This document shows, in pieces, positions 1-64,000 of a stretch of 64,000 nt of DNA (positions within the stretch are counted from its first letter, which is position 1; every line of letters begins with the position of its first letter). Location: assembly GCA_951406725.2 (NCBI GenBank), contig OX597819.1:13578001-13642000 (forward strand). Reading direction: 5' to 3'. The position numbers were made by a program, and so were the translations under genes. The notes beneath the pieces are model-generated. The model ran no database searches. It was not told where the DNA came from and was given only the letters and a program-made list of their open reading frames with translations. The DNA is from Octopus vulgaris (Eukaryota).

Positions 1-59
1 TTCTTACCACACAGTCATGCTGCACCTGAATGTTCTTTAAAACCAAGGGGCAGAGTAAG

Positions 60-455
60 TTTTGTCCTCACCATCATCACCTCAGTGTCCATTTTGTTAG
101 CTGCCGGAGCCGGTCTTTTCGTGTCTACCCAACTGCCATTCAAAGCAGTCTTTTCTCATCTTCCTGAGGTCATAACTGCTTTGGATCTAAGTTTACCTCT
201 TCATCCCAAGCCTTTTTCGTCTCTCTCTTCCGTGCGTTCCATTTACTTTGAGCACACCCCCACCCATATCTATATGCAGTTTAACTCCCTCACCTCCATA
301 CCAATAGTCTTTCTTGCATTTTACATCTGATTCCTTCTATCTTCTCAGTCCTGGTGTTTATGCACCCTAGTATCACTTATCCAGTGGAGCATGCTCATTT
401 CATTTTCTCCTACCTTTGTAGATCCTCTGTGTTCAAAGCCCATGTATCAATACCA
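60..455 (-). mobile_element. RTE-clade LINE, decayed 3' end of ORF
   Basis: Minus strand translates with frameshifts to GIRCKMQER..WYG..KVNGTHGRERRK.AWDEEV, matching the RTE C-terminal RLRWYGHV...GRGRPKKTW pattern. Confidence 0.7.
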
Positions 456-501
456 TGTCCCAAATACACACACACACACACACACACACAGTAAATATAT
501 A

Positions 502-867
502 TCTCTATATATATAAACAGCAAAATGTCTGTGTGTGCGTGTCCTTTATACAAATCCACAATTTTTCAGTTAGAGGGCTCGCACTTTCTATGGTCATTGA
601 AAACCATCCAAGAGTGGTCGTGCACATCTTTACATTTCCCCAGTCACCCTGCAAAGCCACTAAAAAATCAATAGAAGTGACTTTTCTATGAATTTTCTAT
701 CCAAAACCCAATCAAAATGCCCGAAACTTGATACGCCAATTGAATGCCAGCTAGCTGTATGTGATTGGTCGGAGATTTGGACAGTACTCGCGTGTATGTG
801 CGCACGCACGCAGCTGTATATGCATGCACTAGCACTATGACCCGGCGTTGCCGGGTCATAGTGCTAG
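502..867 (+). mobile_element. Non-autonomous Helitron-like element
   Basis: Starts A|TC (atctctatatatataaa), ends with GC-rich hairpin cccggc-gtt-gccggg and CTAG|T; no TSD. Confidence 0.6.
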
Positions 868-889
868 TATGTATATATACATGTTGTGT

Positions 890-1122
890 GTAAGCTACTT
901 GGGTACTGTGCTGGTGCCATGTAAAAAGCACCTGTACATAGAAAGTGCCCAGTACATTCTGTAGAGTGGTTTGTGTTAGTATGAGCATCCAGCCATAAAA
1001 ACCATGCCAAAACAGACCATTGGGGCCTGGCACAGCTCTTTGACTTGCCAGCTCCTGTCAAGCCACCCAAACCATACCAGCATGGAAAACGGACATTAAA
1101 TGATGATGATGATGATGATGAT
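890..1122 (+). mobile_element. RTE 3'UTR-derived repeat (family D) with (GAT)n tail
   Basis: Degenerate tggtt..ttag..gcatccagc motif, ending ggacattaaat(gat)n. Confidence 0.7.
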
Positions 1123-1329
1123 GTGTTATGTTAAGAAGTGGTGCATGATACCAGAATTTTTGACTTGACTCAAATATAACAAACTACGTCGAATTGTTGT
1201 TAGGGTCTGCTCCTAAGTGGAGTCAAGACTGGCTGATTTCTCCTGGTATCAGGTCGTACTAGTTATAATAAAGTCAAAGCTAATAGTGATTTTGATTTCA
1301 TTATTACAAATATAAGATGAATGCATGTA

Positions 1330-2100
1330 TGTTGCCAAGGACATGCATTTAGTTGAAAGAAATGAAGCTAGTATGCTTTGCTGGATGTGCAGTGTCATTG
1401 TGCGTGTACGATAGAGTGTAAGCATCTCGAGAAAGAAGCTGAGCATAAGACGCATCAGATGTGATGTGCAAGAGAGACAACTGTACTGGTATAGGTTATG
1501 TGATGTGTATGGATGAGGACAGCTGTGTAAAGAAGCAACAATCTCTAACCCTTTTGTGTTCAGATTACTCTGTTAAATGTAATACTTTTTCACTCAAATT
1601 GTTTTGAATTAATCATGATATTCTTATAGCTTTGAGGTTTCAATGATGTGATTGTTTATTTTTAGAATGACATTGTAGGGTAGGTGTGAGAGGCTAGATA
1701 TTGCCAGTTTGAATATGAAACATGTGGAATATCTGGGCCTGATATGGCCGGTTTAAACACTAAAGGGCTAAATGTGGAGGGAACTTCTGGTAGAGGTATA
1801 CCCAGGAAGACATGGGACAAGGTGGTGAAGTATGATCTATGAATGTTGGGTCTCACAGAGGCAATGACTAATGACTGAGACCTTTGGTGATGTGCTGTGC
1901 TTGAGAAGCCAAGTGGAATTGTAGTTGTGGCTGATGCTGGTGTTAATTAACTGTCATGTAAAAAGCACTCTTGGAGTGGTTGGCATTAGGAAGAGCGTCC
2001 AGCTGTAGAAACCATGGCAAATCAGGCTTGAACTTGCTGCAGCTCTCCAGTTTCAGTGAAACCATCTAACCCAGGCCAACATGGAACGTTAAACGATAAT
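1330..2100 (+). mobile_element. RTE-clade LINE 3' fragment (ORF end plus 3'UTR), split by a MITE
   Basis: ERNEASMLCWMC..RIRCDVQERQLYWY..MDEDSCVKKQQSL / NVEGTSGRGIPRKTWDKVVKYDL with in-frame stops; followed by family-D UTR. Confidence 0.8.
1549..1767. mobile_element. piggyBac-like MITE with CTAA target duplication
   Basis: Ends cccttttgtgtt / aacactaaaggg; CTAA at 1545-1548 and 1768-1771; removal restores the RTE frame. Confidence 0.75.
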
Positions 2101-2288
2101 ATATTTGTGCATAGTGTACTTCTCTGGTGAACCAGCAATCAGTTATGTTCAGACAGTGTTACTAGTTTCTGCTTTAGTTACATCAGTCAACCAACCGGCA
2201 AACCAACCCCTTCCGCTACCCACACCATTTCTTTCTTTCTTGGATAATCTCACCTATCACCTGCCATTCACCTTGTTTCCCATCGTAG

Positions 2289-2325
2289 ACTTAGTTCACC
2301 GACAAAGGAACAAAACCATAGAAAG
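2289..2325 (+). CDS. Candidate internal exon (37 nt) of unidentified gene
   Basis: Pyrimidine-rich acceptor ccttgtttcccatcgtag; weak donor AAG|gttatt; open and phase-compatible with exon 10275 (LSSPTKEQNHRK or DLVHRQRNKTIER). Confidence 0.45.
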
Positions 2326-2656
2326 GTTATTGAAATCTGTGACTTCTTTACAATTTCTCTCACACCTCACCTCATTACTACCCTCCCATATCTACATACA
2401 TACATTTATATGCGTATTATATATTGATAATTCATTTTTATACTTTTTGAGATCTAGTTATATGTTTTATAAAAAAAATATGTATTATTTGTTATTTATG
2501 TATTGGTTTATGTCTATCACTGTTTGAGTTGAATAATAGTGGTTTTATCGCTAATTTATATTTTATATATTTATACTGTGAAATTTGATTTAATACTAAA
2601 TTTAATTTTTCCCTGTAAGTTTGGAGTTATACTCCCTAATATCATTATTATTATTA

Positions 2657-2720
<64 letters not shown>

Positions 2721-2776
2721 TAATTTTTTTTTCGTAATGAGATAAAATAGATTTTAGAACATTTATAGATAGGAAG

Positions 2777-2824
2777 GTCTTACAGCTGTTTCCAGGATAT
2801 TTATTATATCCCTTCATCAGAGAC
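2777..2824 (-). ncRNA. Minimal type-I hammerhead ribozyme, canonical core
   Basis: GUCU-CUGAUGA-a-GGGAUAU(aauaa)AUAUCCU-g-GAAA-CAGCUG-UA-AGAC: stems I and II pair, palindromic stem III, GUA cleavage triplet. Confidence 0.8.
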
Positions 2825-3259
2825 GATGTGAGAGGATGGTTAAGAAATAGTTAATTTAGATAAGATACAAGATAGAGAGTGAGGTGGAGGAAAGAAAATA
2901 GATGTGAGATATGTAGGAATATTGTATTTGTAGATCCATTTTTTTAGGCTGAATGGTATACATATAAGATTCCAATACCTTATGAGTAAAATCCAATAGT
3001 ATTTAAAATTGGTCATTCCAAGTATAGAGTTTATACACAGTGTTATTGAATCAAGGGTATATACACACTGACACATGACCAACGTTGAACCCTTTATTCG
3101 CATAATCACTTAACTATGGTCTATCTATAGCATTTATTCAGCATTAACTGGCATCTTTGGGTCTCAATGACACCATCACCTCTCATAATCTCTCTCTCTT
3201 CCTCTCTCTCTCTCTAACCACTATACACATTTTTTTCTCTCCTTGTTTTTTCTGTGTTC

Positions 3260-3295
3260 CTTTCTGTAGAAGAGCGTAGGCTCGAAACGTAAAAG
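3260..3295 (+). ncRNA. Hammerhead-like motif with A6U core, inside a short repeat (about 3215-3390)
   Basis: CUUU-CUGUAGA-a-GAGC(guag)GCUC-GAAA-CG-UA-AAAG. Confidence 0.6.
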
Positions 3296-3439
3296 ACTTT
3301 TTTTCTATTCCTGAGCGTTATGCTAATACATCTGTTTGTTTTGTACACGACCTGTCTTCGTCTTTTGTTTTTTTCGTAAACTCTCCCTATATATATATAT
3401 ATATGTACACACACACACACACATATATGTATATCTCTA

Positions 3440-3920
3440 TGCACAGGCGTGACTGTGTAGTGAGAAGTTTGTTTCCCAAGCACATGGTTGCAGATTCAGT
3501 CCCACTGAATGCCATTTGGACAAGTGTCTTGTACTATAGCCCTGGGCTGACCAAAGCGTTCTGGTGGATTTGGTAGATAGAAATTGAAAGAATCCCATTT
3601 GTGTGTGTGTGTATATTTATGTATGTGTGGGTTTGTATTTGTCCCCCACCACTGCTTGACAACTGCTGTTGGTGTGTTTATGTCCCTGTAACTTAGCAGT
3701 TCGGCAAAAAAAAAAAAAGTGATAGAATAACTACAAAGCTTAAAAAAATAAGTCCCTTTGTGTGTTTATGTCCCTGTAACTTAGCAGTTCGGCAAAAAAA
3801 AAAAAGTGATGGAATAACTACAAAGCTTTAAAAAATAAGTCCCTTTGTTCAGCTAAAACCCTTCAGTGCAGTGCTGCAGCATGGCCACAGTTAAACGACT
3901 GAAACAAGTACAAGATAAAA
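3440..3920 (+). mobile_element. SINE family A (tRNA head, CORE-like body, internal microsatellite) with internal ~87-bp tandem duplication
   Basis: Diverged family A head and tail; gtgtgtttatgtccctgtaac...agtccc repeated at about 3673 and 3760. Confidence 0.8.
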
Positions 3921-4333
3921 GATATACACGCGTGTGCGTACGCTATGATTGTTTATCCATAACTGACTTCTTCATAAATCTTTGACTATAGAAAAAGGTG
4001 TGGCACTCTTTTCTTTTGTTTAATCGTTTAAGTTGGCTTTTCTCAAGAGAAGTCGCAGTTTTCTCAAGACACTCGGCTTTGTGTTCTGATTATAATAGTT
4101 TACACTTAATTTCACACACACACATGCACAGTACCCTATATTCTGTTCCATGCAAATATAATTATTATCTAACATTTATTTTAATTTTGTGTTTCACATC
4201 AATTAGTAGGCTAATAGTGGATCCCCTTTAACAATTGAGATCCACCTCCCCACCCTGGTTGAAATCTTGGTTACACCCATACACAGTTCATTCACATACT
4301 GTCGTACATATACATATAACCCACAATTATATA

Positions 4334-5262
4334 CAAGGAGCTATCAAAAAGTTCCCAGACTAGTTATGTTTAATAAAAAAAATAACTTATTTACCTGAAT
4401 GTTAACCTAATCTCCTTTGAAATAGTCACCTTGCACACCAATGCACCAGCCTCGGTGTTCCTGTCCCTTTTGGAATCCACCTTGGAAGTCGTTTTCCATA
4501 AGCAAGTCGAGGACCTTCTGTGGTTCTCTCTGGATCTCGACAACGGTGTTAAAAAACGATAGCTTTTGATCTGCATTTTCTTCTTTGGAGAAGAGATGGA
4601 AGACTGCAGGTGCTGAATCTAGTACATAGGGCAGGTGTGGAAGGGATACCATGTTGTTTCTTTGGTGAGAAACTGATAAGTGAGAAGAACTCAATAATGG
4701 TGCATTGCCATTGTAAAGAATCCAGTTCTTTGCACTCCACAGATCTGGTCACTTTCACTGAATTTTCTCCCTCAGATGCTTCAAAATGTCACAGTAGAAC
4801 TCTCAATTGACAGTCTGGTCCCTGGGGGTGAATCCTCAATGCACAATACTGCATTTCCATGGGTGACACTCATGGCAGGTCTTCTAGATCGCTCATCATC
4901 TTCCAGAGACATTCTACTGCTTTTGAAATGCCTGTGTCCCTCAAAACATTGCATTACAACCCATTACCTCATCACCGTAAGTTTGCCAAAGCATGCTCAA
5001 TGTCTCTGCAGCAGACTTCCCAAGTTTAATGCAAAATTTCACATCAGCTCTTCATTCCTGTCCATGACAAAATCGCAGACTACAGCATTCACACGTGATC
5101 ACAGAAAGACAAATTTCACAACTTGCGAAGTAAACACAGCAATGTCACTCAGCACACTGCCCCATGAAGGTCACTGCTTGCTCTCACTGCGCAAGCAACT
5201 GTGTGCTGCCATCTGTTGGCATGCTACAGAACTAGTCCAGGAACCTTTTTGATAACACCTCA
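4334..5262 (-). mobile_element. Mariner transposon, deleted and decayed
   Basis: ~31-bp imperfect TIRs (caaggagctatcaaaaagttcccagactagt / actagtccaggaacctttttgataacacctca); HLPYVLDSAPAVFHLF...QGDYFKGD matches the mariner HPPYSPDLAP..F C-terminus. Confidence 0.85.
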
Positions 5263-5309
5263 TGCATACATACAGTGTGTATGTCTTGTAAGGTACTCGG
5301 TGACTCTGT

Positions 5310-6420
5310 CGGTGCCTGTGCCACGTAAAAAGCTCTGGTGCTGGTGTCATAAAAATCACCCAGTATATTCTGTAGAGTGGTTGGTGTTAGGAAGGGCATC
5401 CAGCTGTAGAAACCATACCAAAACTGACAATGAAGCCTGACATGGCTCCTGGCCTTACCCATGCTAACATAAAAAAATGATGATAATAATTAATACAGTG
5501 AAGTATGTACTGGTATACATGCGCCCATCTATGTACACATGTAAAGGTCTGTGTGTGTATGTGTTTATCATCATTGCCCTTTTTACATATATTTTTCCAT
5601 GATTTGTACATCATCATCATCATCATCGTTTAACATCTGCTTTCCATGCTGGCATGGGTTGGACGGTTTGACTGAGGACTGGCGAACCAGATGGCTGCAC
5701 CAGGCTCAATCTGATCTGGCAGAGTTTCTACAGCTGGATGCCCTTCCTAACGCCAACCTGTTACATAGATCTGCTCATGTCTTGTACCTTACTGTTTTTC
5801 ACAGTCCTTTGTCAGCTCCTGCCTGATCTCTGGTTTTCACCATAGATTCTCGTGTCTTCATCTGTATATGTCTTCCCCTTGAATTGTTCAGTCCTTCTGT
5901 ACCCAACTGTCATCCACAGAAATACATCAGATATCTGGAACCAACACAGTCTTCTCTTTTGCACACATCTCATTCCTTTCCTCCTACTCATCATCATCGT
6001 TTAATGCCCACTTTCCATGCTGGCATGGGTTGTGTGTTTTGACTGAGGATTAGCAAGCCGGGAGGCTGCACCAGGTTCCAATCTGATCTGGCAATCTTTC
6101 TACAGCTGGATGCCCTTCCTAATGCCAACCACTCCAAGAGTGTAGTGGGAGCTTTTTATGTGCCTCTGGCACAGGAGCCAGTCAGGTGGCACTGGCATTG
6201 ACCACACTCAAATGGTGCTTTTTACATGCCACTGGCACAGGAGCCATTCAGGCGGCACTGGGACTCAACTCACTTCTACTCTGTCACCTTTATGGATGAC
6301 TAATCCTACACATCCAATCAAGCATGCTTTTCCTCTTCCTCTCCACTCTTCACAAATCCTCTTCATTCAATGCCCTTGTTTTGCTGCCCTGTAATTTCAC
6401 ACTTCATTCACAATCCCTTT
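5310..6420. mobile_element. Cluster of family-D copies (5310-5480 +, 5610-5758 -, 5990-6265 -) and RTE-like scraps
   Basis: aggaagggcatccagctgtagaaa or its complement; (CAT)n on + strand for the minus copies. Confidence 0.7.
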
Positions 6421-6679
6421 CTTACTAACAGAGATAATTGTTCCCTATATCAGCTGTTTTCTTACTCAGACAACTATGATTTCAGGGACCAGCAACCTCC
6501 TCTGCTTATTAGGTCATTCACCTCCACTGTTAATTAGGTCACCTAGATAACAGAAGCTGTCAACTACTTTTATGGGGCCTTAGAAGTTTCTATAAAGGAA
6601 TTTCACAGGTATTCTTATTGTGAAGTGTGCTCCCTTAGTTTACTGTGTGTGTGTGTGGATATATATGTATATAAACTCA

Positions 6680-6900
6680 CCAGCACTGATTGTCAAGTGG
6701 TGGTGGGATAAACATATGCTCAGGCATGTGTGCACACACACACACACGACAGGTTTCTCTCAGTTTCCGTATACTAAATCCACTCACAAGGCTTTGGTTG
6801 GCCCGAGGTGATAGTAGAAGACACTTGCCTAAGGTGCCACGCAGTGGGACTGAACCCAGGACCATGTGGTTGGGAAGCAAGCTTCTTACCGCACAGCCAA
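6680..6900 (-). mobile_element. SINE family A, partial
   Basis: Complement of head and body: agaagacacttgcctaaggtgccacgcagtgggactgaaccc. Confidence 0.8.
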
Positions 6901-7641
6901 ACCTGGGATTGGTTAGTCACAGCTGGAACATCTTTGTTCCGAAATCAGCAAAGTAAGGGTTGACTGTTGGGGTTAAACAAGTGATTACAAACCCACAGAT
7001 ACCACCACAAAGTGGTTAGCAACATCCACCTTCAAAACTCAGATACAGACCTTCACACAAATGCACGCACAAATACACATTCACACACGAGTAAATGTGA
7101 GCACATTTAATTATTTACAAATTGTCACACACACACACACACACACACTCTCTCTCTTTCATTCACTCTTAGAAGAATCGCAATAAATGTTCCAAATTTA
7201 CTGAAGGGAGGATGAAGGGTCGGCGGGGTGTGTGTGGAAAGTCGAAAGGGTCCTCATTAGAAATGGACCAATTTATTGTTAAGGAGAGGAAAGGCAAGTT
7301 TGGCTCCTATCAACATGGCAACGCCTCGAAAGGGTTCCTCATTTCCTACAAATTTCTGAAAGGTGACGGGGGGGGGATAATAGTGGGTGGGGATTAAAGG
7401 GTCGGTACGGAGGAGAGGGGATAAGGGGGAGTGAGGTGTGTGTCTATCTTGGAGCGTGTTGTATTGGAGGGTACATACACACACAAGCAGCACACATCCA
7501 CATGTATACGCATACACACACAGGCACACATACTATAAGAAACATACACAACAAGGACAGTATTGAGGAAGAGTGTGAGGAGGCACTTAAAAATTGTTTA
7601 ACTCATAATATCACTTACTTTGTGTGTGAGATATCTCATTA

Positions 7642-7721
<80 letters not shown>

Positions 7722-7736
7722 CATTACTATCATGTA

Positions 7737-7776
<40 letters not shown>

Positions 7777-7834
7777 CACCATCATGTGTATGTATATATA
7801 TATGTATATCATCACCCATCATGTGTGTGTGTGT

Positions 7835-7988
7835 GGCTCTGTGATAAGTAGGTTGCTTACCAACCACATGGTTCCAGGTTCAGTCCCACTGCATGGCACC
7901 TTGGGCAAGTGTCTTCTACTATGGCCTCGGGCTGACCAAATCCTTGTGAGTGGATTTGGTAGACAGAAACTGAAAGAAGCCCATCGTG

Positions 7989-8025
<37 letters not shown>

Positions 8026-8256
8026 ATGTGTGTGTGTGTCTGTGTGTCTATATGTTTCTGTTTCTGTATTTGTCCCCCCAACATCGTTTGACAACCGATA
8101 CTGGTGTGTTTACGTCCCTGTAACTTAGTGGTTCGGCAAAAGAGACCAATAGAATAAATACTAGGCTTACACAGAGTGAGTCCTGGGGTGGATTTGCTCA
8201 ACTAAAAGGCGGTGCTCCAGCATGTCCGTGGTCAAATGACTGAAACGAGTAAAAGA
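7835..8256 (+). mobile_element. SINE family A
   Basis: Head, caccttgggcaagtgtcttc, internal (TA)n, tail ggcggtgctccagcatg. Confidence 0.85.
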
Positions 8257-8524
8257 GTGTGTGTGTGTGTAGTGTGAAATGAAAAGATTGTCTGAGGTTG
8301 TGAACTTGTGGGAGGTGTTTGCAAAGAACTTGAGTAAATGTGAGTGGGTGGTTGAGAGCGAGTGTGAGTGAGTGAGAGTGTGAGAATGAGTGTAGGAGAG
8401 AATGAGTTATATGTAGTAGTTGTAGTAGTAGTAGTAATATGAATATGAATACATGTATTTGAGGCAAGCGTGTGTGTATTTATGAATGTGACTGCAAGTG
8501 TATACATTTGCCTGTATCTTTTAT

Positions 8525-8870
8525 CTTTTACTTGTTTCTGTCGTTAGACTGTGGCCATGCTGGGGCAACACCTCAAATTTTTGTCAAACGAAGCAACCCC
8601 CGCACCTAGTTTTGCATCCTGGTACTTATTCTATTGGTGCCTTTTATTGTAAATGCACTAACGCTGGTGGTAGGGGACAAACTCACTCACACACATACAC
8701 ACACACACACATGATGGGCTTCTTTCAGTTTCCTTCTCCGAAATCCACCCATGTGGATTTTTGGTGGTCCAAGGTTATAGTGAGAGATACATGCCCTAGG
8801 TGTCGCACGGTGGGACTGAACCTGGGACCATGTGGTTGGAAAGCAAGCTTCTTACCACATGGCCATGCCT
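8525..8870 (-). mobile_element. SINE family A, diverged
   Basis: Reverse complement of family A; opposite orientation to the 7835 copy. Confidence 0.75.
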
Positions 8871-8961
8871 GTGCTTGTATGGGTGTCAGTGTGTGAATCT
8901 GTGTACTTGTCAGCATGTGTTGAGAGTGTGTTGTCATGTATGTGCTTGGAAAGAATGCCAA

Positions 8962-9266
8962 AATCCAACCAAAATGCAAATATATGGGAAACTACCACCT
9001 GTGTCATCTCTTGTGAAAGGTTGGAGAGTCCAGTTTGCTGGACAGTGTTGTAGAGCTGAAAAAGAGGTAATTTCTACTCTTCTCCTCTGGAAGCCATCTA
9101 CTCGCAATACCAGAGGGCACACACTCTCCTACACTGATGTAATCTCCAGGGATACAGGCATCCAGCAACAGGATCTCTGTAATGCCATGATGGACCGTGA
9201 AGTCTGGCGTAGCATGGTAAATTCCAATGTCTCGACCACGGTCGAACAATGATGATGATGATGATG
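8962..9266 (+). mobile_element. RTE/RTE-X-like LINE 3' fragment with (GAT)n tail
   Basis: NPTKMQIYGKLPPVS..VQFAGQCCRAEKE..LLLWKP..AMMDREVWR then TGA and (gat)n. Confidence 0.8.
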
Positions 9267-9384
9267 TGCTTGTGTTTATGCACAGACACACACACACACA
9301 CACATGCATGCATACACAGTTCATGGACAAATATCCCCCTCCACTCCCACCTCAAAAATTGTTATAAAAACCATTTCACAAATC

Positions 9385-9845
9385 ATCATCATCATCATTG
9401 TTTAACGTTCACTTTCTATGTTAGCATGGGTTGGATGGTTTGACTTGAAGACTGGCAAGCCAGCAGGCTGCACCAGGCTCCAATCCAATCTGGCAAAGTT
9501 TCTACAACTGGATGCCCTTCCTAACGCCAACCACTCCGAGAATGTAGTAGTGGGTACTTTTACGTGCCTCTGGCATGAGGGCCAGGCAGGCAGTTCTGGC
9601 AACAACCATGCTCAAAAGGTGTTTTTATATGCTACCTGCACAGGACCCAATCCGGTGGTACTGGCAACGACCACGCTCAAATGTTGTTTATCATGTGCCA
9701 ATAAGGCGATGCTGGCGACGAACACGCTCGGATGGTGCTTTTCACATGTTACCAGCATGGGAGCCAATCTGTGACCCTGACAACGATCATGCTCAGATGT
9801 GCTTTTAATGTTCCACTGGCATGAGTGCCAATCAGGCAGTACTCA
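9385..9845 (-). mobile_element. Family-D copy with about five internal ~55-bp subrepeats
   Basis: ggatgcccttcctaacgccaacc followed by repeated ctggcaacgaccacgctc..tgctttt-like units. Confidence 0.75.
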
Positions 9846-9859
9846 GACCTTCAGTACCA

Positions 9860-10080
9860 TTACTCCTGTTTATTTCTGGTTGTTCTGTGTGTTCACCATC
9901 TGTTCATATTGGAGCTTCCTGTGTGAATGCCAAGCAGTACAACATGTCATTTCCAAATTTCTGGCAGAATAAATTGCATCATGGTGCTGTTTTTCTCACA
10001 GACAGTGCCCAACTGACCCTACAATACTGTGTAGTCGACAAAATCAAAAACAAACGATGCACATGCACGAAGTTAAAGAT
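9860..10080 (-). mobile_element. Possible 5' relic of a Tc1/mariner-superfamily transposase
   Basis: Minus strand MMQFILPEIWK*HVVLLGIHTGSSNMN resembles a transposase N-terminus from memory; no TIR confirmed. Confidence 0.35.
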
Positions 10081-10143
10081 ATTAAATGGCAACAATTTAC
10101 CCATCACTTCCTGTATATGTGTGTTTGTGTGTGAGTATGGATT

Positions 10144-10189
<46 letters not shown>

Positions 10190-10274
10190 GCTGTACGGAT
10201 TTGTATGTATGTATGTATGTATGTACGTGTATATGTTGTTAATATCTTTTCTCTCTTGGTCTGCTTTGAAGCAG

Positions 10275-10325
10275 GGTTCTCAATGCCTTTGCAGGTCTTG
10301 TAAGACTGGTAGAATTGACAGAGTG
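10275..10325 (+). CDS. Internal exon (51 nt) of unidentified gene
   Basis: Acceptor ttttctctcttggtctgctttgaagcag; consensus donor GTG|gtgagt; reads GSQCLCRSCKTGRIDRV (phase 0) or VLNAFAGLVRLVELTEW (phase 2). Confidence 0.65.
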
Positions 10326-10646
10326 GTGAGTGCTGGCCCCGGGGTGGTAGACATGGTCTGCTGACAATAAAAAGAGACCTGAATGAGTCACAGGTGTCTC
10401 TGAGGCAGTGGCAAACAGCCGGACAGCTCTGAGAAGTAGGAGTCATAAATGATAGCAGCAGTAGAAAAGACAGAGGAGGCGTGTGTGGATGTAGTGTGCT
10501 GGGGAACAAATTTTATGCCAGTTGGTTAAGCAACAATTTTTCTGTTAGATGCCATTGCAGGATGTTTATACTCACACAAATATATATGTATATATTTGTG
10601 TGTATATGTATGTATTTTTTACACACAAACACACACACATACATTT

Positions 10647-11020
10647 AGGTGCAGGCATGGTTATGCGGTAAGAAGCTTGCTTCATGACCACATAGTTCCG
10701 GGTTCAGTCCCACTGCGTGGCACCTTGGGCAAGTGTCTTCTACTATAGCCTCAGGCTGACTAAAGCCTTGTGAATGAATTTGGTAGACGGAAACTGAAAG
10801 AAGCCTGTCATGTGTGTGTGTGTTTGTATGTCTGTGTTTGTCTCCCCACCATCACTTGACAACAAATGTTGGTGTGTTTACATCCCTGTAACTTAGCAGT
10901 TTGGCAAAAGAGACCAATAGAATAAGTACTAAGCTTACAAAGAATAACTCCTGGAGTCAATTTGTTCAACTAAAGGCAGTGCTCTAGCATGGCCTCTGTC
11001 AAATGGCTGAAACAAATAAA
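10647..11020 (+). mobile_element. SINE family A
   Basis: Full head, body and tail. Confidence 0.85.
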
Positions 11021-11045
11021 GGAATATATATATATATATATATAT

Positions 11046-11047
<2 letters not shown>

Positions 11048-11078
<31 letters not shown>

Positions 11079-11407
11079 GTTTAATGTCCGTTTTCCGCGC
11101 TAGCACGGGTTGGACGGTTCGACCGGGGTCTGGGAAGCCAGGGGCTGCACCAGGCTCCAGTCTGATATGGCAGTGTTTCTACAGCTGGATGCCCTTCCTA
11201 ACGCCAACCACTCCGCGAGTGTAGTGGGTGCTTTTTACGTGCAACCTGCACAGGTGCCAGGGGGGTCTGGCATCAGCCACGATCGGTTGGTGCTTTTAAC
11301 GTGGCACCGGCACGGAAGCTAGCCAAGGCAGCGCTGGCATCGGCCACGTTCGGACAGTGCTTTTTATGTGCCACCGGCACAGAAGCCAGTCGAGGCGGCG
11401 CTGGCAT
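11048..11407 (-). mobile_element. Family-D copy, CpG-rich (young)
   Basis: (CAT)n, ggatgcccttcctaacgccaacc, three subrepeats. Confidence 0.8.
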
Positions 11408-12989
11408 ATATATAAATATATATAGTAGCCATACCATGCCAGTTGTGGGGACCAGTATTCCAGTGTGGGTGTCACCTAATCTTTGTTGGAGGTTTTAGTG
11501 TATTCTGTACTTGCTATTTTAAGAGTTGTGTGTTTGCCAGGAGAGAGAGAGAGAGTGAGTGAGTGAAGCCCAGAATTTTTAGCAACACTCAACTGCCACT
11601 CGTTAACATAAAACAACACAGAAAATTCAGCTTCAAAAAAAGCTTCATGATAGCAAAAGAGAATGGGCAGGAGCCGCCAGCCCAGAGGTTGGGGTAGGGT
11701 GCACCTACCTACCTCGGTTGCTATGGTGTTGAAGTAGATCTAGACACTCCTGTTAACAGGAACAAAACCCAGATTTAAAACACGGGGATGATGATGATGA
11801 TGATGATGAACACAGAAGATAAACTTTAAAAACCATCAGAACAAGGGTACAAACAAACACACTTGAACACACAGGTTTCTTTCTGTTTCTCTCTATGAAA
11901 TCCACTCAGAAGACCTTTCATGGCCTATGGCTATAGTAAAAAGACGGTTGCCCAAGGTGCCACACAGTGGGACTGAACCCAAGACTACATGTTTGGGAAG
12001 CAAGCTTATTAATCGCGAAGAAAAAAAAAAGACCATCTAGTCATGTTTGCAACCCCTTAATCATTCGTCTGTTCTTAAGAAGCTGATCTGGGACTAAACT
12101 CCTCCACCACCACCACCACCACATTCTGTTCTGTTACTGACGTCACCTGTTTGCTCCACCGATTAATCACAAACACTGCTTGACTATCATCTGTTCCCTT
12201 TTCTTTCTTACCATGGATATGGTAAAAGGGCAGGGAGTTAGAATCTAGGGATCACCTCTTCCTTCCACTCACACCACAAACCACTCCAAACACACAGCTG
12301 TTGGTTGACTTATCCTTAATTTATGTCTAGATTATAGGATTATAAGATTACTGACCTGACTGCTCGACAGTGTGTTGTCGTTTTGACCCAGGTCAGACTG
12401 GATCCAGCTGTCAGACCTCATGATCAAAGGCATTCCATTTGTGACCATCCTATTTGAAACTACATGATCCAATGTACCTTTTTTTATTGTTTTAAATTAG
12501 TAAATTATGATATGAGGTGAATTTGGTTATTATTTCTAGCAGGTTAAGCTACTATGCAAAGGGTCCTCTGTTGGCTCAGGGCCTAAAATGTGGAGTCACA
12601 CTCTGGTGCTTTTAATAACTTCAGTTTATGGTTCGTTGTGTGTGTGTTTGTGTGTAAGGCCAGCTTTATCGCCCATCATATCTGATGATGTTACATTAAT
12701 GCTATTCATTTGCATGTGTGAAGGTACAGCCGTGATTCATGGGATTCTCTGCTGCTGATTTACTCTCAGTACTCAGTTCCCCATTTTTGTGCATTTGTTA
12801 AGCATGTATATGTACACACATGCAGATGAAAATACACACATACATATACATACACACTACTATATCCAAAATGGAGACAAGTAGCAATGTTCTCATCTGG
12901 TGTACTTGAACAATTGTGAAGAATCTCTTTACATGAAACTATTGGCAGCCTTGTTAACCCACAAATAAGTATATATATATATATATATA

Positions 12990-13294
12990 TTTCGTTTTTG
13001 GATTTGGTTTGCAAGATTCTTTATATGAGTTCGTGTGTTGAAGCATATTCTGTTGTGTCTGGGGAGAGTCATTTTCTTTTTGTACCTTATTATGTAACAC
13101 ACTCACCAGTAAAATTTCCACTTTTTTGTTATTTTTATTTTCCTAAAATTTTCGTTGCGTTTTACTATTGAAAATGTTGCAAGACGCAACGAAAATTCTT
13201 GGAAAATAAAAATAAGAAATAAGTGGAAATTTTACCGGTGAGTGTGTTACATTATAAGGCACAAAAAGAAAATTACTCTTCCCAGACACAATAG
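12990..13294. repeat. Fold-back of a Penelope-type short repeat, ~115-bp imperfect arms
   Basis: About 13050-13162 is the reverse complement of about 13182-13294. Confidence 0.8.
13165..13201 (+). ncRNA. Hammerhead-like motif with U3-A8 core
   Basis: CUA-UUGAAAA-u-GUUGC(aagac)GCAAC-GAAA-AU-UC-UUG; the opposite arm shows the fully pairing UAG for stem I. Confidence 0.55.
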
Positions 13295-13311
13295 TGTATG
13301 TATATATATAT

Positions 13312-13634
13312 AGTGAAGGTGCATGGCTTAATGGTTAGGGCATTTGGCTCACGACCTTATGGTCGTGAGTTCATTTCCCAGCAGCGTGTTGTGTCCTTGA
13401 GCAAGACACTTTATTTCAAGTTGCTCCAGTCCACTCACCTGCAAAAATGTGTAGTACCTTTATTCCAAAGGGCCAGCCTTATCGCACTCTGTGTCACGCT
13501 GAATCTCCCTGAGAACTATGTTAAGGGTATACTTGTCTGTGGAGTGCTCAGCCACTTGCATGTTAACTTCATGAGCGAGCTGTTCCGTTGATCGTATCAG
13601 TTAGGACCTTCATCATCATACCCAACAGAGTGCT

Positions 13635-13635
<1 letters not shown>
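13312..13635 (+). mobile_element. SINE family B, older variant
   Basis: tRNA-like head tggcttaatgg; body ctgtggagtgctcagccac. Confidence 0.75.
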
Positions 13636-13680
<45 letters not shown>

Positions 13681-14189
13681 CATTAGGAATGGCATCAAGC
13701 TGTAGAAATTCTTTCAGATCAGATTGGAGTCTGGTGCAGCCATCTGGTTCGCCCAACCTCAGTCAAATCGTTCAACCCATGCTAGCATGGAAAGCGGACG
13801 TTAAACGATGATGATGATGAGATATATGTGTGTGTGTATATATATATATATACACTGAGGAGTTAGTTCCCCCCCTTGCCACCTGTTACCTCCTTTGGTC
13901 CACTCTCTAGACTCATTCTAATTTTTCAAACATCCAAAATGGCAAGACCCCTTTGTCACAAGAATTGATTACTTCACAATGTCCCGTGAAAAGCTAATTT
14001 AAATCACGAAGACCAGTTGGATATCACAACATCCATAAAATATGTATATATTTTTAAAAATTTCTTTATAAAAAGATATCAAACTATGTGAAACAAAGGC
14101 ATTTCTCTTCCACTTTTTATATATGTTTTCCACACGTGGCGTATACTGAATCTCCAGTATTTTTGCTCCTTTTATATATTTTTATATTC

Positions 14190-14197
14190 ATATATAC

Positions 14198-14247
<50 letters not shown>

Positions 14248-14333
14248 GTATATATATATGTATATGTATATATATATGTATATATATATATATGTATATG
14301 TATATATATATGTATATGTATATATATATGTAT

Positions 14334-14365
<32 letters not shown>

Positions 14366-14484
14366 GTATATGTATATATATATATGTATATGTATATATA
14401 TATATGTGTGTATATGTATATATATATATATATATATGTGTGTATATGTATATGTATGTATATGTATATATATATATGTATATG

Positions 14485-14545
<61 letters not shown>
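14190..14545. repeat. (TA)n/(TATATG)n microsatellite
   Basis: Direct reading. Confidence 0.95.
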
Positions 14546-14547
<2 letters not shown>

Positions 14548-14767
14548 GTGATGTGACTTGTTTGCCAAGGTTTATATCTGAGATTGCATGTGGAAACTAA
14601 AACAATTGCATTGTGGGAAAGCTGTGATGGCCATTAAAACCTCACACTCACGCCATGTTAGATTTTCTATTGTTTGTAACATAATTATTATATATTATTC
14701 ATTTATCAATGAAAGATTGGTATTTAATAATGCATAATAATAGTATAAAGCAAATGGAATGGGTGGG

Positions 14768-14809
<42 letters not shown>

Positions 14810-14935
14810 ATAGTGAAATGACTCTCCTACAATCCAATTATTTCCTGTATCTCATCATTATCATCATCATCATTGAATAAACAATAAAAGTTTTGTTTTG
14901 TCTTTTCAATTTTTATTGATTTTTTCTCGTTGCAG

Positions 14936-15028
14936 GAAGAGCAAGAGAAGCGGGCGAGTTATTTAGACGAACAGGAACGAAGGAAAAAATCAAGTTTTTG
15001 GACGTCTTCTTTCTTTGGGCGTCGGTGA
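14936..15028 (+). CDS. Terminal coding exon of unidentified gene (EEQEKRASYLDEQERRKKSSFWTSSFFGRR*)
   Basis: Long T-rich acceptor ending ttttctcgttgcag; coding-like stretch ending TGA then abrupt T run; the alternative frame stops at 14966 (WKSKRSGRVI*). Confidence 0.7.
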   Translation, partial: EEQEKRASYLDEQERRKKSSFWTSSFFGRR

Positions 15029-15227
15029 TGTTTTTTTTTGTAGTAGCCAATTTGAGATGAAACTAGAGTTTGTGGTGATGATGGTGGTGGTGGTGGTGCT
15101 TGCGTGTGTGTGTGTGTGAGAGAGACAGAGAAAGACAGAGAGAATGTGTGTGATACAACTAGCAATAACATGTTATCAGAAACAAACAAGTCCAAAATCT
15201 GTATTCTGAAACATCAGAAATGCATAG

Positions 15228-15272
<45 letters not shown>

Positions 15273-15554
15273 TGTTTAAATATTTGTTTTTTTTTTTGTT
15301 TTTACTTATCTTTGTTTTAAATACATAAGCAAAAAGAGCATTAGGCTTCAAATTTTGGGGCTTTGCGAGCTTGGATAAGTTTGCTGACATTAGTAGGGAT
15401 CATGGACCTTAACTATTTAGGACTAACTTTCCATCTCACAAAGAGAAATGCTTTTGCAGTTGTTGGAAAGTCATTTTCTCTTTGTAATTTTGAGTGAATT
15501 TGGTTATTGGAAACTGTACAAAGCCTACTGTATATCTATTTATCTGTCTATCTA

Positions 15555-15611
<57 letters not shown>

Positions 15612-15710
15612 GATTAAGGATAAAATCTTTATAAAATTTTATCAAGTAGTCAGCATGTAATAAACCATATAGGTAACAATTAATAGAAAATATATAATTA
15701 TATATTTTGC

Positions 15711-15761
<51 letters not shown>

Positions 15762-16273
15762 TAGATAGCTAAACAGATAGATATGTCAACACCATCATTC
15801 TAATGTCCACATTTTCATGCTCACAAAGGTCAGAAGGAATTCGAGACATTTTTATGGCCAGATGCTTTTCCTGTCACCAACCTTTACCTGCTTACAAGTA
15901 ATGTAACATTTTCTCAAGGCCAGACATGTTTTCACAGAAGAATGGACATGAAGGACATCACTCGTAGTATGACAGTGACACACATTTACACCCATCCCAC
16001 AATGTTACGGCAAGAACACACATACACGTACATAAAATGTATGTGTGGATGTTCACATCCTGTGGCTTCCCTTGTTATCACTTGAGCGAGTTTGTGATGT
16101 GTCTGCTTCCTGTAGATTATGATTGTCCACTTTGCACTTTGGAATGTCAATGGAATAAGAAATAATCCTTTACTTGAGAAATAGGTAATAGTTGATGACA
16201 GGAGGAACATCCAGCTGTGAAATCCTGCCTCAAATGAGTCCCTGTCCAACGCGTGGCAAAACAGCATGACGAA

Positions 16274-16540
16274 AACCGTTTTGATGCCAACCTGTCTGAG
16301 ACAGTTCCTGGTTCTCTGATATAAGCTTGTGGTTTGTAGGTGATCTAATTTAAAGCCTTCCATAAAAATTCCATGTTCGTTTCTGTTGCAAAAACCAGCT
16401 GAATACTGACAAAGTTATATTACTAAATTCTTCATAATTTTCGAACTTAATTAAATCAGAAGCTATGTATATCAATTAATTAAAAAACTGTATATATCAA
16501 TTAATTAAATCGAAAACTGTAATGGTAGCAAAAAGGTTAA
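16274..16540. mobile_element. piggyBac-like MITE, decayed
   Basis: Left aaccgttttgatgcc, right ggtagcaaaaaggttaa. Confidence 0.5.
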
Positions 16541-18115
16541 ATAACCAGAAAGGGTCTTCATACTCCTCTTCTCCTCAATGGCATTCAAACTTATCCAAAG
16601 TCCTGACCCTAATTCTTTGATGACAAAGGCCACCACCAATTCGGCCAGAGTTTGTTTTTGATCTGTTCTTCAAATATGGAATTGGTCTGTGTATTCAAAA
16701 GTATTTGTTGAGAAACTGCTGCTGCTGCTGCCATGGTAACCGTTTCAAATCGACCCATTGTCTGCCTTTGTCCTCAATGATTAACACTATAATTCCTTAT
16801 GTCTGTAGAAAAGTACATAAAAGACACAGAAGACATGGATGGGTGTGTGTGGGGGGGTGTTTGTATGTATCTAATGTCTCTATGCATGTGTGGTGTATGT
16901 ATGTACATACGTATGTGTGTATGGATGTAATTTTACATTCTTTGAATGCAGTTTCATTCAGTTGGCTTTTCAGTTGACCAGACACATCGGTGGCCGAGTG
17001 GGGGGGTACAAGAAAAAACAGAAAAGAACTCTGCTCACTTTCAGTTTATTCAAATGTGTGCGTGTGCATGTGCTCATGTGTGTGTGTGTGTGTAAGCTGC
17101 AAAAGTGTGTTGAATATAGTTGCAGGTGTGGTTGTGTGATTAAGAAGCTTGCTTTCCAATCATGTGGTCTTGGGTTCAGTCCCACTGCATGGCACCTTGG
17201 CCAACCAAAGCCTTCTGAATGGATTTGGAAGACAGAAACTGAAAGAAGCCTTTATTATGTCTTTCTGTTTGTATATATAGCCATGTCTTGATATCATGTG
17301 ATGACTGTAAACAAGCTTCACTGCCATCCAAGAGGTGTTGTTTGTTTCTGGTCTTCCATGAAAAAGTGTCTGGCCACATGGAAGTATCACCTTGTTTGAA
17401 ATGGATGGAGATTGGCAACAGGAAGGGCATCCATCTGTACGAAATCTAACTCAATAAACTCCATCTGACCCATGCAAGCATGGGAAAATGGTCATTGAAT
17501 GATGATCTGGGGAAGCAGAAATGGCGCATTGCACCAAAATTCCTTTGGTGTGTTTGTTACATCCCTTTTTACGTTTGGTCTGTGTTTATTTTTCTTCCTT
17601 CATTGGGAGATAGGCACCAAAGAAAAAAAACAAACAAAATTCTTTGAAAGTGTTGCTTCAGCTTGGCAGTCAAAACAATTATCAACTCTAAATAACATGA
17701 AGTAGTGGCAGTCAATGCCTAGAAAGTGGTGCTCTAGCTTGGCTGTAATCCAATGATTGAAACCCGTAATGAAAGCATGTATGTGTATATTATATATATA
17801 TATAGAGAGAGAGATTTGTGTGTGTATGTACTTATACACACAAGGAAGCACATACATGCAAAACAGGTTGGAAAAATAGTACTCAAGTACTGAACATAGA
17901 ATAATATACTATTTAGTAAATAAATAGTATAGTGTTTGTATATATATATACACACACCAATATTATATGGCTATCTCTGTCATATTCTAATCTCTGTGCT
18001 GAATCATGGATTTCGTTTTGCAACAGTTTCTCTGCTTTGTTATATTTCTGTTTCCTGGCAGAATTCCTAATTCCCAAAACTCATAAATAAAACCTGATTT
18101 TATGGAATTGTCAAC

Positions 18116-18530
18116 AGGTGCAGGAGTGGCTGTGTGGTAAGTAGCTTGCTTACCAACCACATGGTTGCGGGTTCAGTCCCACTGCATGGCATCTTGTACA
18201 AGTGTCTTCTCCTATAACCTCGGGCCGACCAAAGCCTTGTGAGTGGATTTGGTAGGCGGAAACTCAAAGAAGCCCATCGTATAAATGTAGTAATGTGTGT
18301 GTGTGTATGTGTATGAATATATATATGTGTGTCTGTGTTTGTCCCCCTAGCATTCCTTGACAACCAATGCTGGTGTGTTTATGTACCTGTCACTTAGCGG
18401 TTCAGCAAAAGAGACTGATAGAATAAGTACTGGGCTTACAAAGAATAAGTCCTGGGGTCGATTTGCTTGACTAAAGGTGGTGCTCCAGCATGGCTGCAGT
18501 CAAATGACTGAAACAAGTAAAAGAATAGAG
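18116..18530 (+). mobile_element. SINE family A
   Basis: Full head, body and tail. Confidence 0.85.
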
Positions 18531-18648
18531 TATATAAGAGAAGTACCAACTTTTGAGAGATGACCATTTCACTCTGTGGTCACTTTGCTTGCTGTATTTT
18601 AAATTTTGTTTTGTTTTCCTAACTGACAATCATTATTAATGTCCTTGT

Positions 18649-19033
18649 GTGGAGGCGCAATGGCCCAGTGGTTAGGGCAGCGGACTCGCGGTCATAGGAT
18701 CACGGTTTCGATTCCCATACCGGGCGTTGTGAGTGTTTATTGAGCGAAAACACCTAAAGCTCCACGAGGCTCCGGCAGGGGATGGTGGTGATCCCTGCTG
18801 TACTCTTTCACCACAACTTTCTCTCACTCTTACTTCCTGTTTCTGTTGTACCTGTATTTCAAAGGGCCGGCCTTGTCACTCTCTGCGTCACGCTGAATAT
18901 CCCCGAGAACTACATTAAGGGTGCACGTGTCTGTGGAGTGCTCAGCCACTCACACGTTAATTTCACGAGCAGGCTGTTCCATTGATTCGGATCAACCGGA
19001 ACCCTCATCGTCGTAACCGACGGAGTGCTTCCA
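18649..19033 (+). mobile_element. SINE family B (tRNA-derived), young, with TSD
   Basis: A box tggcccagtgg, B-box-like ggtttcgattcc; TSD attaatgtccttgt. Confidence 0.9.
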
Positions 19034-20091
19034 AAATTAATGTCCTTGTGTCCCAAGCACTGGACTTCTTTTTCGTCCACTCTTATTCTGCATGGAACAT
19101 ATTTTTTTGTCATGGAATAGAACAACAGACATTCCTTTCGCTACTGTTCTTTGCAAAATATAAAAACAATTTGGTTGTTTCTGACACAGAAGTTCCTGTT
19201 AATTGGGTTTCTTTTTGAAAACCTGAAAATAGTAAAATAGTAATTAAAACATTTGTCTCTAGTTTGTAACAATAATTAAAATAGATGTTGATTGATTTTT
19301 TTCCTGTCATACTTTACTTCATGCAGAGAGAGTTAACATAAGAGATGCAGGTCAAGTACACATACTAGGCTTGATGGCAGGCAATGAGTTAAAGAAACAC
19401 ACACACACACACATACACAATGGGTTTCTTTCAGATTCCTTCTGTGAAATCTGCTCACAAGGCTTTGGTCTGCTTGGGGTGAAAGCCGAAGGTACTTGCT
19501 TAACATTCTGTGTAATGGGACTGAGCTAGGAACAACCCAGCTTGCCAGCTCTGGTCAAACCGTCCAACCCTTGCCAGCATGGACAACAAGCGGTAAAGGA
19601 CGATGGTATTTATATATATATATTTATTTTACTATTTTCAAGGAAAACTTTTTCATCCTAAATGAAATGAGGCCACTCTAGGGTTTCATAAATATTTCAA
19701 TTCAAATTTTTTTTTTTTTTTTTTTGTCAAACCCACCAAAAATCCAAATCTTTCTTTATTTAGAGTTTATTTTCTCAATGAGAATCACAGTTTATCACAA
19801 AAGAAAATGAATGGCAGCCAACAGCTTCAGCGTGTTAATATGGCATTTTGGTCTGTTCTTCAATCACACACATACACACACACACACACACACACCACGA
19901 GCGAAAGGCATGTATTCTGCAGAGTTCATAGAAGTTTATTTTTAAACATTTTAGTCTGAAAGACCTGTGAAAGATATCAGTCCGAATGGTTATTTCATTC
20001 AACAGAAAATTTCATTTCAGACAAAACAAGGGGTTTGTTGTCTCCCCCCCACATGTCTGTTTTCTTTTTTCTTGTTATATTTTCTGTATAC

Positions 20092-20128
<37 letters not shown>

Positions 20129-20954
20129 TTCCAGGAGTAATTTTTTTCTTCTTTTCAAGTTATTTTGATTAGAAGTGGAGGAGGAATGAAGACAATTAAT
20201 TCCATAAAGGTTCTTTCTTTGATTCCAAGTTAAAACTGTTCCCATAGGCTCTCTCTCACATTCTAGTAGCAGTAGTAGTAGTAGTAGTACTACTGCTAAT
20301 TTTGTTTTGCTTTTTGTTTCTTGATTGTTCGACTCCCCACCCCACCCTCTTCTGCTTTTGGTCACAAAGATATCTTCCTATTTACTTCTATCCCCACCGT
20401 CCCACCCCCGCAGACAAATCTGACATTTTCCCAGCAGATGTGATTGGAAGGGTTGAATTACACATACACACACACTTGCATCTCATAAGTGAACCAGTAT
20501 ATAAAACATGGTTTATATTTAAAAACAGGACACAATATATATATATATATATATATAAGAGAGAGAGAGAGAGAGAGAAGTTAGTGTGTGTATACATGTG
20601 TGTGTATGTATCTTTGCAGATTTAAAAACAACTAAAATACTCGTTTTTATTTCAACCGATGTACTCCTATTCCTCTCCTGCCTCCCTATCTTTTATGTAT
20701 CCCTCCTCCTCAAAATGACGACGATGGAGAACAAACATATTTAATCAAGTTCTTGGCCGTATGGCCTCAGCAATTCCTTCTCCAAGACATTTTCTCAACT
20801 GTTTTTCAGTGCCATTCCTCTAAACCAGTAAAAGTTTGTGAATTGTTACTTTCCATCTTTGCTTTCACTCCCCCCTTCCCTACCCTCCCATTTGGCCCCA
20901 TGGATTCATTGCTCTTCCAGTGTGAACCCTATTTTGAAAGTCTTACTTGAAGTA

Positions 20955-21312
20955 TGGAGATGTACTCGCATAGCAAGTAATTTGATCTGAGATTGTGTGC
21001 TGAAACGAAAACAATTGCAGCGTGGAAGGTGCTTATAAGCCATTTAAGAAACACACAAAAGCCGTTCGATTCACTTCAACATTTAAGTTTAATTTGTCAA
21101 AAATATTTTCGGCGCTAAAATCCGCGACCTGTTCACTGACAAAAATCCGTGCTGCATCCGTGCTGAGATGCAGCACGGATTTTTGTCAGTGAACAGGTCG
21201 CGGATTTTAGCGACGAAAATATTTTGACAAATTAAACTTAAATGTTGAAGTGAATCGAACGGCTTTTGTGTGTTTCTTAAATGGCTTATAAACACCTTCC
21301 ACGCTGCAATTG
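20955..21312. mobile_element. Fold-back insertion with ~149-bp arms, 8-nt loop and 12-bp TSD
   Basis: 21010-21158 vs 21167-21314 near-perfect; ttacttgaagta at 20943-20954 and 21313-21324. Confidence 0.85.
21182..21231 (+). ncRNA. Hammerhead-like motif with G3-C8 core (mirror copy on - strand at about 21093-21143)
   Basis: UUUGUCA-GUGAACA-g-GUCGC(ggauuuua)GCGAC-GAAA-AUAU-UU-UGACAAA; 7-bp stem I, 5-bp stem II. Confidence 0.65.
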
Positions 21313-21679
21313 TTACTTGAAGTAATTTTCTTGATTCATATTTCAACTTTTTTCTTAGAATTCTGTTGGAATTAATTTTTGATAAAGTCAAGATTCTGGA
21401 ATGCTTTTGTTCTATGTTTGTATGGGTTCAGGTGAATTTAAGGCAGATTTTCCACAACCGGATGGCCTTCCTGTCAACTCTTACCTGTTTCCAATGAAGA
21501 TAATATTTCCCCATGGTCAGACACGTTTTCACAAAAGATTAGAAATGAATGACCCTGCTTGTGTAACAGTGACTCTCATTTACGACTATCATGTCATGTC
21601 AAGACAAAGCAATACATACATACTCTAATACACACATACACACATTCAGTTTCTATGCATCATATTCGTTTAGTTGGTT

Positions 21680-22190
21680 CAGGGCTGTTGTTGTTTGTCC
21701 CTTCTCAAGCTATGCTCGGCTCATAAGGGCCGGTTTCATTGGCGTATAGGTTCCCCACCTGGACAGGACACTGATCCATCACAGGTGAGCTGCTAGATGC
21801 AAGAGGAAGTAAATAAGAGAAAGTTCTGGCGAAAATTCAGCAGAATGGTAACAAGCTGGTAGAAATGTTTCCATGCCAAGTGAAATGCTTATGGTATTTC
21901 GTCTGTGCTTATGCTCTGAGTTCAAATTCCATCGAGGTCGACTTTGCCTTTTATCCTTTCGGGGTCGATAAATTAAGTACCAGTTTTGTACTGAAATCGA
22001 TCTAATTGACTGGGCCCCTCCCCCAAACTTTCAAGCCTTGTGCCTAGAGTAGAAAACAAAGAGTCAGTGGAAGTTCGCCATTACCTTCTGCTGGAGCCAC
22101 ATGGAGTTTAGGTGTTTTGCTCATGAAATTCGAACCTGGGATCCCTCGACCGCAAGTCTGCTACTCCAACCACCAGGCTATATGTCTCCA
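21680..22190. mobile_element. Family-B-related SINE (-) interrupted by SINE family C (+, about 21855-22055)
   Basis: gactttgccttttatcctttcggggtcgataaattaagtaccag nested between the two halves. Confidence 0.65.
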
Positions 22191-22394
22191 GGGTTGTAGT
22201 AGAAAACATTTGCCTAAGGTGCCACACTGTGGGACTGAACCCAGAACCATATGATTGGGAAGTGAACTATTGATTTGCATTGCCACACTTGTACCTGTAT
22301 TGGTGTACATTCTGTTGGTGTCAACTCACTGGAATCTCCCAAGATCATTCATGTTGTCAGATTTTAACCAAGGTTTCCATTCAGATATAAACAT

Positions 22395-22735
22395 AGGTGC
22401 TGGAGTGGCTGTGTGGTAAGAAGCTTGCTTCCCAACCACATGGCTCCAAGTTCAGTCCCACTGCGTAGCACCTTGGGCAAGTGTCTTCTATAGCCTTAGG
22501 CTGACCAAAGCTTTGTGAGTGCATTTGGTAGATGGAAACTGAAAGAAGCCCGTCGTATATATGTGTATATATGTGTCCATCCCCTCATCGCTTGACAACT
22601 GATGTTGGTGTGTTTATGTCCCCATCACTTAGCAGTTCAGCAAAAAAGACTGATAGAATAAGTCCTGGGGTCGATTCATTTGACTAAAGGTGCTGCTGCA
22701 GCATGGCTGTAGTTGAATGACTGAAACAAGTTAAA
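22395..22735 (+). mobile_element. SINE family A
   Basis: Head, body and tail; tail abuts the 48-bp array. Confidence 0.85.
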
Positions 22736-22739
22736 AAAA

Positions 22740-23462
22740 AAAAGAAGGATAGGCATTCTGGTGTCAGTTGGTATGGAAAGGGTTGTCAAAAGAAGGATAG
22801 GCATTCTGGTGTCAGTTGGTATGAAAAGGGCTGTCAAAAGAAGGATAGGCATTCTGGTGTCAGTTGGTATGAAAAGGGCTGTCAAAAGAAGGATAGGCAT
22901 TCTGGTGTCAGTTGGTATGGAAAGGGCTGTCAAAAGAAGGATACGCATTCTGGTGTCAGTTGGTATGAAAAGGGCTGTCAAAAGAAGGATACGCATTCTG
23001 GTGTCAGTTGGTATGGAAAGGGTTGTCAAAAGAAGGATAGGCATTCTGGTGTCAGTTGGTATGAAAAGGGCTGTCAAAAGAAGGATAGGCATTCTGGTGT
23101 CAGTTGGTATGAAAAGGGCTGTCAAAAGAAGGATAGGCATTCTGGTGTCAGTTGGTATGAAAAGGGCTGTCAAAAGAAGGATAGGCATTCTGGTGTCAGT
23201 TGGTATGGAAAGGGCTGTCAAAAGAAGGATAGGCATTCTGGTGTCAGTTGGTATGAAAAGGGCTGTCAAAAGAAGGATAGGCATTCTGGTGTCAGTTGGT
23301 ATGAAAAGGGCTGTCAAAAGAAGGATAGGCATTCTGGTGTCAGTTGGTATGGAAAGGGCTGTCAAAAGAAGGATAGGCATTCTGGTGTCAGTTGGTATGA
23401 AAAGGGCTGTCAAAAGAAGGATAGGCATTCTGGTGTCAGTTGGTATGGAAAGGGTTGTCAAA
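22740..23462. repeat. Minisatellite, 15 x 48 bp
   Basis: Unit aaaagaaggataggcattctggtgtcagttggtatg(g/a)aaaggg(c/t)tgtc; three variable sites. Confidence 0.95.
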
Positions 23463-24327
23463 ATGCTGTTTTTATTCAAAGGATTCCAGCTTTCTAAAGT
23501 CTGGAAGTCATTTAGCAATAGTCTTTGTAACACACTTAGTCACTTGTTAACTATTTAGTATGTCGTCAATGTATGGATATTATTGATGTAGCACTATACT
23601 GTGTGTGTGTGTGTGTGTGTATACTGTGGATGAGTGTTGTGTTGTGAATGTCTGGCCAGTCAGTGACAGCCACTACGAAGCCCCTTCAAAATGGTTTAGC
23701 CATCTCTCATCCTTCTTTAATTACCGCTTGAAGTAAAATGATCCAAAGAATATTACAATGAACTTTTGCTCATAGATTCTATCTTTTGAATGTTTTTATA
23801 TATATATTTTCTTATATATTTCAACAATACAATTAATTAACTTTAATTAATGGTATTTAATTGATTTAGCCGTTAAGAATTAAGACTAGTTCCAGATAGA
23901 TTTCCTGTGAATGTTGCCTGTGATATCCAGGAGATTTATCTCTCGATCACCAAATGCACGTGGACCCAATACTAAGTACCGGCTCTGATCAGCTTCTTTG
24001 AAACTCTTTAAAGCCATTTATTTTATAGTAAAACAAGCGAGAGAGGGAAACCTAGGCTTTGCTTGAGCCATGTACATATTGGCTGGACATCTCACTTTTC
24101 AGTCTTCATTTGCTTGTAATCATTGTAAATAAAGAGTTTATTTCTTAAGACATGTTTTTATTGACCGTCTGAAGTAAGTGTTGCTGGTAAAACTTGATGG
24201 TCAGCGCTGACGTTGACCACTGTGCCTTGTACTCGCTTGGGAAACATTACACACTGTTCTCAATATGGGATTACTCTTGCCCTGTTATTCTCTTGGCCAA
24301 AATACACACACAGACATGTATGTGTGT

Positions 24328-24611
24328 GAAGGGGCATAATTTAGTGGTAAGGGTATTCGGCTCATGGCCATAAGGTCGTGAGTTCGATTCCCACCAATGC
24401 ATTGTATCCTTAAGCAAGACACTTTATTTCACATCGCTCCAGTCCACTCAGCTGGCAAAATTTAGTTGTACCTGTAATTCAAAGGGACCAGCCTTGTCAC
24501 ATTCTATGTCACACTGTCTGTGGAGTACTCAACCACTTGCACGTTAATTTCACAAACAAGCTGTTCTGTTGATCCAATCAACTGGAACACTCGTCATCAT
24601 AATGGAGTGCC

Positions 24612-24612
<1 letters not shown>
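24328..24612 (+). mobile_element. SINE family B, older variant
   Basis: B box gagttcgattcc; body similar to the 13312 copy. Confidence 0.75.
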
Positions 24613-24662
<50 letters not shown>

Positions 24663-24754
24663 GGGAGAATTCACAAAAAACAAAAACAAAAGACGAAGAC
24701 AGGTGGTGTAGACAACAAAAAGATGTATTAGTATAACACTCGGGAATTGAAAGA

Positions 24755-24790
24755 CTTTAACATTTCGAGCCTGCGCTCTTCCACAGAAAG
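24755..24790 (-). ncRNA. Second A6U hammerhead-like motif, inside repeat at about 24660-24835
   Basis: CUUU-CUGUGGA-a-GAGC(gcag)GCUC-GAAA-UG-UU-AAAG; same family as 3260. Confidence 0.55.
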
Positions 24791-25479
24791 AAACAAGGAG
24801 AGAAAACAAATGTGTGTAGTGGTTAGCGATCTATCATATATATATATATATATATATGATTTAAAAATCTTCAAATACCCGAGTGACTGGCACCATAAAC
24901 TAGAACCTCCTATAAAGCGAAGTCTATTTTTAAACTAGTTTTTCGGTTCCAGTGGAAGCTAAGTTATTTTACAAATGTCTTTAAGAAGGTCATGTCTCAC
25001 AGTTTCATTTATCTCTTCTTATATATTTCTAACCTTGTAATTAAAGCCAGACAATATACTCAAGGCCAAATTTTAAATAGCTTTTATTTTCCTCTCATAT
25101 TTTCTTTTTCCCTGCAAGTTAAACGTTTTAAAATATATTTTGGTATTTCAAAAGTATTGGGTGAAAAGATCTCCCAACTAATTTAATTTTATTGATGTTA
25201 CAACTCAGAACTTTTCCATTCGTTCCTTTTAAGCTGACCAAAACCTTAGCCAGTCTCTGTTTTCTGAGACCGTTGTTTTATGTTGACATGTTACTGTTTG
25301 GAAGAAGTCTTAGTCTGCCGTAGCTGTCTCTCGTCGCCCCAGGGAGCGGTTTCAGTATTAATAAAGAGTTTTTAGTCAAAATACATTCTTATGGTTCTCT
25401 CTCTGTTTAATCTTTTTGGTTTCTTTTACGGGATTCAGTCATTGTGGTGCAGCTAGGCTGTCACACCAGCTTCAAAGGC

Positions 25480-25835
25480 CTCACACAATCAGAGGACTGA
25501 GTCAGAGCCTGCGAGGTGCTGTTTGATCATTGAATGTTGGTATAAAGTTTATGAAGAATGTCATAACAGGCGATGAAACTTAGATATCTGTCTGCGATGT
25601 GGAAACAGAATGGTAGTCGTCGCGATGATTTCGATAATCGTCGCCAGGGCTGCAAAAGAAAAGAAGGAAAGCAAATAGATAATGTTGATCGTCTGTTTTT
25701 TTCTTTTTCATTGGAAGGGCGTTGTTCATCATGAGTTAAATCTACGTGGTCAGATGATAAAGAATTTTACTTGGATGTCGGGAGTTATTTGTGAAGGGGC
25801 GGTTGAAAGGAAGAAGTTTGAGATGAGAACACACA
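25480..25835 (+). mobile_element. Mariner transposase internal relic
   Basis: NVITGDET*IS..GVVHHE..KEFYLDV motifs with stops and frameshifts. Confidence 0.7.
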
Positions 25836-25836
25836 A

Positions 25837-27199
25837 TGAACGCATTCTGCGGGAATAACACAGGTTCAATCGATTCTTATTGGTCATGTGGAGCTTCGCA
25901 GTGTGCATTTGCAGCTGCTGTTAGTACCATCAAGTAACGGGGAAAGGAGGTGCAACTAGTGTAAATCTGAAAAATTCCACATCCCAAAATACCCACTAAA
26001 ATCACTGTACACACGATCTAAGATATATATCGACCATATATCAGTTCATGTGTGACTCCTCCGGGTCTCTTTAATAAGGCATAAGACGACTGTCGACCTC
26101 CAGCCGTCCTACTGTTTGGGTTTGGTCCCTGAAGCGTCACTAATTTCTGACGAATGATGAGATCAAAGAAAATTCCCTACGAGAGATATGCACTACCCAT
26201 GAATACAAGTCCTCAAACTGGGAAAAACGTTGGCAGTGGTTTAATAACAGCGGAGGGAAGGAGACTTGTCTGATTACATTGTTAATACAGCAACAATGTG
26301 GAGGCGCAATGGCCCAGTGGTTAGGGCAGCGGACTCGCGGTTTCGATTCCCAGACCGGGCGTTGTGAGTGTTTATTGAGCGAAAACACCTAAAAAGCTCC
26401 ACGAGGCTCCGGCAGGGGATGGTGGTGATCCCTGCTGTACTCTTTCACCACAACTTTCTCTCACTCTTCCTGTTTCTGTTGTACCTGTATTTCAAAGGGC
26501 CGGCCTTGTCACTCTCTGTGTCACGCTGAATATCCCCGAGAACTACGTAAAGGGTACACGTGCCTGTGGAGTGCTCAGCCACTTACACGTTAATTTCACG
26601 AGCAGGCTGTTCCGTTGATCGGATCAACCGGAACCCTCGTCGTCGTAACCGACGGAGTGCTTCCAAAAATACAGCAACAAATTTATTTTTAGTTTAGTTT
26701 TGTTTTGGACAGATTTCGTTGCATATCCCTGTACGTGATCTGTCCAAAATGAAACCAAACTTTACAAGTTTTCTTTAAAGAAATTTTAGACTTCAATATC
26801 TACAAAACTGCCTATAGTCTTTTGAGGCGATGTCTATTAGTACATGTTGGATAAGTTCTTATTGGTCAAGTGTGGCAAGGACATACACTAACGGGTGTTA
26901 ATTTACTGCTCTTGTACAGGGGAGAGTGCTGCGGTCGGTTGGTTTCCAACAAGGACTCCTTTGGATGTGAAAAAAACTTTGCAGAAGAAATCTCCCTATG
27001 ATGAGAGTGATATCTTAGAGCGTGTGTACAGTGATTTTAGTGGGTATTTTGGGATGTGGAATTTTTCAGATTTACACTAGTTGCACCTCCTTTCCCCGTT
27101 ACTTGATGGTACTAACAGCAGCTGCAAATGCACACTGCGAAGCTCCACATGACCAATAAGAATCGATTGAACCTGTGTTATTCCCGCAGAATGCGTTCA
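25837..27199. repeat. 190-bp inverted repeat pair (25837-26026 / 27010-27199)
   Basis: Direct comparison; one mismatch seen near the inner end. Confidence 0.9.
26298..26665 (+). mobile_element. SINE family B with TSD
   Basis: TSD aatacagcaacaa. Confidence 0.9.
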
Positions 27200-29360
27200 G
27201 TGCATCGTTACTTGAAAATCCCTACTTAGTAGGGAACATAGAACGACAGAGTGAGACCTCAATTGTTTACTCCAAATATTGAATACTCTTTCGGCTGTAA
27301 CCAAAAACACCTGGTCGGAAACTATCAACGAATCGGGGACACAAAGCTGAAGATTCTCTTCATTCCCTCTGTGAATACTATTCAAACAGATCGGTGCTAT
27401 GCACCACATAAAAAAAAAAAAAAGAAAGAAAAACCCAGAATGTGTTGGAAAGTCTTCTTCCCCGAGAAAGGATTCCTAAAATCCCGGTAGATACGTAGGG
27501 ATAGTGAACACGAAAATCCTCCCCACCAACAAAGGTACTTGAACATTTCGAGTCCAATTTTCTGCATATTGATAGGAAAAGTAAGATTCTAATATTCCAC
27601 CGAAACCGCCTGAACAATCACACAACAGCCACACAGTTGCAAAGAAAATAAAGAGTAGATGCGAGCTGGAGAATGGCACATACTCTCCTGCCAAACGATA
27701 TTAAAACATTAAAAATGCCTGCTCATGATGTTGTATGCTGCCAGTACCATAAATAAGCAAAAGAGCAGTGTCCTAATTAAAAATAGACTGCATTGAGCGC
27801 TTTGTCGTGCGTACATCCTACATTGATTAACTCTAAAGACTATAAAGATCCGGGTTATGTATCCAACACTGATGTTAGTTTTGTAAACCCCGCCTAGGAA
27901 ATGATTTGGGTTTAATTAGCGAGCTTATAGTGGATAGGATTTCATGAAAAACTAGAAACGTGACGAGATTAACACAGTGAAACTACATGATGAATGCTAT
28001 GTTGTAGTCCAGTAGAGTAGAATACAAGACACTCAGTGAAGTCATCCTGTTCTATAGAATGTATATAGACTTAAGAATGTCTAAAGCTCTCTGAATAGCT
28101 CTGGAGAGCTTAATAACCTTGATACCAGGAATATACTGAACGCCAAGAAACCGAGAGTACCTCCGTGGTTAAAATGAAGGACGCCCTATATTCAACATTT
28201 CCAAGAAAATATCTTGAGTTTTACACTAGAAAATATCTTGCCTTTCATACTAGAAATCTCCCAAAGCAAATCAAAAGAAACGAGCCACTTCTATGGCTCT
28301 GAGCGCTGGAGACGACGATTGGACAATTTCCTCCGGTGTAAAAGAGTACAGCGTGGATAGACTCATAAAAGACCTGGTGCAAGTATATAAGGAATGGATG
28401 GAAGCACTCCGTCGGTTACGACGATGAGGGTTCCGGTTGATCCGAATCAACGGAACAGCCTGCTCGTGAAATTAACGTGTAAGTGGCTGAGCACTCCACA
28501 GACACGTGCACCCTTAACGTGACATGGCCGGCCCCTTGAAATACAGGTACAACAGAAACAGGAAGTAAGAGTGAGAGAAAGTTATGGTGAAAGAGTACAG
28601 TAGGGATCACCACCATCCCCTGCCGGAGCCCTGTGGAGTTTTTAGGTATTTTCGCTCACAACGCCCGGTCTGGGAATCGAAACCGCGATCCTATGACCGC
28701 GAGTCCGCTGCCCTAACCACTGGGCCATTGCGCCTCCACATATATAAGGAATACAAAATGAACCACACCATTAACAATAGCTTTTGAATAGTTAACTTCT
28801 GAGACATTATACTGTATCTGACAGCAAGTAAATATCACCTCTCTATAAATCTAAATGAGAAAATCATAAACATAAGCAAAAACTCCCTTCTCTGTCTAGT
28901 CATAATAAAGAACAGATAACATAAGTACCACAATTTCCGTCCTACCGTCTGCAATGAGCATTTTCAACTGTACAACGCCCTGAGATGTGGCTTTACTGAA
29001 AAGAAAGCGTTGAAGGATCGCTTCAATATAAAAACAGAACAAGGAAGAGAAAAATATTTTAGTTTAATTCACCCTACGACAACCGAACTCGGAACTTCCT
29101 ACGACTTTTAAAAAAAATTCCCAACAATACATTGCAAAATATCTTAAACTGCTCACTTAGATTATCCTGCAGTGGAGCAGCCATAATACTTGCTTATGGT
29201 ACCAAGAAGAATTATACGGGACTCACCTTTTAAGATCAGATACAATCAACACATACATCTATTTAGGTTAGAGAATGAAGAAGTTCTACTTCATTTCCAC
29301 AATACGTCTGAGCATTTAAGGATAGTGGAGCTGAAAGTGTTTCTCTAACTTAGAACATCG
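27200..29360 (+). mobile_element. Penelope-like retroelement relic (RT plus GIY-YIG endonuclease)
   Basis: With frameshifts: TLKDYK..VSFVNPA/RNDLGLIS (about 27830-27920) and KNYTGLT/FKIRYNQHIHLFR (about 29208-29267). Confidence 0.65.
28398..28740 (-). mobile_element. SINE family B inserted in the Penelope relic
   Basis: TSD tatataaggaat. Confidence 0.9.
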
Positions 29361-29585
29361 TGGATCGAGCTGTATGTGTATGTGTGATATCATCTTGAAA
29401 CAGCCATCAAGTTCACCATTCAGTGCTGAAATTTTATCACTGGCGTCATAGGAAGCCATTTCAACCAAGTAACTTTCATATTCTTCAAAGTTCTCCAGTC
29501 CAAGCAGACGAGCAGGGAAACCCTCGTCAAACCAGGGTCCAGTCGTTCACAGTATCCTCCTCTGTGCAGTAACAGTAACGCGATA

Positions 29586-29955
29586 AGGCGACGAGCTGGC
29601 AGAAACGTTAGCATGCCGGGCGAAATGCTTAGCGGTATTTCGTCTGTCTTTACGTTCTGAGTTCAAATTCCGCCGAGATCGACTTTGCCTTTCATCCTTT
29701 CGAGGTCGATAAATTAAATTCCAGTTACGCACTGGGGTCGATGTAATCGACTTAATCCCTTTGTTTGTCCCCTCTGTGTTTAGCTCCTTGTGGGTAGTAA
29801 AGAAATGGGTATTTCGTCTGCCCTTACGTTCTGAGTTCAAATTCCGCCGAGGTCAACTTTGCCTTTCATCTTTTCGGGTCGATTAAATAAGTACCAGTTA
29901 CGCACTGGGGTCGATGTAATCGACTTAATCCCTTTGTCTGTCCATGTTTGTCCTC
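29586..29955 (+). mobile_element. SINE family C (Meta-domain-like body), partial tandem dimer
   Basis: ggcgacgagctggcagaaacgttagc..gagttcaaattcc..ctttgcctttcatcctttcgaggtcgataaa; body repeated. Confidence 0.8.
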
Positions 29956-29974
29956 TAGGACATACCTTTGCTAG

Positions 29975-30051
29975 GTAATTTTCTAGGATATACCTTGTTA
30001 TTAGGATAATTATAAGATAATTACCCTAATAACGAGGTATGTCCTAGCAAA
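29975..30051. repeat. Short imperfect palindrome (MITE-like)
   Basis: ctaggatataccttgttattaggataatt / aattaccctaataacgaggtatgtcctag. Confidence 0.7.
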
Positions 30052-30547
30052 ACTGTTTGGTTAATAATATGGAATAATACCATTGTTTTCTTTGAAACAT
30101 ATGTCGGAAGTAAAAAGATTTGAATAACACTCGCGTTTAACTCCATTTATTTATCTCTCTCTCTTTCTCCCCCCCCACACACACACATGCATATATGGGT
30201 ACAGGACATCACCAACAGTAAACAACATGAAATACGAAAACAATGTGGTCAATACGCAAACAACGAAATAAATGGAAAACAGGACAAGTAACATAAAGAA
30301 CGACACTTCATTGGCTATCTCCTCCTCCTCCTCCTCTTCTTCTTCTTCGTCTTGTTGTTGTTGTTGTTGTTGCTGTTGTTGTTCTTCTTCTGATAGATGC
30401 GACGGGGTTCTTTCAGTTTTCCGTGTATCGAATTCATTTACAAGTCATTTTTCGGCCTAGTGTTATAGAAGAAGTAACGTGCCGAAGGTGCCACGCAGTG
30501 GGACTGAACCTGGAACTGCGCGATTGGGTAGCAAACTTTTTGCGTCT

Positions 30548-30760
30548 ATGTATGCATGTTTGTATGCATGTATGTATGTATGTATATATGTATGTATGTA
30601 TGTATGCATGTATGTATGCATGCATGCATGTATGTATGTATGTATGTATGTATGCATGTATGTATGCATGTATGTATGTATGTATGCATGTATGTATGCA
30701 TGCATGCATGCATTATGCATGTATGTATGTATGTATGTATGTGTGTGTGTGTGTGTGTGT
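30548..30760. repeat. (TATG)n/(TG)n microsatellite
   Basis: Direct reading. Confidence 0.95.
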
Positions 30761-31227
30761 GGTCGCCCACATGTAACTCTAAATATTTTCTCCATGAATC
30801 TCTCACAAACTGATGGGAAATCTACCAGCTGCCGATCTAAGGAACGGGGGGGGGGGAGCAACTTGACAGCTCCCAGAAGGTTCAATTTCAAATCGATATT
30901 TAAGCGCCGAGGCCGGTTTTGATCTGAAGTTAAACGACAAGTTAATCTTTCGATTAAACCCCATAAAGGATTTAGTATTATTCCTGAAACATGTGTGGCT
31001 GCACAAACGATCCGTTGATAGAAACCGAAAGCATGTTGTATGTGTGTGTGTGTTTGCGCGCTAACATCTGGTCATAATTATTCAACCAATTGCTGTAACT
31101 CGTCAACATTCCCCTTCTTAATATCGTTTTAAAACACAAAGTTTATTGTTGTTATTCAGCCCTAGACCCGCGCTGATCGAGCACGCATATGATGAAAGAC
31201 AGTCCAGCCGTGACTATGCTGTTCCCT

Positions 31228-31436
31228 CGGCGAGCTGGCAGAAACGTTAGCACGCCGGGCGAAATGTGTAGCCGTATTTCGTCTGCAGCTACGTTCTGAG
31301 TTCAAATTCCGCCGAGGTCGACTTTGCCTTTCATCCTTTCGAGGTCGATTAAATAAGTACCAGTTACGCAGTGGGGTCGATGTAATTGACTTAATCCCTT
31401 TGTCTGTCCTTGTTTGTCCCCTCTGTGTGTAGCCCC
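31228..31436 (+). mobile_element. SINE family C with TSD
   Basis: ctatgctgttccctc on both sides. Confidence 0.85.
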
Positions 31437-31665
31437 TATGCTGTTCCCTCCCCGCACACCCAGCCACCCACTGACATTGTGTATTTAGCGTTGTATTATG
31501 CCCTCCATAAAAAGTGATGATCGGGCGTGTTTCAAGAGAAATTTGGCTTCTATTTCTAGCAAGTCTTAGAAGCCCCTTTGTAGTATACTTGGTTATTATG
31601 CGGTTTACGTTCGTAAAAAGTAAAAGTAAATCTTCTAAAAATGATGAAAGTAAATAGTGATAGAC

Positions 31666-32040
31666 GGAAGCACTCCGTCGGTTCCGACGACGAGGGTTCC
31701 AGTTGATCCGATCAACTGAACAGCCTGCTCGTGAAATTAACGTGTAAGTGGCTGAGCACTCCACAGACACGTGTACCCTTAACGTTGTTCTCGGGGATAT
31801 TCAGCGTGACACAGAGAGTGACAAGGCCGGCCCTTTGAAATACAGGTACAACAGAAACAGGAAGTAAGAGTGATAGAAAGTTGTGGTGAAACAGTACAGC
31901 AGGGATCACGACCAGCCGGAGCCCCGTGGAGCTTTAGGTGTTTTCGCTCAATAAACACTCACAACGCCCGGTCTGGGAATCGAAACCGCGATCCTACGAT
32001 GCGAGTCCGCAACCCTAACCACTGGGCCATTGCGCCTCCA
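31666..32040 (-). mobile_element. SINE family B
   Basis: TSD gtgatagac. Confidence 0.9.
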
Positions 32041-32252
32041 CTGTGATAGACTCACATGTAAACAATATAAAAGATGAAAACAGTCACACTTCCCGGTGGT
32101 GTTCGTTGTTGGGTATTTAATATTGTTGGAATGGTGTACCTCAGCTGTAATTTCTGAAATATCTAACATATCACAAGATGATGCTATACACATGATCATA
32201 TTAAAGGAGTTCTTTATGTTCTTGTCTTGTTAGAAATTTTGGAATGATAAAG

Positions 32253-32622
32253 CGGGGAGCTGGCAGAAACGTTAGCACGCCGGGCGAAATGCGTAGCCGT
32301 ATTTCGTCTGCCGTTACGTTCTGAGTTCAAATTCCGCCGAGGTCAACTTTGCCTTTCATCCTTTCGGGGTCGATTAAATAAGTACCAGTTACGAACTGGA
32401 GTCGATATAATCGACTTAATCCCTTTGTCTGTCCTTGTTTGTCTTCTCTGTGTTTAGCCCCTAGTGGGTAGTAAAGAAATGGGTATTTCGTCTGTCTTTA
32501 CGTTCTGAGTTCAAATTCCGCCGAGGTCGAGTTTGCCTTTCATCGATGAAAGTTCTGGGGTCGATTTGCTCGACTAAAGGTGGTGCTCCAGCATGGCCGC
32601 AGACTGAAACAAATAAAAGAAT
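32253..32622 (+). mobile_element. SINE family C partial dimer joined to a family-A tail
   Basis: C body twice, then ctggggtcgatttgctcgactaaaggtggtgctccagcatgg. Confidence 0.75.
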
Positions 32623-33351
32623 ACTCTGGCATTTCTTTCCTCCTCTTCCTGCTCCTCCTCCTCTTCGATCTCCATGATTTTTTCCTCAATTTGTGTTGCA
32701 CTCTTTTACTCATTGGCTGCCACCAAGTCTATCATGCGCACTCACCCTGGACCCCGTGTTAAGTCCCTCTGTATCTGTCTTTCACACTCTCTCCCCTTCC
32801 TATGTAAAGCGTGATTAGATTAACCAACCAACCAACCAACATTTATATTGGTTATTACGCACACACACTCACATACACTTTCACACCACGCATTCACATA
32901 CCCCCCCCCACACACACACACACATTCACACACACACACACTCACATACACCCACACTTATACACAATTTTCTCAAAATTCTCTTAAAATAGATTAGCAT
33001 TAGTTAAGGACAGACATTTTACTTAACACAATAACGTTTATGAAAATCGTTATTTCGCGCTATTTGAAGGTTTAAGAAGGCATACATTAACCTAAATCAA
33101 CTAATTATGGGGGTTTTCACTCCCACCTCAAGAACCAAGAAATAAGGACTTTATAAGTTTCTTTATTATTAGTAAAAATATCTGTTTTTAATTAATTCTC
33201 GTTTATTGAAGAGAAAAAAACATTTGTCTTATTATAAGATTTGAAGAACTCACAACATTTTCGAGATTTTTATAATTGGGTTCAGCTGAACCGGTGATCA
33301 TATCCGGTTTTAATCACAATATCCTCTAGATTACTATCGCATGAGACTTGG

Positions 33352-33423
33352 CATAATAATAGTAGTAGGAGTAGGAGTAGGAGTAGGAGTAGTAGTAGCA
33401 GCAGCAGCAGTAGCAGCAGCAGC

Positions 33424-33468
<45 letters not shown>

Positions 33469-33520
33469 TGTAAAAAGAAGAAGAAGAAGAAGAAAAGCAA
33501 GAACAACAACAGCAGCATCT
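33352..33520. repeat. Compound AAT/AGT/AGC/AAG microsatellite
   Basis: Direct reading. Confidence 0.9.
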
Positions 33521-33565
33521 ACTAAAATTACTCCCGGATTGGCTGTGTGGTAAGTAGCTTGCTTA

Positions 33566-34291
33566 CTCATAATTGACTCGTGATCTCATAATTGACTCGT
33601 GTAAAAACGAGAATTATAGAATTCTTTTTTTGGAGCCCCGGATTGCGGATGCAGGAATGCGTGCAAGTTGCAAGAAAATTACTCGGGGAAGGACTGTAGA
33701 GGTTTATCGCCCCGGATTGCGGATGCAGGAATGCGTGCAAGTTGCAAGAAAATTACTCGGGGAAGGACTGTAGAGGTTTATCGCCCCGGATTGCGGATGC
33801 AGGAATGCGTGCAAGTTGCAAGAAAATTACTCGGGGAAGGACTGTAGAGGTTTATCGCCCCGGATTGCGGATGCAGGAATGCGTGCAAGTTGCAAGAAAA
33901 TTACTCGGGGAAGGACTGTAGAGGTTTATCGCCCCGGATTGCGGATGCAGGAATGCGTGCAAGTTGCAAGAAAATTACTCGGGGAAGGACTGTAGAGGTT
34001 TATCGCCCCGGATTGCGGATGCAGGAATGCGTGCAAGTTGCAAGAAAATTACTCGGGGAAGGACTGTAGAGGTTTATCGCCTCCAATTTGTGTATAATTT
34101 GTGTTTTATAATTGTATTGTATTTTAAATTGTAAGAGGGTTAATACGTCAGTATATGCGTTTTTAAAGAACAATTTTTTAGAGAAGCAGGAGGTCAGTGG
34201 GCGCTTTCTGTCTTCTCCCATCTTCATCATTTTTGTATCATAATCATTCGCCTTATCTATGTGCTACCTACATGGCAAATTTAATGAATAA
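33566..34291 (+). mobile_element. Retroposed ~725-bp insertion with 14-bp TSD
   Basis: aagtagcttgctta (33552-33565) / aagtagtttgctta (34292-34305); ends aatgaataaa. Confidence 0.7.
33637..34080. repeat. Tandem array, 6 x 74 bp, identical units
   Basis: Unit cccggattgcggatgcagg...gtagaggtttatcgc starts at 33637, 33711, 33785, 33859, 33933, 34007. Confidence 0.95.
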
Positions 34292-34637
34292 AAGTAGTTT
34301 GCTTATCAACCACATGGTTCCGGGTTCAGTCCCACTGAGTGGCACCTCGGGCAAGTGTCTTCTACTATAGCCTCGGGCCGACCAAAGCCTTGTGAGTGGA
34401 TTTGGTAGACGGAAACTGAAAGAAGCCCGTCGTATATATGTCAACATCGCTTGACAACCGATGCTGGTGTGTTTACGTCCCCGTAACTTAGCGGTTCGGC
34501 AAAAAAAGAGACCGATAGAATAAGTACTAGGCTTACAAAGAATATGTTCTGGGGTCGATTTGCTCGACTAAAGGCGGTGCTCCAGCATGACCGCAGTCAA
34601 ATGATTGAAACAAGTAAAAGAGTATATAAACTATCTG

Positions 34638-34669
<32 letters not shown>

Positions 34670-35034
34670 CATTATTATTATCATCATCACGATGCTAGTA
34701 GATGCCAATATGGACTGCAGGCTCTGGAATGTGGCGGTGCCATGATCTCGAATGCCAGCAAAAGATGCCTAAAATGTTCAATGCCATTCTTTGTGTACAC
34801 ATACATATATACACACATTTGAATACACCTTGTCATTCACAAATAATGAGTACACACAGGAATGTATACATAGTGCTCACACACATATTGTATACATACA
34901 TACATACATACAGTAACTCGAAAAAATGTGCGCGCACGCACACACACGTACTCACACGCAGACAATCACATTCGCGCATGAACATACACAGACGTATATG
35001 CAGGCGCTACACGTATTCGCATTATACTTACACA

Positions 35035-35100
<66 letters not shown>

Positions 35101-35204
35101 CACACACATCACACATGTACGCACATACACACTTCACATACCTATGCATATACACACCTTTGACTTACCTTTTGTGATCCAATGACCTCGATGTCGTCTG
35201 GTTA

Positions 35205-35420
35205 GAGAAACGCTAGCTGGCGAAATGCTGAGCGGTATTTCGTCTGCCGTTACGTTCTGAGTTCAAATTCCGCCGAAGTCGACTTTGCCTTTCGTCCTTT
35301 CAGGTATCAATTAAATAAGTACCAGTTTACGCACTGGGGTCGATGTAATCGACTTAATCCGTTTGTGTGTCCTTGTTTGTCCCCTCTGTGTTTAGCCCCT
35401 TGTGGGCAATAAAGAAATAA
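35205..35420 (+). mobile_element. SINE family C
   Basis: Family C body. Confidence 0.8.
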
Positions 35421-35759
35421 GAGAGACGTGGATGGTGCGGGACAGTTACGGAGAGGAGGAGGGGGGAGGAGGTAATGAATAAAAAGGGAAGAGAATGGCA
35501 AAAGAAAATACAGGAATAAACAAAGAAATAACAAAACACACACACACACACTCATGCATTAACAAACACTAATAACACATACACACTACATTCACATCAA
35601 CACGCACACACGTACACACACGCACACGCGCGCACGCAGACACACACACACTTACTGGTATACACAGACACACTGATAATACACACACCTACATAAGCAT
35701 ACGGATACTAATTAATCCGGTGACTCTTCAGCTGTAGGATCCCGGTGGCAATCGATATA

Positions 35760-36386
35760 AAAGTGAAGCCTGCTGCTAATAAATGATTGTATAAACCCAG
35801 GTGAATGACTTCGCCTGGGGTCCGATGATGAGGGTAAGACGACCCTTACTATTAATCTCTACTAAGTTAAAGGATGAGGTACCGAACGATCTACATCATT
35901 TGTCTTTCATATCCATCATAACTACCCGTCTGATAAGGGTACACCATATGTGCGCGACATGGTCATCTCATATCAAGATAAACAGCACATGACCTTGCAG
36001 GTGGGGGCCGAGTTAGAATTTTCTTCTGATCCAGTAACCCATACCGCTCAAAAGGTCCCTGAATAAGGGTTGTTTGAAGATGTTGAACGAAACCCCCATG
36101 TTTCCAGAGGTGAATTATTCAAATCCCAAAGAATCCCTCTCAACACATGGCTATGATGCTCCCCCACTACTTCTGCTCGTGATTAGAGATGCACATATCG
36201 TCAGCCACCAAGGGACATGCTCAACTGGTTAAAGTCAAACAACTGACAAGCAAATCTGTGGTATTGAGCAGAATATTTGCTGTAAAACCCATCTTTTATA
36301 CCAAGACAAAACAATGTACATGATAACACTTCCAATCAGTTAAGATCAGAAGCCATGAAAACCACTGCCTGGTACTGCATCAGGGC

Positions 36387-36453
<67 letters not shown>

Positions 36454-36455
36454 GT
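35760..36455 (+). mobile_element. Unclassified retroposon-like repeat (family F) ending in (ATT)n
   Basis: About 36140-36390 is the reverse complement of 60898-61145; both abut an ATT/AAT tract. Confidence 0.65.
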
Positions 36456-36465
36456 TATTGTTCAG

Positions 36466-36537
36466 GTCACTGCTTGGAATCGAACTCGGAATCTTGGGAT
36501 TAGTAGCCCGCGCTCTTAACCACTACGCCATATGCCC
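36466..36537 (-). mobile_element. tRNA-derived SINE head (pseudo-tRNA)
   Basis: gggcatatggcgtagtggttaagagc..gagttcgattcc with A and B boxes; acceptor stem not closed; runs into (AAT)n. Confidence 0.75.
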
Positions 36538-36539
36538 TG

Positions 36540-36570
<31 letters not shown>

Positions 36571-36617
36571 TCGAAAAATACCTTAGGAATGAGAACCCAG
36601 GTTCGAAATTACCCCAA

Positions 36618-36663
36618 GACACCTGAAGAAAGCTGGAGGGTATATCAGCCGAAACGTTGTGCT
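36618..36663 (+). ncRNA. Minimal type-I hammerhead ribozyme
   Basis: gaCAC-CUGAAGA-aa-GCUG(gaggguauau)CAGC-c-GAAA-CG-UU-GUGcu. Confidence 0.65.
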
Positions 36664-37114
36664 AACAACAAACGAGATGAGGACAAATATCCGTCGAATG
36701 TAAATAATGTAAATAATGAACTCTAGTGAGGTTTGAACACAAAGCGTCAAGGAACGTATCTAAATACGGAATATTTTTAGATGGCGCTGGGGTGTACTCA
36801 GCCAATTAAATTAACTCCCAATACTTGACTGTTAATTAATACTAAAATAATATGAGCTAGGGGAGAAAACCCAAATGAGCCAATTACATGAATTTGGTTA
36901 GATAAATTAAGAGGTGGGATGTATTGAATGCATCACATAAAACGTCCTTATGTGAAATTTACCTCTTAGTTGGAGAAAGAAAGCAGAAATCTAGTGGGAA
37001 GGAAGTAAAAACCGAGCAGCAGATATTAGCGACAATCCAAGAAGGTGGCTGGGTGGTCATTACAAAGAATTGTTCTCTCATAATTAGTGACGTATGTTAT
37101 AATTATCTATTGTA

Positions 37115-37297
37115 CTTTTTTTACTTGTTTCAGTCATTTGACTGTGGCCATGCTAGAGCACCACCTTTAGACGAGCAAATCGGCCCCACCCAGGACTTAT
37201 TCTTTGTAAGCTTAGTACTTATTCTATCGGTCTCTTTTGCCGATTCGCTGAGTTACGGGGACGTAAACACACCAGCATCGGTTTTCAAGGGATGTTG

Positions 37298-37332
<35 letters not shown>

Positions 37333-37483
37333 TTATATACGACGAGCTTCTTTCAGTTTCCGTCTACCAAATCCACTCACAAAGCTTGGGCCAGCCCGAG
37401 GCTATAGTAGAAGTCACTTGCCTTGGGACTGAACCCGGAACCATGTGGCTGGTAAGCAAGCTACTTACCACACAGCCACTCCT
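37115..37483 (-). mobile_element. SINE family A
   Basis: Reverse complement with a small deletion in the head. Confidence 0.85.
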
Positions 37484-38492
37484 CTTAATGAGTGATCTTT
37501 GTTAATCTACATAATTATCTTTACATAGAGATGAGGCTGAAACAGCTGCAACTAGGATGAACCAAGCTCGATACATTTCTTCCCCTGTGTAACTCTTTTT
37601 CTTTTCTCTCCTCAACTAAATATGTTTACTTCATTTTTGTTAAAAATATGCAAAACTATAATTTACCAAAATTAGAAACGTTCATTTCGAAAACACTTAG
37701 TAATAGGGACATAACAATCTATGAAAAGGAATTTTAATGAATCGATGCGATAAAATCTGCAGATCAAATACTTTAAGATTATTAAATGATATTGATTATA
37801 AATTTCAACTCATCGGAAATAGGTTATTTGAGTCAGAAATTCCCTGTTTATTGTGTTCGTTCGATCTTAGCTGTTCCCCTATGATGGTGTGTGTATCATT
37901 CAATCGATAGATCATTACCGCTGCTGCTTTGCTTCACGCCGAACGACAACATAATCTGAACTGTTTCAGAATTTATTCAACAACTCTGGAACACACAATT
38001 CCAATTCTATATTTCTCAGATGAAGAATTTATATTGTGTACACCGTTTACGTTAGTTGGAATGGTACTGTCCAATCGGTACAGAACCGGCATGAGACATC
38101 AATGGAGATTTCTAAGCCTTAAAATTTCATTCTGTCATTGCTTACGGGTATAGCCAAGTGGATTATTGGCTCTGGTTAATGCAGTGCAATAACATAGACG
38201 TTATGAGTTCATTCCTAGGCAAGGCACTAAGGTGAATCACAAGGCATCTGAAGAGGGCTGAAGGTGGCTGTGTGGTATTTACAAAGAATTGTTCAGCCTC
38301 ATCTCTATGTAAAGATAATTATGTAGATTAACAAAGATCACTCATTAAGAGGAGTGGCTGTGTGGTAAGTAGCTTGCTTACCAGCCACATGATTCCAGGT
38401 TCAGTCCCACTGCGTGGCACCTTAGGCAAGTGTCTTCTACTATAAACCTCGGGCTGGCCCAAGCTTTGTGAGTGGATTTGGTAGACGGAAAC
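37356..38492. repeat. Inverted duplication (37356-37541 / 38292-38492) of SINE head plus unique flank
   Basis: ctcttaatgagtgatctttgttaatctacataattatc.. present in both orientations. Confidence 0.85.
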
Positions 38493-38579
38493 AGCCGAGA
38501 GACGTAGGGAAAGCAATAATCAAGATGAAGACACCAGCTCGACTATTGTTGTATTGCACCGATGCATAAACGCAATAGA

Positions 38580-38845
38580 CTGGCACTCCGTCGGTTGCGA
38601 CGACGAGGGTTCCAGTTGATCCGATCGACAGAACAGCTTGCTCGTGAGATTAACGTGCAAGTAGCTGAGCACTCCAAATACACGTGTACCCCTTCGCATA
38701 CTTCTCAGGGAGATTCAGTGTGACACAGATTGTGAGAAGGCTGGCCCCTTGAAATACAGGTACTACTCCTTTTTGTCAGCTGAGTGGACTGGAACTTTAT
38801 TTCGCGTTGTTCCAGCGGACAAAAATGAGTAGTACCTGTATTTGA
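38580..38845 (-). mobile_element. SINE family B older variant, partial
   Basis: gcactccgtcggttgcgacgacgagggttcc tail complement. Confidence 0.75.
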
Positions 38846-39448
38846 ATATGAATATTCTACAATATATTAGAGAATAACAAGTATTCCAAGTCATCAGGAA
38901 GTTTACTATTTTACACTTTCTAATGAAATGTAAAAAGTATATCTTATAATATTATTATTACAAATTTGGGATATTTATAAATAGATAAGCAACTCCTATT
39001 TCAGGATAACCTCATGGTATGGTATACGCAGAGAAAATTACATCAAATAAAATAATTAAAATATCATACAATAAAATTAGTTAAATAAATATATCTTACC
39101 TGTTATTAATCTGTGAGGAAAGTAGGTAGTACAAGTAATAGCTACACGTATTTCTGCGCTAGTGGGGTGTGTATTAAGGCTATACTTAATACATAAATCC
39201 ACCAGTGCGTCCTCAGACTATGCATATTATTATTATGTACGGGTAAAAGTTAAAAATTTAAAGTTTAAAATCATTTTAAAAATAAAAATTACAAATATAA
39301 TTTTTAAAATATCAAATACCTAAAGTACAATTAAGATATATATTGAAAATGCTCCACCTAAGGAAATTATTAACGATTAAATTAGAAATATATCAAATAT
39401 TATAATATATCTAAATAAATATTATAGAAATTAAGGTGAAACTAAAGG

Positions 39449-39744
39449 GTTTGAACCGAGCAAAAAAAAAAAAAAAGAAAAAAAAGATGAATAGTGTAAT
39501 AGGTGTAAAACAACTTGCCGTAAAGAAATACGAGAAAAAGATGCGCGCTCGCGAGCGAGGGGTCAGGGAGAGGGCTCGGAAAATTCACATCGTCCGACCA
39601 TGATCTTTAAACTCTAGTGTTTGACCCGAGCAAAAAAATTTTAATAGTGTAATAGCTGTACAACAACATGTAAATGAATATAAAAAAATACGCGCTCGCG
39701 AACGGGGGCGGGGGGGGGGGAGGACTCGGAAAATTCACGTCGTC
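39449..39744. repeat. Two diverged tandem units, 170-bp period
   Basis: gtttga.ccgagcaaaa..gcgctcgcga..ctcggaaaattcac.tcgtc at 39449 and 39619. Confidence 0.8.
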
Positions 39745-40660
39745 AATTCACACCCAAAATACAAGAAAATACTGTTTTTTTTCAATTATTAGGTATTTTT
39801 AGTAATTTTATGCACCACATCTTAGGGCTTATTACTATTATTTAAGGTGGTAGAGCTGGCAAAATGGCTTGGCTTGGTTTCGCTTGGTTTGCCTTAGCTT
39901 GTATTTATATTTATATTTATATTAAGACTTTCAGGATAGGAGTATAGAAATATAAACATAAATATGAAATATAACAATATAAACATAAAAATCTAAAAAA
40001 ATATAAGGTGTATTATGAAGCTAGAAAATAAATTAAAAGAGGCGTTTGAAAGTATTAGTCCAAACCTGCGGCCGTTTCACAAAAGCTTAGCTTCCTCAGT
40101 TGTCGGCTGATATATCCACTCCGCATTGCGAGCATTCAAACAGGATACGTCTTCGTCAAAGCAGTTGCTGCCGCAAAGCAAATTAAATAAAATTTGCAAT
40201 TTACGGAGCGTCAAAGTTGGTAACAAATACAGGACAGTCAAAACAAACGGTAAGTGCTGTTTAGCCATAAGAAGGTGAGGTGCTCAACGTTGGAGAAACA
40301 AGCTTTCACAGGAGACAGACAAGGATGCGTCTTATCCCTGTAGCTGAACGAGACCAAAGAAAGAAATTCAGTTAGAAATTATTTAGTCATACATAATAAT
40401 GTCGTCGCTTACATTCGGGCCTTCAGGTTTCTCTCTAAAAGATACAATAATCGTCGCACTTCTTCAGCTGTCGCAAAACTAGCGCACATGTCACCATCCA
40501 TTACAAACACGAAACAATACACGAAAAAAATGTCATGAGGTCATTTCTTCTTTTCTTCGTACAAGGATCGTAGTAATATTTTGCCAGAACTGGGCAAAAT
40601 CCCTTCTATGTTTCCCTTAAAATAATTAAAGATATAAAGTATTAAAATAAACAGATTATA

Positions 40661-41231
40661 TCAGGTCATCCCATAAGTTCTGTCCGAAGTTTGAATAAAG
40701 AAAACAAACGATCAAATGTTATATTTAATTGAAATTTAATCATTAATGTACGTTCCTTGATTATCTATGACTTCCTTCCATCTATTTACAAGCTTTTTGA
40801 TCCCATCAATGTAAAACTCTTTTGGTTTCAAAGCGAAGAACTCTGAAATGTCAGTTTCGACCTCCTCCTTGGCTTGTGAAAGTTATGTCCCCAAAATGAT
40901 TCTGTAAACTACGAAACAAATGGTAGTGTGAAGGAGCAAGGCCGGAAGAATAAGGTGGATGAGGAATTTTTCCCAACCAAGCTCTTCGATCTTCTGTCAT
41001 GTGATCTTTGCAGCGTGGGGTCGCGCATTGTCCTGATGAAACATCACTCCTTTTCGATTCACTAAAGCGGGTCTTTTTTTTCTTCAAAGCTTGGTTCAAA
41101 CGCTCTAATTGCTGACAGTAGACTTGAGTATTCATTGCTGCATTAGGTGGTAACAATTCGAAGTGAATTACTCCTTTGCAATCCCACCAGCTAGAAAATT
41201 CTTCTTTTAATTTCGTTCGCTGTGGATCCAA
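40661..41231 (-). mobile_element. Mariner 3' half with one TIR
   Basis: WWDCKGVIHFELLP..YCQQLERL..PHPPYSSGLAPSHYHLFRSLQ; TA then tcaggtcatcccataagttctgtccg. Confidence 0.85.
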
Positions 41232-41621
41232 TATATTCTTTATTATTAATATTGTTATTATTATTAGAGGTTACTATACATTTATAAATTACGTTATCTA
41301 GATTGCAATTATTATTAAGTCTGCATTTGGATTTGTCTTTATATGTGCATTTATTTAAAATACGGTTATGTTTATTGTTTGTGATGGTTCTGCTGTAGCA
41401 ATGGTTAATATTAGTTAAATTATTATTATAAAATTTGTTTAATTTGAAATTGTTTATTGGGGATATAATATTACTTACATTCCTTGTTGTAGAATATTGG
41501 AGAATATTTTCGAGTACGTATTGTTCTTTTTAAAGGATGTTTTTATTATGTTCAAAATTTCTTTAATAATATTAGTTTTAATTTGGGCCCCATAAGGGAT
41601 AATTAGGCATATAATTTCCTG

Positions 41622-41690
<69 letters not shown>

Positions 41691-41734
41691 TTTCATCGTT
41701 GTCAGTGTATTCTTCGTGGGTATATAATAATTAT

Positions 41735-42163
41735 GCTTAGGCACAAGGCCTGAAATTTGGGGGGAGGGGATCAGTCGACTAGATCGATCCTAGCACGCAA
41801 CTGGTATTTAATTTAATATTAGATCGACCCTAGTACGCAACTGGTATTTAATTTATGGACCCATGAAGGGATGAAAGGCAAAGTTGACCTCGACGGAATT
41901 TGAACTTAGAACGTAAAGACAGACGAAATACCTATTTCTTTATTACCCACAAGGGGCTAAACACAGAGGGGACAAACAAGAACAGACACAGGTATTAAGT
42001 CGATTACATCGACCCCAGTTCGTAACTGGTATTTAATTTATGGACCCATGAAGGGATGAAAGGCAAAGTTGACCTCGGCGGAATTTGAACTCACAACGTA
42101 AAGACAGACGAAATACCGCTTAGCATTTCGCCCGGCGTCCTAATGTTTCTGCCAGCTCGCCGC
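41735..42163 (-). mobile_element. SINE family C dimer
   Basis: Reverse complement; body twice. Confidence 0.8.
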
Positions 42164-42233
42164 TGTTTTTGCCAGGAGGTGTCCAGAATAGTTGTAATCC
42201 TGGTAAAAGACTAAATGAATAAAATCTCTATAT

Positions 42234-42394
42234 AGGCGCAGGAGTGGCTGTGTGGAAAGTAGCTTGTTTACCAACCACATAGTTCCGGGTTCAGTCCCAC
42301 TGCGTGGCACCATGGGCAAGTGTCTTCTACTATAGCCTCGGGCCGACCAAAGCCTTGTGAGTGGATTGGTAGATGAAACTGAAAGAAGCCCGTC

Positions 42395-42452
<58 letters not shown>

Positions 42453-42660
42453 GCGTGTGTATATTTGTGTGTGTCCCCCTAGCATTGCTTGACAACCGAT
42501 GCTGGTGTGTTTATGTCCCCGTTACGTAGCGGTTCGGCAAAAGAGACCGATAGAATAAGTACTGGGCTTACAAAAGAATAAGTCCCGGGGTCGAGTTGCT
42601 CGATTAAAGGCGGTGCTCCAGCATGGCCGCAGTCAAATGACTGAAACAAGTAAAAGAGTA
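42234..42660 (+). mobile_element. SINE family A, young
   Basis: CpG-rich full-length copy. Confidence 0.9.
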
Positions 42661-42711
42661 TTGCATAATTTGATTGATTGGTTTATATTATTATTTATAA
42701 TTACAGCAATT

Positions 42712-44137
42712 AATATAATAAGAGCCGTGTTTCTCCGTCCATCCGTCACACGATTTTCCAATGATTTCTCGAATATGAAAAGAACTTCTATTATAGCATC
42801 ATTTTCATCGCTAAAGAAAAATGATGTTTTTTTTTAACAGAGACAACATTTTTGATAATTTTTGATAATTTTTTCTTTGTTTTATGTTTCGTCTGAAAAA
42901 TTCGATTCCTTTCTATGATGACGTCATAATTTATTGATTTCTTTTATAAAATACTCGGTTGATGATTTTCAAATAATATATTTGGAGAACCGAAATAAAA
43001 AAAAAAAAAACCACACTGAATTTCTTCAGACTATTCATTAAATTCGCAAATGCAATGTAAGGAAAAATAAAGCTTGTAATTTATTTTTGATCAAGTTTGT
43101 ATATCCGCACCATCAAAAACAATGGCTATGAATAATTCACTCTCAATAAACGGTGGGAAAATGATAAAGAAAGAGAGACTAGAGTGAGAAAGAGAATGGT
43201 AATAAAAATAGCGAGATTTATTGAAACCTTCTGTCAATAAACAATTGAATTCCGTTGTAAACCTATTTCGAATTATTAAATGCAGTTTTTTGTCTACAAT
43301 TTGAGGTAGATAAACCTTCTGTCAATTCTGCTGTTTGTAAAATAAATTTATTATTTTCACTCAAATATTTGTCTATATACACTCTTTTACTCTTTTACTT
43401 GTTTCAGTCATTTGACTTGCGGCCATGCTGGAGCACCGCCTTTAATCGAGCAACTCGACCCCGGGACTTATTCTTTTTTGTAAGCCCAGTACTTATTCTA
43501 ATCGGTCTCTTTTGCCGAACCGCTAGGTAACGGGGACGTAAACACACCAGCATCGGTTGTCATGCAATGCTAGGGGGACAAATACAGACACACAAACACA
43601 CACACACACACATACATATATATATACATATATACGACAGGCTTCTTTCAGTTTCCGTCTACCAAATCCACTCACAAGGCATTGGTCGGCCCGGGGCTAT
43701 AGCAGAAGACACTTACCTAAGATGCCACGCAGTGGGACTGAACCCGGAACCATGTAGTTGGTTAGCAAGCTACTTACCACACAGCCACTCCTGCGCCTAT
43801 ATGAAGCAAAATATTCTGAAAAATGAAACGATTTTTGTTAAATAATATTAAATGATTATTAAAACTTCACCGATAAAAACAACCTAGTTTTCGAAAATTA
43901 GCCAATCTAAAATCTCTGAATCTAACATTTATTTTTCTGATTATGAAATTAGAGGTAATTACTTATAACTTACTCCAAATACTCTTTGTATTTAATGTGA
44001 ACATATTCTATATTAAATATATAATATACAAGCCTTGTATAGAATGAATATTAAAGGAAGATTTTTAAACAGAGAAACAATTTAAAATTTGACTAGCTTA
44101 CCTTCAGCAATGCGACAGGCATCGAACGAGTGACTAG
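42712..44137 (+). mobile_element. Possible Helitron/Helentron-like non-autonomous element
   Basis: Start taatataataagagccg..ccgtccatccgtc; end near gactag; terminal hairpin weak. Confidence 0.3.
43382..43798 (-). mobile_element. SINE family A, young
   Basis: Full length; inverted relative to the 42234 copy. Confidence 0.9.
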
Positions 44138-44183
44138 AATAATTATTAACATTACATTGATCTTTATATTTCTATATCGATCA

Positions 44184-44565
44184 GGAGGCGCAATGGCCCA
44201 GTGGTTAGGGCAGCGGACTCGCGGTCATAGGATCGCGGTTTCGATTCCCAGACCGGGCGTTGTGAGTGTTTATTGAGCGAAAACACCTAAAAGCTCCACG
44301 AGGCTCCGGCAGGGGATGGTGGTGATCCCTGCTGTACTCTTTCACCACAACTTTCTCTCACTCTTACTTCCTGTTTCTGTTGTACCTGTATTTCAAAGGG
44401 CCGGCCTTGTCACTCTCTGTGTCACGCTGAATATCCCCGAGAACTACGTTAAGGGTACACGTGTCTGTGGAGTGCTCAGCCACTTACACGTTAATTTCAC
44501 GAGCAGGCTGTTTCGTTGATTCGGATCAACCGGAACCCTCGTCGTCGTAACCGACGGAGCGCATC
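44184..44565 (+). mobile_element. SINE family B
   Basis: TSD atatcgatc. Confidence 0.9.
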
Positions 44566-44839
44566 CATATCGATCTATCCAACGAAATGTAAGGATCACT
44601 TTATCCATACGGTGATTCCTCCTCCTTTTTAAACACTTCTTCCTTCTCCTCATGTTCCTCTCTCTCCTCCCCATAAAGGGTCCATATCGGTGTCATCTTC
44701 TGCTCCTTTTTTTACGTGGAATCAAAGCGGTATCACCGGAATGCCTCCTGGCCTGGCTTCCTGATTCTATAGTTGAGTAGTATTTCGCCATGTTGTACCA
44801 AGAATTAAATGTTTCAATGGAGTGAGTGACCTTTCTTTT

Positions 44840-45340
44840 ATTTTTTTTCACTCTTTAATTGCTTGGTACGGAGGAAAAGGCTACGTTCGCGGCCTTCGCA
44901 TGAAACGCTCCGAGACCAGTGAGGTCAATGTGGTTGATGCCTTACTTGAATAACTGCAAGTCGACAACAGATGGCAAAAGGTGGTCCGGTAGGTAATTCC
45001 AGATAGCTGATGTTCGGGGGAAGAAAGATTGCAAATAACGGTTAGTTCGGTGCTCATGGTTATAAGTGGAGAAATATGGGTAACGAGAATTAAGTCAGTC
45101 GGGTTTGTGTAGAGATGGCGAGGAACTTACAAGATTGGAGGAGCGGCGGTCACTGCAATAGTGTCTGTGGCTCAGTGGTTGATGTGCTGGTGAGTGGCTC
45201 CTTTTAGAACCAGCCTAGCATATTCGTGTTGGCACAAACAACACAACCCCACATGTAGGCCCAGTTTTTTTAGGGAGTTAGTGACTATTGGGATCTGACG
45301 TATTTTGATCCCTAAAATCTTTGAGAAATACTTCAGCCTT
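44840..45340 (-). mobile_element. CR1/L2-group LINE 3' relic
   Basis: HRTNRYLQSFFPRTSAIWNYLP..DLQLFK on minus strand. Confidence 0.75.
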
Positions 45341-46089
45341 GTTTTCCGTGTTGTGGATTATCTACAGTGGTAAGGATTAACATTTGTTGTGGATTATCTA
45401 CACTGGTAAAGATTAACATTTGTATTGACTTTAAAGGCTTTAGTTTCGGGTTTATCATGACAAATGTAAGAAATGTGGGGGATATAAGTTTTGAATCCCA
45501 TCATCGCCATGTGCCCCTAAATGAAAGATATTAGTGGAATCAATTATCGGTAATCAAGAAGTACAGCAGAAATGTCCGTAAACTTTTTACCGGAACACTG
45601 TAGGATTTGAACTCAGAATATCAAATACCACAATGTATCCCGTTCGATGCTCTATTGATTTCTGTAGTTCATACCACTCTTGACTGGTTCTTTGTTATCG
45701 ACCTCCATTCCCAGAAGGACGAAAGGCAAAATTGACCACAGTGTCATTCGAACTCAAAACGTAAGAATCCAAAACAAAAGCCGCAACGTTTTACGTCTGA
45801 TGCTCTAGACTCCTAATTCGCTGCCTGCATTTGGACTTGGTTTCCGTTGAGGATTAGGTTTCCGGTCTGGACCTGGTTTCCGGTTTAGTCCTAGTTTCCG
45901 GTCTGGATCTGCTTTTCGGTTTGAGGATAACTTGATGTATTTGATTCCTACTGCAAACAACTCATGAATCGTAATGCCTGCTCCACTTTTCCTGCACCAA
46001 CTTCGGAGTCCCTGTCAAAAGATCATGGGTTGTGCCCTTCTCTGACCAAACCATTTAAAAAACGAATAAGTAAAAAATAATGGTTACAA

Positions 46090-46795
46090 ATTTTGGCACA
46101 AGGCTAGCAATTTAGAGGGAGGGGTAAGTCGATTACACCGACCCTACTGCTCAACAGGTACAGAGTTTATTGACCCTGAAAGGGGTGAAAAGCAAAGTCG
46201 ACCTTGGCTAAATTTGAACGGAGAACGTGAAGACGGACCAAATGCCGCTAAACATTTTGTCTGGCGTGCTAACGATTCTAATACAATATAACCCCCAAAA
46301 CGACAAGATGGCAGAATCGTTAGAACACCGGGCGAAATACCGGTCTTTCGTCTGTCTTTACGTCCTGAGTTCAAATTCCTCCGAAATCGACTTTGCCTTT
46401 CATCCTTTCGGGGTCGATAAATTAAGTAGCAGTTGCGTACTAGGGTCGATCTAATCGACTGGCCCCCACCCCAAAAATTTCGGGCCTTGTGCCTAGAATA
46501 GAAAAGAAACAATATAAGCCCCAAACATTTAATACCAATAAAAATGCTTCCTTCTCGAGCCATGCCAGGCTCATGAGGGTCGGTTTCCCGGTTTCAATGG
46601 CATATAAATTCCCCCACCTGGATAGGACACCGGGCCGTCGCAGAATTACTCCTTTTTTACCAGCTGAGTGGACTGGAGCAACGTGAAATGAAGTGTTTTG
46701 CTCAAGAACATAACGCATCGTTCGGTCCACGAATCGAAACCACAATCTTACGAACATGAATCTAGCACCCCTAACTACTAAGCCACGCGCCTCCC
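46090..46795. mobile_element. SINE cluster: C (-, 46090-46280), C (+, 46305-46506), B-related (-, 46545-46795)
   Basis: Family motifs. Confidence 0.7.
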
Positions 46796-46825
46796 CTCCA
46801 AATGTATAATAATCTTGAAAAATTA

Positions 46826-47160
46826 AGCTCGATCCCTATCAAGATGTAGGACAAGATACTGTGATAGCCTGGGCTTCAGAGACCCACAGCTCTTCAATAT
46901 CCTCCCGAAGAACCTGAGGGACCTGCATGGGGTGGATGCGGATGTCTTTAAAGTAGGACTGGATCTCTTCCTGTCAGGTGTCCCGGATGAACCAACTTCA
47001 CGGCATGAGGTGCAGATGAGGGCAGCTGCATCAAACTCTCTCATGCACCAAATGGCAGTTGCTAAAAAGCATTCGTGAAGTAAAATCATGTAGCAACACC
47101 AAATGGCGGTGCCCCAGCATGGCCACAGCTCGTGAGCTGAAACTAGATAAAATGATAAAA
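46826..47160 (+). mobile_element. CR1-group LINE 3' end with tail similar to SINE family A
   Basis: PQLFNILPKNLRDL..FKVGLDLFLSGVPDEP..AASNSL, stop at 47078; tail ggcggtgccccagcatggccacagc..ctgaaactagataaaa. Confidence 0.8.
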
Positions 47161-47224
47161 TTAAATAAAAAAATGAAATAGCTGTACAAAATAAGTGGGA
47201 AAAGAAACATTGCTTTCAAATGTT

Positions 47225-47430
47225 GGCAGAAGGCCAGCAGTTTGTGGTGGGGAGTGGGTAAGTCGATGACAATCGACCCCAGGGTTCGACTGGTACTTGT
47301 TTTAGTAATCTCGAAAGGATAAAAAGCAAAGTTGACTTCGGCGGCATTTGAACTCAGAACGTAAAGTCCGGAAAACCTGCCGCTAAGCATTTTTCTCCGA
47401 CGCCGTAACGACTCTGCCAACTCGTTGCCG
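47225..47430 (-). mobile_element. SINE family C, diverged
   Basis: Family motif complement. Confidence 0.7.
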
Positions 47431-47764
47431 TCGGGAAAAAAAGAAATATGCAGATGAAAAAAAATTGCAAATAAAATAAGAGCGAGAACTAAATGTGTCA
47501 TTCTTGAACTAAGTTTGTCTAATTCTTGAAAAATGTGACATTAATTAAACGTTAGTGACGAGTGTGATGCAGTGCAGCCAAAAGGTAGTGGAACTGATAC
47601 CATTCCATGTGTTTAGAACGAAATGGTTTTGGGTGGGTGGCACGGGATGGATGGCTGCAAGAGTCACAGCAAAACGGCGGATATTTTTAGCTGCGAATTT
47701 AATCACTCTGATATTCGCAGTTTGCAGACACCTTAACAGATGAGAAAACAAGTTATATTTTGTT

Positions 47765-47922
<158 letters not shown>

Positions 47923-48448
47923 TGCAGATAAACATACACACTAAAATATATTATATACATCTCATTGTATGTGTGTAAGTGCGTGTATATGTATGTGTAT
48001 CATGTATATATATACATATATATATAACACACACACGCATACACACACACACACGCATACACACACACATACACACATACACGCATGCACATAAGCATAC
48101 ACACTAAAATATGTCATATACATCTGATTGTATGTGTGCAAGTGCGTGTATACGTATGTGTATCATGTATATATATATATATATATATATACATATATAT
48201 AACACACACACACACACGCATACACACGTACCTATCAACACCAGAATGGATGAAACTGGTTATACGTAAGTTTTAAAAAATCTAATATATTTAAATGAAA
48301 TATTACACTTATTTCTGTCTCTTTAATTTGTCTAAAAAGATTTCATTAATTCTCTCAAAGTTGCGCATTTTCACCCAATTTTTGTTTATATAACACAATC
48401 TGCACAAAAGACTCTCGCTGCTTTACCCTATATATATATATGTATATG

Positions 48449-48514
<66 letters not shown>

Positions 48515-48517
<3 letters not shown>

Positions 48518-48780
48518 GTGTAATAAATAAAATATATGCATACATACATAGATATATGTACGTACCTACATCTACATGTATATATACATGCATATATAAA
48601 TATATAAATACGTGAGTACAGGACACCACAAATAGACGAGAAACGAAAACGGAAAAACAAGCATGGAACAGACCATTTTTTTACAACGAAAAACAGAGTA
48701 CAAGACAAAGACAAACTACGCAAGGAAAAATCCCCTTCATCAGCTGTCCCTAGGTCAACTCCAGCGTGTTTCGAAGGTGA
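48515..48780 (-). repeat. Penelope-type short repeat, inverted copy of about 55652-55925
   Basis: caggacaccacaaatagacg..aaatccccttcatcagc..gtttcgaaggtga shared. Confidence 0.75.
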
Positions 48781-48791
48781 TATATATATAT

Positions 48792-48793
<2 letters not shown>

Positions 48794-48842
<49 letters not shown>

Positions 48843-48882
48843 GATAGATAGATAGATAGATAGACAGACTTGTAGGTAGTAG

Positions 48883-48915
<33 letters not shown>

Positions 48916-48938
48916 TGATAGATAGACTTGTAGGTAAG

Positions 48939-49030
<92 letters not shown>

Positions 49031-49050
49031 CAGACAGACTTGTAGGTAGG

Positions 49051-49100
<50 letters not shown>
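48794..49100. repeat. (GA)n plus (GATA)n microsatellite
   Basis: Direct reading; gacttgtaggt interrupts three times. Confidence 0.95.
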
Positions 49101-49102
49101 TA

Positions 49103-49427
49103 TTCTTTTATTCTTTTACTTGTTTCAATCATTTGACTGCGGCCATGCTGGAGTACCGCCTTTAGTCGAGCAAATCGTCCGCAGTACTTATTCTTTGTAA
49201 GCCTAGTACTTATTCTATCGGTATATTTTGACGAACCGCTAAGTGACGGGGACGTAAACACACCAGCATGGTTGTCAAGCGATGTTGGGGGGGGGTGACA
49301 AACACAGACATACAAACAAACACATACACACACATATGTATATACGACGGGCTTCTTTCAGTTTCCGTCTACCAAATCCACTCACGAGGCTTTAGTCGGC
49401 CCGAGGCTATAGTAGAAGACACTTGCC

Positions 49428-49430
<3 letters not shown>
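49103..49430 (-). mobile_element. SINE family A, 5'-truncated
   Basis: Reverse complement of body and tail. Confidence 0.85.
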
Positions 49431-49481
<51 letters not shown>

Positions 49482-49487
<6 letters not shown>

Positions 49488-49568
49488 GAAGGAGCTTCTA
49501 CAGGACTAGAACTGTTTCATTCCATCTGAATGAAACAGTTCTAGTCCTGTAGAAGCTCCTTCTATAAA
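49482..49568. repeat. Perfect hairpin, 41-bp arms, 5-nt loop
   Basis: tttatagaaggagc..tttcattc-catct-gaatgaaa..gctccttctataaa. Confidence 0.9.
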
Positions 49569-49639
49569 ATAAATTACTTTACTCTGCTATGTATTGAGTA
49601 CCTTATTTACTGTGATTAACCCCGACTTAACCCGGGACC

Positions 49640-49695
<56 letters not shown>

Positions 49696-49768
49696 TGTGT
49701 GTGTGTATGTATGTATATATACATATATAATGCATGTATATGTATGTGTGCATATACATGTGTGTGTG

Positions 49769-49815
<47 letters not shown>

Positions 49816-50406
49816 TGTATCTATGTATGTATGTATACACACACACATGGCCCACTGGTTGTGCAGAGGCAGTATCCGAGTGACGCGCAAAATATAAACC
49901 TTTCCTGAGATGGTCCTTACATTCCTAAGCGATCAGTCATGTTCGAGGTAAGAACTAAACCTCTCATTTAGCAGCATGTCTGCTAATATATGGATGTTTT
50001 ACGCAATAATCTAACAACGTTGTCGATTGCTGTCTTACATGATAGTCTAACTTCGTCTGTGGATGTCTAATATTATATGAATGTCTTACATGTTTGTTTA
50101 ATATAACATCGTCTCTGCATGTCAACGGCCAAATCGGTTTCTGATACTGATGAAATATAAACACACAGAAACGAGTCTGACACTCCGATTACGTCATTCA
50201 GAGCTGATGTGTGTTTTGACACACATAAGCCGTGGTCGGGATATCTTCTCTGCGACATTTACCGCAGCGAAAATCTTCCCACGTGTGAGTGTACACGGAC
50301 GTATTAAATATAAGTGTACACGGTTTTACCTCGACCTTAATACTAGTTTTGCTTTTTCTTGTCTATTATATTGATTTGTGCTAATATTTGTGGTACTACT
50401 GCCTAA

Positions 50407-50791
50407 GTGGAGGCGCAATGGCCCAGTGCTTAGGGCAGCGGACACGCGGTCGTAGGATCGCGGTTTCGATTCCCAGACCGGGCGTTGTGAGTGTTTATTG
50501 AGCGAAAACACCTAAAAGCTCCACGAGGCTCCGGCAGGGGATGGTGGTGATCCCTGGTGTACTCTTTCACCACAACTTTCTCTCACTCTTACTTCCTGTT
50601 TCTGTTGTACTTGTATTTCAAAGGGCCGGCCTCGTCCTATTCTGTGTCACGCTGAATATCCCCGAGAACTACGTTAAGGGTGCACGTGTCTGTGGAGTGC
50701 TCAGCCACTTACACGTTAATTTCACGAGCAGGCTGTTCCGTTGATCGGATCAACCGGAACCCTCATCGTCGTAACCGACGGAGTGCTTCCA
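50407..50791 (+). mobile_element. SINE family B
   Basis: TSD actgcctaa. Confidence 0.9.
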
Positions 50792-51032
50792 CCACTGCCT
50801 AAACTTCGCCTGCAAAATACAAATGGTTCATATGTTTTTTTATTTTATAGTTATCGAAACCTCATTTTCATGGATGGTACGTCAAGTATATGTCTATGCA
50901 ACGTTGACATTTTTTTTTAACAAAATGCATGAATTTTAATAAAATAAAGGAATACTTTTTCTCTCCTCAAGGTTTTTGAATTCATTCAACCACCCATTTG
51001 AAGATGGAATTAATGGAAGCTCACTTAGGGGA

Positions 51033-51416
51033 GGAAGCACTCCGTTGGTTACGACGACGAGGGTTCCGGTTGATCCGGATCAACGGAACAGCCTGCTCGT
51101 GAAATTAACGTGTAAGTGGCTGAGCACTCCACAGACACGTGCACCCTTAACGTAGTTCTCGGGGATATTCAGCGTGACACAGAGAGTGACAAGGCCGGCC
51201 CCTTGAAATACAGGTACAACAGAAACAGGAAGTAAGAGTGAGAGAAAGTTGTGGTGAAAGAGTACAGCAGGGATCACCACCATCCCCTGCCGGAGCCTCG
51301 TGGAGCTTTAGGTGTTTTCGCTCAATAAACACTCACAGCACCCGGTCTGGGAATCGAAACCGCGATCCTATGACCGCGAGTCCGCTGCCCTAACCACTGG
51401 GCCATTGCGCCTCCAC
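51033..51416 (-). mobile_element. SINE family B
   Basis: TSD ggaagctcac. Confidence 0.9.
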
Positions 51417-51634
51417 GGAAGCTCACATAAGCGAATGGTGTAGCTGGGTCAATTTTAGGATAATAATCTTTAGCAAACTCAACAGAATAGAACTGTCACG
51501 TCCAGGCATTATGAGCTGGATCGCAAGCTTTTAATAATAACTATTAAGTTATACAAGAAACCTGGATTGAGTAAAAGGCGAGTGGGGTTTGTGAACTTTT
51601 TGTTATTTTAGTTATTCATGAATGTAATAATCCT

Positions 51635-52068
51635 TTCTATTATAGGCACAAGGCCTGAAATTTTGGAGGAGGGGGCCAGTCGATTAGATCGACAACTGGT
51701 ACATAATTTATCAACCCCGAAAGGAAGAAAAGCAAAGTCGACCTCGGAGGAATTTGAACTCAGAACGTAGCGATAGGCGAAATGCCGCTGAGTATTTCGT
51801 CCACGGTGTTAACGATTCTGCCAGCTTGCCGCCTTAAAGTCTGTTCTAATAATCTTTTCTACTCTAGGAACAAGGCCCGAAATTTTTCGGGAGCGGCCAG
51901 TCGATTAGATCGACCCCAGTACACCACTGGTACTTAATTTATCGACCTCGAAAGGATGAAAGGCAAAGTCGACCTCGGCGGAATTTGAACTCAGAATGTA
52001 AAGACAGACGAAATATCCGCTAAGCATTTCGCCCGGCGTGCTAACATTTCTGCCAACTCGCTGTCTTA
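51635..52068 (-). mobile_element. Two SINE family C copies
   Basis: About 51635-51836 and 51852-52068. Confidence 0.8.
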
Positions 52069-52434
52069 GTCTGCTGTAATAATGTTCAACGTTTCTGTGT
52101 TGTTAGGTGCCTGGGACATGAACAGACAACTGTAAATGACCAGCATGAACCGGGAGTATCTTTTTGGATACATTTTGTTTTGAGATTTTATTTTAGTCGC
52201 TGTATTTAGATACTGTCAGACAAAGTCTTTAAAAATACACGATTTTCAGCCTTGATCATTAGATAGGATAGTTTAATCTGGCAACACGACCATTTACATG
52301 GCTCTGTGAATCACGTTCCTATTTTTCCACATCATGGCGATTGTGAAGGGTTTTTCACACCTAAATTCGGTTCATGTCTGTAATTACAGCGGTAGATCTA
52401 AAATGCCACCTGGAGCTGGTCAAAAATTGTACTA

Positions 52435-53310
52435 TTGGGTTGTCCGGAAAGTTCGTGCCGATTTATAGTAGCTTACCTTTCGACTTATTTTAGAACATGG
52501 TTGTGTCCATAAAATAGGATTTGACTACACCTCCATTTAGAGCACAGTTTAAGCTATCTTTTCGTGGAAGAAGGTTTATGTTCCTATAACCTGTGTTAAT
52601 TCTGTAACCCTTTAAAATGGAAGATAAGAAAGTTCATTTTCGGCACTTGATGCTTTTCTTTTTCCGTAAAGGGAAAAATGCCTCACAAGCAACCAAAGAA
52701 ATATGCGCAGTTTACGGTGACGTTTCTTTATTCGAAAGAACTGTACGGAAGTGGTTCGCAAGGTTCCGAACTGGAGATTGTAGCCTTATTGATAAAGAGC
52801 GATCAGGCAGACCATCTACTACAGATGATGACCAAATCAAGTCATTAATTGAGAATAACCCCCATTGCACAACCCGAGAACTAGACGAGTTAAAAGCAAC
52901 AATTCCAGAATTGGCCAACAGGAAGGGTGTTTTCCAACATGATAATGCAAGACCGCACGTTTCTTTGGGGACCAGACAAAAATTGCTGCAGCTTGGCTGG
53001 GATGTGTTACCCCACCCTTCATATTCACCAGATATTGCTCCTTCGGATTTCCACTTATTCAGGTTTCTGCAGAATAGTCTTAATGGTAAAAATTTCAATT
53101 CCTTGGATGACGTAAAAAGATACCTTGATGGATTCTTTGCGATGAAGCCACCTCAATTCTGGGAAGAGGGTATTTTCAAGTTGAAGGAAAGATGGAGATG
53201 CATTGTGCAACAAAATGGTTCATATTTGGTTGATTAAAAATGTAATGGCAAGTATTTATTGACCTTTTTCTTTCCTTTAAAAATCGGCACGAACTTTCCG
53301 GACAAACCAA
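52435..53310 (+). mobile_element. Mariner element with both TIRs and TA duplication
   Basis: ttgggttgtccggaaagttcgtgccgattt / aaatcggcacgaactttccggacaaaccaa; TA on both sides. Confidence 0.95.
52617..53237 (+). pseudogene. Mariner transposase, 206 aa, in-frame internal deletion
   Basis: N-terminal HTH (RTVRKWFARFR..ERSGRP), HDNARPH and YSPDIAPSD present; WVPH and TGDE region absent. Confidence 0.85.
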
Positions 53311-54252
53311 TAGTCAGTTTGAAGATGTTTGGGAACATCAACTTCTATCTCTTTCATTTTGGAAAACAATTTCTGGTATTCGAGGCAATATACACTTGCG
53401 TCATATGTCTCACAAGACTGTTTTTAGTTGTTTTTTTCCTCGAAAGAAGTGACTCTTCTACATTTGTACCAAGTCAGAACATCTATCGAGCGGCATTCGT
53501 ATCTGGTGCTCCCCCCTGATCATACGTATGGCATACAAATTGTTCCAAATGAGAAACCAGGTCGTTAAAAATGGAACTGAAAATGTACAAAACCTTTGAA
53601 AGCATGGATGCAGCGCTCATGTTTGATCATTAATTTGAAATTTCATCTTAGCTATCATTTAAACCCACTTAACAAATCACAGCTGGCGAATGGACGGAAT
53701 CCACCCAGTGCTGACGCAACATAAAAATGATGTTGTGAAAAGTGCGGACTATGTCACTTCGACCAGTATGGAAGGGAGGAGGTGCCGTAATCTTGTGTGA
53801 ACGTCCTATGCTGATTATGCGCACAGCAGTATCCATAGTGTTTATAACCACAACTGATGTGGATGTCAATAGTGTTGACCAGTGAAAATCTTTCTGAATA
53901 TGTTCTGCTTGTAAAAGTAGCCGAGTCTTCTTCCTGTCCTATATGACGAGAAAGGAGTTCCGAAATAAGTACCGCCTTCACCACAAGATGGTTCCTTGAA
54001 AATGCTTGGCAGTCTTTCTCATGTACAAAACACATTCTTGGGCACAGTTGGTGCGAAGTTGTGCCAAAAACAAACAAACAAACAAACCAAACCAATAGCT
54101 ATTCCACAAATTACCGGCTGGCGGTCGTCTACAAGAGACGCTCCTCGAGACGAAGACCGCTGTTTAGAAGGCTTTCAACAGTATATATACTTTAAGTATG
54201 ATATACAGATTGCTGATTTGAACTACTACTGCTTCCGTTGCTGCTGCTGCTT

Positions 54253-54321
<69 letters not shown>

Positions 54322-54324
54322 CAC

Positions 54325-54383
<59 letters not shown>

Positions 54384-54574
54384 AATATAAGAGAGCTCAC
54401 TATGTGCTCACTCTAGCACTACAAAAGGTTTCAACCACAAAAATACATGTTTCCCATGAAACTACGATTGTTAGCTCACACGAACAGGGCAAATAAAAAA
54501 TAACAAAAATACAGATTATTTTGGGACAATTGTTTACTATTAATGAATTAAATGTAATTTTACTCAAAAAACTT

Positions 54575-54618
<44 letters not shown>

Positions 54619-54742
54619 ATAATATCAGGGTAATAAAGATTTTAGAAGTTTTTACTACCCGTGGCCTAACGTATAGAAAAATTAGTCAATAGACTATATA
54701 TTATTCATATAAAATACAGTGAAAAATAAAAATATTTACCAT

Positions 54743-54810
54743 CTGGACCATGGTTTCTGACTTATTTTAGTAAATTTAATAATCTACTAGGCGAAGTCTT
54801 CTTCAACAGG
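54743..54810 (-). ncRNA. Hammerhead-like motif, U3.G8 core
   Basis: cCUG-UUGAAGA-aGAC..GUCa-GAAA-CCAUGG-UC-CAG. Confidence 0.6.
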
Positions 54811-55301
54811 TACGCCAAGATTGAAGAAGACTTCACATAGTAAATTATTTTATTTGCTAAAATACGTCAGAAACCATGGTCCAGGAAAGAGATGGTAAAT
54901 GTTTTTATTTTTCCTTCCCTTCGAGAATTTATCCCTAATTATTTGTTTGGACTTTAGCTGTTCTTTCTAGCGTAAAGGATTCCTTTCATGGAAACCTCTT
55001 GATGTGTTTAAATATACACTTTATTTTATATGAATAATATATAGTCTATTGACTAATTTTTCTAAACGCTAGGCAACTGGTAGTAAAAATTTCTAAAATC
55101 TTTATTACCCTGATATTATTAATTATGTATAATGATTTCTGGAAGATTCGTTCGAAAAAATTGCCGGCATCTTTTTGCTGCCGACAAAAAACAAACAAAA
55201 AAAAAACTGCGCCTGCGCGGTGGATTTGAAAAAAATTAAAATGTATAAGCAAGAGGCACATGCTGGATTGACCACGTGTTTATATGTTTAATCTTGGCGT
55301 A

Positions 55302-55370
55302 CCTGTTGAAGAAGACTTCGCCTAGTAAATTATTTTATTTGCTAAAATACGTCAGAAACCATGGTCCAGG
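55302..55370 (+). ncRNA. Hammerhead-like motif, U3.G8 core, extended stem II, GUC triplet
   Basis: CCUG-UUGAAGA-aGAC..UAGUAAAU(uauuuu)AUUUGCUA..GUCa-GAAA-CCAUGG-UC-CAGG. Confidence 0.65.
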
Positions 55371-55998
55371 AAACAGATGGTAAATGTTTTTATTTTCCAT
55401 TCCCTTCGAGAATTTATTCCTAATTAGTCGTTTGAACGTTAGCTGTTCTTTCTAGCGTAAAGGATTCCTTTGATGGAAACCTCTTAATGTGTTTAAATGT
55501 ACACTGTCTTATATATATGTATTTGTTTTTAATTGTATTGTTTTTTACGTCCTGTTTTTGTCACATTTTTTTTCCTTGTTTTTTACCCCTCTGCAAAGGA
55601 ATTTTATTTAATTCTTTCGCAGGAAGGACTAGTTCGACGAGGCGTGTTCTGTCCTCACCTTCGAAACACGCTGGAGTTGAACTAGGGACGGCTGATGAAG
55701 GGGATTTTTCCTTGTGTAGTTGTCTTGTACTCTGTTTTTTCGTTGTTAAAGGAATGGTCCGTTCCATGCTGTTTTTACGTTTTCGTTTCTCGTTGAGTTC
55801 TACGTCTATTTGTGGTGTCCTGTACACGCGTATATATATTTATATATGCATGTCTATATACATGTAGATGTAGGTACGTACATATATGTTTGTATGTATG
55901 CATATATTTTATCTATTATACTATTGTATGACTGAGCGCCTTCGCGTCGATTCGATTCGATTCGTTTGGTTTCGTTTCGTTTCTTCTTCTTCTCTAAG

Positions 55999-56039
<41 letters not shown>

Positions 56040-56374
56040 ATCCTTCTTTTCTAGGGCTTTCAACTCGTTGGTGGAGTAGAAGAGATGACTTCGTGACACG
56101 CAGCAGCGTTGTCTTGGACATTTGTAGACTGGCAGAGCAGATCCCTCTCAAGGCATGACCGCAACTGATTTATTCAAGAAGTGCAACACACAGACAGACA
56201 GGCAAGCAGATAAGAATCGACCCAGTTCAGGATTGGTACTTTATTTATCAATCCCTTGAAAGATTAATGCAAAGTTGGCCTCGGCAAGACTTGAACCCGA
56301 GGCGCGGAGAGCAGCATCAGCTGTCGCAAGACAATGTAGCTCGTACCTTAATGGCTCTCAGAATTCATCACCAT

Positions 56375-56404
56375 GTACGTAATGTATGTGTGTGTATGTA
56401 CGTA

Positions 56405-56435
<31 letters not shown>

Positions 56436-56471
56436 TGTATGTATGTATGTATGTATGTATGTATGTATGTA

Positions 56472-56502
<31 letters not shown>

Positions 56503-57340
56503 ATGTATGTATGTATGTTTGTATGCATGCATGTATGTATGTATGTATGCATGTATGTATGCATGTATGTATGTATGTATGTATGTATGTATGTATGTAT
56601 GTATGCATGCATGTATGTATGTATATAAGTGCGTAAGTGTGTATGTATGTATGTAAGTGTGTATGTGTGTATGTTTGTATGTAAGTGTGTATGTGTGTTT
56701 CTATGTATGTATGTATGTATGTATGTATGTTTGTATGTGCATATGTGTGTATGTATGTATGTAAGTGCGTGTGCGTGTATGTATGTATGTACGTACGTAC
56801 GTACGTATGTATGTATGTGTGTATGTATGTATGTATGTATGTATGTATGTATGTATGTACGTACGTACGTATGTATGTATGTATGTATGTATGTATGTAT
56901 GTATGTATGTGTGTGTGTATGTATGTATGTATGTACGTACGTACGTACGTACGTATGTATGTATGTATGTATGTATGTATGTATGTATGTATGTATGTAT
57001 GTATGTATGTATGTATGTATGTATGTATGTATGTATGTATGTATGTATGTATGTATGTATGTATGTATGTATGTATGTATGTATGTATGTATGTGTGTAT
57101 GTATGTATGTATGTAAGTGCGTGTGCGTGTATGTATGTATGTACGTACGTACGTATGTATGTATGTGTGTATGTATGTATGTATGTACGTACGTACGTAC
57201 GTACGTATGTATGTATGTATGTATGTATGTATGTATGTACGTACGTACGTATGTATGTATGAATGTATGTATATATGTATGTACGTACGTACGTACGTAC
57301 GTATGTATGTATGTATGTACGCACGTACGTATATATATAT
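56375..57340. repeat. ~1-kb (TATG)n/(TACG)n microsatellite
   Basis: Direct reading. Confidence 0.95.
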
Positions 57341-57382
57341 ACGCACACACGCACACACGCGCGCATGTATGTTCGGACCCAC

Positions 57383-57502
57383 ACGAAAGGCTCTGTGCAT
57401 TCCATTTATGACCGTCAGGAATGAGTTGGCCACACGCCACCCCGAGCCAAAATATTTGCACCTTGCCTCGTTTCTCGACCGTTTTGTCTTTTATACAGAA
57501 AT
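57383..57502 (-). CDS. Candidate symmetric phase-1 exon (120 nt), unknown product
   Basis: Acceptor ttttttatatcag, donor gtgggt; only one frame open: (D)FCIKDKTVEKRGKVQIFWLGVACGQLIPDGHKWNAQSLS. Confidence 0.35.
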
Positions 57503-59072
57503 CTGATATAAAAAATCTGCTCAAAGTGGTGTGTTTATGACACGTTGCTAGTTCTAGTTTCACCCTCTGTCTACCACCACCACCACCACCACCACCACCA
57601 TCATCATCATCATTTGTCTTTCCTCTCCGCCACCACCATCCTAATACCGTCTCTCTTCTCCCCTCTTTCTCTCCCCCCCACACACACTCACACACAAACA
57701 CGCATGCACGCACACATGTCCGTGACACAGCATTTATCTAGTAAGCAAAACCGCCCTTGCGCTTCGTCCTTTTCTCCTCCTTCTCCTCCCGATTGCCAAG
57801 GACCCGTGACATACGACGACGGCTCCATTTACATTATAGTTTAGTTGCACACAACTCCTCACACACACACACACACACGTTACGAGTGAAACAATAGCCG
57901 CCGTCGCTGCGTGCTGACATCGAACTGAAGTGACGCGGAAAGGATCTGGCAGCGGTGTGTGAAAAAAATGGCGTGCGTGACTGCAGGAACGAAGGTCGTT
58001 TGTCCACCATCGACCGAACCATGGAATGATGATGGTGGTGGTGATGGTGGTGATGGTGGTGATGGAGGTGGTGTTGGAGTGTCATCTCTTGGGAATTTTA
58101 GGTAGGATCATGTGAGAAACTAACGAGGCCCAACATATATCTCTTTTCTTCTCGTTGGAATCGAACTCACTGGTCGACCTTGATTGAATCAAGCTGGCAC
58201 CAAAATTATTCCAGCCGTGGCTATCACGTCTGTTTTTAGACTTTAAAGTTACATTATCCGCTGTGTCCTTCTTTGTTTAAGACTACAAAGTGCGGTTTGA
58301 CTGATATTTCTAGCAGGTTGGTCAAGAAATACCCAAAGGGTCCCTTCTTGTCTCGTTTCTACATAAAGTGCTTTTCCCCTATGTCAACGCTAGACGAACA
58401 AAACTAAAATTAAAGACATTCCTATCATAGTCATCCCAACTTTTTAAAGCTTAGTGTGCCTCTGGGTGGGGTGTAGTTTGAAGGAATTTTAGCTACTGTT
58501 TCTACCAGCGGTTCGAGCAGCGACATTGATGATTACTGCGTTGGCTTGGGAAAAATACACAGGGACACCTGCTGCAGGTAAACTTAACAGTGAAGTGGGT
58601 GCCAACATACAAAATGTAGTAAACCAAGGAATTTGTGTTAATTAAAATTAAGGAATTGTCTCATCTGCCAGTCTAAACTTGAGTTAATCATTTAGGAAAT
58701 TAATATCCTCATCAGTTAATCACAAAATTTATTGGCCCTCGACATTAATTAAGCTAACTTTCACTTTACTGTTGAGTTTCCATGCAACAGGAGACCCTGG
58801 TTATCCATAACCCACCGTCTCAGTCATTATTTTAAGCTATAAAGCCTTTATACACTTCTCCCATCATCAAAGACCTCCGGTGGTATTTAGACCTTGCGAA
58901 GATGATGAGGTCAAATAAAATCGGAGCATATTCGGAGTTGTCACCGTCATACAGAAGATCAGTTTTTTTTTTTTTTTTTTGCAATGTATTACCCACTTTA
59001 TTAACTTTAATTAATTAAAATTCTGGGGTTGTCACCCCTTGCTAATTTTGATGAGAATTAGTCCTTTAGAAA

Positions 59073-59120
59073 ATAAATGTTTCAAAAACTGACAGAAGTC
59101 CCTAATTCTTCATCAGTTAT
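59073..59120 (-). ncRNA. Degenerate hammerhead-like motif
   Basis: AUAA-CUGAUGA-AGAAUU..GAC(uucu)GUC-AGUUUU-u-GAAA-CA..UUAU; stem III and cleavage site damaged. Confidence 0.35.
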
Positions 59121-59211
59121 CAACCAGTTGCTAATACACAGCTTTGCACCTTTAACGATAAGACTGAGAGCTTCACAATAGATGGCGCCCGTACAAAAAA
59201 AATATTTTTGT

Positions 59212-59251
<40 letters not shown>

Positions 59252-59254
<3 letters not shown>

Positions 59255-59455
59255 CGCAGGAGTAGCTGTGTGGTAAGTAGCTTGCTTACCAACCACATGG
59301 TTCCGGTTCAGTCCCACTGCGTAGCACCTTGGGCAAGTGTCTTCTACTATAGCCTCGGGCCGACCAAAGCCTTGTGAGTGGATTTGGTAGATGGAAACTG
59401 AAAGAAGCCCGTCGTATGTATGTATGTATGTATATATATATAAATATATATATAT

Positions 59456-59490
<35 letters not shown>

Positions 59491-59706
59491 TATATATATG
59501 TATATATTTGTGTGTCTGTGCTTGTCCCCCAACATCGCTTAACAACCGATGCTGGTGTGTTTACGTCCTCGTCACTTAGCAAGAGAAACCGATTGAATAA
59601 GTACTAGACTTACAAAGAATAAGTTCTGGGGTCAATTTGCTCGACTAAAGGTGGTGCTCCAGCATGGCCGCAGTCAAATGACTGAAACAAAATAAAAGAA
59701 TAAAAG
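59252..59706 (+). mobile_element. SINE family A
   Basis: Full length, between (TA)n tracts. Confidence 0.9.
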
Positions 59707-59714
59707 AAGTACAT

Positions 59715-59823
<109 letters not shown>

Positions 59824-59907
59824 CACCAGAATTTTGTATGGTGTTCTCCATATAAATCTATGGGGTGATTATAATCAAAATAAGCAACAAGAATAACTTC
59901 GGTAATC

Positions 59908-59991
59908 TGGTACGATCGTTTCGCACTACATCATTTTATTAAATGTTGTAAGTATTACAACAGTTTTAAAATGCTGAGCACTCATCAGCCA
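59908..59991 (-). ncRNA. Type-I hammerhead ribozyme, canonical core, long stem II
   Basis: UGG-CUGAUGA-GUGCU..UGUUGUAA(uac)UUACAACA..AGUGC-GAAA-CGAUCG-UA-CCA. Confidence 0.8.
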
Positions 59992-60123
59992 TTAATAGAG
60001 ATTTTCCATTAATACATAATTTTCATATTATGAATTTATATGGATAACACCATACAAAACTCTGGTGCATCTAACTTAAGTACCATATTCATTTGAATCT
60101 AAATTTGTGTATGTATGTGTATG

Positions 60124-60165
<42 letters not shown>

Positions 60166-60300
60166 CACAAACACACACACACACACATATATATATATTA
60201 ATGATGTTGTCATGTACTCTTCATTTAAATTTTGCCCTTCAATATCAACTTCAGTAACATCCTTCATAGGTCCTTCATTGAAATCATCAATAAATATTAC

Positions 60301-60372
60301 CGTGTCAACGTGGACCGCGAATGAGGAATATTTGATAAACATCACGCAGAACATCATTACGAGATTCTTCAT
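60301..60372 (-). CDS. Candidate first coding exon with signal-peptide-like start
   Basis: aacaaATG context; MKNLVMMFCVMFIKYSSFAVHVDT; donor ACG|gtaata. Confidence 0.3.
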
Positions 60373-60616
60373 TTGTTTTGCTCTCTGTTATGTGAAATCT
60401 TGATAAAATTGTTGGAATAGCACAAGAGGATCAGACGGTTTCATTAGGACAATTGCAGACAATTCTTCTCAGGAATTCTGGCTTCTGCTGCTTCTGACAT
60501 ACATCGCACCAATTCCTCGTCATTGTTAGCAAATTCCTGCTTTCAGCTGCTGCATTGTTAGTCTTGTGAATAACACCGCCATTAGAGCGAATGTCTTCAA
60601 GTTTGTGGCGTCTTTC

Positions 60617-60662
<46 letters not shown>

Positions 60663-60664
<2 letters not shown>

Positions 60665-60810
60665 TGCACTACTAGGCACTGCACACATCCTACGCAGAAC
60701 ACTTTCCATACAATAACCATCAGAGCATCACAACAAATCACAGCACATACCTAAGGCACACAGAGCTGCGCTCGGTAGTGAAGTGAAAGCACACTATAAA
60801 AATAAAACTA

Positions 60811-60813
<3 letters not shown>
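60663..60813 (+). mobile_element. Dong/R4-clade non-LTR element, 5'-truncated, within (AAT)n
   Basis: IALLGTAHILRRTLSIQ* C-terminus plus short 3'UTR; (AAT)n on both sides. Confidence 0.8.
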
Positions 60814-60896
<83 letters not shown>

Positions 60897-60897
60897 T

Positions 60898-61330
60898 AAA
60901 TGCCCTGATGCAGTACCAGGCAGTGGCTCTCATGGCTTCTGATCTTAACTGATTGGAAGTGTTATCATGTACATTGTTTTGTCTTGGTATAAATGATGGG
61001 CTACAGCAAATATTCTGCTCAATACCACAGATTTGCTGGTCAGTTGTTTGACCTTAACCAGTTGAGCATGTCCCTTAGTGGCTGACGATATGTGCATCTC
61101 TGATCACGAGCAGAAGTAGTGGGGGAGCATCATAGCCATGTGTTGCCCTGATGCAGCACCAGACAGTGGCTCTCATGGCTTCTGATCTTAACTGATTGGA
61201 AGGGTTATCATGTACATTGTTTTGTCTTGGTGTAAAAGATGGGCGACTGCAAATATTCTGCTCAATACCACAGATTTGCTGGTCAGTTGTTTGATCTTCA
61301 CCAGTTGAGCATGTCCCTCAGTGGCTGATG
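60898..61330 (-). mobile_element. Family F repeat, partial tandem dimer
   Basis: gccctgatgcag.. at 60902 and 61145. Confidence 0.7.
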
Positions 61331-62081
61331 AAAGGTAGAAATTTTGGAGACGACCCCCTTTCATGTACATATTTTCCTCTTGACAGCTGATCCTTGTTCA
61401 AAGTTTCTTTCTGACTTGCAACGCTTGCAAAAATGATCTCTGCTGCCGTTTTTGTTGTTGATTGTCGTTTTCCTATTCTGAGTGAAGCACGTTTGGTCAT
61501 AGATCGGTTCGATCGAGGTTGACACAGACAACTACCCACCAAAACCACCAGCACAACCATCACCATCACCACAACAATAACAACAGCAGTAACAACAGCA
61601 ACAACAACACCAAACTTCAAGCAAATTCTTCACAGTAAATTACAGTCCCAATTTCCAATGAGACTGTCTGAATCATTAAAATTTAAATTTCTAGAAGTCA
61701 GCAACACAGATTTGATTGAAGATTGTAACAAAATATGAAAGGAAAACTCATCGATTGGTTTTCCTCTACTCTATCTGCACTTTGACTGCAATCAATATAT
61801 TATCTGCTGAAAGTGGTGTGTTATGACACGTTGCTAGTTCTAGTTTGACCCTCTGTCTACTACCACTACCACCACCACCACCATCATCATTTGTCTTACA
61901 CATACACACACACATATACACATACACACACATACATATCTACATATATTTATATATATATATATGTGTTACGTTTATATATTTGTTTTTTTTTTCAAGA
62001 TTTTTGATGTGAAATCGTGTGTTGAAACAGATATTGATATTGATTTTATTGGCTAAACTGGTAACATGACCATCCGTAAAT

Positions 62082-62142
<61 letters not shown>

Positions 62143-62143
<1 letters not shown>

Positions 62144-62542
62144 TCTTTTACTCTTTTACTTGTTTCAGTCATTTTGACTGTGGCCATGCTGGAGCACCGC
62201 CTTTAGTCGACCAAATCGACCTCAGGACTTATTCTTTGTATGCCTGGTACTTATTCTATCGGCCTCTTTTGCCGAACCACTAAGTTTCGGGGACGTAAAC
62301 ACACCAGCATCGGTTGTCAAGCAATGCTAGGGGAACAAACACAGACACACAAACATACACGCACACATATATACATATATACGACGGGCTTCTTTCAGTT
62401 TCCATCTACCAAATCCATTCACCAGGCTTTGGTCGGCCCGAGGCTATAGTAGAAGACACTTGCCCAAGGTGCCACGCAGTGGGACTGAACCCGGAACCAT
62501 GTGGTTGGTAAACAAGCTACTTACCACACAGCCACTCCTACG

Positions 62543-62546
<4 letters not shown>
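62143..62546 (-). mobile_element. SINE family A
   Basis: Full-length reverse complement. Confidence 0.9.
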
Positions 62547-62599
<53 letters not shown>

Positions 62600-62630
62600 C
62601 GATCCTGTCTGTAAAACTGAAACACAGATA

Positions 62631-63650
<1,020 letters not shown>

Positions 63651-63859
63651 GAAGGAACTCGATCCATCGTCAGAAGAAGAATGTTTAGAATGGTCTGGAA
63701 AATAGAATGCCTGAAGAGAGAGAGAGAGGGGGGAGAGGAGGGAGAGAGAGGGAGAGAGAGAAGGGGGAGAGAGGGAGAGAGAGAGAGGGGGAGGTATAGC
63801 AACGGTCGAAATGGAGAGCGGAAGGTGACTGAGATAGAGATAGAATCTGTAGTGTTATT

Positions 63860-64000
63860 CTTTTATTTGCTTCAGTCATTTGACTGCGGCCATGCCGGAG
63901 CACCACCTTTAGTCGAACAAATCGACCCCAGGCCTTATTCTGCGTTAGCCTAGTACCTATTCTATCGGTTTCTTTTTTGCCGAACCGCTAAGTTACGGAG
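63860..64000 (-). mobile_element. SINE family A 3' part, runs off the window
   Basis: Tail complement. Confidence 0.85.

Follow-up and report, generated by a model that had tools for sequence, protein, structure and literature searches.

Repeat content of the window and the PLE insertion

The 64-kb stretch of Octopus vulgaris DNA analysed here, hereafter the window, is repeat-rich animal DNA with microsatellites, SINE-like repeats and mariner remnants, the latter being Mos1-like transposase remnants, internally deleted or partial, at 52608-53234 (+), whose ORF has animal mariner relatives in a protein search, and at 40854-41270 (-). Further repeats comprise a long inverted pair of a dispersed repeat of about 385 nt (50407-51416; arms 95-97% complementary), a minisatellite with 15 copies of a 48-nt unit (22740-23463; 97%, three open frames), a second minisatellite with six 100% identical copies of a 74-nt unit (33635-34081) and 193-nt inverted repeats of 99% identity about 1 kb apart (25834-26026 and 27010-27202), which may be the termini of a young DNA transposon. 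For the ribozyme locus discussed below, no related copies were found among prokaryotic genome contigs, phages and plasmids, as expected for an animal repeat, and a bacterial promoter scan, irrelevant to animal DNA, gave chance level only. At least five ribozyme-bearing repeat families occur in the 64-kb window. Apart from the locus discussed below, a canonical C3-G8 type I hammerhead of another family lies at 59988-59911 (-), with a palindromic stem III, a GUA site and a long AU-rich stem II, while the hammerhead at 2820-2781 (-), again of type I and canonical in C3-G8, represents a third family; its stem III is palindromic and its stem II has a basal A.G mismatch. A minimal hammerhead with an A6U core variant is situated at 3264-3291 (+), a decayed relative of which is contained in 24614-24829 (-).

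The segment 54607-55516 is one non-autonomous, ORF-less insertion of a Penelope-like element (PLE) in a (TA)n target. Its left end is located inside (TA)18, the probable target being the (TA)n microsatellite at 54579-54615, and its right end in a TA-rich stretch. The inverted, 5'-truncated copy M (54607-54822, -) is joined 5' to 5', over a 2-nt TT overlap, to the first tandem unit P1 (54821-55305, +; 485 nt), which is followed by a second, partial tandem unit (55306-55516, +) that is 92% identical to 54821-55031, extends over only 211 nt and stops at 55516, 100 nt short of the end of M. Segment 55132-55290, inside the P1 unit, has no other copy in the window. M carries a 7-nt deletion right after the cleavage site and a 104-nt deletion further on; the latter was considered as an intron and rejected, as it has no GT-AG bounds. 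The PLE-like layout that a sequence-only reading of this DNA had proposed is borne out by these boundaries, with a partial tandem that has the inverted 5'-truncated copy on its 5' side, outer ends that differ and an AT-rich (TA)n target, an arrangement described for PLEs in Craig 2021 (PMC8557442). Canonical PLE insertions (Craig 2021 Fig. 2; Frangieh 2024, PMC11167929), share partial tandem, inverted 5'-truncated copy, unequal ends and AT-rich target, whereas the unit found here is non-coding and 485 nt long, and the end difference is about 100 nt as opposed to a tail of 30-40 nt.

Among the 74 reading-frame stretches scanned (70 from 50-62 kb and 4 others, out of 454 stop-to-stop frames of at least 55 aa), none gave an RT or GIY-YIG Pfam match, and 54607-55516 is therefore filed as a non-autonomous PLE derivative. 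Nicking of both strands of AT-rich DNA with internal initiation, as well as insertion of the anole PLE in vitro without ribozyme cleavage, are reported in Frangieh 2024 (PMC11167929). For the present insertion, we infer a helper RT/GIY-YIG protein which would nick both strands of the TA run and copy the element RNA twice, leaving a partial tandem fused 5' end to 5' end with an inverted 5'-truncated copy.

Three U3.G8 hammerheads in one insertion

A motif of the form TTGAAGA...GAAA CCATGG TC is present in three copies, and the three U3.G8 hammerheads claimed by the sequence-only reading are indeed situated where it had placed them. Copy P2, the complete type I hammerhead (55302-55370, +; U3 at 55306, C17 at 55366), was identified by descriptor and pairing test and consists of stem I (55302-55305/55367-55370; pairing test), the U3 core (55306-55312), a basal stem II with an A.A mismatch (55314-55316/55351-55353), an apical stem II (55323-55344), GAAA (55355-55358) and the palindrome (55358-55365). 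Copy M (-; descriptor and pairing test) has U3 at 54806, C17 at 54746 and the stem I 5' strand at 54809-54807, its stem I, next to the 7-nt deletion, being 3 bp, not 4 bp as in P2. Copy P1 (54821-54885, +; U3 54821, C17 54881) starts exactly at U3 and is devoid of the stem I 5' strand, as had been noticed before, with only 1 of 8 positions pairing with its own 3' strand, such that stem I is absent. The spacing between P1 and P2 of 485 nt likewise agrees with the earlier figure.

All three copies have in common, as already read from the letters, the stem III palindrome ACCATGGT and the GUC triplet, the latter being an NUH site, together with GAAA and A15.1-U16.1; each also carries an extra base (A) after A9, G10.1-C11.1, a two-part stem II and an extra A before GAAA. 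All core positions apart from 3-8 are intact, and at 3-8 U3 stands opposite G8 in each copy, a wobble instead of a Watson-Crick pair. Since U3 is common to all three copies, it would have been present in the template RNA already. Both variants of the apical stem II pair, as had been maintained; among the copies, stem II differs by two one-sided changes with 0 of 17 pairs altered on both sides, and covariation in stem II was consequently rejected. An alternative register, CUGUUGA, with C3 kept and A6U, was rejected as well, no register other than that with U3 allowing stem I to pair. M, P1 and P2 are 92-93% identical over their shared ungapped parts and, as duplicates of one sequence, count as one observation. 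The hammerhead part of P1 and P2 differs at 2 of 65 positions compared with 14 of 146 downstream, a non-significant hint of constraint (Fisher p 0.16). Splice-donor-like sites, recognized by eye, lie at 54894 and 55379 (+), 12 nt after the P1 and P2 cleavage sites.

A loose type I descriptor recognizes P2, M and two unrelated hammerheads, which makes four matches in the window, with 100 dinucleotide shuffles averaging 0.22; the strict version finds P2 and one unrelated hammerhead, two matches compared with 0.02 in the shuffles. Rfam gave no match in the window at the gathering score, and among its 22 matches at E<=10 in 54000-56000 there is no hammerhead family. With the PLE pseudo-LTR type I hammerheads (Cervera & de la Pena 2014, PMC4209133) and the Hydra-clade rows of Craig 2021 (PMC8557442), the window copies share type I order, a 4-bp stem I in the case of P2, the extra base after A9, G10.1-C11.1, the unpaired base before GAAA, the palindromic stem III, opposite-strand motif pairs close together and the (TA)n target. 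In the Hydra-clade table (Craig 2021 File S2), many rows have the 1x1 mismatch at the base of stem II that is also present here, palindromic stems III and a (TA)n preference occur as well, and all rows seen carry C3. Differences are U3.G8 in the place of C3-G8 or U3-A8, a long two-part stem II (41-nt insert), the missing ORF and one copy without stem I. The ribozyme of 54607-55516 can be described as a Hydra-clade-like type I hammerhead built to act as a dimer. Layout and PLE hammerheads of this kind are already well described and, on its own, the insertion is ordinary.

As judged by modelled pairing and folding, the locus is most likely crippled and unable to release a 485-nt unit, although the sequence-only reading had envisaged P1 and P2 as a double hammerhead with both sites cut and a unit RNA of about 485 nt released, possibly circular, which would make it retrozyme-like. 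The 485-nt spacing and the palindromic stem III, which is suited to dimer folding (duplex -11.2 kcal/mol), speak for such a release, as does the known cleavage of type I hammerheads as dimers, in which each site is cut by the stem-I/core strand of the partner, PLE hammerheads requiring the dimer and being of low activity (Cervera 2014, PMC4209133). Between P1 and the P2 site, however, 0 of 8 positions pair, while 4 bp can form between P2 and the P1 site; lacking the stem I 5' strand, P1 cannot cut P2, and at most 54881 would be cut. The U3.G8 core and the length of the second unit, 211 nt, also count against release, and the proposal is left unsupported and highly improbable. Animal non-LTR retrozymes require two complete motifs (Li 2026, 10.64898/2026.07.22.740005), have a unit of about 170-400 nt (Cervera 2020, PMC7229834) and are marked by abundant unit RNA, both linear and circular; they resemble the insertion as short non-coding tandem units with a type I hammerhead, AT-rich and PLE-related, whereas the latter has one complete plus-strand motif, P1 being incomplete, 1.4 units, a unit of 485 nt, which exceeds their range, and a non-canonical core. 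As monomers, the hammerhead folds lie 10.3 (P2) and 8.8 kcal/mol (M) above the ensemble. Upon plus-strand read-through, P1 folds back onto the inverted copy M, with 54600-55140 forming a single long hairpin of -261 kcal/mol over 541 nt, which raises the alternative that the main significance of the locus is to supply a long fold-back RNA, a small-RNA precursor; as this fold is the automatic consequence of any inverted PLE insertion, that role appears very improbable. That U3.G8 has become fixed in this PLE family as a variant which is functional, cleaving slowly, in trans or with the help of the element's protein, is unlikely, even though its presence in all three copies, and so in a mobilised RNA, an otherwise intact core, the A6U core variant of another family in the window and the protein-assisted cleavage shown for the anole PLE (Frangieh 2024, PMC11167929) would accord with it. 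Against it, C3 stands in the Hydra-clade rows seen, the natural 3-8 variation found reported is the Watson-Crick pair U3-A8 (Cervera 2014, PMC4209133; Perreault 2011), single mutants at 3 or 8 kill the anole PLE hammerhead (Frangieh 2024) and, as insertion in vitro needs no cleavage, a dead motif can be copied. In the literature searched, no account of U3.G8 hammerhead activity was found. The crippled reading of U3.G8 draws partly on what is known from hammerhead mutagenesis. Lunse is said to have described PLE hammerhead variants in 2017, which may already cover U3.G8.

A split-core hammerhead candidate and its probable Naiad relatives

Downstream follows a separate element (55517-55999, +) with TA-rich flanks and an inferred left boundary, which is interpreted as a fragment from the 3' end of a Naiad-type PLE, the Naiad link having been drawn by eye. 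Its second copy in the window (48510-48780, -) is 5'-truncated, starting at the linker before the stem II 3' strand, and does not include the cleavage-site block, such that only one complete motif copy occurs in the window; the extension 55930-55999 is absent from it. Because the second copy is not accompanied by U3 hammerheads, the Naiad-type element is separate from the PLE insertion 54607-55516. Nesting of this neighbour inside P2 was rejected, as the rest of P2 does not follow 55929.

Within the element, 70 nt downstream of the PLE insertion, 55586-55703 (+) holds an intact hammerhead core in a non-circular block order, a split-core, non-circularly permuted hammerhead candidate delineated by permutation scan, pairing test and folding. 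It is composed of helix IV (55586-55590/55699-55703), hairpin V (55591-55622), stem II (55623-55627/55658-55662; 5 Watson-Crick pairs), helix VI (55629-55638/55676-55685; 10 of 10 pairs), stem III (55641-55647/55666-55672), H17 = U55648 in a GUU triplet with the predicted cut after it, stem I (55649-55654/55686-55691), a 3-nt linker between the strands of stems I and II (55655-55657), GAAA (55663-55666) and CUGAUGA (55692-55698). The six helices I-VI pair at every position and all conserved core nucleotides are present, namely CUGAUGA, GAAA, A15.1-U16.1 and U as H17. The link between A9 and G10.1 is opened, G10.1 being placed 75 nt upstream of A9 and joined to it through helices IV and V. An acceptor-like pyrimidine tract with CAG at 55622 (+), seen by eye, ends just before G10.1.

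A scan of all six block orders gave 10 matches in the window, among which the motif at core 55692, with the order cleavage site, GAAA, CUGAUGA, has the longest stem I. Loose matches to each permutation order are common by chance (16-37 of 100 shuffles); stem lengths of I>=6, III>=5 and II>=4, a threshold set post hoc, were reached in 0 of 100 shuffles. With a looser split-core descriptor, designed after the motif had been seen, 55586-55703 is the sole match in the window, and 6 of 500 shuffles contained matches. The minimum free energy fold of 55585-55704 forms IV, V, VI and III at -45.3 against a shuffle mean of -32.5, with 0 of 300 shuffles as low, and in 55580-55706 the unpaired share is 73-89% for the core and for the strands that make up stems I and II. 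Rfam returned no match for the motif. The structure of 55586-55703 can be held with high confidence.

The non-circularly permuted types SGC and CSG (Eckert 2023, PMC10085705) are the closest in architecture, with the cleavage block followed by the GAAA block and then by CUGAnGA, a short linker between stems I and II, two pseudoknots and a helix which, placed where these two stems end on the outside, joins the end of stem III. Block order and short linker of 55586-55703 are those of type SGC, a 3-nt linker being typical of validated type-SGC ribozymes (Eckert 2023), and helix VI joins the outer ends of stems I and II. On the other hand, block C is broken at the A9/G10.1 link, an event that Eckert 2023 assumed to be impossible: the best stem II partner lies upstream (55623-55627), helix IV takes up the bases that follow the core, and the core is closed by two extra helices. 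The provenance is different as well, SGC having been obtained from metatranscriptomes and CSG from two metagenome sequences, whereas the present motif resides in an animal retrotransposon. Formally, joining the ends of a CSG chain and opening the resulting circle at the A9/G10.1 link gives the split-core form, helix VI being the outer helix of CSG and SGC. By its sequence, 55586-55703 is placed in the SGC/CSG/GCS class of non-circular permutation, opened at A9/G10.1 and putatively held together by IV and V, and it is predicted to act like type SGC without being filed as such. A first reading as plain SGC was replaced, as the helix IV fold and the Naiad records read by eye point to a split core; a GCS reading with a downstream site at 55819 was set aside, having stems of only 4+4 bp. 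No report of non-circular hammerheads from animal genomes was found in the literature searched, and the review PMC6155905 holds nothing on A9/10.1 insertions. Searches of mainly openly accessible literature returned nothing that links Naiad to hammerheads or permuted hammerheads to retrotransposons or octopus.

Naiads are reported, in Craig 2021 (PMC8557442), to be without canonical hammerheads, some having a core which fits no descriptor. The 3' ends in its supplement (File S5, 54 records) were parsed by eye in place of a computed alignment, records being reached only via chosen 7-mers unbroken by line ends. By this tally, 20 of the 54 records were parsed (11 split-core, 8 CSG, 1 SGC), and nine further passages did not parse: Skow-1, Adux, Skow-2, Scon (last lines only), four near parts 17-19 and one near part 17. 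The split-core layout, with unrelated letters in every helix, ends 11 records by eye, which are Bfor, one in the Clytia range, Amil, Aacu, Anas, Obim, Ovul, Esco, two near part 12 and one near part 19. Amil, Aacu and Anas are near-identical, as are Obim and Ovul, and the 11 records amount to about eight independent families: ctenophore, hydrozoan, coral, box-jelly range (two records), crustacean range (one), octopus and bobtail squid. Weak spots are a stem I of 2 bp in Bfor, a degenerate stem II in Esco and mismatches in I and II in Aacu. Type CSG was recognized by eye in Nbra-1, -2, -3 and Hpol, by header, and in four records in the nematode range, by file order, with stems I and II of 4-6 bp, a stem III of 6-12 bp and an outer helix; one record near part 17 shows, by eye, SGC order with an irregular stem II.

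The fragment 55517-55999 has in common with the Naiad clade (Craig 2021) the architecture of the 3'-end motif in those 11 consensus records, (TA)n flanks, 5'-truncated copies and a one-copy extension; cephalopod Naiads are listed with (TA)n in the supplement. It differs in having no ORF, Naiads being defined by an ORF with an N-terminal GIY-YIG, a CxC linker and RT, and so has no ORF link to Naiad; a further difference is its hammerhead core, Naiads having been reported as without canonical ones. Alongside the likeness in architecture, a 16-nt match to one clam record was found by eye. Since the window letters differ from Naiad_Obim and Naiad_Ovul, the fragment belongs to another family. A Naiad origin of 55517-55999 appears quite likely and, judging from the sequences, the Naiad motif family is probably catalytically active.

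If the candidate were instead a plain type SGC, stem II would engage the G run right after CUGAUGA, with helices IV and V being incidental. The blocks do stand in S-G-C order with a 3-nt linker, a rival stem II of 4 bp directly after the CUGAUGA core can form and HRIMA-1 commonly has an additional nucleotide behind the core, but the 5 Watson-Crick pairs formed with 55623-55627 are stronger than this rival stem and, read by eye, most Naiad records pair the post-core bases upstream, as helix IV, with the GAAA-side strand engaging the segment that directly follows hairpin V, which makes the plain form improbable. A structured but non-catalytic signal, for protein binding or RT initiation, or a decayed ribozyme, would account for the competing hairpin at 55685-55726 (+), which hides the stem I 5' strand and half of the core when the 3' flank is present, by taking this masking hairpin as the stable state. 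With the natural 3' flank added, the probability of helix IV is 0.0, and the hairpin, dominant in that setting, folds in the second copy also. That copy differs at 2 of 58 shared motif positions, one change being compatible with stem I and the other one expected to disrupt a pair of helix VI. To open the active scaffold, 16.2 kcal/mol are needed, roughly the amount that stems I and II could return by stacking, about 20 before loop costs. The GUU triplet, which is weaker than GUC or GUA, would also fit a loss of catalysis, as would the anole PLE, whose cleavage is dispensable in vitro and whose RNA-seq shows no cut ends according to Frangieh 2024 (PMC11167929). A complete core with the U-H site in its proper place and separate variation of stems I, II and III across phyla, features read by eye, would on the other hand be hard to keep without catalysis, and a non-catalytic role is unlikely.

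Proposed working of the split-core RNA and its meaning

The preferred reading, to which a probability of roughly 0.7 is assigned, is that two PLE-derived pieces share one (TA)n target, the non-autonomous insertion 54607-55516 with a crippled hammerhead and the Naiad-type 3' end 55517-55999 with a hammerhead of new connectivity. In the split-core candidate, the chain runs from the 5' strand of helix IV through hairpin V, the stem II 5' strand with G10.1, helix VI, the cleavage-site block, 3 nt, the GAAA block, the returning strand of VI and the stem I 5' strand with CUGAUGA to the 3' strand of IV. The nested helices III, IV, V and VI may fold first, into a rod which leaves both strands of I and II free, the loop of the rod carrying the 3' strands of I and II together with the site, and its basal multiloop the core and the 5' strands. 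Stems I and II would then dock as a double pseudoknot, either within one molecule, by a bend at the internal loop between III and VI, or with two copies in a tandem transcript engaging each other head-to-tail; the geometry of a monomer is not obvious for the split core, a caveat that applies equally to SGC. The cut after 55648 would trim the Naiad precursor RNA near the 3' repeat, and the downstream hairpin may hold the ribozyme off until a protein or a transcriptional pause steps in. On the scale of the clade, and with slightly less assurance, it is rather probable that the 3' ends of Naiads bear active non-circularly permuted hammerheads, which would be of type CSG in nematodes and of the split-core kind, a seventh topology, in ctenophores, cnidarians, arthropods and cephalopods, with 55586-55703 as a member that would dock by a double pseudoknot, possibly head-to-tail and hairpin-gated.

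If the split-core RNA cleaves, this would solve the puzzle of Naiads that keep a hammerhead core which fits no descriptor, and the argument that Naiad PLEs spread without ribozymes would fall. Non-circularly permuted ribozymes would thereby move from anonymous metatranscriptome contigs to a defined, high-copy family of animal retroelements, in which their function and evolution would be testable. The three-block rule behind the six possible permutations would be broken, implying that current genome scans miss a class, and the occurrence of CSG, SGC and the split core in one clade would provide a series for tracing the interconversion of permutations. The split-core RNA may be the ribozyme that Naiads were thought to lack.
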